Assembly (NCBI GenBank): GCA_963804995.1
Contig: CAWDSK010000003.1
Span: forward strand, 1,120,001-1,184,000
Direction: 5' to 3'
DNA length: 64,000 nucleotides
Source: an uncultured Acidobacteriota bacterium
GTDB lineage: Bacteria > Acidobacteriota > Terriglobia > UBA7540
In this document: piece by piece, positions 1 through 64,000 of the stretch
Position numbering within the stretch: position 1 is the stretch's first letter
Layout: each line of letters begins with the position of its first letter
Notes under the pieces: generated by a model
Seen by the model: only the letters and a program-made list of their open reading frames with translations
Told to the model about the DNA's origin: nothing
Databases searched by the model: none
Position numbers and translations under genes: made by a program

Positions 1-77
1 CCTGCGGCCAGCCGGGTCAGGCGCACCAGCGGCGTCTTGCCTATACTGGCGGCGTTGTCGTCATATATGTTGCTCAT
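1..77 (-). CDS. cysK: Cysteine synthase A, N-terminal part (runs off the window edge)
   Basis: Manual minus-strand translation gives MSNIYDDNAASIGKTPLVRLTRLAA, which resembles the CysK N-terminus (IGxTPLVRL). GGAGG RBS upstream; lies downstream of the cys/sulfur-carrier cluster. Not in the ORF track. Confidence 0.8.
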   Translation of the reverse strand, partial: MSNIYDDNAASIGKTPLVRLTRLAA

Positions 78-190
78 CTAATTTCCTCCAGGTCGAGTGT
101 GCAATGAACAGTTCTTCATGTCCCAATTGGGTACGTGTGCCGTGGCGAGGAAACCGCCTATCTTCGGAATTATGGAATGTTCCGACGAAG

Positions 191-224
191 AACCGCGGAC
201 CCCAAAGACGGGGGACCGCGCTAC
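191..224 (-). repeat. GTAG-type REP hairpin
   Basis: Minus strand GTAGCGCGGTCCCCCGTCTTTGGGGTCCGCGGTT. Related copies near 20231, 36249, 36350, 49273 and 49376. Confidence 0.75.
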
Positions 225-278
225 GCTTGCTACTGCTCGTGGCATGGCTATCCTGGCCATGACGGCTCACGGGCGGGA

Positions 279-406
279 GAAGCTGTGAAAAAATCCCACC
301 AAACCTTTCACCGCGGAGACGCGGAGGCGCAGAGGTTTGAAAACAAAGGGTGATTTCTCTGCGTCTCAGCGTCTCAGCGGTGAAAATGGTATTTTTTCAC
401 AGTTTC
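279..406. mobile_element. MITE with IS1182-like termini inserted into a REP-like hairpin
   Basis: Ends GAAGCTGTGAAAAAAT / ATTTTTTCACAGTTTC form an inverted pair, flanked by a GGA direct repeat (276-278, 407-409). Removing it restores CACGGGCGGGACGCCCGTGGCAC. Confidence 0.65.
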
Positions 407-477
407 GGACGCCCGTGGCACAGCCGGCGGGATGCCCGCACTGTACTTCCTAACCACTCACCACTATCCACTGCTCC

Positions 478-1657
478 TCAATACTTCGGCACCGAGGAAT
501 CAACCTGGTCTGACCACGCCAGGATTCCACCCTTCAAGTTATGGATCTTCCGGAACCCGGACTTCATCAGCAGGTCCACGGCCTTGGCGCTGCGCCCGCC
601 GGATTTGCAATGCACCACGATTTCATCCGCAGAGTCCAGCTCGTTCATGCGCTTGGGCACTTCTCCCAGCGGAATGAGCTTCGAGCCCGGGATGCGGCAA
701 ATCTGGTATTCGTGCGGCTCACGCACATCAATCAGGACGAAGGGTTTCTTCTCGTCCATCATCTTCTTCACGTCCACCGGAGTAATTTCCGGAATGCCGG
801 TTTGCACTGGAGTATGCTCCTCGCCGCGAATGCCGCAGAACTGCTCGTAATCGATCAGCTTGGTGATCGTCCGATGCGTCCCGCAGATCGGGCAATCGGG
901 GTTCTTACGAAGTTTGAGCTCACGAAACTTCATGCCCAATGCATCAAAGAGCAGCAGGCGTCCGATCAGCGGGTCGCCCTTGCCCAGAATCAGCTTGATG
1001 GTTTCCATGGCCTGGATGCAGCCCACAATGCCGGGCAGCACGCCCAACACGCCACCCTCGGCGCAACTCGGGACCAGTCCGGGCGGAGGCGGCTCCGGAT
1101 ACAGGCAGCGGTAGCAGGGGCCTTCCTTGGCGTAGAAGATGGAGGCCTGGCCTTCAAAGCGGAAAATGCTGCCGTAAACATTCGGCTTGTCCAGCAGCAC
1201 GCAGGCGTCGTTTACCAGATATCGCGTGGGAAAATTATCCGTGCCGTCCGCCACGATATCGAATTCCCGGAAAATATCCAGGGCGTTATCGCTCGAACAG
1301 GCGCGTCTCAAAAGTCTCGATTTCGATGTGCGGATTGATTTCCAGCAGCGTGTCGCGGGCGGAATCGAGCTTGGGCCGGCCCACGTCGCTGGTGCCATGG
1401 ATGACCTGCCGTTGCAGGTTGGTGAAATCCACCACGTCAAAATCCACGATGCCGATCTTGCCCACACCTGCGGCCCCCAGGTATAGCGCCAAGGGCGAGC
1501 CCAGGCCACCGGCGCCGATGCAAAGCACCTTGGCCTGCTTCAGCTTCAGTTGGCCCTCCATGCCCACTTCCGGCATGATCAAGTGGCGGCTGTAGCGCAG
1601 GATTTCGTCTTTGCTTAGCTGTGCGGCTTGAATCATTGTCGCTGTACTCATTTCCAA
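478..1657 (-). CDS. moeB: MoeB/ThiF adenylyltransferase-rhodanese fusion (MoeZ/MoeR-like); +1 frameshift near 1296
   Basis: N-terminal ORF 1286-1657 (RYSRHLIMPEVG, GAGGLG, TNLQRQ) joins the C-terminal frame (DGTDNFPTRY, CYRC, CPIC, rhodanese CKSGGRS) if one base is removed at GCTCGAAC. Confidence 0.92.
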
Positions 1658-1816
1658 TCCTTCTCTTGGGAATCTCGTTTCTTATCCCCGGCCAACTGTT
1701 CAAAGTGCAAGAGACGGCATCAACCTATCAGCCGCCTGCCAAAAATCTTTAGGGGGTCTCGGGTGGGATGTGCCCGGGATTCGCCACCCCCGGCCCAGCG
1801 GGGATGGGAGCCCAGG

Positions 1817-2116
1817 CTAGCTACAGATGCAACATAGGTCCGCGCCACCGGCAATGGAAGGCACGATGCTGATCACATCGTTGTTGTTGAGAGGAGTTTG
1901 TTCCTTTTGCAGGAATCGGATGTCTTCGTCGCCCACGTAGATGTTCACAAAGCTGCGCAACTTGCCTTCGTCGTTGTAGAGGTGCTTGCGCAAGTCGCCG
2001 TATAGCGCAGTGATGGCGCCAAGCGCCTCCGCCACGGTCTTCGCTTCCACCTCCAGCGACTCCTTCTTCTCCGCGTATTGCCGCAACGGAGTCGGGATGA
2101 TCACCTTAACTGCCAT
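1817..2116 (-). CDS. MoaD/ThiS/CysO-like ubiquitin-fold sulfur carrier with C-terminal extension after GG
   Basis: IPTPLR...FVNIYVGDEDIR...IVPSIAGG followed by ADLCCICS. Lies between the JAB peptidase and MoeB-rhodanese genes. Confidence 0.9.
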   Translation of the reverse strand: MAVKVIIPTPLRQYAEKKESLEVEAKTVAEALGAITALYGDLRKHLYNDEGKLRSFVNIYVGDEDIRFLQKEQTPLNNNDVISIVPSIAGGADLCCICS

Positions 2117-2133
2117 TCTTTCTCCTCAATGAC

Positions 2134-2607
2134 TCAATCACCCATCATAATTGTTTCTGCCCCAAAGGCCGACCGGTCTTCCGCCAACACCCAACTGGTT
2201 AAATCCTTCGGAGCGCCCTGCTCAACAGCAATTATAACATAAGAATACCACGGCCAGGCATGGTCGCGATCGTAATTCGAGGGCCGCGCCGGATGATCGG
2301 GGTGCGAGTGGTAGTAGCCCAGCACGTCAAGCCCCTGCGCCCGCGCGTCCTTTTCCACGTGTAACTGGTCAAGCGGGTCGATCAGGAAGCGGTTCTCCTC
2401 TGTCTCCTTGCCCAGATCATCTACCGGCAAAAGCTCCTGCGCGCGGTTGGGATCGTGTCGCAGGTTCTTAAGTGGGACAACCTCCGTCACCTGCTTCAAG
2501 TCGCCATCCGCCTTGCCGAGCAACATGCCGCAGCACTCGCTGGGATAGTCGCGCGCGGAATGCTGCCGGATCGATTCCAAATGCCCTTTGTTTAGTCGGA
2601 GAGACAT
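2134..2607 (-). CDS. M67/JAB (Mov34/MPN) metallopeptidase, Mec-like
   Basis: YPSECCG and YHSHPDHPARPSNYD JAMM motif. Confidence 0.92.
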   Translation of the reverse strand: MSLRLNKGHLESIRQHSARDYPSECCGMLLGKADGDLKQVTEVVPLKNLRHDPNRAQELLPVDDLGKETEENRFLIDPLDQLHVEKDARAQGLDVLGYYHSHPDHPARPSNYDRDHAWPWYSYVIIAVEQGAPKDLTSWVLAEDRSAFGAETIMMGD

Positions 2608-2619
2608 AGGCCTATCTGA

Positions 2620-2750
2620 TCATCGGGTCATCGGGCCATCGGGTCATTGAAAAACCAGATCAACGGGTTATCGTGTCATCGGATCATTGGTTCATTGAAT
2701 CGCCGATTGTCGATTGCTTGAATCCTTCAATGGCCAGATGACCCGATGGC
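2620..2750. repeat. Degenerate 8-bp tandem repeats (ATCGGGTC-like)
   Basis: atcgggtc atcgggcc atcgggtc attg, with further variants and inverted copies (gatgacccgatg). Confidence 0.5.
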
Positions 2751-2759
2751 GCGATCCCT

Positions 2760-2984
2760 TAGCGTCGTGTCTCAGAAGTTCGCTGATTATTAGAGAACCC
2801 CCTCACCCGTCCCGCCCCGGCTGATGAAAACGCCGGTGGCGGTCCACCCTCTCCCCCAAAGGGGCGAGGGCGACAAATTCAGATTAACTCTCCCCTCGCC
2901 CCTTTGGGGGAGAGGGGCCGGGGGGAGGGGGTCGCCTTTGAACCCAGTGAGACTTTGTCAGCGAACTTCCGATTCAGGACATTA
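2760..2984. mobile_element. MITE: IS-like TIRs enclosing CCCTCACCC/CCCTCTCCC hairpins
   Basis: Left end TAGCGTCGTGTCTCAGAAGTTCGCTGA versus right-end reverse complement TAATGTCCTGAATCGGAAGTTCGCTGA. TTAG at both ends; the right end overlaps the cysM stop codon. Partial copy at 38724. Confidence 0.7.
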
Positions 2985-3938
2985 GCTCCCTTCATCCCAG
3001 AACCGCTCGCTCAAATACTTGTCGCCGCTGTCGGGGAAGATGGTCACCACCACGCCCCTGGTCAACCGGTTCGCCACCGTCAGTGCGGCCACCATGGCGG
3101 CGCCCGCCGAGACTCCCACCAGCAACCCTTCTTCACGAGCCAGCCGCAGCGTCATGCGGTGGGCGTCTTCGGTCGACATTTCCAAGTTCTCATCCGCGAC
3201 GCTCGGATCGTATATGCCGGGCTTGATGGCGGTGGCCATGTGCTTCATGCCTTCCAGACCGTGGAAAGGTGAATCCGGCTGAAACGAAATGCAGCGAATG
3301 CGCGGGTCAAGCTCCTTCAGCCGCCGGGCCGTACCGATGAACGTGCCGCTGGTGCCGAGCCCGGCCACAAAGTGCGTCACCCCGCCTTCCGTCTGCTCGT
3401 ATATTTCGGGAGCGGTGGTCAGGTAATGCGCGCCCCAGTTGGCGGGGTTGTCGTACTGATTGGCGTAAAAATAGAGCTCAGGATTTTCCTTGGCCAGGGC
3501 GCGGACCCGGCGGATCGCCCCATCCGAGCCTTCCATGGGGTCGGTATAAACGATTTCCGCCCCGTAAGCTTTCAGAATGCGTTTGCGCTCCTGGCTCACA
3601 TTCGACGGCATGCAGAGCTTCACGCGGTAGCCCTTGGCGGCGCAAATCATGGCGTAGGCAATGCCCGTGTTGCCGGAGGTTGAGTCGATCAGGACTTTGT
3701 CGTGCGACATCAGCCCGGCGTTTTCGGCCTCGCGGATGATATTGAGCGCCGGACGGTCTTTCACCGAGCCGCCAGGATTCTCCCACTCGGCCTTGGCGTA
3801 GATTTCGACGGAGGGTGAGGCGGGGCGAATGCGCGCGAAGCATACCAATCGCGTGTTCCCTACCAGCGACAGTACATCCGCCGCGCCGCGGGAAGTAGCT
3901 GGATTTTCAGTGGTTGCTGCCCTTGCGTTTTTTGCCAT
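2982..3938 (-). CDS. cysM: PLP-dependent cysteine synthase family protein (CysM-like, probably sulfur-carrier dependent)
   Basis: KAEWENPGGSVKDR (PLP lysine), TSGNTG, GLGTSGT, PDSGDKYLS; clustered with JAB, CysO-like and MoeZ-like genes. Confidence 0.85.
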   Translation of the reverse strand: MAKNARAATTENPATSRGAADVLSLVGNTRLVCFARIRPASPSVEIYAKAEWENPGGSVKDRPALNIIREAENAGLMSHDKVLIDSTSGNTGIAYAMICAAKGYRVKLCMPSNVSQERKRILKAYGAEIVYTDPMEGSDGAIRRVRALAKENPELYFYANQYDNPANWGAHYLTTAPEIYEQTEGGVTHFVAGLGTSGTFIGTARRLKELDPRIRCISFQPDSPFHGLEGMKHMATAIKPGIYDPSVADENLEMSTEDAHRMTLRLAREEGLLVGVSAGAAMVAALTVANRLTRGVVVTIFPDSGDKYLSERFWDEGS

Positions 3939-3956
3939 CAGTGCACTAGACTTTCC

Positions 3957-3986
3957 ATTTTAGGGGTTGGTTCACAGAAGTGTCAA
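3957..3986 (-). promoter_or_regulatory. Putative sigma70 promoter of the cys operon
   Basis: Minus strand TTGACA-18 nt-TAAAAT just upstream of the cysM start. Confidence 0.6.
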
Positions 3987-4058
3987 CGGCGGCGTGCTCC
4001 GCCCCTGGGGTCCCAAGGCCAGAAACTAAGGCATAGAGAATTCCACGGGCCCCGACTT

Positions 4059-4268
4059 CTAGTGTGGTGTCCCGGTTAATATTTGACAAGGCTGTCCGAC
4101 CCCCTCACCCCCCAGCCCCTCTCCCCCAAAGGGGCGAGGGGAGAGTTAATTTTCTTGCCCTCGCCCCTTTGGGGGAGAGGGTGGCTGGCCGAGGCGTTCT
4201 CATCAGCCGAGGCCAGACGGGTGAGGGGGTTTACCCATTGTCAACTCTAACACGGGACACCACACTAG
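4059..4268. mobile_element. MITE with perfect 16-bp TIR enclosing REP-like hairpins
   Basis: CTAGTGTGGTGTCCCG ... CGGGACACCACACTAG, with CTAG at both ends. Confidence 0.75.
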
Positions 4269-4295
4269 TATGTAGATGGGAACCACACATGGCAA

Positions 4296-4694
4296 ATGAA
4301 TCCGCAACCCTGCAGGACGTTCCGCAAGCAATTTGAGCAGGCAGGCTTCATCGTCGCAGACGCCAGTGCGCCACCGGGCTCCATCGAAGTGAAAAAATCG
4401 AATTGCGTCACCTACCTCGAGCAGACAAACGGCCTATGGGTGCGCTCCGGCCCACCTTACTTCATCGTGCACGGCATCAATTGTGAGCTGGAAGACCGTG
4501 GCTATCAAAAGTTCTGGTTTTCAAAGACTGAGGGGAAGCGTTTTCCTATCCGCAAAGTCGATCTCGAAACCCTCCGCCACTTTGACGAAGAAATCCGCTA
4601 TATCCTGGGACAGAAGAGCCTCTACAACGAATCTCTTGGCTCGACGAACGCCCGCACCGTATACGACCGCCTGACCGGCCGCCCCGACCGTTAG
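4296..4694 (+). CDS. Conserved hypothetical protein; true start may be 4289 with a +1 frameshift near 4320
   Basis: ORF with LEDRGYQKF and SLYNESLG..YDR motifs that I recall from acidobacterial hypotheticals. The alternative N-terminus MANESATLQDVRKQFEQ needs removal of one base. Confidence 0.7.
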   Translation: MNPQPCRTFRKQFEQAGFIVADASAPPGSIEVKKSNCVTYLEQTNGLWVRSGPPYFIVHGINCELEDRGYQKFWFSKTEGKRFPIRKVDLETLRHFDEEIRYILGQKSLYNESLGSTNARTVYDRLTGRPDR

Positions 4695-4957
4695 CGCACC
4701 TCCACCCTAATTGGGAAACGCAACTTCACATGCGACCACACCGCACGCTTCTCTCGCGCCGGATAAGTGGAATGGTCCACTGCGGGGAAACCCAAAAGGG
4801 CGAATGGCCCGGCGCGTCGCAAAAATCTACGGCGCGCCGGGCCACCCCAGTCGAGTCAAGGGTGTGTTTTGGTTCGAGCAGTGGATAAGAGTAGGTGAGT
4901 GCAGGCTGATCATGCGGCAATACCTGCCTTTTATTTACCGCAGTCTACGACATGACC

Positions 4958-4986
4958 TATTTACTCCTCTTACACGTGCATGTCAA
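4958..4986 (-). promoter_or_regulatory. Putative sigma70 promoter with no long ORF downstream
   Basis: Minus strand TTGACA-17 nt-TAAATA. Confidence 0.5.
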
Positions 4987-5267
4987 GACAATTCTTTTGA
5001 GCCGAATCCTTGCCCGCAATTCTCACCACGGGCAAGCGAGCCGAAGTTTGGAGTGCGGCGACTCGTCGCCGCTTTCCAACGCCGCGACTCGTCGCGGCGA
5101 ATCACTCAGCGCTGACGAGTCAGCGCTAGAAAAAGCGGGAGCAAGCTCCCGCACTCCGAAATTTGCCTCCGCGCGCCCGGACAAGCGGTTCGATCGTGGC
5201 GGGCGCGGAAACCATCAGAAAGGGCCTTTAACGACGGGGGTTAACCCCCGCCCTTCCAAAGCCGTGA

Positions 5268-7187
<1,920 letters not shown>

Positions 7188-7237
7188 TGAGAATTGCGGG
7201 CTAAAATATCGTAGGGTGAAAGTGACAGTTTTACCGG

Positions 7238-7273
7238 AAAAAGAAACCGGGGCTGGAAGGAATCAAGCCCCGG
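7238..7273 (-). terminator. Rho-independent terminator downstream of glnA
   Basis: Minus strand CCGGGGCT-loop-AGCCCCGG followed by TTTCTTTTT. Confidence 0.7.
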
Positions 7274-7416
7274 CGTTTGTCGTAAGGCCTTCCATCTCGG
7301 CTTTACCCACAATGCCCTAAAAACTGGCCGGCAGGAGGAAATATCACCGAGTATGCCTAAAGCGGGCAAAATTCTTATGGCGTTCCGTTAACTAATTGAA
7401 AGCACGCCACTTAACA

Positions 7417-8826
7417 TTAAATGTCGTAATACAGCGCGAACTCATACGGGTGCGGGCGCGTGTTCACCGCCTGCACTTCGTTCTTCATCTTGTAATCGAT
7501 CCAGGTTTCGATAAGTTCCTCACTGAAGACGTCGCCCTTCAACAGGAAGTCGTGGTCCTTTTCGAGCGCGCGCAGCGACTCCTCAAGCGAGCCCGGCATG
7601 GACGGCACGCTCTTCATTTCCTCCGGCCCGAGGTCGTAGATATCCTTATCCAGCGGCTCTCCGGGGTCAATCTTGTTTTCGACTCCATCCAGCCCTGCCA
7701 TCAGCATCGCGGCAAAAGCCAAGTAGGGATTACAAGAAGGATCCGGCGGCCGGTATTCCACACGTTTGGCCTTGGGATTCGCCGAGTACATGGGAATGCG
7801 GCAGGCCGCACTGCGGTTCCGGCGCGAGTAAGCCAGATTCACCGGCGCCTCATATCCCGGCACCAGGCGTTTGTAGGAATTGGTGGTCGGAGCAATCAGC
7901 GCGGCGAGCGCTGGCGAGTGCTTCAGCAGCCCGCCGATGTAATGCAGCGCCATCTGACTTAGGCCCGCGTATTTGTCTCCGGCAAAGAGCGGCTTGCCCT
8001 CTTTCCAGAGGCTCTGGTGCGTGTGCATGCCGGAGCCGTTGTCCTGATAGATTGGCTTGGGCATGAAGGTCACCGTCTTGCCGTACTGGTGCGCCACATT
8101 GCGGATGCAGTATTTGTAAATCATCATCCCATCCGCGGATTTGAGCAAAGCATTGAAGCGCTGGTCGATTTCCGATTGGCCGCCCGTCGCCACCTCGTGG
8201 TGATGACACTCGATATCGAGTCCGGACTTCTCCATCACCAAAACCATTTCGGTGCGCAAGTCCTGGTAATGATCGGTGGGCGGGACCGGGAAGTAACCCT
8301 CTTTGTAGCGCGGCCGGTAGCCCAGGTTGTCTTTCTCACGGCCCGAGTTCCAGCGGCCTTCCTCGGCGTCGATGAAGTAGAAGCCGTGCTGTTGCGCCTG
8401 GTCGAAGCGCACGTTGTCAAAAATGAAGAATTCGGCTTCCGCCCCGAAGTATGCCGTATCGGCGATGCCCGTATAGGCAAGGTAGTTCTCAGCCTTCTTG
8501 GCAATGTGGCGGGGGTCCTTGATGTAATGCTGCTTGGTTACGGGATCGCTGATGTCACCGATCATGACCAGGGTTGGAGTGTCGGTGAAAGGATCGAGCA
8601 TGTACCAGCTCGGATCGGGAATCAGCAGCATATCGCTTTCATGGATGGCCGCCCAACCGCGAATGCTGGAGCCGTCCATTCCGAAACCTTCTTCAAAGGA
8701 TTTCTCCTTCAACTCATGGATCGGAAACGAAATGTGATGCCAGAGACCGGGAAGGTCGGTGAAGCGAATGTCCACAATCTTGACGTTGTTAGCAGCGGCA
8801 AACTCTAAGACCGCTTTCGGGTTCAT
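7417..8826 (-). CDS. glnA: Glutamine synthetase type I
   Basis: [42 protein letters not shown], adenylylation-site-like DKDIYDL. Confidence 0.97.
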
Positions 8827-8898
8827 ACTCCCTCCATAAAAGATATTTTTATCCCTGATTAAGGTTCCTTATGCAGGCTGTATTGCGTCTAGACAGTC

Positions 8899-8927
8899 AA
8901 CATATCCCCCACACGCGTTTTAGTCAA
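8899..8927 (-). promoter_or_regulatory. Possible sigma70 promoter of glnA
   Basis: Minus strand TTGACT-17 nt-TATGTT. Confidence 0.4.
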
Positions 8928-9060
8928 GCCCCATGGAAGCCGCATTTCTAGAGGCTGCGCAAGGCCTACATTGCGGAGAGCGGCGTATTGACCGGATTCA
9001 CGGGCGGCGGGTGGACGTGAACTCGCCGCGGTGCGAAAAATATTTTGCCGCTTGCCCGAT

Positions 9061-10512
9061 TTACGGCGATCCGAGCGGACCCACGCGGGTGTAACGCGCA
9101 TTTTCGGTATGGCACCCGGTGACCGTCCCGTCGGCGGAAACGTCGAAAGTAATCTTCTCACCGAATTGGCCGGCCGAGAACGCTCCTCCCGAGCGCATCA
9201 AAAAGACCCGGGGCTGGTCCGTCGCTTCCAGAATCGTCCGCGTACTGTAAGGGTTCAGATCGTCCGGCAGGAGCATGGACAGTTGCCCATCCAGGATGGC
9301 TACTATCTCGGTCGCGTGATTCTTCCCGCGGTAAGTTCCCGCGAAGCGTTTGGCCTCCTCACTGAGCGGCGGCGGTTCATGGCGTTGTGCCTTGGCAACA
9401 ACGGGAGCCAGCAGTCCCAGAGCGTATTCGGAGTAGCTTAGCGGATCAATTTCATCGCAGTTGGTGAGAACGATCACGCCCAGTTTAAGCGCCGGGTAAA
9501 ACTGGATATTCGTCCGCTGTCCGGGTACAGATCCTCCATGCCCCACGCGCACGTAACCGTCGACGTGCCGGATGGCCATGCCCAATCCCCAGGCGTTTTG
9601 CCAATCCGGCAGCAGCCACTGGACCTGATGCATTTCGTGCAGCGTGCGGCCGGAGAGGACAGGCGAATCCCCGCCGCTGCCCTCCGCCATGTGGAAGGCC
9701 ACGTACTTGGCAAGGTCTTCTACGTTCGAAGCCATTGAGCCCGCCGGAGCGACAGGCCCGTTGGGCATTTTATCGGCGGGCACCAGCGCGCCACCCGGTT
9801 CAGCCCGGACATAGCCAATCGCCAGGCCTGGTTCATCGAAACGCGGAAGCGGGCGGGTGCTGTGCATTCCCAGCGGCCGCAGGATGTGCTGTTCCACGTA
9901 TGCGTCCCAAGGCTCCTTGGATTCAGCAGCCACCACCTTGCCGAGCAAAGCAAATGCCAGGTTCGAATACTTCCACTGCGTGGCAGGATCATAAGACTGT
10001 TCAAACGGCCCTTCCATATTGGCGTCGGTTGCGAATATTCCGTCTGTCCACACCGTGCCCGGAATATCGCGCTGCAACCCTGAGGTGTGTGTGATGAGCT
10101 CGCGAATCGTGACCTCAGGCGCGCCGGGTGAATTCCGCTGAATGTGCACGCCGCTCAAGTGCCGACCGAGCGGATCATTCAATTGCAGCTTGCCGGCATC
10201 GCGCAGCTCGAGGATCGCGACGGCGGTAAAAGTCTTGGTAATCGAGCCAATCCGGTAAAGGGTCTGGGGAGTGGCGGGGATTTTCTTGTCGAGGTCGGCG
10301 AAACCGTAACCTTTCGCCCACACCAGGCGATCGCCGAGCACCACACCAATCGAAAGACCCGGCTGATTCCGGCTCGCCACGCGGTAGCCGGTCCAAGCGT
10401 CAAGCAAACCCAGCGCGTCCCTGAATCCCGGAGGCTCCTGGGCGACGGCAGAGTTCGCCGCGAAGAGGATGGCCATCACCGCGACGAGGAGTGAGGTGGC
10501 GGTGCGTCTCAT
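9061..10512 (-). CDS. Secreted serine hydrolase, beta-lactamase class C/PBP family
   Basis: Signal peptide; GSITK (SxxK), LITHTSGL, YSN and HGG motifs. Confidence 0.9.
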   Translation of the reverse strand: MRRTATSLLVAVMAILFAANSAVAQEPPGFRDALGLLDAWTGYRVASRNQPGLSIGVVLGDRLVWAKGYGFADLDKKIPATPQTLYRIGSITKTFTAVAILELRDAGKLQLNDPLGRHLSGVHIQRNSPGAPEVTIRELITHTSGLQRDIPGTVWTDGIFATDANMEGPFEQSYDPATQWKYSNLAFALLGKVVAAESKEPWDAYVEQHILRPLGMHSTRPLPRFDEPGLAIGYVRAEPGGALVPADKMPNGPVAPAGSMASNVEDLAKYVAFHMAEGSGGDSPVLSGRTLHEMHQVQWLLPDWQNAWGLGMAIRHVDGYVRVGHGGSVPGQRTNIQFYPALKLGVIVLTNCDEIDPLSYSEYALGLLAPVVAKAQRHEPPPLSEEAKRFAGTYRGKNHATEIVAILDGQLSMLLPDDLNPYSTRTILEATDQPRVFLMRSGGAFSAGQFGEKITFDVSADGTVTGCHTENARYTRVGPLGSP

Positions 10513-10849
10513 CAAGTACCTCTGTTCGCAAGATTGTCTTCTCAACTTGTCGGATGAACAGGAGATCATGGAATTGTTCTCCTCGGCTTTATATTTTATG
10601 CAACGCGACGTAGATTGTAGCGCCGATTACTGGGGTGTTGTGGGTTAGTTGTAATGGCGCTTCCCAATCAGATAGGAGAAGGTCGCGAAGCCCCCTCGCT
10701 GAAACGTGGGGGTGTCGGCCCTGGGCCGGCGGGTGCCAGGAGTTGGCCGAAAACCACCACCCTATCCGGAAACCACCACCGGGCCAGCCTGTCGTTTTAC
10801 CGCCCTATCCCGAACCGCATGAATCCACGACATTTCGGACCCTGTGCTT

Positions 10850-10865
10850 TGGCATGGCACTTGCC
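10850..10865 (+). promoter_or_regulatory. Putative sigma54 -24/-12 promoter
   Basis: TGGCATGGCACTTGC: GG-N10-GC spacing, about 55 nt upstream of the 10918 start. Confidence 0.6.
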
Positions 10866-10917
10866 TTAATAGAGGTTGCAGTTTGGCTAGAAGCATTGAG
10901 GATTCGAGGAGGATCAA

Positions 10918-11628
10918 ATGCGAAAACTAAAACTTTTGACACTAATGGCTCTGGGATTGATGGTCGCCACTTACGCGCGTGCCCAAGGTCCACCGGATCC
11001 AAATTACGATCCGAACTACAATCCGAACCCCGATCCAGGCTATGTGGATCCGGGCCCAGCCCAAGCATATGGGGTTCCATACGGCGCTCCAGTTTACGTG
11101 GGGCCACCTCCGGTGTGCCCGTATGGCTACTTCCCCTATTACCCCTATGCCTGCGCACCCTACGGCTACTATGGACCCAGCTGGTTTTCGGGCGGAATCT
11201 TTATTGGCGTCGGGCCGTGGGGCCATGGCTATCATGGCTTCTACGGGGGACGCGGCTTTGGCGGCCGGGGCAACTACGGACACGGGCCGGCCTATTCCGC
11301 ACGCGGAGGATCTCGCGGTGGGTACGGTAACGGTTACTCCGGCGGAGGCGCACGTACCTTCGGTGGAAATGGTAATGCCTACAGTGGTAGCGCACGAGGC
11401 TTCGGTGGAAGCGCACGAGGTTTCAGTGGAAGTGCACGTGGCTTCGGTGGAAACGCACGTGGCTTCAGTGGCGGCGGACGCTCCTTTGGTGGAAACGGAC
11501 GCAGCTTAGGTGGTGGCGGACGTGGCTTCGGTGGAGGCGGACATGCCTCAGGTGGAGGCGGACATGCCTTTGGAGGAGGTGGACATGGCGGAGGTAAAGG
11601 CAGTTCACATGGTGGTGGGCGCAGGTAA
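10918..11628 (+). CDS. Secreted Pro/Tyr-rich and Gly/Arg-rich low-complexity protein
   Basis: GGAGG RBS; signal peptide ending ARA; PPPVCPYGY segment; tandem ARGF(G/S)G(S/N) repeats. Confidence 0.8.
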   Translation: MRKLKLLTLMALGLMVATYARAQGPPDPNYDPNYNPNPDPGYVDPGPAQAYGVPYGAPVYVGPPPVCPYGYFPYYPYACAPYGYYGPSWFSGGIFIGVGPWGHGYHGFYGGRGFGGRGNYGHGPAYSARGGSRGGYGNGYSGGGARTFGGNGNAYSGSARGFGGSARGFSGSARGFGGNARGFSGGGRSFGGNGRSLGGGGRGFGGGGHASGGGGHAFGGGGHGGGKGSSHGGGRR

Positions 11629-11653
11629 ACTCCATCATCAACTCGAAGCTCTC

Positions 11654-11689
11654 GCGGCCGACGGCCCCTGCTGTCGGCCGCTGCGTTTT
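11654..11689 (+). terminator. Probable terminator hairpin
   Basis: GCGGCCGACGG...CTGTCGGCCGC followed by a short T-run. Confidence 0.5.
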
Positions 11690-12201
11690 AGAAGCCAGGG
11701 GTCACCGGCGCAAAGGACCCTGTCGGCGTCACTCGCGAAAGCGACTTCGCGCGGAGGAACCGCACGCGAAAAGTCATAGGAAAAAAACGCATGAAGTTGG
11801 GAAAGTAAGTGGGACCTCGCTCGCTATGCCCCGCGGAAAGCAACAAGTGGGACAGTCCCACTTCTTTACAAACAGTCGCGGGCCTACAGATTTAAAGTGG
11901 GACAACAGGTGATGCTGAGCCCGACCTCCTCGCTCATCACCCAACCCGACATGCAGATTCCCTCCTCCGGTTCTCACGCCAACTCTAGCAAGAACCGCCG
12001 CGTTTCGAAGCCGGGGGCGCCGCATTGCACACCACAACTTTTTCCCTTTACCTTTGGATTTTCCTCTTCAGCCCCGCGGTGTTGCCCTTCCACCCACGCC
12101 CCAGAGACTCGCAGGCAAATCGGGCACAGACAAATCCGGCATATAAACGTCCGCCTCCTGCCGTGTTAGATTCGCGCCTAATCCCCGGATTGAGGTTCAT
12201 C

Positions 12202-15003
12202 ATGCGAAAAGCTCTTGTGCTCATGTTTCTTCTGCTTGTCCTCCCCGCCGTAGCGGGTGAGGGGCCGCGCTTGCCGATGCAGGCCCGGTTTGAAGACAGC
12301 GCCATGTACCGCTGGCTGCAAAAGCCGGTTCTCGAAACGCGGCTCCTCGACGACATGGAGAATCCCTCCACGTGGGTGCACAGCGGCTTTGGAGAAATGA
12401 CCTTCACCACGGAGCGGGCGATTGACGGCCGCCAGTCGTTGCGCCTTCAGGGCACGCTGGATCTGACCTCGGGCTACCGGTCGCGAACTATCACCGCCAC
12501 CCGCCCCTTCCCGGGCGAGGATTGGAGCAAGTCGAATCGCCTTTCCTTCTGGGTCTACCCCAACCTTCCGGGCTTCCACAACATCTCGATGCAAGTCTCT
12601 TTGCACAACGACGGCGCGTACAAGGTCCCCACCATGTGGAACCGCGAGGGGTTCAACACTTTCGAACTGGAAAACCAGAAGTGGAACCACATCGTCTGGG
12701 AGATTGCGAATCTGGCGCGCGACAAGGTGACGAGCGTGGTGATCGAATACCTGAACGACGGACGCGAGCCGCAGGCGGACCCCGTGGTCACATTTGATCT
12801 CGACCACCTGGAGCTCCAGCGCGTCGACGCTGACCACTTCGAGGGCTGGAACGTTGCCCCCGGCCGGATTTCTTTTAGCTCGAGCGGCTACGGGACTGGC
12901 GCCCCCAAGACCGCCCTCGCGAGCAACCTTACGGCGCGCGAATTCAGCGTCGTGCGGCAGGACACGGGCGAAGTCGTCCTCACGAAAGCCGTGCGGGATC
13001 TAGAAACCGGCATCGGCCACTTCGAGGTTCTGGATTTCTCCGAGGTCCGCGCCCCGGGTCTTTATGTGCTCAAGGCAGGCAGCGAGCAGACGCCGCCCTT
13101 CCCGATTGGTGACAACGTGTGGCGTAGCGCCATCTTCAAGGCCATCAACTTTTTTTATACGGAGCGATGCGGCACGGAGATTCCCGGCGTGCACGGGGTC
13201 TGCCACCTGGACTGGCAGGGAGTGCGCGGCGACAAGCGCATCATCATCAATGGCGGCTGGCACGATGCAGGCGACCTTTCGCAACTGCTGTTCAACACTG
13301 GCGAGGCCGTTTACGCCATGCTGAATCTAGCGGAAAAACTCCGGATGCGGGACCAAGACCCTGAACTTTCCGGCCGCCTGGTGGAGGAAGCGAAGTGGGG
13401 CCTCGAGTGGATTCTCAAAACCAATATGGGTGATGGCTACCGCATTGTGGCCTCAGGCATGGGTCACTGGACAGACGGCATCCTGGGAAATGGCGACGAC
13501 ATCGTGGAGCAAGCGAACCAGGCGCCCTATGAGGACTTTCTCGCGGCGGCGGCGGAAGCGCTGGCGGCGCGCGTGCTCAAGACGGATGACCCGGGCCTTG
13601 CCGCCTACAGCCTGCGCATGGCGCGCGACGACTGGCGATTCGGCGTCGAGGCCATGGGCATCAAGGAGCCGCGCCGCGACACGCTGGGCGAAAAAATCGA
13701 CGAGCTCTCGACGGGCGTGCTGGCCTCGCTCGATTTGTACCGCGCCACGGGCGAGCCGCGCTATGCCGACAAGGCCCGCGAATATGGTCAGGTGCTGGTG
13801 TCCATGCAGGAGCGCAAGCTTCATGCCGACTGGAAAGCGCCCATCACGGGCTACTTTTACACCAGTCCCGAAAAAGACGAACTCCAACATTACAGCCATC
13901 CCGGCCACGCCCAGGGCCCCATGGTCGCGCTCACCCGCCTGTGCGAGGATTTCCCCAACAACCCCGACTGGATGAAATGGTATGCGGCCGTGGCGCTGCA
14001 CTCCGAGTACTTCTTGCAAGCGATGGCGCAGTTCACGGAACCTTACAGCGTGCTGCCCGCCTCGGTGTATCGCGACGATGAGTATTTGCGGGCGCCTGAG
14101 GACCGGCGCGATTCCTATCGGCGGCAAATCCTGAACGGAATCGAAATCGGCAAGGGATATCATCTGCGCCTCTTCCCGGTGTGGTTCGAGCGGCGGGGGA
14201 CGAACGGCACGGGGCTATCAGAAAGCAAGGCGCTTTCCGCCGCGGCGCACCTGCGCGGGAGTCTCGTGGCAGCGGACCTGGCAGAGAAACAGTTGGAATG
14301 GATTGCCGGGCGGAATCCCTTCGCGCAAAGCATCATGTACGGCGAGGGCTACGACTTCGCGCCCATGTACTCTCCCGCGTCCGGTGACATCGTGGGCGCG
14401 CTCTCCGTGGGCATCGAGGCGCGCGATGACAGCGATATACCTTACTGGCCCGCCGCCACCTGCTACAACTACAAAGAAGTTTGGACGCACGCCGTTTCCC
14501 GCTGGCTTTATCTGGTGCAGGATCTGGCCGGTCCCGGGCTGGTCATGGGCCGCGCCCAGGGTGGGGAGCTGGAATTTCGTGGGAAGGACAGCGACCAGAC
14601 CATCCGGGTGCCGGTCGATCCCGCCACCGGCGCCTTCCGCGCCTGGTTGCCGGAAGGTACGTACGAGGTGCAGGGAAAGTCCCTGACCGTTCTGCCCAGC
14701 GCCACGTATGACCTCAACCTAATACCAGGTCACGACTTCAACCTCGCGTTGACGCAGAAAACGGACCGGGCCGGCCGAGTTTCCATCAGCATCACCGCGC
14801 GCGGCAAAGGTACTCACCAACTGGCATTCCGCACGGATAACCTTGCGCTCGCCCGGCAGGTGGTCACGCTGAATCTGGATTCACCCAGCGGTGGGACGAT
14901 GACACTCGAAGGCAAAGTCGATGCCCTAGATAGCCCCTGGGTCGCGGTGGTGGTCCCTGATAACAATCTGGCGGAGAGGCAGGAACTCCTCGGCGCCCCT
15001 TGA
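12202..15003 (+). CDS. Secreted glycoside hydrolase family 9-like protein (Ig-like plus alpha/alpha barrel)
   Basis: Signal peptide MRKALVLMFLLL; GGWHDAGD motif; EEAKWGLEWILK; GRNPF. Confidence 0.8.
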   Translation: MRKALVLMFLLLVLPAVAGEGPRLPMQARFEDSAMYRWLQKPVLETRLLDDMENPSTWVHSGFGEMTFTTERAIDGRQSLRLQGTLDLTSGYRSRTITATRPFPGEDWSKSNRLSFWVYPNLPGFHNISMQVSLHNDGAYKVPTMWNREGFNTFELENQKWNHIVWEIANLARDKVTSVVIEYLNDGREPQADPVVTFDLDHLELQRVDADHFEGWNVAPGRISFSSSGYGTGAPKTALASNLTAREFSVVRQDTGEVVLTKAVRDLETGIGHFEVLDFSEVRAPGLYVLKAGSEQTPPFPIGDNVWRSAIFKAINFFYTERCGTEIPGVHGVCHLDWQGVRGDKRIIINGGWHDAGDLSQLLFNTGEAVYAMLNLAEKLRMRDQDPELSGRLVEEAKWGLEWILKTNMGDGYRIVASGMGHWTDGILGNGDDIVEQANQAPYEDFLAAAAEALAARVLKTDDPGLAAYSLRMARDDWRFGVEAMGIKEPRRDTLGEKIDELSTGVLASLDLYRATGEPRYADKAREYGQVLVSMQERKLHADWKAPITGYFYTSPEKDELQHYSHPGHAQGPMVALTRLCEDFPNNPDWMKWYAAVALHSEYFLQAMAQFTEPYSVLPASVYRDDEYLRAPEDRRDSYRRQILNGIEIGKGYHLRLFPVWFERRGTNGTGLSESKALSAAAHLRGSLVAADLAEKQLEWIAGRNPFAQSIMYGEGYDFAPMYSPASGDIVGALSVGIEARDDSDIPYWPAATCYNYKEVWTHAVSRWLYLVQDLAGPGLVMGRAQGGELEFRGKDSDQTIRVPVDPATGAFRAWLPEGTYEVQGKSLTVLPSATYDLNLIPGHDFNLALTQKTDRAGRVSISITARGKGTHQLAFRTDNLALARQVVTLNLDSPSGGTMTLEGKVDALDSPWVAVVVPDNNLAERQELLGAP

Positions 15004-15553
15004 TGCGCCACGCAGTACCGAGCGGCGGAGCCGCAACCAGAATGTGCCACGGGCATCCTGCCCGTGTCGGGGTCACGGGCGGGACCCCGATGAATCGGGG
15101 CAGGCAGCCCGTGGCACAACGTAGGGCCCAGCGGCGCTGGGCCGGCCGAACGCCGTTCGGCCCTACGAAAAACACGCGGTCGCCGCGGCGACCCCTACAC
15201 CCCGGGTTGCTGCTCCGCCCCGCTACCCGCTTATAGCCCTCGGTCGCCGCGGCGACAGAGGGTGGCGAGCCGCCGGCGTACTCATCAGCCGGGGCGCGAC
15301 GGGTGAGGGGGTGCTTTCGACACGAAGTTCATACGAAATTCGCAAACCAAGGTTCTGGTGAGCCCGAAATGAATTTCATCCTCGTCAGGAAAACCGCCGA
15401 TAACGATACGGGGGAGTGTCGGGGAAACAGCGAGGGGGGCAGGAGGAATGGTGGGCAGGCGCGGGGCGAGCCCGCACGGTAGCACAGGCACTCCTGCCTG
15501 TGAATGCGGCCCGCGAAGAGTGTCTGAATGGAGAGAATTGGGAGTTATAACCA

Positions 15554-16108
15554 ATGCGTAAAGACACTTTACGGGGTGTCTGGGCTTGGAGTTTGATTAC
15601 GTTCTTGATTGTTGGATTCCCGCCGCTCAAATCGTCGGATGATGGGACCTCCAAGGTCCAGGTTGTTAGCGTCGGAGTCAAAATGTTAAACAACAAGGTT
15701 GAACTCCGACTGAAGGTGATCAACAGATCGGACAGACCCGTGTTTCTGGCAGGATCCAATTTCGATAGGCCCGAGCCGGCCGCCGTGTTCCTTGAACAGT
15801 GGGGCGGGGGAGAAGGCTGGACGGCGGTGGCCCCTTGCTTGGACGTGCCACCTGGGAACGTGATCAGTCTGGATCCAGGCAAGGCCATTGCTTCGGGTTA
15901 CGATTTGAAAGTTCTGCCCCCAAAGCTAGGGGTCTGTAAAGCACCGAACCTTCAATTTGGAGGCCGCTTCCGGTATCGAGTAATCTATTTTATGAGCAAG
16001 AAGGAGGCCCAGATCTACGCCGAACACGTGTACTCCCCGAGCCTTCAGCCACCGGGCGCTCACGTTGCACTGTCGGAGCCATTCGAAATCCCACCAGCGA
16101 AGAAATAG
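15554..16108 (+). CDS. Hypothetical exported protein
   Basis: GGAG RBS, N-terminal hydrophobic segment, 184 aa beta-rich composition. Confidence 0.65.
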   Translation: MRKDTLRGVWAWSLITFLIVGFPPLKSSDDGTSKVQVVSVGVKMLNNKVELRLKVINRSDRPVFLAGSNFDRPEPAAVFLEQWGGGEGWTAVAPCLDVPPGNVISLDPGKAIASGYDLKVLPPKLGVCKAPNLQFGGRFRYRVIYFMSKKEAQIYAEHVYSPSLQPPGAHVALSEPFEIPPAKK

Positions 16109-16222
16109 GCAGCCGGGGGCTCGAAAGGAAGTCGAGAATGCCTCCGCGCGCGCAGCGAGAAACGTGAGGCGCAGGGCTGGACCCGCCCTGTGGCAGCCGG
16201 CCGCTTTTTGAGGACATCTATT

Positions 16223-16303
16223 ATGAAAAGCCTATTGCTGTTGACGTTCTTGTTCCCCCCGATCCTGTGGGGAGCTTCTATGCCAGCAAGTAGCGCAGCC
16301 TAG
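16223..16303 (+). pseudogene. Signal-peptide-only micro-ORF (MKSLLLLTFLFPPILWGASMPASSAA)
   Basis: GAGGA RBS; its stop codon abuts the first REP arm. Confidence 0.4.
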
Positions 16304-16745
16304 GTAGCGCAGAGTCTGGCCCTTTCAGACTCTGCGGCTCTTAATCTAATAAACATTCGCTATAGTATTAACACGCGACTTAACCACCAAACATGGTGAC
16401 TCAGTATCCACTGGGGGAATAAGCGGTGATCGCCGGTCGCGCCCAACCAACGAAGGGCCGCAGAGTCTCGAAGAGCACGAGACTCTGCGCTACCTCGCTG
16501 ATCAGGATAATTAAGTAAGGCCGGCTGGCGCAGACGCTAAAAAGGGGAGGTAGCGCAGAGTCTGGCCCTTTCAGACTCTGCGGCTCTTAATCTGATAAAC
16601 ATGCACTGTATCATTAACACCTAACTTAACCACCTAACATGGGGAATCAGTCTCCTTTGGGGAAATAAGCTGTGGTCGGGGGTTGCGTCCAACCAACGAA
16701 GAGCCGCAGAGTCTCGAAAAGCGCGAGACTCTGCGCTACCTCGCT
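16303..16745. repeat. Two tandem REPIN-like units (inverted GTAGCGCAGAGTCT REP pairs with homologous spacers)
   Basis: Each unit reads GTAGCGCAGAGTCTGGCCCTTTCAGACTCTGCGGCTCTTAATCT ... GCCGCAGAGTCTCGAA..GAGACTCTGCGCTACC. Relatives at 19819-19865 and 37311-37607. Confidence 0.8.
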
Positions 16746-16953
16746 ACCTAGCTAAAAGACGATTGCACCAGGTGGCGCAGACTGGGTAGCGCGGCTGAGG
16801 GATTTACCACCCCTTTGCCTCATGTGCTCCCGTAACCACCCCGTCGCCTTCGGCGCCACCCCTCCCTTCGACAGGCTCAGGGCAGGCTCTGAATCAGGCG
16901 GGGAGCCTTTGAAAACTCCCCTCCTCAGATGAGGAGGGGTGGCGCGCTGAGCG

Positions 16954-17037
16954 CCGATAGCGTGTTCTTTCCAAATTGATCATCGGGGCCGAGCCCCGAT
17001 AGCGTGTTCTTTCCAAATTGATCATCGGGGCCGAGCG
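16954..17037. repeat. 42-bp tandem duplication nested in a larger repeat
   Basis: CCGATAGCGTGTTCTTTCCAAATTGATCATCGGGGCCGAGC, two copies. Confidence 0.85.
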
Positions 17038-17142
17038 CCGGGGTGGTGCTGATCAGCGCGGCGGGGCCGCAACCGGAACGTGCCACGGGCATCCTGCCGG
17101 CTCCGTAGGTGGATGAGGGTCTGCTCATCGGGTGGTGAAGTA

Positions 17143-17212
17143 ACCCCTCACCCGTCCCGCCCCGGCTGATGAAAACGCCGGTTGCGGTCCACCCTCTCCC
17201 CTCGGAGAGGGC
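17143..17212 (+). repeat. CCCCTCACCCGTCCCGCCCCGGCTG...CCACCCTCTCCC REP-like family copy
   Basis: Near-identical to copies at about 2798, 20005 (reverse), 34341 and 38763; more divergent copies at about 4155, 15255, 34105 and 40218. Confidence 0.8.
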
Positions 17213-17389
17213 TATGATTTCAATTCCTATCCCTCGAGGTTGAGCAAGCAAGTAGCGCAGCGGGCCGGCTGGCGCAGGGCGAGCCCAGCCCTGCGATTCA
17301 CGTGGCTGAACATGCCCGGCGGAAGTGCCGTTGACGGCGCTTCCCCGCGGTGTATAGTGGTGGTCCACAATTCCTGAGGGGCGAGGATT

Positions 17390-19741
17390 ATGAACAGACG
17401 GCAGTTCGTCCGGAATTCGGCATTCGGGCTGGCGGCGCTTACCGCTAACTTGGCCGACCAGAATCCGCTAGAACTCAATTCGTTTGCATCGGAAATTCAG
17501 ACGTTGCCTGGCACCGAAGCGTTGACGTGGACCGAGGATCTCTCCGTGAAGATGATGGACGGCGCCCATCGCTATATCGAGCGGAAGATCGATGAGTCGG
17601 TGCGCACCAGGCAGAAGCATTGGAGCCGTGAAACCTCCAGCCGCGAGGCCTATGAGAAGTCGGTCGAGCCCAATCGCCGGCGATTCCTGGAAAAGATTGG
17701 CGTCGTTGACACGCGCGAGGCCGTGGTGATGGAGCGCTGCGCAAACGATTCGGATCCTGAAGTGGTCTCGGAGACCGCAACTTATCGCGTTTACATGGTG
17801 CGCTGGCCGGTTTTGGACGGTGTTCACGGGGAAGGGTTGCTGCTCGAGCCCAAGCGGCCGCCGGTGGCACGGATCGTCGCGCTCCCCGACGCCGACGCGA
17901 CTCCTGAACAGCTCGCAGGCCTTGCGCCGGGCATGGAACGCGATACGCAATTCGCCCGCCGCTTAGCCGAAAGCGGCTGCCTGGTAATTGTTCCGACCCT
18001 GATCGACAGGGCCGTGCGCTGGCCCGACACGCCGGACGGGAAACGCCGGGTGGAGCATGGCATTACGCATCGCGAGTGGATTTATCGCCAGGCGTTTCAC
18101 ATGGGCCGGCACATCATCGGCTACGAGGTGCAAAAAGTTTTGGCCGCGGTCGACTGGTTCCAGAAGCAGGCCCCGCAGGTTCCGGTGGGCGTGGCCGGCT
18201 ACGGTGAGGGTGGCCTGCTGGCGTTCTATTCGGCCGCGGCGGACCCTCGCATCCGGGCGGCCTGGGTCAGCGGCTATTTCAGCTCACGACAAGGCGTCTG
18301 GTCAGAGCCCATCTATCGCAACGTCTGGGGATTGCTCGAAGAGTTCGGAGACGCTGAGCTCGCCACTTTGATTGCGCCCCGGGGATTGGTGGTGGAATAC
18401 AGCGCCTGCCCGCCAGTGAAAGGGCAGAAAGGTGACGTGGTAACGCCCGACTTTCAAACCGTGGCGACGGAATTTGAACGCGTCGGCACGTTGCTGCCCT
18501 CTGGCTTTCAGCCGCGCGAGCTCGTGCGCGGGCCGGGTGACGGGCTGGTTGGCCCGGGCTCCAGGCAGGCCTTGGACGCATTCCTAAAGCTGCTGGGGGC
18601 AGGCGCGTCCGTGCGCGCTTCGGGTTCTTCACCGGTCGATGCGCGCAAATCTTTTGACCCCGCCGCGAGGCAGGACCGCCAGGTGGAAGAACTCGAGAAC
18701 CGCGTCCAGGCCATGGTTGAAAACTCCGACCACGTGCGCGCGGAGTTCTGGTTTGATAAGTTCCTGCCCGACTTCGAAACGGAACCGTGGTCCATGAGCT
18801 TGCGCTTTGCTCCACGTTCGCCCGAGCCGTTCATCCAGGGAGCCGCCTGGTATCGCGACCACCTCTGGAACGAAGTCCTCGGAAAATTGACGGAACCCAT
18901 GCTGCCGCCCCGTCCCCGCACTCGCCAAATTTATGACCGGGAACGATGGGTGGGGTACGACGTGGTTTTGGACGTCTGGGAAGACGTTTTCGCCTGGGGA
19001 ATTTTGCTGGTCCCCAAGGACCTTCAGCCGGGCGAGCGGCGGTCGGTGGTGGTGTGCCAGCACGGACGCAGTGGCCTGCCCAAGGACGTCATTGAGGAAG
19101 GTGGAACCGGTGAAGCCTACTACCGTTGCTTTGCCGCGCGACTGGCCGACCGCGGGTTCGTGACCTTTGCGCCGCACGCCCTTTATCGGGGCGAGGATCG
19201 CTACCGCTACCTCAGCCGCAAGGGCAATGGGATCAAAGCCTCCTTGTTCTCCTTCATCATCGCCCAGCACGACCAGACGCTGCGCTGGCTGCAGTCGCTC
19301 CCCTTCGTCAATCCGGAACGCATCGCCTTTTACGGGCTCAGCTACGGGGGAGAAACCGCGGTCCGCGTGCCGCCGGTCCTCGAAAATTATTGCTTGTCGA
19401 TTTGCTCGGGTGATTACAACAACTGGACCCGGAAAGTGGCTGCCACGGACTACCCGAACAGCTTCATGTCGAGCGTCGAGTGGGAGATGCCGTACTTCAA
19501 CATGGGTAACACATTCGATTACGCGGAACTGGCGGCCCTGATCTTCCCGCGTCCCTTTATGGTGGAACGGGGCCATCACGACGGGGTGGCGCGAGATCGC
19601 TTCGTGGCGTCTGAATACGCAACCATCCAGTGGTTATATGAGCAGTATGGCTTCGCGGACCGGACGGAAATCGAATACTTCAACGGCGGCCATACCATCC
19701 ACGGCGAGGGTACCTTCGCGTTTCTGGAAAAGCATCTGTGA
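17390..19741 (+). CDS. Tat-exported double alpha/beta-hydrolase (dienelactone hydrolase/esterase-like)
   Basis: MNRRQFV Tat motif; GLSYGG nucleophile elbow in the C-terminal domain and GYGEGG in the N-terminal domain. Confidence 0.8.
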   Translation: MNRRQFVRNSAFGLAALTANLADQNPLELNSFASEIQTLPGTEALTWTEDLSVKMMDGAHRYIERKIDESVRTRQKHWSRETSSREAYEKSVEPNRRRFLEKIGVVDTREAVVMERCANDSDPEVVSETATYRVYMVRWPVLDGVHGEGLLLEPKRPPVARIVALPDADATPEQLAGLAPGMERDTQFARRLAESGCLVIVPTLIDRAVRWPDTPDGKRRVEHGITHREWIYRQAFHMGRHIIGYEVQKVLAAVDWFQKQAPQVPVGVAGYGEGGLLAFYSAAADPRIRAAWVSGYFSSRQGVWSEPIYRNVWGLLEEFGDAELATLIAPRGLVVEYSACPPVKGQKGDVVTPDFQTVATEFERVGTLLPSGFQPRELVRGPGDGLVGPGSRQALDAFLKLLGAGASVRASGSSPVDARKSFDPAARQDRQVEELENRVQAMVENSDHVRAEFWFDKFLPDFETEPWSMSLRFAPRSPEPFIQGAAWYRDHLWNEVLGKLTEPMLPPRPRTRQIYDRERWVGYDVVLDVWEDVFAWGILLVPKDLQPGERRSVVVCQHGRSGLPKDVIEEGGTGEAYYRCFAARLADRGFVTFAPHALYRGEDRYRYLSRKGNGIKASLFSFIIAQHDQTLRWLQSLPFVNPERIAFYGLSYGGETAVRVPPVLENYCLSICSGDYNNWTRKVAATDYPNSFMSSVEWEMPYFNMGNTFDYAELAALIFPRPFMVERGHHDGVARDRFVASEYATIQWLYEQYGFADRTEIEYFNGGHTIHGEGTFAFLEKHL

Positions 19742-20489
19742 AGCCGTAAACACGTTTGGCGGGTGGCAGACTTCGGCTCGCTCTGCGCCAGCCTGCGGGG
19801 TGTTAATAGTAAAGTGGATGTTTATCAGATTAAGAGCCGCAGACTCTGAAAGGCACAGACTCTGCAATGCAATACCGTAAATCCTTGTTGTTTTAGCAAA
19901 CATTTTGGGGCGAGAGTTGAAAGTGGCGACTTCCATCCAAGGGACCCCTCATCCGCTTCGTACCTCAGCACCTTCTCCCCTGGGAGAAGGTTGGAAATCA
20001 GACCGCCCTCTCCGAGGGGAGAGGGTGGACCGCCGCCGGCGTTTTCATCAGCCGGGGCGGGACGGGTGAGGGGTTACTTCACCACCCGATAAGCGGACCC
20101 GCACCCAACTACGGAACTAGCAGCGCCGTTTCCAGTTTGGTTGCGCTCCTCCGCTCTGCTACCCGCTTCCTTAGATTCACGCTTCCGAATCGGAGGGCAC
20201 AACCGGATTTGCGGTTTCCCCCTACTGAAGAACCGCGGACCCCAACGGCGGGGGTCCGCGCTACCCGAACAGATTCACGGTTTCCGATACGTGGGCTAAG
20301 TGAGAAGGCTGGCGGCTGCCGGGGAGAATCATTGGGAATTGCCATCCAGGCCCGTAAGAGTTTAAGATGGCATTCCCAATCCAGAGGGAAACATGTCAAC
20401 CCAATACGTTCGATGCGGTATGGTTATGGCCAGCCGGCACGGCTGCTAACCCCAATTTCTAGCCGGCTTAGTTGCTCCAAGGAGGGCAA

Positions 20490-21297
20490 ATGCAAGGTCC
20501 AAAATTGAAGCAGTGCTATGAGCATTACACCTGGCCCGAAATGAAAGAGGTCATCGCCCGCCAGCCGGTGTGCATTCTGCCCATCGGTTCGGTGGAGGAC
20601 CACGGCAAGCACCTGCCGCTCAACGTCGATAATTACCTGATCGGCACGATCTGCGACGAGGTGGCCCGGCGGATTCCGGATGAGGTGCTTCTGCTGCCAC
20701 CCATCCCCTACGGCTTCGAGGACCATCACATGAGCTTCCCCGGGACGATCACCATTCGGCCTGAGACCCTGGAAGCCTTTGTGCTGGATATTACTTTGAG
20801 CCTCGCCCATCACGGCTTCCGCAAAATTCTGCTGGCCGACGGCCACGGCAGTAATATGCCCATCCTCAACCTCGCCGCGCGCAAGACGATTATTCAGTCT
20901 GACGCGCTCTGCGCCTGCTTCATCTGGCCCTCGCTTATCACCGGCTTGATCAAGAGCACGCGTGAGAGTCCCTTCCCGGGCGGCATGTCGCATGCCTGCG
21001 AACTCGAAGACCTCGGTATACCTTTATCTGAATGAGTCAGCCGTGCAAATGGACAAGGCTGAAAAGGAAATCGGCTTTCACCCGTCAAAATATTATTGGC
21101 ACGATCTGGGCGGCGGGCCTCCCGTACGGATGGTCGAATGGTGGACACGGATATCGAACAGCGGCGTTGTGGGTGACCCCACGCTCGCTACCCGCGAGAA
21201 GGGCAAGCTCTGGTTCGAGGCCACGGTCACCAATCTCATCGAATTCATTCGGGAGTTCCGCGGCTTTGAGGTTCGCCCCAAGGTGGATCACCACTGA
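20490..21297 (+). CDS. Creatininase/creatinine amidohydrolase family protein; +1 frameshift near 21008
   Basis: PIGSVEDHGKHLP..D, DGHGSN, HACELE, then TSVYLYL and GVVGDPTLATREKG in the next frame. Confidence 0.88.
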
Positions 21298-21322
21298 TGA
21301 CCCGGGTCGGCCTGAAGCTCTG

Positions 21323-22612
21323 CTAGCTGTGCCGCGGCTCTAGAATCCGCTTCGACACGAAGGCGTTTGCGGCGTCATTATTTGTGAATCTCTCCTTCGC
21401 GGGGTCCCACGTAAGTTTTCCCCCGACCTGAATGGCGATGTGCCCCATAAGACAGATTGAGGTGGTGCGATGTCCGACCTCGGCATTTTCCATGGGCTGA
21501 CCGCGCGTCATGACCGCATCGATGAAATCTCGCTTGTCGGACTTAAAGGGGAAATGGATTTCGTCAGGGCGAAGCTTAAGATCGATCAGCGACGCGGGCT
21601 CAGCCTGGAGGGGCTTCATGTACTCGGCATAGACCCAACCCTCCGAACCCTCAAAACGGACGGAACCCGTGTCGTCTTGCGTTTTGAAAAAGAGTTGCAC
21701 CCCGTTGGCATAACGGTAGGAGGCCTCGAAGCTCGTTGCCACGTTCCAGAAGCTGTCCCGCGGCGGGTAAACGCCCTGGGCCTCAACCTCCACCGGCCCT
21801 GTACGCTCGGTGTTATTACCCCATTGCGCGATGTCAATAAGATGATATCCCCAGTTGCAGATCATCCCGTCGTCATAATACAGGTGGCGCATCCAGCCGC
21901 CGCGCTCGTAGGAGTGAGGCGTGTGGACGCGCTTGAGGGTATAGGGGGCGCGCGGCGCAGGGCCCTGCCAGCGCTCATAGTTGAGCCCCTCCGGCACCGG
22001 CATGTCAGGTTGAGGCGGGCAACCTACATCGGTACCCGGCACGGTGGCGCGAATGGTGTGCAGCTTGCCGATACGCCCGTTGCGCACCAGCTCGACGGCG
22101 CGGTAGAAATTTTCCAGCGAGCGGAACTCGCTGTCGGTCCGGAAAACCATCTCGTGTTTCTTCACCAGGTTGCTCAACTCCCGGCCTTCGGCAATCGAGC
22201 GATTGAGCGGCTTTTCGCAGGAGACATCCTTGCCCGCCTTGATCGCTTCCATCGATATGGGCACGTGCCAGTGGTCCGGCGTGCCGACGAAAACCGCATC
22301 AATGCCCTTGTCGGCCAGCAGGTCATGGAAGTCATGGTAGGTGGCGCATCCCTTGTAGGCGCCACTCGTCGTCTGCTGCGCATAAGCGTCTTCCACCTGC
22401 TTCTTCGCGTTCGCAAGGCGCCAGGCATCGACATCACATACCCCCACGATTTGCACATCCGGCATGGCGAGGAATTGTTTCAGATTCACTTGCACGGTCT
22501 GCCGCCCGACGCCGATCACACCGACCGTGACGCGGCCGCTGGGAACTGCCTTGCCCATCAGCAAAGTGGCGGTGCTGGTTCCTATAATGAATGTCCTGCG
22601 TGTCATAATCAT
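21323..22612 (-). CDS. Gfo/Idh/MocA family oxidoreductase (Tat)
   Basis: TRRTF Tat motif, GVIGVG, TPDHWH, CEKP. Confidence 0.92.
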   Translation of the reverse strand: MIMTRRTFIIGTSTATLLMGKAVPSGRVTVGVIGVGRQTVQVNLKQFLAMPDVQIVGVCDVDAWRLANAKKQVEDAYAQQTTSGAYKGCATYHDFHDLLADKGIDAVFVGTPDHWHVPISMEAIKAGKDVSCEKPLNRSIAEGRELSNLVKKHEMVFRTDSEFRSLENFYRAVELVRNGRIGKLHTIRATVPGTDVGCPPQPDMPVPEGLNYERWQGPAPRAPYTLKRVHTPHSYERGGWMRHLYYDDGMICNWGYHLIDIAQWGNNTERTGPVEVEAQGVYPPRDSFWNVATSFEASYRYANGVQLFFKTQDDTGSVRFEGSEGWVYAEYMKPLQAEPASLIDLKLRPDEIHFPFKSDKRDFIDAVMTRGQPMENAEVGHRTTSICLMGHIAIQVGGKLTWDPAKERFTNNDAANAFVSKRILEPRHS

Positions 22613-22878
22613 GGGGTCCCTCCGAAATATGTCAAACTGCTCTTAACGCTTCCCTTCTCCAGCCATCCTTCCGGCCCAAATCTTGGTGCACTTGCCCCTC
22701 CGTGTCAATGCCCAATGATTTTCTTTCGCGGCAGGTGGGGTGGCACACTCGACTTTGAGTTCTGCGCTTTGCGTTTTGCGCTTTGACTTTCTTTTCCGAT
22801 TTCACCGCTCTATGCCTGCTTGAGCCGCACCGACTTCCCGGCATGGTATACTGCGCCCAAGCAAGGAGGGCTACAACC

Positions 22879-24114
22879 ATGCATCGTTGAGGATTCCTCT
22901 CCGCGGCGCTCGGCGCCGCAGCGGGCGCTGCGTTTGCACCTATCCGGGCCACGGCTCAAGAGGCGGCATCGGCCGCGAAGCCGTTGAACCTGAAGATCAC
23001 CGGCCTCAAGACTTTTGTGGTGAATATTGGTGACCAGAACTGGGTGTTCTGCAAGGTATACACCAATCAGGGACTGGTGGGACTGGGTGAAGGGTCGGTC
23101 ACCGGCAAGGAAGCGACGGTTGCGTCGGCCATCATGGAGCACGAACGATTCCTGGTGGGGAGAGATCCCACCAACATCGAACTGCTTTGGCAAGGCATGT
23201 TCCGTTACCCGCGCTGGCGTGGCGGTCCGGTTTTGAACTCGGCGATCAGCGCGGTCGAAATCGCCCTGTGGGACATCCTGGGGCAGGCGCTGGGGGTTCC
23301 GATCTACAAGCTGTTGGGAGGGGCGGCGCGCGAGCGCATCCGGATGTACCTCGATGTGGAGGCGACTCCAGAGGAGTTCCTGCGCGCCAAGGCCCTGGGT
23401 TACACAGCATGCAAAACGGGTGTCCTGAGGGATAAACACCTGGTCGTCGAGCCCACCCGGATGGTTCGCGAGGGCGTGCGCAGGCTCCAGGAGATTCGCA
23501 AAGCGGTGGGGGATGATTTCGACATCGCGGAGGACGCCCATGGGCGCTTGACGACGACCATGGCCATCGATTTCTGCACGCGCGTTGAGGAGCTCAATTT
23601 GTTATGGGTTGAGGAGCCCACCCAAATCGAGGATTTGGATGAGCTCGCCTTGCTGCGTTCGAAGACCAAGACGCATCTCGCCACCGGCGAGCGGTCCTTC
23701 ACCAAGTATGGCTTCGCGGAATTCTGCTCGCGCCACCTGGTGGACTACATTCAACCGGACGTTTGCCACGCGGGCGGCATTTTGGAACTGAAGAAAATCG
23801 GCGTGCTGGCGGAAACCTACCGGGTCAGCATGGCGCCGCACAATCCGCAAAGCCACGTCAGCACCATGGCCTCGCTGCACGTGGATGCCACCACGCCCGC
23901 CGCGGTGATTCAGGAGTCAACCCGGCCGAGAAGCCCGTGGATGGAGGACCTGGTCAACGGCGAGGGACCTGTGATTAAGAATGGTTACGCGGAACTGCCT
24001 GCACGCCCGGGCCTGGGAGTAACATTGAATGAAAAGGTCGCCGCTGAGCACCCCTACAAGCCCACTAACCGCCCGGAATTTGTCTTCGAGGACGGCTCGG
24101 TAGCGGATCAGTAA
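22879..24114 (+). CDS. Mandelate racemase/enolase-superfamily dehydratase (galactonate dehydratase-like); in-frame TGA at codon 4
   Basis: ISAVEIALWDI, DAHGR, EEP, ATGER, QPD, APHNP. Upstream in-frame Tat-like leader MHR*GFLSAALG behind an AAGGAGG RBS. Confidence 0.85.
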
Positions 24115-24137
24115 GGCGATTGGCTTTTGCCGGGCAA

Positions 24138-25289
24138 TTAGAAGTTCGCATTCTTGCGCAACCGCATAAGCGCCGCCCGAGATTCGCCCGGAATCAAGCC
24201 GTGCTTGTTCGGTGGCACATCGAGCAGGAGATTTACTCCCCGTTTGCGGGATTCCAGGACAATGTTCAGGAGTTCGTCATCAGGCCTCGGATTATCCCCT
24301 TCGACGTAAAACCAGTTTTTGCCGATGGGATCGCAAACCTCGCCGGGCAGGTAATAACGCTTGCCTTCCATCTCCTGCCACTTCACATAACCCCCCGCCG
24401 GCGGCAATCCCCTTTCGAAAGACCGCAGGTCCGTGGGCCATGCCGTTTCCAGCTTGCTGCTGTTCATCATGATAACAGCCTCCGGCTGGAGCTTGGCGAT
24501 GACCCCGTAGAGATAGGTCCGATAGCCACGGCCCAGGAGCTGCGGAATGTCGATCCACACTTCCCCAATCGGCCCGTATTGGGTCAGCAGCTCCGTGACT
24601 TGAGCGGTCTGGAAATCCTGATAAAGTGAGGTCGTGTAAGTTGTCGTGCGACCTTTGTCCTGCCAGGGATAATCACCCCGGGGGCTCACGTTGACCTGCC
24701 CGAACCGGTTGTGGTTGTCGTAGGAATCATAGTAAATCCCCGGCACGACGCCGCGCCGCTCGCAGGATTTCACAAAAGCCTCGACCACGTCGGTGGTGTT
24801 TCCGCTGTGGGCAACGGTCAAGTCCGTGTAGCGGCTGGGCCAGAGGCAATGTCCGGCCACATGCTTGGCCGTGAGGACCGCATATTTCATCCCGGCATCG
24901 CGTGCGATTTGGATCCATTGGTCAACGTCGAGCTTATCGGGATTATAGGTTGAGGCGGGGTCATTCCCGTCTGGAATATCCGGGTATTCCTTACCCACCA
25001 CAAACGTACTCATGCCGAAAGTGAGAAACATTCCATACTTCAAGTCTTCCCAGGCGCGCAGCTTGGATAGGCTCAGCCGTTGGGCGCCGGCCTCCGATTC
25101 GTTTGAATTGCCGGGCGACTTCTCGCGGAGATTTTGCGCCGCCGTGGCACCCACGGTGAGTGTGCCAGTAAGGTTCGCTGTGGCGACTCCTCCGCCAATC
25201 GCCAGTTGCATAAAGCTGCGGCGTGAAAGGCTTGGGGCACGCGCCTCCAGGTCTCCAGTGGAAATTGAATGGCGTTTGGCTTTTGCCAT
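24138..25289 (-). CDS. Alpha-L-fucosidase (GH29), Tat-exported
   Basis: SRRSFM; KYGMF; AGMKYAVLTAKH; LWPS; ELLTQYG..EVWID; NLLLDVPP. Confidence 0.88.
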   Translation of the reverse strand: MAKAKRHSISTGDLEARAPSLSRRSFMQLAIGGGVATANLTGTLTVGATAAQNLREKSPGNSNESEAGAQRLSLSKLRAWEDLKYGMFLTFGMSTFVVGKEYPDIPDGNDPASTYNPDKLDVDQWIQIARDAGMKYAVLTAKHVAGHCLWPSRYTDLTVAHSGNTTDVVEAFVKSCERRGVVPGIYYDSYDNHNRFGQVNVSPRGDYPWQDKGRTTTYTTSLYQDFQTAQVTELLTQYGPIGEVWIDIPQLLGRGYRTYLYGVIAKLQPEAVIMMNSSKLETAWPTDLRSFERGLPPAGGYVKWQEMEGKRYYLPGEVCDPIGKNWFYVEGDNPRPDDELLNIVLESRKRGVNLLLDVPPNKHGLIPGESRAALMRLRKNANF

Positions 25290-25631
25290 GAGTTTCACTC
25301 CTCGCCTGCTCCTCTTACATCCGGGCAATCACTATGTCTTGCGTTGATAATACGCCTGCAACACGCCTGGGGCCCATCTGGCACTTTTCCAAGCTATGCT
25401 TCAGGCTCCTGAGCAGCCGGATTGGCGCCGGGGTCAGATTGTACTGGAAACGGCTGCCGAGGGTTGCCTGTTCTCACTCCATCGTCAAGGGATCTCTTCG
25501 CACCGTGTCCCAATTCGACAAACTTCTGAATGAGGGCCACAACTCCAGAGGATAAATTTTCCAAGCACGGTGTTACATTTTGTCATAAGCTGGTGGAAAC
25601 GAAGTGGGGCATCCGAGCGACGGAGGACCAA

Positions 25632-26597
25632 ATGAAACGCAGAACTTTTTTTGGTGGAGCTTTTGCCGGCCTGGCTGCAACCGCCTACGGTCTGAGACCG
25701 CCCAAGCCCAGGGTTGGAGATATTCCGCAGCGCACCTTCGGGAAAACGGGCGAAAAACTCACGGTGATCGGACAGGCGGGCGGACGCTTTCCTCTGATTT
25801 CGTTCGAGGAGGCTAAGGCGATCACGCTACGCGCCTATGACCTGGGGATCAATTATTTCGATAATTCCTCTGACTACTGGGACGGCAAGTCAGAGGAAGT
25901 TTATGGTGCGGTGCTCCCGCCTTTTCGCAAGCAGGTCTTTTTAACCACCAAGGCAAACAGCCGGACTCGTGAGGGCGCCGAAGCGGAACTAAACCTCTCC
26001 TTGAAGCGCTTGCGTACGGACCACGTAGATCTTTGGCAGATCCATGCGGTGGATGAGAAGCAGGAAGTTGAACAAATATTCGGTCCCGGGGGCGCCATCG
26101 AAGCATTCGAAGCAGCGAAGAAAGCCGGGAAATGCCGCTTTATCGGTTTTACCGGCCACCACGATCCTAACGTTCACCTCGCGATGCTCAAAGCCTATGA
26201 CAAGTTCGATTCCATTTTGATGCCGATGCACGTGGCTGATCCCGGCTATTTGAGTTTCGAAAAGCTAACCCTGCCGGTGGCTGCCGAACGTGGCATGGGC
26301 ATTCAAGGCATGAAAAGCCTTGCCAACGCCAAACTCTTGCAGGAATTCAGCGTGCGAGAATGCCTAAGCTATGTTCTGAGCTTGCCGGTAAGCAGCGTCG
26401 CCATAGGCTGCACAACTATCGGCCAGTTGGAAGACGACGTCCGCTTCGCCCAGCAGTTCAAGCCACTTGCTGCCGAGGAGATGGATCATCTGCGCCAGCG
26501 GACCAAGGAAATCGCGGGCCCTTGCCTCGAAGATTGGAAGCGGAATATTCAGAAACAAGCCAGCGCACCTGATGCGCGCACGGTGAAGCACGGATGA
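25632..26597 (+). CDS. Aldo/keto reductase
   Basis: GINYFD..Y, FLTTK, SLKRLRTDHVDLWQIH, RFIGFTGH. Confidence 0.92.
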   Translation: MKRRTFFGGAFAGLAATAYGLRPPKPRVGDIPQRTFGKTGEKLTVIGQAGGRFPLISFEEAKAITLRAYDLGINYFDNSSDYWDGKSEEVYGAVLPPFRKQVFLTTKANSRTREGAEAELNLSLKRLRTDHVDLWQIHAVDEKQEVEQIFGPGGAIEAFEAAKKAGKCRFIGFTGHHDPNVHLAMLKAYDKFDSILMPMHVADPGYLSFEKLTLPVAAERGMGIQGMKSLANAKLLQEFSVRECLSYVLSLPVSSVAIGCTTIGQLEDDVRFAQQFKPLAAEEMDHLRQRTKEIAGPCLEDWKRNIQKQASAPDARTVKHG

Positions 26598-26600
26598 GCG

Positions 26601-26690
26601 TGCTGGGGGCTAGGGGCTGGGGACTGGGGGCTTGGGGCTAGGGGCTTGGCGGAACGGCAAAAAGAAAGTCAAAAGGCAAAATGCAAAAGT
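26601..26690. repeat. Short heptamer tandem repeats (GGGGCT[A/T/G]; CAAAAGG-like)
   Basis: ggggcta ggggctg gggactg ggggctt ggggcta ggggctt; similar TTTGCGC-like run at about 22753-22790. Confidence 0.55.
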
Positions 26691-26822
26691 AGGTAGCCTC
26701 AGGCGTAGTTTGCCTTCCACTGGGTGCTGGGGGCTAGGAGGGAAGTGGCCACAAGAAGCTGTCTGCCTTCTGCCTTTCCCGACTCCGTCGGGACTCGCAC
26801 CAAACGCTCGCTGCCTTCCGCC

Positions 26823-28100
26823 TTAATCCACCGTCAATTCCCACCCAAATCCCGGGCGGTCGGGTGGCCGCATGTAAATGCCTTCAGGCCCTCGCGTAAC
26901 GTTATTATCCTCCGCGAACCGCTGATAGACTTCCGGCGGACCGCCCGGCGGTGGCATGAACATTTCACACCAGGGGCTGTTGGTTGTCGCCAGGATAAAC
27001 TGCGAGGCGTATTGCCATCCCGCGTGAGGAATAACTGGAATATTGTAGGCGGCGGCCAGCGCCCCAATATGACGCAACTCGCTCAATCCTCCGCACCAAG
27101 TTATATCCGGCTGCCAAATGTCCGCCGCGCGGTGTTCCAGCAAAAGCCGGAAGCCGTAGCGGGTATATTCGTGCTCGCCGGTGGCCATCTGGGTTGATTT
27201 GATTCTCTCGCGAATCCTCTGGAAACCCTCATAGTCATCGGGTGGGAGGCATTCTTCCATCCAATACACCCGGTAAGGCTCCACCATGGCGGCAAATTCC
27301 ATGGTGTATTCTTCGGTGAGCGCCATCCAGCAATCAAGCATGATATCGCCGTCGGGCCCCAGTGATTCCCGGGTCTTCTTCACGAGTTCCGTGTTCTTCT
27401 TCATCCCTTCGCGCCCGTCGGCGGGTCCGTAAGGTACGGCTAACTTGATCCTTTTATAACCGAACTCGATATGCTGTTCGACGTTGTTTCCGGTGCAGTA
27501 GGCGGGAATTCTCGATTTGGTTTCCCCGCCCAACAATTTGTAAATGGGCATCCCCAAAGCGTTGCCGATAATATCCCAAAGGGCCAGATCAACGGCGCTG
27601 ATAGCATGGATCACAAGCCCTTTCCGCCCGTAATACATCGTGGACCGCCACAGGATGTCCCAAAGCTCCTCGACGTTAAAGGGGTCTTCGCCCAACAGCA
27701 ATTTCGTCAAATGCCTTTCAATGACAAAGCTGCACCCCGGTCCGCCAAAGCCGATTCCTTTGATTCCTTTGTCCGTCGCGATCTCGACCGCGACGGGACC
27801 CAGATTGTCAGCCATGAACAGGCTTCGTCGCGCCTTGTATTTTGGATAGATTGACATGGGGTTAGCGACTTCAACCCCGCCCGTCGACCACGACCCTGGA
27901 GCCGGCTCATATTGCGGGAGCGGCCTCTTGGGCTTGGGCCGGACCATCCTAACGCTGGTAATCTTCAGGCCGCTCTTCTCATTGTGAAAAGGTAACTGCG
28001 GAGGAGACGGGAGTGGCGCGGCTTCGCCAGGTTCTCCGGTGGCGCCTATAGTGCTCATGGATAGCAGTGTACCCGCTTCGAGGAATTTTCTGCGATTCAT
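26823..28100 (-). CDS. Mandelate racemase/enolase-superfamily dehydratase (L-rhamnonate dehydratase-like)
   Basis: MNRRKFL Tat motif; ANPMSIY, YYGRKG, ISAVDLALWD, MLDCWM, WMEECL, TGEHEY, QPDITWCGG. Confidence 0.88.
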   Translation of the reverse strand: MNRRKFLEAGTLLSMSTIGATGEPGEAAPLPSPPQLPFHNEKSGLKITSVRMVRPKPKRPLPQYEPAPGSWSTGGVEVANPMSIYPKYKARRSLFMADNLGPVAVEIATDKGIKGIGFGGPGCSFVIERHLTKLLLGEDPFNVEELWDILWRSTMYYGRKGLVIHAISAVDLALWDIIGNALGMPIYKLLGGETKSRIPAYCTGNNVEQHIEFGYKRIKLAVPYGPADGREGMKKNTELVKKTRESLGPDGDIMLDCWMALTEEYTMEFAAMVEPYRVYWMEECLPPDDYEGFQRIRERIKSTQMATGEHEYTRYGFRLLLEHRAADIWQPDITWCGGLSELRHIGALAAAYNIPVIPHAGWQYASQFILATTNSPWCEMFMPPPGGPPEVYQRFAEDNNVTRGPEGIYMRPPDRPGFGWELTVD

Positions 28101-28224
28101 TTCCGATCCTCCCCTACCGCTTAGCCCGATGAACAATCCCAAGCGCCGCGGATTGTAGCATGAACGCCTGCCTCAGGGTCCTGCGCCGGCGGCATAATAG
28201 GTCATTTCAGAAACGGAGGTCTTA

Positions 28225-28346
28225 ACAGGCTGTTGAAAAACCCTTACGGTGCGATGTACCGGCAGGTTTACCCCACCGTATCGCCAACGATTTCAACAGC
28301 GGATGGCGGGGTAAACCCGCTGCTACGTAGTCGTTTATCAGCCTGC
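28225..28346. mobile_element. MITE with CAGGCTG(T/A)TGAAAA ends enclosing a GTAG REP doublet
   Basis: CAGGCTGTTGAAAAA ... TTTATCAGCCTG; inverted relative at 53695-53807. Confidence 0.6.
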
Positions 28347-28369
28347 GAAATGATACCGCGGTCAAGACC

Positions 28370-29959
28370 TTACACCGTGCGAAAGTACTGCAAGTAACTC
28401 TCCGGGTATTTCTTGCTCCGCAGAAATTCCAGATATTTTGTGTGAAGGTCAGAAGCAATACTGTGCTTTGAATCTATAACATTCTTAAGGCAGCCCGGGT
28501 CATCCTCCAAATTGTAAAGTTCAGGTAAGATCTTTCCCTGTAGATTCTTGACCTCTCGAATGACCGAGTCCACTGAGGCGGTGCGCGCTGAGCCCGCAAG
28601 CTGCTCCCCCTGCGCGCCGTAAATCAAAAGCCACTTGCCGTCAGTTATCGTGCTTCGGTTGGCAGGCGAGGGTGGCGCCTTACCGCCTCCTGATATATTG
28701 CTTCCAAACAGCGCCGGAGAGGCCACGGCAATTTCTTTAGTATTTGAAGCGCGCCCTTCGAGCACGGGCACCAGGGAGGCTCCTTCCACAGAAGCAGGAA
28801 TGGCAACGCCCAGGAAGTTGAGTATCGTCGCCATCAAATCCACAGGCTGTGCCAGAGCCTTGACCCGCGCGCCACCCTGGCATCCCGGGAAGTAAATCAT
28901 CATGGGAATCCGCGCCACCTCAGGATAGAGAGGCAGGTATTGAAACGTATCGTCGCGGATAAGGGATTTGCCGATATACCCGTGCTCACCCAGGTAAAAG
29001 CCGTGATCCCCAATATGGATGACGGCAGTATTCTTCAGCAGGTCCAGAGTAGCGATTCGGTCCAGGAGAAATCCCAACCAGCGATCGACCATCGTGACTT
29101 CACCGGCATAGAGCGCTCGACAGTGCTTGAGCTCGCTTTCGGATAGAAATTCCCGCCAGAACTCATAGCGCGGATAAATCACCTCTTCCCCGGTGTAGCC
29201 GCGGTCAAACTGCTCAACGTAGTAGTGGGGCGGGTCCCAAGGCTCGTGGGGATCGAAGGTATCCAGATAGAGGAAAAACCGGCGGCCGTCGTTGTTCTCC
29301 TCCAGCCACTCCGCGGCCTTGATCATCGTCTGGGCCACGAAATAGTCCTCTTCCCTTCCCCGTTGGGAAACGTTCCGGAGGTACTGGGTAACCGTCTTCT
29401 CGCCTTCACGTAGTTTGCTGGGATTACAGGGGAGTTTGACCGTCCGAGGCGCGCTGCGGAAGGCATCCCCTTCCTGCCCTCGCGTAACTTGCCAGGCGGC
29501 AAAGTTGCGCTGGTAGTTGTACCCGGGAGTAAAAGGATGGGGAGTATCCGCAATGAGCGAAGTCAGGATGCCGGCCTTCCCCAGGGTATCCTGCAGCGTG
29601 ACGGCGTCCGCGTCGATGGGTGACCAGTCCTTGTAAGTGAAGGTGTAGCGGCCCGTCAAAATATCATTGCGGCACGGGACGGTGGGAAAGGAAGAAAGAA
29701 ACGCGTTTTCGAGAAGGACCGCCTGCTTACTAAAGTGGTCGAGGTGAGGAGTCGGAATCCAATTCGAGCCGTAGGGAGATACCGCGTCCCTCCGCATGCT
29801 ATCCGTGACGATGAGAATGACATTGTCAATGCGCAGGTCGCCCGGCGGCGGATTCGCGGGGCCGGACTTGGCCCATCGAGGCTTTGCCGCACAGGCACCA
29901 AGTGCTCCGGCGCCCGCTTTGAGGAAGTCTCTCCGCGAAGCCTTGGCGTTCTCTTTCAT
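28370..29959 (-). CDS. Sulfatase/alkaline-phosphatase superfamily hydrolase (Tat) with Thr at the nucleophile position
   Basis: NVILIVTDSMRRD, TVPCR..ILTGRY, FDPHEPW, GDHG. Confidence 0.88.
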   Translation of the reverse strand: MKENAKASRRDFLKAGAGALGACAAKPRWAKSGPANPPPGDLRIDNVILIVTDSMRRDAVSPYGSNWIPTPHLDHFSKQAVLLENAFLSSFPTVPCRNDILTGRYTFTYKDWSPIDADAVTLQDTLGKAGILTSLIADTPHPFTPGYNYQRNFAAWQVTRGQEGDAFRSAPRTVKLPCNPSKLREGEKTVTQYLRNVSQRGREEDYFVAQTMIKAAEWLEENNDGRRFFLYLDTFDPHEPWDPPHYYVEQFDRGYTGEEVIYPRYEFWREFLSESELKHCRALYAGEVTMVDRWLGFLLDRIATLDLLKNTAVIHIGDHGFYLGEHGYIGKSLIRDDTFQYLPLYPEVARIPMMIYFPGCQGGARVKALAQPVDLMATILNFLGVAIPASVEGASLVPVLEGRASNTKEIAVASPALFGSNISGGGKAPPSPANRSTITDGKWLLIYGAQGEQLAGSARTASVDSVIREVKNLQGKILPELYNLEDDPGCLKNVIDSKHSIASDLHTKYLEFLRSKKYPESYLQYFRTV

Positions 29960-29967
29960 GTTGCCTC

Positions 29968-32952
29968 CTATGTCTCGTCGGACTCCGTAAGGCGCATGCG
30001 GACGCGGTTCTTATAACCCGGCCCGATGCTAATGGGCTGCACGTAATTCCCCCAAGCCAGGTCAGGGTACCCCCACGAGTTGTTAATAAGAAACCGCACC
30101 TTCCCGTCCGGTAATACCTCGGCGCGCGCCGCCGCCGTGCCATCGGACTCCGCCCTGACGCGCAGGTCCGTTCCCGCCAGGATACATGAGGCGTGCCAGA
30201 TGTTCTCCTTGAGGCTGCGGAAATCATGGGTGCCACGCCCCCCGGGATCATCCGGTCCGTAGAGGAAGAAATCCTTGGAGTCTTCGGACCAGGGTCCAGA
30301 GGGAGTGCCACGGTAAGACTGTGCCGGGCCGCTCGGATCCTTCCTGGCTGTTCCCTGCGGGCGGCCGATGTGATCGGAAGGATAGGCTGACCACAAAGCT
30401 CTCCGATCCCACGCGAGCCGGTCGATTAAGCCGGTAAGCGTATAGGCGATTCCCACCTCACTCATGCCCTTGGGCTGGCCGTCGATGGCGTATTCCGTGG
30501 TGATCAGCCCCTCGCCATCAATCCTGATTTCAAACTCCACGCGCAGGACCTCTCCGCCCCCGCCGCGATCCATGTAGGCCCCCGATAGGTTGATCACTGC
30601 TGCTTCCGGGGATGCGGAGGAATGCATGCCGGTCAACCACCAAGTAGGCAGGGCATATGAACCGAGATTCAGGATTGGCCCGCTTTCAATGATCCGCTGG
30701 CCGCGGAATATTCCCGCAGTGATGAGCCCTGTCACCTTGCTAAAGGCGATCGCGAAATCTGAACCCTGCACTGTAAGGGATTGAGCATCTTCCGATATTT
30801 TCGGCGCGGGGCCTTTCTCGCCCGGGAAATTCTTCACGCGCCGGCCGATCGTCAGATTAAATTCATCGACCAGCAGCGCGCCCAGACGAAAAAACTTCAG
30901 ATTGAGAATCTCCCCGTCGTGCCAAGCCCGGGCGGGGAGCCTAATCATCCCTTCCGCGCCCGGAGCCAGATCGAAACCGTTCACTTCTCCTGAGGCGTTC
31001 CCCACCGTCCAGACGATTTTGATTTCTCTGAGATGCGTGTGGCTAAACCAGTTTTTTATAGGAATCTCGAGCGGCTGCCCAGCCTCCGGTGCGCGCAAGC
31101 TTTCTCCATCCGCAATGCGCACCGGCGAATAAGCCTTCTTGGTCAGCCAATACTCGGGCTTCGGCCTGCGCCAACCATCCACAATTCCCCACTCGCCATA
31201 GCCCACGGGCCCTCTCGGCAGCATAAAGACTTCTTCAAACCCAGCCCAGATGGCTCCGCCCAGGCAGCCGTCAGCCGTGTAACAGTTTTCCCAAAATCGC
31301 TTGATGCTCTGACCGTAGAAGTTTCTGACCCCCGGATCACGCTTCAAGGTTTCGTGGTTGTAACAGGAAATGTGCGCGTATTCATCGTTGAGTTTGGGGA
31401 AGTCTTTACTGCTCAGGTCTGCGTCAAACTGCGGATAGTGTTCGCTCCAGAGGTCGTAGCCCTTGACACCGGGAGGAACGGTCTCGGGGTAACTGAAGAT
31501 AAGTGGGCGCGAGGTGTCCTCCTGCCGTGCATAGTCATATTCTTTTTGGAAGTTCGTCCCCCATTTGCTTTCGTTTCCCAACGACCAGAAAATGACGGAG
31601 GGATGACTCCTGTCCCGCTCGATCATTTCCGCGAATTGGTTCATGTACCGGGAGGTAAATTCCGGATCTGACTCAGTTCCTCCGCCTGAGACCGCCCAGT
31701 GCGCGCTTACGAAGCACACCGCGGACTCTTCTTCCACATAGATTCCATGCCGGTCGCAGGCCTCAAGAAAACTCTCCGTGGGAGGATAGTGCGAGGTCCG
31801 CACAAAATTGATGTTGGCATCGCGCAGCAGAACCGCATCCTTCTCATCCTGTTCAGGATTGGTTACCCTTCCCCCCGTGGGGTGCGTATCATGCCGGCAC
31901 ACGCCGCGCAGCTTCACCGGGTCCCCGTTGACGTACAGCTTATTGTTTCGCCGCTCAACCTTGCGGAACCCCACTTTCTTTTCCAACTTCTCCACGGTGG
32001 ACTTTTGAACAATCAACTCCGCTCCCAGCGTGTAGAGGTTCGGATGTTCGGCATCCCATTTCAGGGGCGAATTGACGGGAATTTCGAGCGAGGCTTCCAG
32101 CCCATCAGGGGGAAAGGCCAACGAACTCGGGGTTAACGGAATGTTCTTCCCGGCGGGGTCGGTCAAATGCAGGTTCAGCTTGACGTCGTGACCGCCCCGG
32201 GTCACGGCGCTTGCCATAACCATCAAGCGTGCATCTTTGAAGGACGCATCGAAGTCCGTTTCAATGTGCAAGCGCGCCACGTGAACGGCAGGAAGAACCA
32301 TCAGCTCCACACCGCGCAGGATCCCCCCGATATAGTGCTTGGCATAATTGCTGGCGTAAGAAATGTCGTCGGCGCGATCGGTTACGCCGACGGTGATCCA
32401 GGCGGTTTCACCGGGCGTTACGTGTTCAGTGATATCGCAATCCCACGAGGTGAAACCGCCATGGTGCTCCCTCACAAACTTCCCGTTCACCCACACCCGG
32501 GCATAGCTGTAAACGCCGTCAAATCGCAGCAGAACCTTTTTGCCAGTTGTCTCGGCGGGAATCTCGACGGCGCGCTTATAGGCGCATTCGCTGTCCCTCG
32601 CGAACTCGATTCCTTGCGCGGTGATTTCGCCCGGAACCGTGATGTCGATCCAGCCTTTAGGATCGACCCTATTCGCCCAGAACTCCGCAGGAGGGGAGGT
32701 GGTAAATCTCCAGGTCCCTGCCAAGTCAACGATGGGTCGCGCCAGGCCCGCCACCTCACTTGGCAGCGGCACTAGCGCGGGTCTGGGCCAGATTCTGCCG
32801 GCCTGCGCATCACCTTGAATGGCCAATGCCACCACATCGGTGAGCGAGGCTCTGCTGTTCAATGTTCCCAGAATCTCACCGCCATCGATTGCCCAAGCTG
32901 AAGAAATGGCCGAAGTGCCCAGGGTCTTCACGAACCTTCGTCGATTCATCAT
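29968..32952 (-). CDS. Glycoside hydrolase family 2 (beta-galactosidase-like), Tat
   Basis: NRRRFV, LRFDGVYS, GVCRHD, NFVRTSHYP, RDRSHPSVIFWSLGNE, DEYAH. Confidence 0.93.
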   Translation of the reverse strand: MMNRRRFVKTLGTSAISSAWAIDGGEILGTLNSRASLTDVVALAIQGDAQAGRIWPRPALVPLPSEVAGLARPIVDLAGTWRFTTSPPAEFWANRVDPKGWIDITVPGEITAQGIEFARDSECAYKRAVEIPAETTGKKVLLRFDGVYSYARVWVNGKFVREHHGGFTSWDCDITEHVTPGETAWITVGVTDRADDISYASNYAKHYIGGILRGVELMVLPAVHVARLHIETDFDASFKDARLMVMASAVTRGGHDVKLNLHLTDPAGKNIPLTPSSLAFPPDGLEASLEIPVNSPLKWDAEHPNLYTLGAELIVQKSTVEKLEKKVGFRKVERRNNKLYVNGDPVKLRGVCRHDTHPTGGRVTNPEQDEKDAVLLRDANINFVRTSHYPPTESFLEACDRHGIYVEEESAVCFVSAHWAVSGGGTESDPEFTSRYMNQFAEMIERDRSHPSVIFWSLGNESKWGTNFQKEYDYARQEDTSRPLIFSYPETVPPGVKGYDLWSEHYPQFDADLSSKDFPKLNDEYAHISCYNHETLKRDPGVRNFYGQSIKRFWENCYTADGCLGGAIWAGFEEVFMLPRGPVGYGEWGIVDGWRRPKPEYWLTKKAYSPVRIADGESLRAPEAGQPLEIPIKNWFSHTHLREIKIVWTVGNASGEVNGFDLAPGAEGMIRLPARAWHDGEILNLKFFRLGALLVDEFNLTIGRRVKNFPGEKGPAPKISEDAQSLTVQGSDFAIAFSKVTGLITAGIFRGQRIIESGPILNLGSYALPTWWLTGMHSSASPEAAVINLSGAYMDRGGGGEVLRVEFEIRIDGEGLITTEYAIDGQPKGMSEVGIAYTLTGLIDRLAWDRRALWSAYPSDHIGRPQGTARKDPSGPAQSYRGTPSGPWSEDSKDFFLYGPDDPGGRGTHDFRSLKENIWHASCILAGTDLRVRAESDGTAAARAEVLPDGKVRFLINNSWGYPDLAWGNYVQPISIGPGYKNRVRMRLTESDET

Positions 32953-33266
32953 CGCCAATCTCCTTCGACACAAGTGTGGCAAGAAGGTGGCAAGTGTAGC
33001 GCGGACCCGTCCTGCGGTTCTTAGTAAGGACCTTTTCACGACGGAACCGCAAGCGAAATGTCATGGGCTCAAAACGCCTGAAGATGGGGAAATTGGTGGG
33101 ACGTCGCTCGCTATGCCCCGCGGAGAGCAACTTCTGGGACAGTTCTGCCTGACAAAAGTCACGTCATTTTGTCCGATTGCCGAAGAGCATACTGGCAACC
33201 ACATTAAGTTGAACTCACTGCGCCGCTCTGACATAATGTCGCACGGCAACCCGAACAACAATTTCG

Positions 33267-34050
33267 ATGGCGGACAATCAGAAAACCTACGATGCGGTGA
33301 TTGTCGGTTCCGGCGCGAGCGGCGGCTGGGTCGCGAAGGAACTCTGCGAGCAGGGCATGACGGTGCTCATGCTCGAAGCGGGCCCGCCGCGGGTGCCCAC
33401 CCGCGACTTCACGGAGCACATCTGGCCGTACCAGGTCAAATATCGCGGCTTCAGCAATCAGCAAGCCCTCCTCAAAAATCAGCCTATTCAGCGGCTATCG
33501 CTTTGATGGCGACGGCAGCCAGGAACTTTACGCGCACGCCTTCGGCCTGGCGGGGTTTGGCTCCGACTGGCGCCGCCGGGTGCGCTCAGAAATTCCGTAC
33601 TATTTCGGAATCACCGCGCAGGGTGAGTGCCTGCCGCGCTATGACAACTACGTCACGCTCGATCCGGAGAAGAAAGACGCCTGGGGGATTCCCGCCCTGC
33701 ACATTGTCGCGAGCCACGGCGAAAACGAGCACGCCATGGCCAAAGCAATGCGCCACAACGTCATGGAAATCCTCAACGCCATGAAGGTTGAAACCCCACG
33801 CCCGCCCGGCGAGGGCTTGAAGGTTTTTGGCAAGAATATTCATGAGTGCGGTACGGCTCGCATGGGGAACGATCCAAAGAAAAGCGTGGTCAACGGCTTT
33901 TGCCAACTCCACGACGCGAAGAATGTCTTCGTGACCGATGGCGCGGTGTTTGTGACCCAGGGTTGCTACGAGCCGACGCTCACCATCATGGCGATTTCCG
34001 CGCGCGCCGGCGACTATATTGCCGATGAGTTCCGCAAGGGGAATTTGTGA
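33267..34050 (+). pseudogene. GMC family oxidoreductase with a large internal deletion
   Basis: N-terminal GSGASGG FAD motif (79-aa ORF) joined out of frame at GCGGCT (about 33491) to the C-terminal part GYRFDG...HECGTARMG..NVFVTDG..PTLTIMA. The central domain is missing. Confidence 0.85.
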
Positions 34051-34402
34051 GGGGTGGGAAGGGCACGCATGGCGTGCCCCAAAGCCCTACGCACGGGCAA
34101 TCATAGCCCTCTCCCTTGGGGAGAGGGTGGCGCACTGCCGGCGCTTTCACCAGCCGGAGTGCGTCGGGTGAGGGGTTACTTCCGGCATGCAATTGACCAG
34201 TATCCGCTTATGGCTGACTCGTAAACGGAAGAACGCTGCATAAGATGATTACATGCGATTTCCCGGCGTAGGCTTGTTGCGGATCTCAAGCGGGTTGACA
34301 CTGCATGGTCCTGCTTCAGGCGGTGCGAAGGTCAGGAAGTACCCCCTCACCCGTCCCGCCCCGGCTGGTGAGAACGCCGGCGGCGGTCCACCCTCTCCCC
34401 TG

Positions 34403-36098
34403 GAGCTTGTGACTTTTTGGGTCACCAGTGAGGGGGGATGGGTGGGGGGAGGAGGCAGAAAATCGGGAGCGGAGGTACGGAGAGAGAAAAAAGCTGGCGG
34501 TTGGGTCGGTACTTGTATTAATATAAATGTTATGGACAACGTTTTACATTCAGATGATTTTAAATTAGGAATGGAACCGGCGGTAGGTCAGGAAGCGGAA
34601 GGAAAGGAAGAGAAGGGCGCGAAGGGGGCAGCAGAGCGGCGCGGGGCGGTGCGTTTGCGCCGGCCGGAGCGCCAGCAGATGGCCTGGGTGGCGCAATGTC
34701 CGGACGATCTGGTGGGGCCGGGGCACGGGGTGCGGCGGGTGGCGGAGCGCTTGGACTTAGCGGCGTTCCGCCTGCCGATCAAGGCGCGGGAAGGAGGGGC
34801 TGGACGGGACGCGACCGATCCCCAGCTTTTAGTGTCGCTGTGGTTATACGCCTGTGTGCGGGGCATCGGTGCGGCGCGCGAACTGGCGCGGCAGTGCCAG
34901 GAGCATGCGGCCTTTCGCTGGCTGTGCGGAGGGGTGACGGTGAACCACCGTTTGCTGTCGGACTTTCGCACCGATCACGCCGAGGCCTTGGACACCCTGT
35001 TCACGCAAGTGATCGCTGCTCTGGTGGATAAAGGAGTGGTGAAGGTCAGCCGCATCAGCCAGGACGGAATGCGGGTGCGGGTGGGGGCGGGGAAGAAGAG
35101 TTTTCGGCGGGAAAGGCGGCTGGAGGAACTGCTGGGGGAAGCGGAACGGCACGTGGCGGAGTTGAGACGGCAACTGGAGTCGCCGGAAGGAGCGGGGCTG
35201 AGCGCGCGGCAAGCGGCGGCGCGGAAGCGGGCGGCGCAGGAGCGGCAGAAACGCCTGCAGGAGGCGATTGCGCAACTGCCGGAGCTGCAACGCCGGCACA
35301 CCGCAAGGGTAAAGCGGACGGGGGGAAAACGGGGCCAGGAGATTGCGGCGCAGCCTCCGCGGGTGAGCACGACGGATGCGGAAGCGCGCATCATGAAGAT
35401 GCCCAACGGGGGCTACGACCCGGCGGTGAATGTGCAGTTGGCGGCGGACCCGGAGAGCCGCGCCATTGTGGGGGTGGAGGTGAGCGCGGAAGGTTCGGAC
35501 TCGGGAGGACTGAGCGCGCCGCTGCGGGAACAGGTGGAACAGCGCACGGGCGGGAAGGTGGAAGAGCACTTGTTGGACGGCGGGTACCTGCGCAAGGAAG
35601 ACTTGGAAGCGGCACACGCGCAGGGCGTGGCGCTGTTCATCCCGCCGCACACGGCGCAAAATCGTCAGAAGCGGGGGAAGGAACTGGAGCCCCAGAAGGG
35701 CGACAGCGAGGCCGTACGAGAGTGGAAGCAACGCATGAAAAGTGAGGAGGGAAAGAAAATCTATCAGCAGAGAGCGGCGACGAGTGAAACCGTCAACGCC
35801 GACTTGCGCACCTATCGCGGTTTGGGCCGCATCCTGGTGCGCGGGCTGGCCAAGGCACGCTGCGTGGCACTGTGGTGCGCCCTGGCTTACAACGTGATGC
35901 ACTTCGCGCCCCTGTTGCTGGGCTAACCAAGCCCTGCCCAGCCGTACCGGGCACGGGTGTAGGGCGGATTCCCCCGGTACTCCTTGCCGCGCGGCACCGC
36001 TCCACCGGCCAAGGGGAGCCCTCTCGCGCACTTCCCAAGCTGCCCACTACCTGACCCGCCCCACCGCGTAACGGTGGCTTCGAAAAAGTCACAAGCTC
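34403..36098 (+). mobile_element. IS1182-family insertion sequence
   Basis: TIRs GAGCTTGTGACTTTTT / AAAAAGTCACAAGCTC; CTG direct repeat; inserted at the apex of CCCTCTCCCC-T-GGGGAGAGGG. Confidence 0.88.
34571..35926 (+). CDS. IS1182-family DDE transposase
   Basis: DPQLLVSLWLY..G..AREL..C....FRWLCG...NHRLLSDFR (DUF772-like), QDG, STTDAEARIMK, DGGY, YQQRAATSE. Start codon is uncertain. Confidence 0.9.
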   Translation: MEPAVGQEAEGKEEKGAKGAAERRGAVRLRRPERQQMAWVAQCPDDLVGPGHGVRRVAERLDLAAFRLPIKAREGGAGRDATDPQLLVSLWLYACVRGIGAARELARQCQEHAAFRWLCGGVTVNHRLLSDFRTDHAEALDTLFTQVIAALVDKGVVKVSRISQDGMRVRVGAGKKSFRRERRLEELLGEAERHVAELRRQLESPEGAGLSARQAAARKRAAQERQKRLQEAIAQLPELQRRHTARVKRTGGKRGQEIAAQPPRVSTTDAEARIMKMPNGGYDPAVNVQLAADPESRAIVGVEVSAEGSDSGGLSAPLREQVEQRTGGKVEEHLLDGGYLRKEDLEAAHAQGVALFIPPHTAQNRQKRGKELEPQKGDSEAVREWKQRMKSEEGKKIYQQRAATSETVNADLRTYRGLGRILVRGLAKARCVALWCALAYNVMHFAPLLLG

Positions 36099-36248
36099 CT
36101 GGGGAGAGGGCTAGGTTAACTTTTATCGGCCGCCGGCCTGGTTCAAACCGGGGGCCGATTCTGACCCTGAGCCCTGGAGAAGTGTAATACCAAGAACGGG
36201 CACGCCATAGCGTGCCCCTACATCCGGCCCGTGCGGGCCGCCAGCGGC

Positions 36249-36384
36249 GTAGCGCAGACCTCCGGGGTTGAGGTCTGCGGTTCTTCGTCTGCCCGCTGAG
36301 CGAACGTAGCCACCCGTATGTTGAGGTTTTTCGAATTTCGCAGACCAAGAGCCGCGGACCCCAAAAACGGGGGACCGCGCTACG
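36249..36384. repeat. Inverted GTAG REP pair (REPIN-like)
   Basis: GTAGCGCAGACCTC..GAGGTCTGCGG and CCGCGGACCCC..GGGGACCGCGCTAC. Confidence 0.7.
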
Positions 36385-36403
36385 CTGCTTGCTAATGGGG
36401 TCA

Positions 36404-37274
36404 ATGGACGACACGAAAAACAAATCCGGCGAGGGCAAGAGCGACAATGCACTCACCCGCCGCGAGTGGCTGCTGAGTCTGGGCAGCGCCGTAGTGCTGG
36501 CGGGGTATAGCGGCGCGCCGGGCGCCACCGCAGCGCAGGCGCCCGCCCCCGGCACGGGCCCGCTGCCACCAGGGCTCTATGTTCCCTCCCTCGATCATCT
36601 GACGCACGCGCTGACCAGCGACGATCCTTTTCATCCCATCCCGCCCGGCGCCGAAACCGAATACGTTCGCCCTCGCTCGGAGCCTTTCGTCCCGCAGGCG
36701 TTTGCGCACGAAGAATTCCCGGTAATTCGCAGGCTGGTGGAAATTATCCTGGGGGAAGACTTGAAGGACTCGGAAGAAAAACCCTTGCCCGGTGCGCCCG
36801 CGAGCATTTACGACGAAGTCGCCGAGTGGATTGACTTGGTCGTGGCAAGCGCGCCCACTGTACGTGCCCAAGCCCTGAATCTTCCAGCGGATCAGCGCGC
36901 AGTGGCCGCCGGCTTTTTCGGCAGCGAGGAGCCGCTGCGCGAGCTCGAAGACATTTGAGCCTGAAAAGGTCTGCCGCGATGGACTGGCGTGGCTCAGTGA
37001 AGAATCGCGGCGGCGGTTCGCGAAGAGTTTTCTGGATGCTGCCCCCGCCGAACAGGTCGAACTCGTAAGCTCGGTAAGCGACGCGCGCGCGGATAAGGGA
37101 ACGGAGAACGCCGGCACAAATTTTTACGATTTTCTTAAGGCGGAATCGATCAGAGGTTTCTACACCTCGCGCCGCGGCCTCGAAGAGCTCGATTACAAAG
37201 GGAACTCTTTTTACGCTGAGTCCCCCGGTTGCGCCCTTACGCCGCATCCCTTGACAACCCTGAACAAGCCTTAA
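36404..37274 (+). CDS. Gluconate 2-dehydrogenase subunit 3-like protein (Tat); +1 frameshift near 36949
   Basis: TRREWL Tat motif; after the frameshift the frame reads GLAWL..ESRRRF..F...FYDFLK...GFYTS..G..ELDYKGN..PGC. Typical partner of the upstream GMC gene. Confidence 0.78.
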
Positions 37275-37310
37275 TAACCTGAAACGATCCGCTACAACAT
37301 GCCGCAAGGG

Positions 37311-37607
37311 GTAGCGCAGTAATTTGATAAACATGCGCTGTAACATCATATCGGCGATCATAATGCATCTGAGGAAGAGCCGCAGAGTCTCGAAGAGCGC
37401 GAGACTCTGCGCTACCCTCGATTGGTCACGTGAGGATGAATTTGCCTAGACGGAGACAGGTGGGAAAGATGGGGTAGCGCATCAGAGTGTGGCTCTTTCA
37501 CACTCTGCGGCTCTTAGTTTGATATACATGGGATGTAACGGTGTGCTGGTGAGGGCGGGAGAACTGAAGAAGGGCCGCAGAGTCTCAAAGAGCGTGAGAC
37601 TCTACCT
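37311..37607. repeat. Two degenerate REPIN-like units of the GTAGCGCAGAGTCT family
   Basis: Share arms and the TGATA(A/T)ACAT motif with 16303-16745. Confidence 0.7.
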
Positions 37608-37666
37608 GCTACAGGCGGAAGGCGGTAGCTGCTGCGACCGCACTCCATGGTGCTGCACGCCGCGCC

Positions 37667-38650
37667 TCAGTGGCAGGTCCCCTGACCGGAATCGGTAAAG
37701 GTGGCGCCCGCCACCGGGATGAACTGCCACTCATAGCCTTTGGGGTGTAAGGTGAGTTTGAGGACGCCAAATGTACCGGAATTACGGACTTCGCTGTTGG
37801 GTTTGGGAGAACCGAAGCCCCGCTGGTGCCGCCCCCCTGTGCCCACCACAAACTCACGAATCCCCCGCGCCGGGTCGGGCCTGGCGTCAGGATCTTGCGG
37901 GGCGAAGCGTTCGTAGTCATGATCGTGCCCGCTGATGACGATCTCAGCGCCGGCGTTGTACAAATCCTGCCAAAAGACCTTCATCTCCGGGTCATTCCCA
38001 TGGGTCGCACCGGAACTGAACAAGGGGTGATGCCAGTAAGCCAGGGTGCACGCGGCGGGGTGTGCGGCCAAGTCCTGACGCAGCCACACCTCTTCCGGCG
38101 AGCCCGCGCCGCAACCGCCGATATCCGAGCAATCGCTGTTGAGAGATAGGATGTGCCACCCGGCCAGTTCGTAACTGTAGTAACCCTTCCCAGGTTCGCC
38201 CGCCGCCGCGCCGAAATACTTGAAGTAGGGCCCCGCGCCCTTGGTGTGATACTCGTGATTGCCGGGAGCCGGCCGGGTGCGATCCCGGAATTGACCCCAG
38301 GTTGGCGCATAGCATTGCAGGAAGTTTTCGTCGGTCCCGTCGGGGCAACCAGTATCGCCCGCCGCGAAAATCGTCCCGGGGATGTTGGCAAGCAGCGCCG
38401 CCGTGGCTTTCGCTCCCTCGAGGTCACTACAATCAGCGATGTCGCCTGCCCCTACCAAGACGTTGTCACCTTCGGGCCCCGGGAGCATGGCTGGGGTATT
38501 TGACCGCACCGCGGAAGGGGGAATGGGTTCCGCGCCGGCAGCCAGCAGAACACGCACTCCAGGCGCGACAAGGTTCGGAAGGATGGCAGCCGCCGCAACC
38601 GCCAGAAGGAGTGCAGCGCCGGCACCAGCAATCATGAGTTTTCTGTTCAC
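37667..38650 (-). CDS. Calcineurin-like metallophosphoesterase, exported
   Basis: GAGDIA, AGD, PGNHEY, WHHP, SGHDHDYER. Confidence 0.9.
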   Translation of the reverse strand: MNRKLMIAGAGAALLLAVAAAAILPNLVAPGVRVLLAAGAEPIPPSAVRSNTPAMLPGPEGDNVLVGAGDIADCSDLEGAKATAALLANIPGTIFAAGDTGCPDGTDENFLQCYAPTWGQFRDRTRPAPGNHEYHTKGAGPYFKYFGAAAGEPGKGYYSYELAGWHILSLNSDCSDIGGCGAGSPEEVWLRQDLAAHPAACTLAYWHHPLFSSGATHGNDPEMKVFWQDLYNAGAEIVISGHDHDYERFAPQDPDARPDPARGIREFVVGTGGRHQRGFGSPKPNSEVRNSGTFGVLKLTLHPKGYEWQFIPVAGATFTDSGQGTCH

Positions 38651-38723
38651 ACTTATTCTCCTTGTGGTCGCACGAGTCAATTCCGATTCGGAATGCGAAG
38701 GGGGAGTTAAGCCCCCACCCTCC

Positions 38724-38845
38724 TCTAGTGTCCTGAGTCAGAAGTTCGCTGATGATTCGAGAACCCCCTCACCCGTCCCGCCCCGGCTGGTGAAAACGCC
38801 GGTTGCGGTCCACCCTCTCCCCCAGAGGGGCGAGGGCTATGAATT
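38724..38845 (+). repeat. One-ended copy of the 2760-2984 MITE
   Basis: CTAGTGTCCTGAGTCAGAAGTTCGCTGA followed by the same hairpin cassette. Confidence 0.7.
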
Positions 38846-38877
38846 CATATCAACCGCCCGCGCTGCCGGCTGGATTT

Positions 38878-39933
38878 CTATTCGCCATAAACCATGACGT
38901 GAAACGATCCCGGAACGGCCGTCCTTTGTGGACGGGGATGGTCCGGTGTCGGAGCCGCAGCCGGAGCAAAATCCACGGTGTCCAGAAAGAGGTTGTGTGT
39001 CTTGGTATCGAGTCCCATGGTTTTGGCCCCGAACTCAGTCTTGACGGTTTCCACCTCGCTGAATTTGTCGGGCGAGTCTTCGTGGAATATGTGGACCATG
39101 CCTTCGCGGGTGGAAGCAAACACATTGCCGGTTCCAGGGTCATAAGCGGCGGCATCCACGCCCCCTGAGATGGGGAAAGACTGGATAACCTTGCCCGTGT
39201 CGGAATCCATCACCACGAGCATCTGCGGTTTACGGCCGGCGCTGAATAGCCGGTGATGCTTAATATCGATGGCGAGTGCCGTGGGCGCGCCGGCGGGGGC
39301 GACCGGCCAGCGCGACTTGATCGTGAGGGCGTGGGAATCAAGGGCGACGAGCTCGCTGGTGTCCTCCATATTTACATAAACGGTTCCTTTGCCATCGGCC
39401 ACGGCAAATTCCGGCCCCCCGCCCAGCTCGATGGTCCCCACCACGGCGCCGCTCTTGGCATCGATCACGGTGGAGGTGTGCGGGTGTCCATTCATGGCGA
39501 AGACGCGCTTAGAGGCAGGATCGTAAACTACGCTATCGGCGTCCTCGTCGGCTTTTGCCTCACCGATCACTTGGAGAGTCTTCAGATCAAAAATAATGAC
39601 CTTTCCCTGGCCTCCGTCCGTGATGAACCCGCGGCCGAATTCGGCGGCAATAGCAACTCCGTGGTCCTGTTTCAAGCCCGTGATGTTGGCGATGAGGTCG
39701 CCGCTATCAGCGTCGAGGACTTTAATCTCCGTGCCATGCGACACGTAAACGCGGCGCGCCGAGGAGTCGACCGTAATGTAGTCAAAATACTCCCGGGTAC
39801 TACCCTCGGCAGCACCGAAAGGATACCTCTTTAACTGATGGTAGTTGGCGGCGGCAAGTGCAAACGCAGAGACGCCGAGCAGAATTAGAATTACGCCGGT
39901 GGCGAGACGTCCGTGACCAGATGACAGCTTCAT
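38878..39933 (-). CDS. YncE/YVTN-like beta-propeller secreted protein
   Basis: Signal peptide; FDYITVD..RRVYVSHG; repeated V.D blades; GAKTMGLD. Confidence 0.85.
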   Translation of the reverse strand: MKLSSGHGRLATGVILILLGVSAFALAAANYHQLKRYPFGAAEGSTREYFDYITVDSSARRVYVSHGTEIKVLDADSGDLIANITGLKQDHGVAIAAEFGRGFITDGGQGKVIIFDLKTLQVIGEAKADEDADSVVYDPASKRVFAMNGHPHTSTVIDAKSGAVVGTIELGGGPEFAVADGKGTVYVNMEDTSELVALDSHALTIKSRWPVAPAGAPTALAIDIKHHRLFSAGRKPQMLVVMDSDTGKVIQSFPISGGVDAAAYDPGTGNVFASTREGMVHIFHEDSPDKFSEVETVKTEFGAKTMGLDTKTHNLFLDTVDFAPAAAPTPDHPRPQRTAVPGSFHVMVYGE

Positions 39934-40169
39934 TGGAAGTCCTCCGATATGGGGCCGCCGTCGAGGCAGCCTAATTATTCCCTGGTGGGTCCACATTATA
40001 AGCCCATTCGGTAGCATCCACGCCCGCTTACGCGCCGACAAGGGCCGGGCAGCAACTGCGCGAATTGGTAATTTCGACATCAGGGTGCTTCTCCAATGCT
40101 TAGCGCACCCTGGTGATAAGGCCGGCGAGTACGGATCAACTCGTGTGGTGCGTCGCGAGTACTGGTAGC

Positions 40170-40420
40170 GCCGGCCTGATGGTTTTTGAATTCCTGGAAT
40201 TCTCAAACGCCCAAGTGACCCCTCACCCGTCCCGCCTCCCGATAGAATGCATCGGGACGGCGGTCCACCCTCTCCCCTCGGAGAGGGCCAGGCACCGTAA
40301 ATCCCAGCCTTCTCCCAGGGGAGAAGGTGGCCGACGTAGGAGGTCGGATGAGGGGTTACTTCCACGCGCAGGGCGTCGGAACAATTTACAACTTATAAAT
40401 TCAAAAACCATTAGGCCGGC
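40170..40420. mobile_element. MITE with ATGGTTTTTGAATT TIRs enclosing hairpins
   Basis: GCCGGCCTGATGGTTTTTGAATT ... AATTCAAAAACCATTAGGCCGGC; relatives at 45133-45164 and 54742-54890. Confidence 0.7.
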
Positions 40421-40490
40421 ATGTGCTGACCTCAAGGTCCGCGCTACACGCCGGCGCGCGAGGGTGTGGTGAGCGCCCACCTCCCAACTA

Positions 40491-43400
40491 TCAGAAGTCC
40501 AGGCGCAGCATGAACTGAAGGCGCCGCGACGTACCGGTCCCGGTGGCGCCATCGTTCAATTGGCCGGTGATGACCCCAAAGGAGTCTGACGAGATACTGC
40601 CCCCCGGATCACCGTAGATCGGACGGTTAAGCAGGTTAAACGCCTCGGCTCGGAACTTCAATTTCAACTGTTCGGTAAGGGGGATTTCCTTCTGGAGCGC
40701 CGTATCGATTTCATAATACCCGGGTCCACGTGCCACATAGCGTCCCAGGTCTCCCCAGGTGAATTTGGCCGGTGCCGAGAAGGCCGCGGGATTGAACCAG
40801 TTGTTGATGTTTTGGCCGGCCGCGTAAATGGGAACGCCAGGGACCAGGTCCGGCCGCTGACCCGATGTGTTGCCATCGAGCATGGCGGACGCTTTCCGCT
40901 TCACCGTGATATTAATCGGGCGGCCGCTCATGGCCGCGGCAATTCCACTCAGTTGCCAGCCCCCCAGCACCTTTCCGGCAACGCCGCCGGTGTTTAAGAA
41001 AGGCTTGCCGTGTCCAAACGGCAGCTCGTAGACGGAGTTGAGGGAGAGGGATTGGCGAACATCAATGCTTGTGCTGCTATAGTCACATCTGAAACAAGAC
41101 ACGTTTTGAACGGAAATAGTGTCGCCCGCTCCGAACCCTTCGTCAGCCAAACCGTGCGACCACATGTACTGCGTCCCCCACAGCCATCCACTGGTGAGAT
41201 GACGTTGCAAGGATACCTGAAGCGCGTTGAAGTTGCTGTTGCCAAGGTTATTTTTATAGCCGTACTGGCCAAAGGTGGGTATGGGGCGCAGGCCCGTTAG
41301 TGGATTGATGACATTGGCGTTAATTTTGCCAAACAGCCTATGCCCCTCGCTACCGTCCCAAGCGATCTGGCCCACAAAGTTACCCGGGAGTATCCGCTCG
41401 ACCGTGAAATCCCAGTTTTCGATGTATCCGTCCCGGCGGTTCGGATCCCACGCCTTCGGCGAATATAAGGGGGCGGGCAGCAGGGCCGGAAGAACCGGCC
41501 ACGCGAGGTTTGCCACATCCGCTGACGACACATCAAACCGTTGGTCCGTACTCTCGTGCCCGTCGGTGAAGTCGTCCATCTGGTTCGGCGAAAAGTACAT
41601 CCCGAACCCAGTGCGGATGACGGTTTTCCCCGCGTCTCCCCCGGGAGCCCAGGCCAAGCCCAGCCGTGGCCCGAAATCCTTGTAGTAGGGCGAGTACAGT
41701 GGTGTGCCCATGGGGCAAAAACCTCCGCACGAAACCTTCACCACGGCCTGGCGGCCAAACGCCTCCTTCAAGACGGTGTAATGCTCGTAACGCAATCCGT
41801 AATTGAGGGTGAGATTGGGCCGTATTTTGAACGTATCCTGCACGTAGGGCATGATGTAAGTGCGCCGCTCGCCGCCCAGGGTTAACGACCCGACGAAGGA
41901 ATAGTCGTCAAGAATGTTGTTAAGGAAATTGTCCGAGCTGGCGTAGGAAAGGTCTCCGTTGGCGATACTCTCGTCCGAATTGTTCAGCCGGTGGCGCTCC
42001 ACGGCTAGCCCCACCTTAATGGTGTGCCGGCCTCTAACGATGGTCAGGTTGTCGTAGCCATCAATCGTCGTGCCGACTTCCTCATCGAGTTGGCTATCAC
42101 TGGGACTATCGAAGGGGGGCACGCTCGCGCAGCCGGTGCCGGGCAGACCATTGGCGGACATTTGTAGTGGACACGTTCCATTTTGGTAGTGGTGCAAGGC
42201 GGAACGGTTAATTCCCCCGCGGAGCTCGTTAATGATGCTCGGCGAGAAGGTGTGCGTTAACTGGACAACATAATTGGAGGGGCGGATGAGAGGGTTATCG
42301 AGGCCGCCCAGGGTGTCGAGCGGTGAGGTGGAGGTGGCGTCATCGATGTTCAGCCGGGCAAAAATGGAGGTTTTAGCATTGAAGGTGTGATCCAAACGGA
42401 ACATCCCGCCATCCTCGCGGATGTTGTCACTCTGCGGTTGAATCCATTCGTTGGTGATGGAATCGACGGGGACCGTCCCAACGGGCCACTGGGCGAGGAA
42501 GGGCTGGAGAATGGGACTGGTCACGCTTTGCCGAAACGCGGCGTTGGGTACAAACCCGATCACGGTGGTGTCCAGGCGCTGCCGGAGCCCTTCGTAATCG
42601 GCGAAGAAGAAAGTGCGGTCCTTCTGGATGGGCCCGCCCACGCTGCCGCCGAACTGGTTCATGCGGAAGGGCGGAATGCTCGAATCGAAGGGCGAGCGTG
42701 CGTCGAATACATTGTTGCGCAGGAAATCGAAGGCCGAACCGTGCAGCGTGTTCGTGCCCGTCTTCGATACGATGCTGACGATGGCCCCGGCCGACCCACC
42801 CTGATCCGCGGTATAGACCGAGGAGCTGACGCGGAACTCCGCGATCGATTCCAGCGAAATGGCCAGGCGCACACCCACCTTCTGGCTCTGCTCCTGGACG
42901 CCCGTGGCATCGACTCCATCGTAGGTGTAGTTGCTGTCGTCTATGCCTCGCCCCACGAATCGCAGGTCCCTCTGGCCGCCGGCGCCGAGGTTGACCGCGC
43001 CCGGGGCAAGCGTCATCAGGAGGGACCAGTCGCGCCCGTTAAGGGGGATGTCCTCCACTTGCCGGGATTGAACGACGGTTGAGATCTCAGCGTCGTTCGA
43101 ATCGAGCGCGGTAGCTGTACCGCGCACCTCAACCTTCGTGGTGGGCGCGCCCACCTCCAGCCGCACGTTGACGGTGCGGGTCTGGCCAACGGAGAGCTGG
43201 ATCCCCTCCATCGCGAAGGTCTTGAACCCTTGCCCAGAGACCGTAAGATCGTACAATCCCGTGGGCAGGCTGCTGATGCTGTAAACTCCGCTATTCCCCG
43301 TGGTCGTCTCCCTTTTGAAACCCGTGTCGGGCGCCACGACCTCGACTTTCGAGTTGGGAACGCTGGCTCCACTCGGATCCGTGACGGTTCCATTAAGGTT

Positions 43401-43499
43401 GGCACGGTCGATTTGGGCGAAAGCAACTCCCACAAACAAGTTGGCGCCAATTAGAGCGAGAAGAACAACCCGTATCATGCGAAGCAACTGCTGATGCAT
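40491..43499 (-). CDS. TonB-dependent receptor (carboxypeptidase-regulatory N-domain, Oar-like)
   Basis: GTVTDPSGA..P, PLNGR, NQFGGSVGGPI, C-terminal FRAEAFN...RRLQFMLRLDF. Confidence 0.93.
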   Translation of the reverse strand: MHQQLLRMIRVVLLALIGANLFVGVAFAQIDRANLNGTVTDPSGASVPNSKVEVVAPDTGFKRETTTGNSGVYSISSLPTGLYDLTVSGQGFKTFAMEGIQLSVGQTRTVNVRLEVGAPTTKVEVRGTATALDSNDAEISTVVQSRQVEDIPLNGRDWSLLMTLAPGAVNLGAGGQRDLRFVGRGIDDSNYTYDGVDATGVQEQSQKVGVRLAISLESIAEFRVSSSVYTADQGGSAGAIVSIVSKTGTNTLHGSAFDFLRNNVFDARSPFDSSIPPFRMNQFGGSVGGPIQKDRTFFFADYEGLRQRLDTTVIGFVPNAAFRQSVTSPILQPFLAQWPVGTVPVDSITNEWIQPQSDNIREDGGMFRLDHTFNAKTSIFARLNIDDATSTSPLDTLGGLDNPLIRPSNYVVQLTHTFSPSIINELRGGINRSALHHYQNGTCPLQMSANGLPGTGCASVPPFDSPSDSQLDEEVGTTIDGYDNLTIVRGRHTIKVGLAVERHRLNNSDESIANGDLSYASSDNFLNNILDDYSFVGSLTLGGERRTYIMPYVQDTFKIRPNLTLNYGLRYEHYTVLKEAFGRQAVVKVSCGGFCPMGTPLYSPYYKDFGPRLGLAWAPGGDAGKTVIRTGFGMYFSPNQMDDFTDGHESTDQRFDVSSADVANLAWPVLPALLPAPLYSPKAWDPNRRDGYIENWDFTVERILPGNFVGQIAWDGSEGHRLFGKINANVINPLTGLRPIPTFGQYGYKNNLGNSNFNALQVSLQRHLTSGWLWGTQYMWSHGLADEGFGAGDTISVQNVSCFRCDYSSTSIDVRQSLSLNSVYELPFGHGKPFLNTGGVAGKVLGGWQLSGIAAAMSGRPINITVKRKASAMLDGNTSGQRPDLVPGVPIYAAGQNINNWFNPAAFSAPAKFTWGDLGRYVARGPGYYEIDTALQKEIPLTEQLKLKFRAEAFNLLNRPIYGDPGGSISSDSFGVITGQLNDGATGTGTSRRLQFMLRLDF

Positions 43500-43815
43500 T
43501 GAACTTCCTCCTTTTGCAGCGTTTTATTCCGACCCTGGACCCGATTGACTGCCAGCAGGTGATGAATTGCACACCCCAAACGTCGGCCCCCTCTACCGCA
43601 GAAACCGCCCTTGGCAATACCGCTTGCGTGGGCGTGCGCCGACTTTCTTAGAACGAATGCGCCCTGATGGTGCAACATCCACATGACGCCTGTGTTGCAC
43701 GCTGAAGAATTTATGTAACAAGGTGACACGCCGAGCCAAGGTTGAAGCTGAATGTGTAGCGCCCATGAATTGTTGGTGACGGATGTGTGAAATCGGAAAG
43801 GATCGATGAAATTGC

Positions 43816-43936
43816 GCGCAGCGCTTTGGACTGCGGTAGCAGCAGCTACCGCTTTCTGCCTTCGGTTAATACGGCAAAGACACAAGGGGCGGAGGAAGAA
43901 AAGCGGTAGCTGCTGCTACCGCAGTCCAAAGTGCCT
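43816..43936. repeat. Inverted TTTGGA(C/G)TGCGG REP-like pair
   Basis: TTTGGACTGCGGTAGCAGCAGCTACCGCTTT ... AAAGCGGTAGCTGCTGCTACCGCAGTCCAAA; related pair at 5046-5160. Confidence 0.7.
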
Positions 43937-44104
43937 TCGGCACACATATTTTCGCAGCAGCAGGCGGCGACGCCGCGAGGGTGGCTTTCTCCCGCATTAA
44001 ACCGAACTCAGACATTCTGAACGCCAAATTTTGCCTCAAACTTCTTTCTCTCTTAACCGAAATATAATATAGTCGTCACAATTCTGTAATCTGAGGCTCG
44101 CGCC

Positions 44105-45094
44105 ATGCGACTTCAAAGGGTAGCAACGCTTCTGGTGACCGGTTTAGTGCTCGCATGTGTCCGGGTGACGGCGGCTGATGCACCCTCTGCCCCGAATCCA
44201 CATCCCGATATTGTCAGCCCCTACCAAGCTTACGATTTACCACTGAGATTGTTCTGCCCGTCCCCCAGCCGGCCTGTCGGCGTCCTCCTGCATGTGCGCA
44301 TTAACGGTGGGCGGCCTCTGCGCCTGGTCCTCAACAGCGCTGCTGAGACCACCGTGATTAGCGCTAAGGCTGCGCGCGCCTTCGGCCTTTCCGCCGAATC
44401 AAGGATGGAGTTAGTGGGTTTGGGGAGCAGGCCCGCAAGGGTGGGCCGGGCAGAGACTGTTGAAATTGGTCCCATCTCTTTCCGAAACTGCTCCGTGGCT
44501 TTTGTGGAGGGCACTATAGCCGAAGGGGCGGACGGGGTGATTCCGTTGGCGCTGTTCTCCGACTTCCTCATGCGGCTCGATCTGCCGGGCAGGACTCTCA
44601 GACTCATACCCTATCCGGAGGAGAAGGGCCCGGAGGGTTCTTCCAACCGGGCGCTCGAACAACACGATTTCCTGCTTGTCGAATCCGTATTGAACCGAAA
44701 GCATCACGGGTATGTCATCCTGGATACGGGCGCCTTCTGTAGCGCGATCTCGCGCGAGGTAGCAGACACTTTGGGCGGTTCGCGTAATGTCGCGGATTTG
44801 CCGATTGGGGCAGGGACTGGGCCCGCCACCGGCCAGCTTGTTTCCGCCGATGTGCATTTCGAGATTGCCGGGCAGGAATTTGTTCCCGACCGCGTCGTCG
44901 CCCTGGATCTGCTGAACCTGAGTCGCCACTACGGTGTGGAAGTTGTGGGTGTAGTGGGGTTCCCGGACTTGAGCCCCTATGTTCTCACCGTTGACTATCG
45001 CAACCGGTCGGTCAAGATCGAACCGAAGCTGAACGCTTCTCCCCGGGAGCGGGGTCACCGCGAAAACCCTCACACTCCTCTGGCATTTCGCTAA
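44105..45094 (+). CDS. Secreted two-domain retropepsin-like aspartyl protease
   Basis: Second lobe ILDTGA; first lobe degenerate VLNSAA; G..G.. flap-like motifs. Confidence 0.8.
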   Translation: MRLQRVATLLVTGLVLACVRVTAADAPSAPNPHPDIVSPYQAYDLPLRLFCPSPSRPVGVLLHVRINGGRPLRLVLNSAAETTVISAKAARAFGLSAESRMELVGLGSRPARVGRAETVEIGPISFRNCSVAFVEGTIAEGADGVIPLALFSDFLMRLDLPGRTLRLIPYPEEKGPEGSSNRALEQHDFLLVESVLNRKHHGYVILDTGAFCSAISREVADTLGGSRNVADLPIGAGTGPATGQLVSADVHFEIAGQEFVPDRVVALDLLNLSRHYGVEVVGVVGFPDLSPYVLTVDYRNRSVKIEPKLNASPRERGHRENPHTPLAFR

Positions 45095-45145
45095 CCCGGA
45101 ATTCCTACCACGGTTCTGGAAGGGCGGGGCTTATGGTTTTTGAAT

Positions 45146-45279
45146 TTATAAATTCAAGAACCATTCGCCCCCCCGTTACAAGGCCCTCGCCTTATGACGT
45201 AGCGATACGATCACCCGAGAATATGTCGTACGGACTCTGTATCTGCAGCAGAAACGCTTCCGCTCGTTTGTATCCGCGT
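45146..45279 (-). pseudogene. 3' fragment of a PIG-L deacetylase paralog plus downstream flank
   Basis: Reverse-complement match to about 54630-54763; encodes RGYKRAEAFLLQIQSPYDIFSGDRIATS*. Confidence 0.85.
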
Positions 45280-45410
45280 CCGGAACAATCCCGTGAGGAA
45301 CTTTCCGGGTGGCTTGACCAGGGGGTGAGCTTTGTCGGGCCAGGTACTAACTGTAACGGACGGTCGGTTTCAGATCGCAGATTATGCTGCCTCCACACCG
45401 CTGAGCCATT

Positions 45411-46799
45411 TCACGCCTGGCCTGGGGCGACGCCTCGCTGGAGCATCCTGTTGAGCGTCATAATATTCAAGATCAGTTGGCGAACCGGATGGTAATTGTC
45501 CTGGCGCCCGACGTGAGGCTGAAAAGTCATGCGGCGGTCGGCAAAAAGCATCGCAGCGGCGGGGTGACCACGATCCTTTTGCCAGAACTTCTGGTTGCTG
45601 ATCCGGTAGGCCATTCCGAAGTACTCGGCTGCCCAATCCGCCCCGGTTCGCTCAAATACCTTTAGCGTTGCGACCAGCGCTTCATTCTGGCACCACAAAC
45701 ACTTCAGGTATTCATACTCGCCGGAGAAGTGAAACTCGAGATGCGTCCCCGGCGGGGTTTCGACCGGCCATTCGTAGGACGGGTGATCCACGTTGACCCA
45801 CTGCGAAAGCCCCCCGTAGATGTAGTCCCAACCGGCATTGAGATGATGATGGATGCGCTCGGCACAGGTCTTCCACAGCCCCGGATCGTGGCGGCGGTCG
45901 GCCTCGTCCATAACCATCCATAAGGCCTCGACCGCGTGGCCGAACCGCGATTTCTGCGCCTCCTCTTTCGGCCGCGTGAAATCGAAATACAACATCTCGG
46001 TATTCAAGCCGATGTCGGGGTTGAAGTGCCGATTCATGATCGCGTCCGCGGAGCTGTCGGCGATCCTGGCGATTTCAGGATCGCTCTCCCGTTCGAGTAT
46101 CTGCGTAGCGAGGCGAAGATTCAGGAACCATAATCCCTGGGGCCGCACGGCACGCTTACTGCCCCAGAGATAAGGGAAGTCCGCGCCGCGGTACCGGAAA
46201 CCGGGGCTGTCGAAGTCCCGGAAGAGCTTCTTCAGGATACCGATCGCGGCTTCATGGGACTGACCGTCCCCGCTGGCCGCGGCGTATGCGTAAAGGCCCT
46301 CGGCCAAGTGGTACATCCCTTCGGTATCGCCGCTGAACGGCCTGAGCACTTTGCCTTCCCGCGATAACTCTTCCGCCCACTCCCCGTCGGGCTGGAGCGC
46401 GTACTTAAACACGAATTCCTTGGTCTTTCTCGCCACGTCCAGGAATTGGGGATCCTTTCCAAAGTGGTTATACAGGAAGCTATAAATCCAGATGGCGCGC
46501 CCCAGAAACCAGAGATTTTTGCGCTGATCAACCAGTGTGCCGTCGTAATCGAGACTGCACATAAGTCCGCCGTACTCGTGATCGATCCCGTATTTGTCCC
46601 AAAAGGGCAGAACCGCCTGGAAAAGCTGGTCGTGCAGTTTCTGGCGCAATTCCGCAACCCCCATGCCGGCCAGCCGCTCGGGCGATGCTAACGTCCCCTC
46701 TCGGCATGGATCCCGTACACTCTGGGCGTTGCCGGGCCCCGGCATGCCAAGCTGGGCCGCGGCAGCGCCCGTCAATCCGAGAAACGCGCGTCGTTTCAC
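45411..46799 (-). CDS. AGE family epimerase/isomerase (N-acylglucosamine 2-epimerase-like), Tat
   Basis: KRRAFL; LPFW..GID..YGG; GHAVEALW; GWD..YGG; W.QNE; YH..R. Confidence 0.85.
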   Translation of the reverse strand: MKRRAFLGLTGAAAAQLGMPGPGNAQSVRDPCREGTLASPERLAGMGVAELRQKLHDQLFQAVLPFWDKYGIDHEYGGLMCSLDYDGTLVDQRKNLWFLGRAIWIYSFLYNHFGKDPQFLDVARKTKEFVFKYALQPDGEWAEELSREGKVLRPFSGDTEGMYHLAEGLYAYAAASGDGQSHEAAIGILKKLFRDFDSPGFRYRGADFPYLWGSKRAVRPQGLWFLNLRLATQILERESDPEIARIADSSADAIMNRHFNPDIGLNTEMLYFDFTRPKEEAQKSRFGHAVEALWMVMDEADRRHDPGLWKTCAERIHHHLNAGWDYIYGGLSQWVNVDHPSYEWPVETPPGTHLEFHFSGEYEYLKCLWCQNEALVATLKVFERTGADWAAEYFGMAYRISNQKFWQKDRGHPAAAMLFADRRMTFQPHVGRQDNYHPVRQLILNIMTLNRMLQRGVAPGQA

Positions 46800-47387
46800 G
46801 ATTCAACTCTCCTCTGTGTTCTTTGAGCGTGTATATGCACCGCAGCCGCATGGAGGGGAGAGAAAGTCAAGTTAGACACGGCCTTGTTTTCCTTGTGGTC
46901 GACACTTACGGCGTGCCCCGAGACCATAAAGCCTACCCAGCGGGGCGGCGCGCCCCCGCTCTCCCCTGACTGCCTCCTTCGCAACCGGGAGCAGTCTAGA
47001 TTAAAGTAACTTCAATTTCCATACCATGTCAGAAGGTCAGATAGGACAATCCCCCCAGTAATCAGATTGGACAGTGGACCCACTGGCTGAGTTCGGGGAC
47101 GTTGTGGGGAAGTAGATCATGTGCGATTCCGTGCTCTCCTTGAGGTGTCCAGAGTCTCTAAAGCTGACTGGAGATGCTCGCCCTGGAATTAGGCTGCCCC
47201 GACTACCGTAAGCAACGGGGCTCCAAGTTGCGTGAACTTAAAAGGCGCCGCAGCTTGCATCGCGGCCACCGCTCTCACAGCCGGCACCTTGCTACCCCAT
47301 AGATGCACGCGCCGGTCTGTTAGTTACGCGCCCGCTCCGGCCCGGGATTCGCTAGCGGGCCAGAACCGAGCATGGCGTCAGGGCAGC

Positions 47388-47546
47388 TCAGGCCTCGACG
47401 ATGTTATTCCGGATGGCGTAGCGGACCAACTCACTCACCGAGGTGAGATTCAGTTTATGCATGAGGTTAGAGCGGTGAACTTCCACGGTCTTGATGCTGA
47501 TATTCAAGCAGGCGGCATCCTCCTTATTACTCCGCTTCCGTGGCAC
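47388..47546 (-). pseudogene. LuxR/NarL-type C-terminal HTH fragment
   Basis: Manual translation: ..KRSNKEDAACLNISIKTVEVHRSNLMHKLNLTSVSELVRYAIRNNIVEA*. Overlaps the 3' end of the radical SAM gene; not in the ORF track. Confidence 0.8.
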
Positions 47547-49005
47547 TGACGAGTTCGAAGAAATGATGCCCCATAATCGCCAGGGTGATGGCCTTGCTGA
47601 AATGGTGCCGATGCTGGCTTAGGGACTGAGCAAAGAATTTCCAATACTCCTGGCGGTAATTGCTGAGCAAGCCTTGCCGAAAGAGCGAGCGGCCCAGCGC
47701 CAGGATATCGGCGAAGTCGATGGGCGAGCGCGACCCGCGGCCCAACTGCCCCAGGAAAGCCGAGGCGCGCTGGAAATATTCCCGCGGGTTGTAAATGGTC
47801 TGGAGGATGCGCCGGTACCCATCCAGCAATTCCTGCGTATCCATGCGCGGGATGAAGTTCAAGTCGGCCAGCGTGTTGTTCCCCAGGCTGGATTTGATGA
47901 GCCGTCCCTCCGCCTTGAGCCGCCGCCACAACTGCGTATTGGGCAGGGCCGTGAGCAGCCCGACCATGGAGAGGGGAATAGCGGCTTCGCGGATAAAGGC
48001 GATCTGGCGGTCAAAGACATCGTGCGGGTCATTATCAAAGCCTACGATGAACCCCGCCATCACTTCCATGCCGTAAGCCTGAATGAGCTTCACACTTTCC
48101 AGCAGATCCTTGCGGAGATTCTGGAATTTGGTAGTTTCTTTCAGGCTCTCGGCCACTGGCGTCTCAATGCCCAGGAAGACACGTGTAAAATGCGCCTCGC
48201 GCATCAGGGCCAGCATCTTCTCGTCTTCCGCCAGGTTCAGGGAAGCCTCAGTGTAAAGCGAGAAGGGAAACTTGTGCTCGCGCATCCACTCCACCAGGCG
48301 GGGGAGCAGGAGCATAACGTTTTTCTTATTGCCGATAAAGTTGTCATCCACCATGAAAACTGAGCCGCGCCAGCCCAGCCGGTGAAGCTGGTCGAGCTCC
48401 GCGCACACCTGATCGGGGGTCTTCGTTCTCGGCCGCCGGCCGTAGATCTCGATGATGTCGCAGAATTCACAGGTGAACGGACAGCCCCGGGAGTACTGAA
48501 GCGACATGGAACTGTAGCGCCGCATGGGCGCGATGCGCAGGTCCGGCAGCGGCACCTGGGTGACGTCGGGCCATTGCTTTTTGAAGTAGTGGGGTTGGGC
48601 CTCGCCCCGTTCCAGGTCCGCCGCAAGCTGGGGGATGATCTCCTCGGCTTCCCCCTCGACGGTGTGGTCGGCTTCGGCGATGGCAGGGTCCTTGGCGCTG
48701 ACAATCGGGCCGCCCACCACCGTGCGCACTCCGAGACGCTTGGCCCGCGCGATCTGCTCCTTCATCGAGGGTCCCTGCACGATCATGCCGCTCAGGAAGA
48801 CGACGTCCGCCCAGGCCAGGTCGGAGTCCTTAAGGCGGCGCACGTTCAGATCCACCAGCCGGCGTTCCCAGTGCGATGGCAGCAGCGCCGACACAGTGAG
48901 TAAACCCAAGGGAGGGAAGGCCGACCTCTTTCCTTCAAAGGGTAAAGCGTGCTTGAAGCTCCAGAACGTGTCCGGAAACTCCGGATAGACCATTAAGACT
49001 TTCAC
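47527..49005 (-). CDS. B12-binding radical SAM protein (DUF4070/HpnP-like family)
   Basis: PPLGL B12-binding N-terminus, RGCPFTCEFC, VDDNF, GFIVGFDND. GTG start at 49005. Confidence 0.92.
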   Translation of the reverse strand: MKVLMVYPEFPDTFWSFKHALPFEGKRSAFPPLGLLTVSALLPSHWERRLVDLNVRRLKDSDLAWADVVFLSGMIVQGPSMKEQIARAKRLGVRTVVGGPIVSAKDPAIAEADHTVEGEAEEIIPQLAADLERGEAQPHYFKKQWPDVTQVPLPDLRIAPMRRYSSMSLQYSRGCPFTCEFCDIIEIYGRRPRTKTPDQVCAELDQLHRLGWRGSVFMVDDNFIGNKKNVMLLLPRLVEWMREHKFPFSLYTEASLNLAEDEKMLALMREAHFTRVFLGIETPVAESLKETTKFQNLRKDLLESVKLIQAYGMEVMAGFIVGFDNDPHDVFDRQIAFIREAAIPLSMVGLLTALPNTQLWRRLKAEGRLIKSSLGNNTLADLNFIPRMDTQELLDGYRRILQTIYNPREYFQRASAFLGQLGRGSRSPIDFADILALGRSLFRQGLLSNYRQEYWKFFAQSLSQHRHHFSKAITLAIMGHHFFELVSATEAE

Positions 49006-49272
49006 GCCAATTTCCTTCCTGCGCCAGAGATGTGCCACGGGCAGCCTGCCCCGATCCATCGGCATCCCGCCCGTGCCGCAGGCATGGCCAGAGCCTGCCC
49101 TGAGCCCAGCGAAGGGATGGCCATGGCACAAGTGGCCGGGGGTAGACCCAGGAATTTCATTGTTCAGCCCCCCGTTTTCATTAAAACATCTTCGGTGTCC
49201 TCGTGTCTGTTCAAAATTGCTCACTTTTGCGGGAATCACTTTGGAGTAGGGGTTGGCTGATCGAGGGAGGTT

Positions 49273-49410
49273 GTAGCGCGGACCTGTTCTGGAGGTCCGC
49301 GGCTTTTAGGTTCAAATCCAATGGCCGGGCGAAGTTTTGGACCCGTTTACGCGCGAAGCTGTGCGGAGGCAGAAGAACCGCGGACCTAAAGAACGGACCC
49401 GCACTACGCT
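49273..49410. repeat. Inverted GTAG REP pair
   Basis: GTAGCGCGGACCT..AGGTCCGCGG and CCGCGGACCT..CCCGCACTAC. Confidence 0.65.
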
Positions 49411-49444
49411 TGCTTATCGGAGCATTCATTATCACGCTTCGGGC

Positions 49445-51312
49445 TCAGGTGCTGAGGTACCACGGCACGACGATGATAAAAATTCGTTGGTTCTCTTTCA
49501 GAAGCAAGAGCGCCTTCAGCCATTCCGCGCGCTGATTATGCAGGAAGTAGTGGTACCAGCGCCGTTCCACCAACTCCGGAACCAGCACCGCGATCTGGCG
49601 GTCCGGGTTATTCCGCTCAAGTTCCAGAACATAGTTCACAATCGGGGAGATTACGAAGCGATAGGGTGATTTCAACACGACCAGGCGGGGAGGCGCCAGC
49701 CCGGCTCGTTTCGCCGGCTCCTCGACATAGTAGTCCCATTTCCGGCAAAAATCCCCCGCATCCTTCTCACAATCGATATGCAACGCCTGCACTTCTGTCG
49801 ATACCTTCAGGGCGACGCGCAGAGCTTTTTGGGCGATCTTATTCCAATAAAGAATCGGCACGACCACCAGCGGAGCGCGCAGGTTGGTTAAATCCAGGGG
49901 TAGCGGGTTGGCGGTCTCAGCATTGACACGATCATAGTGCCGCCGGACGGACATCATCAGTATGACCATCGCAGGTATCAGCAAGGTGGTTACCCAGGCC
50001 CCGTCAGCGAACTTGGCGACCGTCACCACGGCCACGGTGGTTGCCGTCGCGGCCGATCCCAGCCCGTTGACAAACATACTGTGCCGAGATCTGGCCCCCC
50101 CGTTCGCCTCCAGTGCGCCACCATGCCGGCCTGGGAGAGCGTAAACGCCAGGAAAGCGCCGACCGCGAACAGCGGAATCAGCCGGTCCGTGACCCCGCCG
50201 AACAGAATCAGGAGCACGGCGCACAACGCGGCCAGGATATAGATTCCTTGCGAGTACACCAGCCGCCTGCCGCGCGAGGCAAAGCCCCGTGGAAGATACC
50301 CGTCCTCGGCGACGGCGCGGCAGAGGCGCGGAAAATCCGCAAAGGCAGTGTTGGCCGAGAGGGCGAGTACGAGCAGAATGGAACCGATCGTGATGTAGTA
50401 GAAGAGCCCTTTCCCCGCTACGGCGGCGATGAGCTGCGACAGCACGCTTTGGTATCCTGCTTCTCCGGGGTTGGTCGCTCCGATGTGGTAGGCATGAACG
50501 AGGAAGGCGATTCCCGCCAGCAGCACCATGAGGAGGGCAATGACCGCCGTCAGAGTGCGCTGCGCTGATTTCACCGCCGGTTCCCGGAAAGCTCCCACAC
50601 CGTTACTGACCGCCTCGACCCCGGTCATGGCCGTACACCCACTGGAGAAGGCCTTCAGCATCAGCCAGACGCCGACGGCTGCGGTCGGGAGGTGCAGCAT
50701 GGGCGGAGCTATCACGGGTACGGGATGACCTCCTGCGGCGAACGTCTTGGCCAATCCCAGCGCCAGAGTGATGAACATGCTTCCGACAAAGAGATAGGTG
50801 GGGAAGATGAACACCGCACCCGTCTCGCGGACGCCACGCAGGTTGATGAGCGTCATCAGCAACAAGATCCCAAGGCACATCAGCAGAGTGTGTGATTGCA
50901 GGGACGGCACGGCGGAGACCAGCGCCCCGACACCCGCAGAGATCCCCACCGCGGCCGTCAGCACGTAGTCAATCATCAGGGCTGCGGCCGCCAGCAGCCC
51001 GGGAAGCTCTCCCAGGTTCTTGCTGGCCACCGTGTAAGAGCCGCCGCCGGTGGGGTAGGCCTCAATAGTCTGGCGATAGGAGAAGTAGACGATCGCGAGC
51101 AGGATGATGATGCTGCCGGTGATCGGTATCAGATAGGCAATTCCCGCCGCGCCCAGCGGGACCAGCAACGTGAGTGCCGCCTCCGGGCCGTACGCGGCGG
51201 AGCTGAGCGCGTCCAAGCCAAAGACGCCGATCCCCGTCGAGGGGGCCAGCCGCTCCCCTCCTTCCTCCGAGGAACGCAGCGGCCGCCCAAATAGCAGATC
51301 AGTCCAAGACAT
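49445..51312 (-). CDS. APC-superfamily permease, KimA/YdaO-like; frameshift in a G7 run near 50095-50101
   Basis: DALSSAAYG, YPTGGGSY, IDYVLT, AMTGVEAVSNG, FPRL; C-terminal domain SPYR...LHNQ in the second frame. Confidence 0.88.
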
Positions 51313-51537
51313 GATTTATCCTTTGGCCCTGAAATTACCCGATAGCGGGAGAAGGTAGTTTGACACAAAAATCCGGCGGGACATTTGAAAACGTGTGGTC
51401 TGGCACCTATCTGGATTGCCGAGGAGCGTGCCATCAAAAGCAATTTCCCTTACGCATAACTTGTTGCACTATGATAGGCAGCCAAGCCCTCAGGTGAGCG
51501 TGGGGGTGGCTAATTCACTGGACGAATCGGGCCTACG

Positions 51538-52407
51538 GTGAGCCTCAAGGGGATTTCCAAAACCGCTTACGCGCTGGTCAAAGAGGCAAGCTCGGCGTGG
51601 GCGGAAGATAACGCCCCGAGCATGGGCGCCGCGCTGGCGTTTTACACAGTCTTTTCGCTTGCTCCGGTCCTGATTGTCGCCATAGCGATTGCGGGTCTGG
51701 CCTTCGGGCAGAAAGCGGCGGAGGGCGAATTCTTACGACAGCTCCAAACCTTGATTGGAGACACGGGAGCACGAGCCGTGCAAGCGATTCTGCAGAGCGC
51801 CGACCAGCCCGCCCTGGGAATTATTGCCAGCGCCCTGGGCATCGCGACCCTGCTGATTGGTGCGTCAGGGGCGTTTGTGGAGCTCCAGGGTGCGCTCAAT
51901 AAGATCTGGAAAGTTCCGCGCCAGCGTGAAAGCGTCTGGTTGCGCGTAATTCGACAACGCTTCTTGTCGTTCGGCCTGGTCCTGGGTCTGGGCTTCCTGT
52001 TACTGGTGTCGCTGGTGGTCAGCGCCGCGCTCGCCGCCGTGGCGCATTTCATAGCGCCGATGATTCCCTGGCCGATCTTTTTGTTGGAGGCGATCAATTT
52101 TCTTTTCTCGTTGGGTGTGATTACGCTGCTGCTCGCGATGATCTTTAAGTATCTACCTGACGTTGATATTTCCTGGAGTGACGTGTGGATGGGCGCCGCC
52201 GTCGCGTCGTTACTCTTGACCACCGGCAAAGCGGTGATTGGAATGTATCTCGCCCGGTCCACTGTCGCGTCAGCCTACGGGGCGGCATCATCCCTCGCCA
52301 TAATTCTCACTTGGGTTTATTACTCCGCGCAGATTGTTCTTTTTGGAGCGGAAATCACGCACGTCTACTCCTACCAACACGGTTCACAGTCGGAAGAAAC
52401 CCCGTAG
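51538..52407 (+). CDS. YihY/virulence factor BrkB family membrane protein
   Basis: [41 protein letters not shown]. Confidence 0.92.
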
Positions 52408-52476
52408 CCCCGTACGCTGCGGCCTCGTGTTCTCTGGGGAAGGTGGACAAGGGGACGTGGAGTACGGGCCAAGTCA

Positions 52477-53628
52477 TCAGATCCTGATAAATTCCTTTTT
52501 GCGATACATCCAATATAGTAATAACCAGACGATGGCGAATGCCGCGCTGGCCTCGACGAATCCGGCCCAAGGGCCGAGGCGCGGGAGCAGGTGACCCACG
52601 AAGATGTTGCCTACGTGCCGGAAATCAAAAACTTGAGTGGCGATGTAAACTGCGAGCGAATTCATGCCGATCACGATGAACCCGAACGCCCACTTCCTAT
52701 AGCCGAGCACGTCGATGATCCAGTAGAAGAGCGCCAATGCCATAAAGCTCAGGCCGCCGGAGATCAGCACGTAAGAACTTGTCCACATCAGCTTGATCAC
52801 GGGAAACGAAAGGCTCCAGAGAAGTCCTCCCGCCAGGCTTACCGCGCCCGCAGTCAGCAGATGGACGATCTTGCCGAACGGCGTACCGTCAGACATCAGC
52901 ATCTGCCCGGCCAGGACGCCCAGCAATACGGAGGCGCCGAAGCCCAGATAGCTCAGGAACCAGGTATTCTCCCCATAATGCAAATGGCCGAGAACCCACT
53001 GGTCCACATAAGTCGGCAGGTTGCCTTCAGGAGTCAGGACTCCCGCGCCGACTCCGGGCACGGGGATCAGCATCACCATGGCCCAGTAGACAAGCAGCAT
53101 TGCCGCGATCGTGGCCACATGCCATTTCGGCTTCACCTTCAAAGCCACGAGGGTCGCCACCAAATATCCCGCGGCGAGTCCATGCAGCACGCTGTAGCAG
53201 GGACGGAATTTCGACCAATCGAACAAAAGGAGATTTCCCTGGGTGATCGTTCCCAGGCTGAACATGACGATAGCCCGCCAGACTGCGTGGAGCAGCAGGG
53301 TGCGGTCACTCTGGCCCCGGGCCCGCCGTTTCGCCACCGCCAGTGGGATGGCTGCCCCCATGACGAACATAAAGAGTGGCCAGATGAGGTCGTAGAAGTG
53401 CAGGCCCTGCCAGGGCACATGGTCGAACTGTTCGAGGAACTTGTCGAAGGAGGGGCGGTGGATGACTTTCCCCAACCCGAACAGCATCGCGGTGCCCCCG
53501 GTAATCCAGAACATATCGAACCCGCGCAGGGCATCGAGCGAGACCAGTCTTTCCGTGGGCGGTGGCGGGGTAGGGACCGCTTCGCTTGCAGGGGCCGGAC
53601 ATTCTCGTTCTACATCCGTGGCTTCCAT
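52477..53628 (-). CDS. HGSNAT/DUF5009-like membrane acyltransferase
   Basis: RLVSLDALRGFDM, H..W.G..FYDLIWPLFMF, PVIKLMWTSSY, GMNS. Confidence 0.88.
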   Translation of the reverse strand: MEATDVERECPAPASEAVPTPPPPTERLVSLDALRGFDMFWITGGTAMLFGLGKVIHRPSFDKFLEQFDHVPWQGLHFYDLIWPLFMFVMGAAIPLAVAKRRARGQSDRTLLLHAVWRAIVMFSLGTITQGNLLLFDWSKFRPCYSVLHGLAAGYLVATLVALKVKPKWHVATIAAMLLVYWAMVMLIPVPGVGAGVLTPEGNLPTYVDQWVLGHLHYGENTWFLSYLGFGASVLLGVLAGQMLMSDGTPFGKIVHLLTAGAVSLAGGLLWSLSFPVIKLMWTSSYVLISGGLSFMALALFYWIIDVLGYRKWAFGFIVIGMNSLAVYIATQVFDFRHVGNIFVGHLLPRLGPWAGFVEASAAFAIVWLLLYWMYRKKEFIRI

Positions 53629-53694
53629 GGAATCCTCCTCGAAAACGTTACCATTCAGGTGACCTTACTTCGCTGGCACGCGCCGCACGTTCCA

Positions 53695-53807
53695 GCAGGC
53701 TGATGAAAAGCCACGTAGCGGCGGGTTTATCCCGCCATCCGCTCGTTGGCAATATGGCGGGGTAAACCCGCCGCTACGTCGCACCGTAAGGGTTTCTCCA
53801 CAGCTTG
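53695..53807. mobile_element. MITE enclosing a GTAGCGGCGGGTTTA REP doublet
   Basis: Inverted relative of 28225-28346. Confidence 0.6.
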
Positions 53808-53943
53808 CCAGGCGGACGCCGGGCAGGCACTTCCTCCCGGGTGAGGAGGATTATATGGCGAAAAGAGAGTGAGCCCAAAGTCTCTTATTGACAGCCCCAG
53901 GACTGTCGGGTATTCAAACGTCGGAGAGAAAGGACCTGACGAT

Positions 53944-54717
53944 ATGGAGATAACGCGACGCAGTCTATTGGTCTCTGCCAGCGGTGTGGCATCCGGTCTC
54001 GCGGTGGGAGCGTTGGGGAGGGAGGAACCAGGCGCGAAGGCGTCGTCCCCGCAAAATCCTGTCCCCCGCAAGATGAAAGTCGTGGTTTGCGGAGGCCATC
54101 CCGGCGATCCCGAATATGGTTGTGGCGGGACGGTGGGGCGCCTGACCGCCCTTGGGCATGAAGTGGTTCTGCTTTATCTGAACGATGGCGCCTGGCCACC
54201 GACCCCGGCCACCACGCGCCAGGCAGAGGCGATAAAGGCCTGTGAGATTTTGAAGGCGCGGCCTGCCTATGCCGGACAAGTGAATGGACATGCCGTGGTC
54301 GATCCGGCTCATTACGAGGACTACCAAAAACTAATCGCCGCTGAAAGTCCCGACGCCGTAATAACGCAGTGGCCCATCGATAATCATCCTGACCATCGCG
54401 CCATTTCCATGCTAACTTACAATGCCTGGCATAATCTGGGAAAGAAATTCGCGTTGTATTACTACGAAGTTTCGAACGGGGAAGATACCCTGCAATTCTC
54501 GCCCAATCGCTACATCGACATCACAGAAACCGAAGCTCAAAAGCGGGCGGCCTGCTACGCGCACGCCAGCCAGACTCCGGATAGGTATTACGCGCTGCAA
54601 GATGAAGTTGCCCGATTTCGCGGCATCGAACGTGGATACAAACGAGCAGAAGCATTTCTGCTACAGATACAGAGTCCGTACGACATATTCTCGGGTGATC
54701 GTATTGCTACGTCATAA
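53944..54717 (+). CDS. PIG-L/LmbE family deacetylase (Tat)
   Basis: TRRSLL; GHPGDPEYGCGG; D.HPDH; HASQ. Confidence 0.9.
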   Translation: MEITRRSLLVSASGVASGLAVGALGREEPGAKASSPQNPVPRKMKVVVCGGHPGDPEYGCGGTVGRLTALGHEVVLLYLNDGAWPPTPATTRQAEAIKACEILKARPAYAGQVNGHAVVDPAHYEDYQKLIAAESPDAVITQWPIDNHPDHRAISMLTYNAWHNLGKKFALYYYEVSNGEDTLQFSPNRYIDITETEAQKRAACYAHASQTPDRYYALQDEVARFRGIERGYKRAEAFLLQIQSPYDIFSGDRIATS

Positions 54718-55512
54718 GGCGAGGGCCTTGTAACGGTGGGGCTAATGGTTTTTGAATTTATAAGTTGCAAATTGTGGCGCCCCGCGGGTGTAAGTAACCC
54801 CTCATCCGGCCTCCTACGTCGGCCACCTTCTTCCGCCACGGCGGATCTACGACCCCTGGGGAGAAGGCTATGATCCGGTTCCGGCCAGGGGAAGGTTATA
54901 TCGGAGCACCCACCGGCCCCATGGCACAACCCTTCTCTGCGTGTGCCGATCCAATACCCCACCTATAGCGTTGGTGGCACGGGCAAAGCCAATATCCATT
55001 CAATCCGCCGAGGGAGGTGGAGGTTATCAGTCAATTCGTGGCGCGCGAAAGCAAACCCACCGGACTCCTGGCCAGATTTCCCTGGCATCGGCTCGCGACA
55101 TGTTGAGAAGGTAACCCTGATGCCATTGTGCGCCCGGAATTTCCCTCCGAGCGTTTTGCGGCAATCTTCACGCCCCGTCAAATCAACGGGGTGCTCTTCG
55201 TGTTCCGGGCAGGCTCCCCCAGCCCCATCTATGAAACGCGTCCGGTCTTTGGGCAGCTGCTTTTGCAGCAAATGCATCACTATCGCGTTTTGGCGAAGGG
55301 TAGACAGGACGATGAATAGAAACATGGCCAGGAGTTATAGCAGAACAGTGGCAGGAGGGCGGCAGCCATGTTCTTGATTTTGCAGTCGGCCAGAGTTTTG
55401 ACGAACCACACCCGCGCCTGAACGATTTTCTGCTTTCCTCACGCCTTGGGCGGCGGTAATATCCGGCACGTAGCGAGGAACGCCCTCATCATCCCCCCTC
55501 GGAGTGTGAGTC

Positions 55513-56964
55513 ATGACTGCCCCGATTTCTTTAAGAATCCTCAGTGACAATGCCATGCGCGAAATCCATGCGGCCAGTCTCGATATCCTGGATCGCACGG
55601 GGGTGCTGGTGGAAGACGAGCCCGCGCGCGCCATGCTGGCCCGCCAGGGTTGCTACGTGGAGGGAGAGCGCGTGCGGATTCCCTCCACGGTCGTGGAAGA
55701 AGCCCTGCGTCTAGCGCCCAAACGGGTCACCGTGTGGGACCGCGATGGCCGCAGCATCGCCATGCATCTCGAGGCTCGCCACAACTATTTCGGGGGCGGC
55801 TCCGACTGTCCCTTCGTCATCGATCCTGAGACGGGGGAGCGGCGCCGGGCGCGGCTCGAGGATGTGGCTCGGCTGGCGCGCCTGAATGACGGCCTCACAC
55901 ACATCAACTTCATCATGTCGATGGCCTTGCCGCAGGATGTCCCAGCGGAAATCTCCGATGTGCTGGCCTTCCTCGCCATGACCGAGAACAGCACCAAGCC
56001 CATCTGTTTTACGGTTTTCACTCCGGAACGCTTGGAGACGATCTATCAGGTCATGAAGGCAATCCGGAGTGAAGCAGACTTGCGGCGGCGGCCCTTCGCC
56101 ATCCATTATGCGGAGCCTGTCTCGCCGCTGCGCCACCCGAGCTCATCCGTCAGCAAAGTTCGTTTCTGCGCCGAACGGGGCATTCCGACCGTTTACGCGC
56201 CGTGTGTCATGGCGGGCGGCACGGCCCCCGTAACGCTTGCCGGGGTTTTAGCGATGGCGAATGCGGAATGCCTGAGCGGGTTGGTGTTGAGCCAGGGCTT
56301 TGCGGCTGGCGCTCCCTGCGTCTTTGGGGCCTTGGCCACGGTGCTCGACATGAAGACCACGGTGTTCTCCTACGGCGCGCCGGAGTTCCAATTGATGACC
56401 GCCGCCCTGAGTGACCTGATACACCACTATGGCTTGCCTTGCTGGAGCCAGGCTGGCATGAGCGAATCCAAGGAAGTTGACGCGCAAACGGGGACGGAGT
56501 ACGCGCTCGGGATACTGAGCGCGGCCCTGGCCGGGGCCAACCTGATCCACGATGTGGGTTACCTGGACCAGGGCTTGACCTCCTCACTCGAATCATGTGT
56601 GCTGGCAGATGAGGCGATTTCGATGGTGCGCCGGTTTATGCGCGGGATCGAAGTCACCCCTGAGACGCTGGCCGTGGACGTCATCGACCGCGTGGGACCC
56701 AACGGGAATTTCCTGGGCGAAGAGCACACGCTGAAATACATGCGTAGCGAGATCTGGTATCCCACCGTCTTTGAACGCCGCCGTTTCGAGGATTGGGCGA
56801 AGGACGGAGCCCAACCGCTTAAGGTCAGGCTGCGTGAGCGCGCCGTGGAGATTCTGAAAACGCACCGGCCGGTTCCGCTTCCAGGGGAGACGTTGAAGGT
56901 ACTCAGGGGAATCGCCGACGAACTCCGGGCAGGGTCTAACCAGGAGGTCTCACCGGCTTTTTAG
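55513..56964 (+). CDS. Trimethylamine methyltransferase (MttB) family protein, no pyrrolysine codon
   Basis: IHAASLDIL..TGV, SPL, AGGTAPVTLAG, GAPE, D.Q.G.E, GANLIHDVGYL, VGPNGNFL. No in-frame TAG. Confidence 0.9.
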   Translation: MTAPISLRILSDNAMREIHAASLDILDRTGVLVEDEPARAMLARQGCYVEGERVRIPSTVVEEALRLAPKRVTVWDRDGRSIAMHLEARHNYFGGGSDCPFVIDPETGERRRARLEDVARLARLNDGLTHINFIMSMALPQDVPAEISDVLAFLAMTENSTKPICFTVFTPERLETIYQVMKAIRSEADLRRRPFAIHYAEPVSPLRHPSSSVSKVRFCAERGIPTVYAPCVMAGGTAPVTLAGVLAMANAECLSGLVLSQGFAAGAPCVFGALATVLDMKTTVFSYGAPEFQLMTAALSDLIHHYGLPCWSQAGMSESKEVDAQTGTEYALGILSAALAGANLIHDVGYLDQGLTSSLESCVLADEAISMVRRFMRGIEVTPETLAVDVIDRVGPNGNFLGEEHTLKYMRSEIWYPTVFERRRFEDWAKDGAQPLKVRLRERAVEILKTHRPVPLPGETLKVLRGIADELRAGSNQEVSPAF

Positions 56965-57106
56965 ATCTGCTGTGTGTCCTCAAAAATCGAGCTGACTGTA
57001 GCAAAACTGTAGTAGAACGATGCAGGCTTCGGTGGTTCTCTCGCGGCCGGGAAGATTCCCGCAAATGAAAAACGGAGATCCCAGTTAATGGGAACCAGAT
57101 GCATGA

Positions 57107-58570
57107 CTACTTCAGGTCGGACCACAGGCCGTTGATCAGTTCCACGGTGCGATCCACCAGCATCTGGCCGCCTTCCGGACCCACCACATTGCTTTGCACG
57201 ATGGCACTGTAACTGCCACCCCGGACGGCCTTCTCGGTCGGCAGGTAGGAGCCCGATCCGACCAGTTGGATGACAAACGTCTGCAGGGCCTTGCTGCGCG
57301 CCTGGATGCGAATCCCGTAGTCGGTGAAAAGCTCGAAGGGGTTGGTCGACAGAGCCACGTCCCCGATGCGCAGCACGTGCAGCTCAATCTCGTATTTCGG
57401 TTGCGGGTTGGTTCTCTGTTTCTCAAACCGCTTTACGACCCCTTCATTCCACTTCATCCGCATGTAGACCTGGTCGGCCGCCTTCGGGTCTGCGGCAATC
57501 CGCGCCGCGGCTTTGTCATACTCCGCCTTCGCTTCTGCGTATTCCAGCTCGGTGACGAGGCGCATCGGCAACGCCAGCGTCTCAACCTTGTGGACCAACG
57601 GTGTGTCGGCGTGGCGATCGTTCTGCACGGTTTCGTAGGCTTCCTCCACGGCCAGCACGATACGCCGGGCTATTTCGTCCAGACGGCTCAAATTCCGGAG
57701 TTTGCGCATCCGCTCCTCGGCCGCCTTACGGTACATCAGGTGCGGCGATTGGTCGCCCGCTGCGCCGACCATGCCCAGCACACACAGATCCGCGCCAAAG
57801 CGTTGCCGTAGCGCCACGCGCACCGGATGCCAGAAGTCAGCATTCACAGTATTGTCATTCTCAACTTCTTGCGCCGGGCAAGGCACTTCGATGATCGTGG
57901 CGATGAGCTTCCCTTCCTGATTCCAGAAGAAAAGCACATTGACGTCGTGATCTTCGTAGCCCTCCAGACCCCGGAACTCCGGTACATCGGTGGCGCCGTA
58001 CATCTCGGACGAGCCATTGGCGTAAGCAGCGCGCCGGTTGTAGCCCACCACGGCATGACTGAGACCCCAGGTAACGCTCCCGGCCTGGCGGCCGTTCCAG
58101 GCTCGGGTGATCGCTTCGGACACGTGTTGGACAAAGAAAGCCCGGTAGGCATCAACCTGCGTGACGCCTCGGGGAATCAGATAATGGTCATCCACCACGG
58201 CCGCGGTGTGCGTGTGGATTGCGTTCAAGAAGATCTTATTCACCTCCAACTTGGGCAGACGTTTGTGCACCTCGTCGCGGACCTGGGCAAGGAAGTCGTC
58301 CGGGATCCCGACAAGATCGCAGGAGACCAATATCGCCATGTCGAGCGATCGGCCCCCTTCGCTTGATTCCAGGGCAACGACATTAGCCGTCAGAGGTGTC
58401 GCAGCCGTTGTGGCGATCCGTAGATTGAACTGCCCCCCCAGGGCCGCGGGCAGCGCCGGCGTGATGTCGGCGGTCGCCGTGCCAATGCGCAATTCGGCTG
58501 CGTGCAAGTTCGCCGCCCACAACAGTGTGATGAGAAATAGGCCGGCTGCAATTGGTTTGAGTTGCCGCAT
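57107..58570 (-). CDS. Secreted protein with neutral/alkaline ceramidase-like N-terminal domain
   Basis: G.A..DITP, AIHTHTA, G.AGDQSP, PFELF..YG, YLPT. Confidence 0.7.
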   Translation of the reverse strand: MRQLKPIAAGLFLITLLWAANLHAAELRIGTATADITPALPAALGGQFNLRIATTAATPLTANVVALESSEGGRSLDMAILVSCDLVGIPDDFLAQVRDEVHKRLPKLEVNKIFLNAIHTHTAAVVDDHYLIPRGVTQVDAYRAFFVQHVSEAITRAWNGRQAGSVTWGLSHAVVGYNRRAAYANGSSEMYGATDVPEFRGLEGYEDHDVNVLFFWNQEGKLIATIIEVPCPAQEVENDNTVNADFWHPVRVALRQRFGADLCVLGMVGAAGDQSPHLMYRKAAEERMRKLRNLSRLDEIARRIVLAVEEAYETVQNDRHADTPLVHKVETLALPMRLVTELEYAEAKAEYDKAAARIAADPKAADQVYMRMKWNEGVVKRFEKQRTNPQPKYEIELHVLRIGDVALSTNPFELFTDYGIRIQARSKALQTFVIQLVGSGSYLPTEKAVRGGSYSAIVQSNVVGPEGGQMLVDRTVELINGLWSDLK

Positions 58571-58782
58571 CAGGTCCTCCTGTATGGATTCCGTAACAAT
58601 TCCGATCGAGACGCCCCCCACCGCCCAAACGGGGCAGGGTGTGGTATATTTCGGCCGTCAGAAATGCCAAAAGGTAATTCCGGCTTAATATAGTTTACCT
58701 CTATTGATTCCAAAGATTACGTGAATGCTTCGATGGCTCGTTTCTTTGACGATATTTCCAAAAACTGCCAAAGGGTAAAAAC

Positions 58783-60744
58783 ATGATGAGGTTCCAACCC
58801 GGACACGTGCTCGTTGCCACCTTAACAACCCTCTTGAGCATGGGATCGGTTCTTGCCCATGCACAAAGTATCTGTGTGGTTGATGTTTCCAAGCCGGGGG
58901 CAGTTGTTGCCGATATTTGCCGTGGGCAGCAACTGGAAGAATTCAACTACCAGTTCGAAGGAGGATTATACGCGCAGCTCATTAATAATCCTTCGTTTGA
59001 GGAGCTAAAAAACCCCATCGCCTCGTGGTATTTGGTGAAGGCAGGATCCTCCCAGGGTAATTTGTATTCACAAACTCCTTCCGACACCGGGATGCTGAAC
59101 AGCCGTCAACAGCATTGCCTCAAACTTGAGGTTACTTCCGTGGCTTCAGGAAATGTCGGTTTGGCAAATGGAGGTTACTGGGGAATCGGGCTGAGGAACA
59201 ATACAACTTACAAAGTCTCCTTCTGGGCTAAAAAAGGTCCACATTTTACTGGTATTTTAAAGGCGAAGCTGGAAAGCAATGATGGCGCTGTTTATGCGGA
59301 ATCAAAGGAATTTAAGCCCACGTCGAATTGGCAGCATTTCACCTGCGACCTCACCACCCGCGGTGTGTCAAGGGTTACCGGAGACAACCGCTTCGTTTTA
59401 TATGCCTCCACAACCGGGGATGTATATTTTGATGTCGTCACCGTCATGCCGCCTACCTGGAAGAATCGGGCCAACGGCCTGCGGCTCGATTTGGCTGAAA
59501 AGCTTGTCGCCCTGAAACTCAAATATATACAGTTTCCCGGAGGTTGCACGACGGAGTCCTGCAATATGGATGTTACTTGGAATTGGAAGAACTCCATCGG
59601 CCCTCTGGAACAAAGGCCCGGTTCCACAAGAAACAGATGGGATTATAAGAACGACCTGTGTTTTGGCTTGGATGACTATCTTCAATTGTGCGAAGACTTG
59701 GGCGCTGAACCGGTCTATGTCACGTCGGCAGGCATCAGTGAAAATCCGGGGGATAAAGAGTGGTTTGGTATTTGCCCGCTGGATAAGATGCAACCCATCA
59801 TAGACGATATTCTGGATTTACTGGAGTACTGCAAGGGGCCAGCCTCCACCACCTGGGGAGCCAGGCGCGCGGCCAACGGCCATCCGGCGCCCTATAATCT
59901 TAAATATATTGAAATAGGCAATGAAAATGGGGAGGAAACGCTGCGTGAGTATGGCCCACGCTATGTCATGATCCATGACGCTCTCCTGGCGCGTTATCCT
60001 GACTTAAAGATTATGTTCAACGCCCTTCGGCAGAAGGATGTGCTTCCGCCCACGATGCGCAATCCGGTTGATTTCGTCGATCAGCATTTTTATCAGAAAG
60101 ACCTTTCAGGCTTATACGACAAATTCAACAGCATCGATCCGGCCTGGAAGAAAGTGTGTGTGGCGGAGTATGCATCCTCCCTCCATGGGAACGGAGGGAA
60201 TGTCATCGGCAATTTTGGGGATGCGCTTGGAGACGCTGTATTCATGCTGGGTTGCGAGAAGAATTCCGAGAGAATGTGGTGGACGGGGTATGGCAATTAT
60301 GCCGGCCTCGTAGGCCACGGTAATTTTGGACCCTGTCTTGTCTGGAATGACGCTGTGTCTAACTTTGGATCCCCCTCATACTATATGCAAAAAACGTTAT
60401 TTTCCGACAATCAGGGGACCCGTGTTTTACCTTTCACGCAAAATTCGGCCCGTTGCTTCTGGTCTGCATCCAAAGACACTGCCTCCGGAAGAAACGATAT
60501 ACTGCTGAAGGTGGCCAACAAATCAGACGCGCCCGAAGAAGTAAATATAACTCTCAAGGGTGCTGGCAAGGTTAATTCTGCCGGCCGTTCCATTACCTTG
60601 ACAGGTGCGCCCGCGGACGAAAATTCAATCGCAAATCCAACCAAGGTCATTCCCTCCACAGGTTCATTTGCCGCCGGCAGCACTTTCAAGTACCGTTTCC
60701 CGGCCTATTCGGTAACTGTTCTGAGGATTGGATTTTCAAAATAG
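58783..60744 (+). CDS. Alpha-L-arabinofuranosidase (GH51) with carbohydrate-binding domain
   Basis: EEFNY..EGGLYAQLI.N.SFE, FPGGC, GHPAPYNLKYIEIGNE, D.HFY, AEYA. Confidence 0.9.
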   Translation: MMRFQPGHVLVATLTTLLSMGSVLAHAQSICVVDVSKPGAVVADICRGQQLEEFNYQFEGGLYAQLINNPSFEELKNPIASWYLVKAGSSQGNLYSQTPSDTGMLNSRQQHCLKLEVTSVASGNVGLANGGYWGIGLRNNTTYKVSFWAKKGPHFTGILKAKLESNDGAVYAESKEFKPTSNWQHFTCDLTTRGVSRVTGDNRFVLYASTTGDVYFDVVTVMPPTWKNRANGLRLDLAEKLVALKLKYIQFPGGCTTESCNMDVTWNWKNSIGPLEQRPGSTRNRWDYKNDLCFGLDDYLQLCEDLGAEPVYVTSAGISENPGDKEWFGICPLDKMQPIIDDILDLLEYCKGPASTTWGARRAANGHPAPYNLKYIEIGNENGEETLREYGPRYVMIHDALLARYPDLKIMFNALRQKDVLPPTMRNPVDFVDQHFYQKDLSGLYDKFNSIDPAWKKVCVAEYASSLHGNGGNVIGNFGDALGDAVFMLGCEKNSERMWWTGYGNYAGLVGHGNFGPCLVWNDAVSNFGSPSYYMQKTLFSDNQGTRVLPFTQNSARCFWSASKDTASGRNDILLKVANKSDAPEEVNITLKGAGKVNSAGRSITLTGAPADENSIANPTKVIPSTGSFAAGSTFKYRFPAYSVTVLRIGFSK

Positions 60745-61092
60745 AGTTGAAAGTGCGGTATCCGTCCGGCGGACCCATGTCGACGGGGGGAGCTGGGCGT
60801 TATGACGTTGGTTGACCACTGTGACGAAGACGGCGACTGAATTCGTGCCGCTCGCTTTGAAGATTTTTCCCACTTGCGGCCTTTCACCGCAGGCGTCATG
60901 CACGCTGCGCAGCATTTTGCTCATGGCTGCCGCCGGGGCGGTGGCTCCGTCCACCAACCCGAAAATGATTCTGCCGCCCTGGGGATAGTCAATGGTTTTT
61001 ATTGGTGACTGGGCACGCGCAACGGGCGCACAGATCCCAAGCACGAATAGCCATAGAGCCAAGGATGCGGAAAACCGCTCATATTTGCACAT
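60736..61092 (-). pseudogene. Truncated paralog of the 61323-62786 secreted protein
   Basis: QGG.I..GLV.GAT.PA.AM...L..V....GE.PQVGK.F...G.NS.AVF.TV.N is shared, then similarity stops. Confidence 0.75.
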
Positions 61093-61322
61093 GATCTTCA
61101 CCGCTGCTGGTTCCCCGAACTTCTCGCGAGTTCAGCAGAATCTCCATCCTCGGGCCGAGGGTTACTTTTGAGGGCTTTCGATCTTCCCGGCCCGAGTTTG
61201 AAGCCTTCGGCCAGGGTCAGGAATCCACGCCCCTCCAGAAATTGGGGGTGTCCGGCGAGTGCCGGTCGGGCGCTCTTCCGCGCAAGAGCAGGCGTCGACC
61301 GCCGCTCCCGCGGGGCACGGCC

Positions 61323-62786
61323 TTATGGAACGTAGTCGGTGCCTCTCCAGTAATTCGGGACGGTCACGTACTCGAAGCGATTGGGATTGGCTTTCACCAG
61401 CGCGTCGGCCTGGTAATTCCAAACCGTGCCGTGGCCGATCGTGCCGTTGCCATACATGTTGTTATCCTGGACCACGGTCTGATCGAGGATATAGTTGCTG
61501 AAGCCCTGAGTGTTCCGGGAATTTTCTTCCTGGCCTTGGCGCCAATCCGCATGTTGCTGGTCGTGTTGGATGTCTTCGGCTCTCGCCCGCGCCGTGGCAT
61601 TTGCGCCGATCTGGCGGATGTTGCCGGCAATGCGTTGGTTGCCCGCCACCATGGCCTGCTCTTGGGCTTCCCACCTTTGTCTCATGGAAGCGAGGACGGG
61701 AGCCATCATCGCGTCTGTTCGTGCTTGCACCAGTTGCGTGTCCACTTTGTAGCTGGACATGATGGCGGCCGCGGTGGCGCGTTGCTGGTCCGTGGACCCC
61801 AGCGGGATACGATACTCCGAGATGGCGAAATGGTAGAGACCGTATTGATCGGGGGCCGTCGCGCAGAGCATCGCGTTTGTCTCTACCATGCCCTTTCCAT
61901 CGGGATTGACTTTTCCTTCGGCATTAACGCAGCGCTGACCCGGGGAGGCGGGCAACATCTCGGCATGATCGATTTGAATCGGGGCTGGACCTACTCCGTT
62001 CGAGGCTCGCATTCGTTGGAAAATTTCCGCATAGCCCTTCGCCAGATCAGCGTCATACGGGTAGATAATAATATGCTGGAACTGTACCCCCATTTGCATC
62101 CGTTGCCGGTAGCCTTGACCTCTAGGGTCTTGAGCCCCAAACCACATGTTGAGAGCAATCTGCTCACCCCGCGGGCCGTGGACGATTGAGCTTCCGCCTC
62201 CGATCTTGGGGTCCACGTTCCACCCGTCGGGAAGGTTGAGACTGGCTGTATTGTCCGGAAGCGTAACCTGATGCATGGGAGGAATCGCTACTCCGCCGCC
62301 CGCGCCTGGTTGCGCCGGGGCTTTTCCCGCCGGGGCTGGTGCAACTCCGCCCGGATGCCACACGCCGAACAACTGGCTCAGCAGGGGATTCATGGTCGAG
62401 CCAAAACGCGCCGCCGCATCGCTCACCAAGGCTGCTTCCACCGCCTTGGGACCGGTCTGAGAAGCGATCAGCATGCCCGCCACTGGGACGTTGCCCCCCG
62501 CATGGTTGGTTACCGTAAAAAACACCGCGTCCGAATTGCTGCCCCGCACCCGGAAGACTTTTCCCACTTGTGGCTTTTCGCCAACGCCGTTCTGCACGTT
62601 GTGCAGAATGCGGGCCATGGCCATGGCCGGGGTAGTGGCCCCCTCTACCAGTCCGTAGGTAATCATTCCGCCTTGCTTACCCTGAAGAGTCGTTAGCGCA
62701 GATTGGGCGCGTGCCACACTCGCACAGATCACCACCAAAAACAGTGAGAGAACCAAGGACCTGCAAGAACGCTTATGTTTACACAT
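61323..62786 (-). CDS. Secreted hypothetical protein
   Basis: Signal peptide ending ARA; Pro/Gly linker; Gln-rich C-terminal region; coding-like composition. Confidence 0.8.
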   Translation of the reverse strand: MCKHKRSCRSLVLSLFLVVICASVARAQSALTTLQGKQGGMITYGLVEGATTPAMAMARILHNVQNGVGEKPQVGKVFRVRGSNSDAVFFTVTNHAGGNVPVAGMLIASQTGPKAVEAALVSDAAARFGSTMNPLLSQLFGVWHPGGVAPAPAGKAPAQPGAGGGVAIPPMHQVTLPDNTASLNLPDGWNVDPKIGGGSSIVHGPRGEQIALNMWFGAQDPRGQGYRQRMQMGVQFQHIIIYPYDADLAKGYAEIFQRMRASNGVGPAPIQIDHAEMLPASPGQRCVNAEGKVNPDGKGMVETNAMLCATAPDQYGLYHFAISEYRIPLGSTDQQRATAAAIMSSYKVDTQLVQARTDAMMAPVLASMRQRWEAQEQAMVAGNQRIAGNIRQIGANATARARAEDIQHDQQHADWRQGQEENSRNTQGFSNYILDQTVVQDNNMYGNGTIGHGTVWNYQADALVKANPNRFEYVTVPNYWRGTDYVP

Positions 62787-63242
62787 GATCGTTACCCCTT
62801 TCTGGTTTTTTGGAGATACCACCACGGCACCCCTCTGTGCGGTCACGCATGAGGTGCCACCGAAATCGCTTCTCAGAATTCAACACCGAACAGGAATCCT
62901 CGTTGCAAGACAACTGAACCAGGATTCCCCTTTCGGACTCCTGGCCACCACAGATTGTACATCCAACCGTCTCTATTGCGGCCTCTCTTATGGGGTTCTG
63001 CGGCTCGCTCGCCCCCGAGCGCCGGAAATCCGGGGGCGATTGGATCGACTCAGCGTTTTACTTCCTCCCAAAATGTATGTGTAGTTACACTTTGACAAAG
63101 TGATGCTGAGCTACAGTAGAGGGGATCGGGCTGGCGCCCCGACTCGTCGGGGCGATTCATGTCGTCTAATCGCACCAGAATCGCAGGGCTGCGCTCGCCC
63201 TGATGCGCCAGCCTGCCGTCCCTGAAGGGCCTTGCACCTTTC

Positions 63243-63337
63243 GTAGCGGCGGGTTTACCCCGCCATTTTCGCGGCGGCGGCATTTATCCCGATCTCATCG
63301 GGACGCCGCAGTATGGCGAGGTAAACTCGCCGCTACG
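63243..63337. repeat. GTAG REP doublet with nested hairpin insert
   Basis: GTAGCGGCGGGTTTACCCCGCCAT ... ATGGCGAGGTAAACTCGCCGCTAC, containing TCCCGATCTCATCGGGA. Confidence 0.7.
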
Positions 63338-63412
63338 TCTTCGTCATCTGGCCCCGTATCCGGAGCGGCTTTTGCGTGGCCTTCCTCCGAATCTTTGGCT
63401 AAAATGCCGCGC

Positions 63413-64000
63413 ATGACTAAACCCAACCTTAGACGATCCGCGCTGCTCGTGGCGCTCACGTTGCTAGGATCCGTTGGGGCGATGGAGCAAGTGGCCGCAC
63501 CCGCGCCCCAAGGTCCCGGCGTAAGTTCATCTGCCTATCCGCTCAAGGTCAGCGCCAACCGACGCTATCTGGTCGACCAGAACAACGTCCCCTTCCTGAT
63601 TGCCGGCGACGTTCCCCAACCCCTGGTTACGATGGTCTCCCCGGCGGACGCCGCGAACTATTTCGACGATCGCCAGGCGCACGGATTCAATGCCATGTGG
63701 ATTGACGTGCTGGTGGCCGGCCCCTATTACCCTGACAGTCGGGAGGACGGCGGCACCTATGACGGTATTCTCCCCTTCTCCGGCTACCTTTCCGGCGGGA
63801 AAGATACCCCCCATTGTGATCTCACTCAGCCCAACGAAGCGTACTTTGCCCGCGTCGACCAAATGCTCACGCTCGCGGCGAATCATGGCATGGTGGTTTT
63901 CCTTGATCCCATCGAGACGGGCCAGTGGGTCCCGACGCTGCGCAACAATGGCCCCGCTGCCGCTCGCGTCTACGGCCAGTATCTGGGCAACCGCTACAAG
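63413..64000 (+). CDS. DUF4038 / GH140 (apiosidase-like) secreted protein, partial
   Basis: Manual translation: signal peptide, LKVSANRRYLVDQNNVPFLIAGD, GFNA, PNEAYFARVD, YGQYLGNRYK. Open to the window end. Confidence 0.8.
   Translation, partial: MTKPNLRRSALLVALTLLGSVGAMEQVAAPAPQGPGVSSSAYPLKVSANRRYLVDQNNVPFLIAGDVPQPLVTMVSPADAANYFDDRQAHGFNAMWIDVLVAGPYYPDSREDGGTYDGILPFSGYLSGGKDTPHCDLTQPNEAYFARVDQMLTLAANHGMVVFLDPIETGQWVPTLRNNGPAAARVYGQYLGNRYK

Follow-up and report, generated by a model that had tools for sequence, protein, structure and literature searches.

The Cys codons that close the gene of a ubiquitin-like sulfur carrier in the window (the whole 64,000-nucleotide stretch of Acidobacteriota DNA analyzed here) probably form a mid-operon attenuator that senses cysteine and controls moeZ, the next gene, a reading to which we give odds of roughly three in four. 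In related genomes the same element would occur either fused to the carrier or as a free mini-ORF. The argument is comparative, drawing on reading frame, codon bias, position, free ORFs and a hairpin, and it favors the Cys-tRNA-sensing attenuator that an initial annotation of this DNA had offered as an alternative.

The operon and the carrier tail

The minus strand carries, in this order, a sigma-70-like promoter, a cysteine synthase family gene, a JAB protease gene, the carrier and moeZ, with the following features.

3957..3986, minus strand: sigma-70-like promoter ahead of the cysteine synthase gene, matching 11 of 12 consensus bases (consensus match only)
2982..3938, minus strand: gene of the PLP cysteine synthase family, CysM-like (TIGR01138, E 5e-106, under the equivalog cut-off)
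2134..2607, minus strand: JAB/JAMM metalloprotease, Mec-like (PF14464, E 1e-28), with the motif HSH-x7-S-x2-D
2116..1817, minus strand: carrier ORF of 99 aa, ending in IAGG-ADLCCICS-TAG
1844..2116, minus strand: ubiquitin-like carrier body, CysO-like, ending in Gly-Gly (PF02597, E 7e-12)
1820..1843, minus strand: tail ADLCCICS, 8 codons, with proposed sensor codons TGT 1834-1832, TGC 1831-1829 and TGT 1825-1823
1817..1819, minus strand: TAG stop; pairing of the hairpin starts at its G (G-C in 53 of 53 aligned loci)
1772..1817, minus strand: conserved hairpin with a 7-bp near-constant lower stem and a variable upper stem, -33 kcal/mol
1747..1771, minus strand: C-rich, G-poor tract 3' of the hairpin, a candidate Rho loading region (C/G 2.1 over 50 loci)
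478..1651, minus strand: moeZ (E1 plus rhodanese), with its ATG at 1651, the proposed regulated gene

A ThiS/MoaD-fold carrier ending in GG, a JAB protein with a JAMM motif, a PLP cysteine synthase and an E1-rhodanese protein thus lie in one cluster, and family assignment suggests a cysteine pathway of the CysM/Mec/CysO/MoeZ type. The fold of the carrier was matched in the PDB by 3dwg_C (E 5e-12), which we take to be the Mycobacterium tuberculosis CysO chain. Sequence scores did not separate the CysK and CysM subtypes of cysteine synthase, and O-phosphoserine and the carrier thiocarboxylate are putative substrates, assigned from the pathway family. The JAB protein, a type of protein whose binding to carriers is textbook knowledge, is expected by analogy with known systems to trim the tail and to release cysteine. 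The closest named relatives were mostly genomes labeled as Terriglobia or Acidobacteriota. The promoter is probably the start of the operon; the same consensus scan gave no promoter-like site within 1652-1816, suggesting that moeZ is co-transcribed with the upstream genes.

In the assembly, moeZ is split into frames of 123 and 270 residues by a one-base insertion near 1296-1297, a site that is intact in the 24 relatives shown. The extra base is probably an assembly error, the alternative being a recent pseudogene. Were the frameshift real, the element here could be relevant only to the cysK and cysE-like genes that follow, whose co-transcription is putative. These two genes (cysK scoring above the TIGR01139 cut-off; L347:13122-14078 and 12010-12945, minus strand, leftwards from window position 77) place both cysteine routes side by side here, and a cysK-like gene after moeZ was found in only 2 of the 17 hairpin-clade loci with enough flank.

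Other features of the window were recorded as well. Long intergenic inverted repeats occur at 2764-2980 and 4059-4268, as well as at 268-417 and 2621-2755, falling inside the operon (in the gap between cysM and JAB) and between moeZ and cysK; they include a 24-nt palindromic unit present as two facing pairs (2847-2916 and 4117-4181) and are REP- or MITE-like. A group II intron reverse transcriptase/maturase (5387-6703, minus strand, above the TIGR04416 cut-off) lies just downstream of a glutamine synthetase-like gene (7417-8826) that was recognized by eye. A 236-residue ORF at 10918-11628 on the plus strand has a signal-like start, a Pro/Tyr-rich middle and Gly-rich repeats.

To place the tail in context, 340 carrier loci were collected, of which 318 were distinct. 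They came from relatives, from 80 of the 327 confirmed matches in named genomes, from 80 of 565 in metagenomes, from a phylum sample and from f10, another family of the window's class (90 of its 155 genomes with a match, ranked by similarity to one f10 carrier). The sample is non-random and its loci are kin, so that counts overstate independence. The loci fell into 54 with a CxCx tail plus hairpin (the hairpin clade), 45 with other multi-Cys tails, 41 with free Cys mini-ORFs, 28 with one-Cys tails, 123 with Cys-free tails, 25 fused to MoeZ and 2 set aside. One locus, L298, was moved to the one-Cys class and is outside the free-ORF counts, its apparent free ORF being a false one that runs into the moeZ start. 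Two unrooted trees took in 238 and 88 of the 318 loci.

As the initial annotation had pointed out, the carrier continues past GG for eight residues that include three Cys. The conservation check that it proposed gave a clear result: among genomes of the window's own family, f1, taken irrespective of their tails, at least two post-GG Cys were present in 30 of the 31 with a match, and given a Cys frequency of 0.94% across the genome's long ORFs, the tail lies beyond chance. A C-x-C-x end was also found in 111 of the 119 carriers with a parsed GG among the best 120 protein homologues, a count biased upward by the inclusion of the tail in the query. Tails of the 54 hairpin-clade loci have lengths of 8, 12, 13, 16, 17 or 24 residues, contain 2 to 4 Cys and begin with 13 different residues; the last Cys always lies two codons before the stop. 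The tail Cys are anchored to the stop rather than to GG, and the CCxC octapeptide that the annotation took as the unit gives way to a constant core of TGT-NNN-TAG followed by the hairpin.

Having some tail is ordinary. Carriers ending at GG made up only 4 of the 318 loci, nearly all split carriers being tailed, and the need for JAB trimming would accordingly be ordinary too, with trimming in this operon assumed by analogy. Neither a Cys tail nor a Cys ORF was present in 123 of the 318 loci. The C-termini of JAB (8 Cys in 2130 terminal residues) and CysM (3 Cys in 1930) were ruled out as alternative hosts of the tract.

Several loci departed from the common pattern. In L015, L017 and L020, from the window's genus, the hairpin is lost, the spacer is only 28-34 nt and the tails end in CCN or CCC; these form a minimal version, in which a stalled ribosome would be near the moeZ start site. 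In L021 (G001) the conserved TAG is TAC, and the CICS tail extends through the hairpin to 55 residues, by natural stop loss or by error. L144 encodes a carrier joined straight to a rhodanese-like segment (a 109-residue extension, judged by eye), with no E1 domain. L021 and L144 are the two loci set aside as "other". Four loci of family f18 (L225, L226, L227 and L238) have a carrier that ends at GG in three of the four, followed by cysteine synthase, with no JAB or moeZ match within the stretch fetched.

The split form itself probably arose by fission. Fusion of carrier and MoeZ in long open frames is common elsewhere in the phylum; all 9 phylum-sample loci that were picked as long frames were fused, and the set contains 25 fused loci. 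This would suit a neutral relic of a split carrier-MoeZ fusion, a possibility also raised by the initial annotation, as would the arbitrary look of most Cys-free tails. That idea is half right, in that fusion is common; the relic part does not hold, since the linkers of fused proteins contain 0 Cys in 300 residues and the tail Cys are therefore not linker leftovers. With tails enriched in Cys about 12-fold, in frame and with a biased codon choice, we regard a neutral relic as scarcely credible. The order would be fission first and sensor later, the trees being unrooted. No tract-bearing locus (n = 132) has moeZ less than 28 nt away, whereas 58 of 115 Cys-free loci do. Neither the association of the tract with a long spacer nor that with TAG was significant in tests limited to 7 supported independent pairs (median p 0.5).

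Codon choice and free poly-Cys mini-ORFs

Each of the 54 hairpin-clade loci has TGT as its last Cys codon. By comparison, the commonest codon reaches only 43-83% at 20 conserved carrier positions, and TGT makes up 25% of Cys codons in the genome, 15% when followed by AG, and 15-22% in neighboring genes. Outside the hairpin clade, 149 split tails (counted at a stage of 230 loci) contained 109 Cys in 908 residues; of the tandem Cys codons, 43 lay in the reading frame and one outside it, with in-frame counts of 87 for TGT and 22 for TGC. Free ORFs had a TGT:TGC ratio of 168:75 and other multi-Cys tails one of 122:30, and the preference peaked inside runs, with TGT in 174 of 207 codons that precede another Cys. 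The in-frame position of the Cys argues against an RNA-only motif, and the synonymous bias argues against a protein-only motif; the constraint acts on codons and position rather than on the protein. Only one Cys anticodon was found in the genome, that of tRNA-Cys(GCA), and slower wobble decoding of TGT by this tRNA is our guess for the preference, with an unstructured tract or avoidance of CTG repeats as alternatives. Outside the window, 26 tRNA genes including a second tRNA-Cys lie within about 4 kb (G000:C5:1304904-1309125), and a tRNA-Sec gene is on C3.

These counts bear on a purely RNA-based reading, in which a UGU-rich site for a nuclease or RNA-binding protein, together with a stabilizing hairpin, sets the level of moeZ mRNA and the Cys codons are a by-product. 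The strong TGT preference, highest in runs, would fit it, as would the inclusion of the stop codon in the stem and the presence of RNase J in the genome. Against it are the confinement of the motif to one frame, the TGC codons mixed in, and the free tracts with their ATG starts and Shine-Dalgarno-like sites, leaving this reading decidedly improbable.

The free tracts were found mainly in f10. In 40 of the 105 split loci of this family, a short-tailed carrier (often with one Arg) is followed by a separate, unannotated poly-Cys mini-ORF before moeZ; one metagenome locus, L182, has the same arrangement, making 41. The criterion was a separate open frame between carrier and moeZ with at least three Cys in its last ten codons. 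Of these 41 ORFs, 39 start with ATG, one with a GTG that overlaps the carrier stop, and one has no clear start; the start mostly lies within 30 nt of the carrier stop, with ATG 4 nt after it in 15 of 40, and the tracts end 37-76 nt before moeZ in 40 of 41. Stops were TAG in 34 of 41 free ORFs, compared with 6 of 42 of the carriers' own stops. Among 76 f10 spacers of at least 60 nt, such ORFs numbered 40 in the sense orientation, 0 in antisense and 5 in the reversed sequence, and a Cys-tract ORF occurred in 1 of 104 upstream 200-nt windows. The Gly-Gly codons read GGAGG, resembling a Shine-Dalgarno sequence, in 29 of 40 free-ORF loci versus 1 of 54 in the hairpin clade. Ancestry accounts for part of this signal: GGAGG or GGGGGC is retained by 8 of 9 long-tailed relatives within f10. 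Taken together, these features suggest that the free mini-ORFs are translated, as the fused tail must be, belonging as it does to the carrier ORF.

Free and fused forms interchange within one clade. In a clade of 58 rows with 98% support, eight tree genomes have the tract fused as an in-frame tail of 20-32 residues, and free and fused forms changed 7 times on the tree of 238 rows and 8 times on that of 88 rows. A free locus (L254) and a fused one (L274) form a sister pair with 96% support.

A tract found both on and off the carrier cannot, as a general rule, serve to gate it. The initial annotation had also considered a redox or metal gate on carrier activation. Here the tail Cys would coordinate a metal, either the JAB zinc or another, and hold back carrier maturation until they are oxidized or metal-loaded; the CxC motif beside a zinc protease and the upregulation of the mycobacterial pathway by oxidative stress, as given in the cited passages (PMC3227635), would be in keeping with it. 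The 41 loci in which the tract is off the carrier speak against this proposal. The distance from GG to the Cys, ranging from 0 to about 30 residues, and the constraints on codons and hairpin, which it would not explain, also count against it, and we consider it very unlikely.

The stop-linked hairpin and the proposed mechanism

In the window the stop codon opens a hairpin. The spacer had been described as GC-rich and about 160 bp long; its length is indeed 165 nt to the moeZ ATG, and only its first third is GC-rich (76%, 55% and 46% by thirds, with the genome at 58%). Over 53 loci the lower stem is 97.8% paired, with 10 changes from G-C to A-U at one pair, and its score was reached in 0 of 500 shuffles, a control inflated by kinship. 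The upper stem varies in sequence and length and still folds, with a mean z of -3.2 compared with about 0 in other classes; the window's hairpin alone has a z of only -1.95. TAG and the first bases of the stem had been among the criteria for the hairpin class, so the comparison was repeated free of these filters: TAG follows 58 of 60 split tails ending in C-x-C-x, and in a class drawn without the hairpin criterion the bases after the stop are paired in 53 of 53. A strong hairpin opening at the G of the stop was found at 58 loci, all with TGT two codons before the stop, and at 0 of 123 Cys-free loci; L194 has a strong stop-linked hairpin with a single Cys.

Other explanations of the hairpin were rejected. 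A search by blastn and a motif scan gave no second copy of the spacer or hairpin in the genome, excluding a mobile or REP-like repeat. Rfam returned over the tail and spacer only a CRISPR-repeat match of 22 bits and E 1.3 (1651-1674), under the gathering score, and thus no credible known RNA family or riboswitch. Readthrough of TAG to rebuild a carrier-MoeZ fusion was discarded, because spacer frames vary over 30 loci and stops intervene; the path from TAG to moeZ is in phase and free of stops only in L026 and L027, and the window has two further stops.

The hairpin also bears on a reading in which the Cys-rich peptide acts in trans, as a metal or sulfane-sulfur binder, a partner of the MoeZ rhodanese or a modified-peptide precursor, either made as a mini-protein of its own or cut from the carrier by JAB. 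Such a peptide would account equally well for in-frame Cys and for free and fused forms, and it would suit the free peptides with up to 10 Cys and the well-kept R-C-I-C-S of the hairpin clade. It would leave unexplained the invariant TGT (54/54), the TAG bias of free ORFs (34/41 vs 6/42) and the hairpin, non-Cys residues are not conserved, and tails are reduced to CC, CCR, CCL or a single Cys ahead of the hairpin (L334, L233, L228 and L194). For a thiazole/oxazole precursor, moreover, the YcaO cyclodehydratase was not found in 5 of 5 genomes searched, which were 92-100% complete. We hold a peptide acting in trans to be unlikely, though the likeliest of the rivals to a cysteine-sensing attenuator.

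The attenuator would work as follows. The Cys codons just before the carrier stop would serve as a cis gauge of Cys-tRNA supply for moeZ. When cysteine is short, the ribosome would wait at the Cys codons beside the stop, the hairpin would stay folded and moeZ would be expressed; when cysteine is ample, the ribosome would reach TAG with the lower stem melted and then leave, exposing the downstream RNA, so that moeZ expression would fall. The peptide would be disposable, JAB cutting after GG as for any tail, and because of this trimming the tail would be cost-free. The f10 form would be the same sensor as a free mini-ORF started just behind the carrier stop. Ribosome stalling, the direction of control and moeZ as the target are what we infer from the comparative picture. 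With a modeled ribosome footprint, pairing of the lower stem was 0.98 at the first Cys codon and 0.62 at the last; a footprint at the stop masks the stem by construction and describes geometry rather than a result.

Granted this mechanism, Rho-dependent termination is the leading guess for the output, at a little under even odds; translation initiation and mRNA cleavage or stability would be equally placed well behind it, and anything else would be improbable. The genome contains rho, and f10 spacers contain 523 C and 335 G. Exposed YC dinucleotides barely differed among ribosome states in the model (5.5, 6.2, 4.9 and 6.0), so that for a Rho step the modeling offers nothing beyond the C-over-G skew, and the f10 gap of 37-76 nt is short, given the optimum of 60-90 nt for Rho-dependent control stated in the cited section of PMC12360218. 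Control through mRNA decay is possible, RNase J being present in the genome. A conserved hairpin is missing from the f10 tracts, so the free and fused forms may differ in their output mechanism.

Folding lent no support in either architecture to occlusion of the Shine-Dalgarno sequence or start codon. The opening energy of the moeZ start region was about equal for a ribosome on the Cys codons and one on the stop codon (7.99, 7.86 and 7.88 kcal/mol, n = 50), and over 52 f10 loci it was 8.9 with no ribosome, 8.0 with a stalled one and 9.4 in the shuffled control. The probability of pairing between Cys tract and Shine-Dalgarno sequence exceeded 0.3 in only 10 of 52 f10 loci, with no gain over controls; a few loci, such as L185, pair well between tract and start region. 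Recoding TGT to TGC in silico brought no change (p 0.29). The window spacer has no intrinsic terminator (hairpin plus U-run), and a loose terminator scan was positive in 0 of 41 free-ORF, 7 of 40 multi-Cys and 12 of 51 hairpin-clade loci.

When the window's genome was scanned for similar sensors elsewhere in sulfur metabolism, 14 candidates emerged; their downstream genes were unannotated, and none was obviously a sulfur gene. This negative is a weak one: a downstream ORF of 150 aa or more was a condition of the scan, and with moeZ frameshifted the tail in the window itself escaped it. A strict DNA pattern applied to five f10 genomes, a weak search, recovered the known tract in two genomes and three other matches, with no second element: the matches in L343 and L345 lie inside long opposite-strand ORFs, and L346 has no Cys-tract ORF of at least 20 aa. 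In f10 genomes where JAB is not adjacent to the carrier, it was present in 4 of 5; in the hairpin clade JAB lies upstream of the carrier in 53 of 54 loci, the sole exception being a truncated contig.

Comparison with known systems

Poly-Cys short ORFs are proven attenuators in mycobacteria (Canestrari et al., 10.1101/834739). The examples Ms5788A and Rv2334A are described there as leaderless, with as few as two consecutive Cys counted, and the cited part of PMC13236596 repeats the mycobacterial case only. Loss of tRNA-Cys in M. tuberculosis is stated to cause ribosome stalling at Cys codons (PMC13096801, cited section). The element described here shares with the Ms5788A class the clustering of in-frame Cys codons at the 3' end of a short frame missed by annotation, and a same-strand cysteine or sulfur gene directly downstream, here moeZ; a cysteine response dependent on the Cys codons would be predicted here by analogy. 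It differs in lying in mid-operon, as the third gene or as a mini-ORF behind the carrier, rather than at a leaderless 5' end, and it adds the TGT and TAG biases and the stop-linked hairpin. The mechanism outlined for Ms5788A, pairing of the tract with the downstream Shine-Dalgarno sequence, was not found here by folding.

Rho-dependent control has been proposed for actinobacterial cys leaders (PMC1262725, in the passage cited). With the Rho attenuators tnaC and speFL, as summarized in PMC12360218, the element would share a ribosome held at or near the stop, then C-rich RNA, and the lack of an intrinsic terminator. In those two, as presented there, an arrest peptide detects a free ligand inside the exit tunnel, whereas here the signal would be hungry codons, with no conserved arrest sequence. 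A comparable case is uORFC-8-2 before cysS in Rhodobacterales, a predicted element with two Cys codons and conserved stems that was proposed to sense Cys-tRNA (PMC8632094); in the description cited it has an intrinsic terminator with a U-run, mostly UGC codons and a stand-alone uORF, and in these it differs from the element here.

The four gene families are those of the CysO/CysM/Mec+/MoeZR pathway of M. tuberculosis (PMC3227635, cited portion), and operon class 4c of Iyer et al. 2006 already includes an acidobacterium (PMC1779556, likewise). The cited parts of both reports mention no Cys tail, mini-ORF or attenuation. The PDB chain 3dwg_C ends at GG, in contrast to the Cys-tailed carrier here. 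Trimming after GG is described for QbsE by QbsD and proposed for CxnE by CxnF (PMC5925218, cited section). Like QbsE (GG-CF, thus with a Cys) and CxnE (GG plus ten residues), the carrier would have an extension removed by a JAMM protease; the section cited describes no regulatory role for those extensions (PMC5925218), whereas one is proposed here. In the open-licence literature we found no description of this element, most subscription papers lying outside that scope.

Our wider proposal, which we think somewhat better than an even bet, is that Terriglobia repeatedly wrote a cysteine-sensing leader into the disposable C-terminal extension of a working carrier; a single gene would thus provide carrier and sensor alike, JAB would erase the sensor, and the sensor would set the level of the carrier's own activating enzyme, with switching between free and fused forms, a preference for wobble-read UGU and, in one clade, a hairpin that begins in the stop codon, so that a stalled and a terminating ribosome would leave the RNA in different states. 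Should this be right, an attenuator that senses an amino acid would not have to be a separate leader opening the transcript, and may hide in the last codons of a normal gene where a protease removes them and searches for uORFs miss them. It would also give a reason for the conserved post-GG extensions of some ubiquitin-like sulfur carriers, and would mean feedback control of a carrier-based cysteine pathway at the MoeZ step. The survey also contributes a family of poly-Cys mini-genes, absent from annotations, in a soil bacterial group that is common, and testing the idea would cost little, given the natural free/fused pairs and the invariant UGU codon.

In secM/secA and mifM/yidC2, the ribosome is stalled by the C-terminal end that the upstream gene encodes, which sets the expression of the gene that follows. 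SecM and MifM are dedicated monitor proteins with arrest sequences, whereas the host here is a working pathway protein, and the sensor, unlike theirs, would be removed by the pathway's own protease. The type of sensor is already known; the open-licence literature searched gave no mid-operon version like the one proposed here, switching between a free ORF and the protease-removed tail of a working ubiquitin-like carrier.
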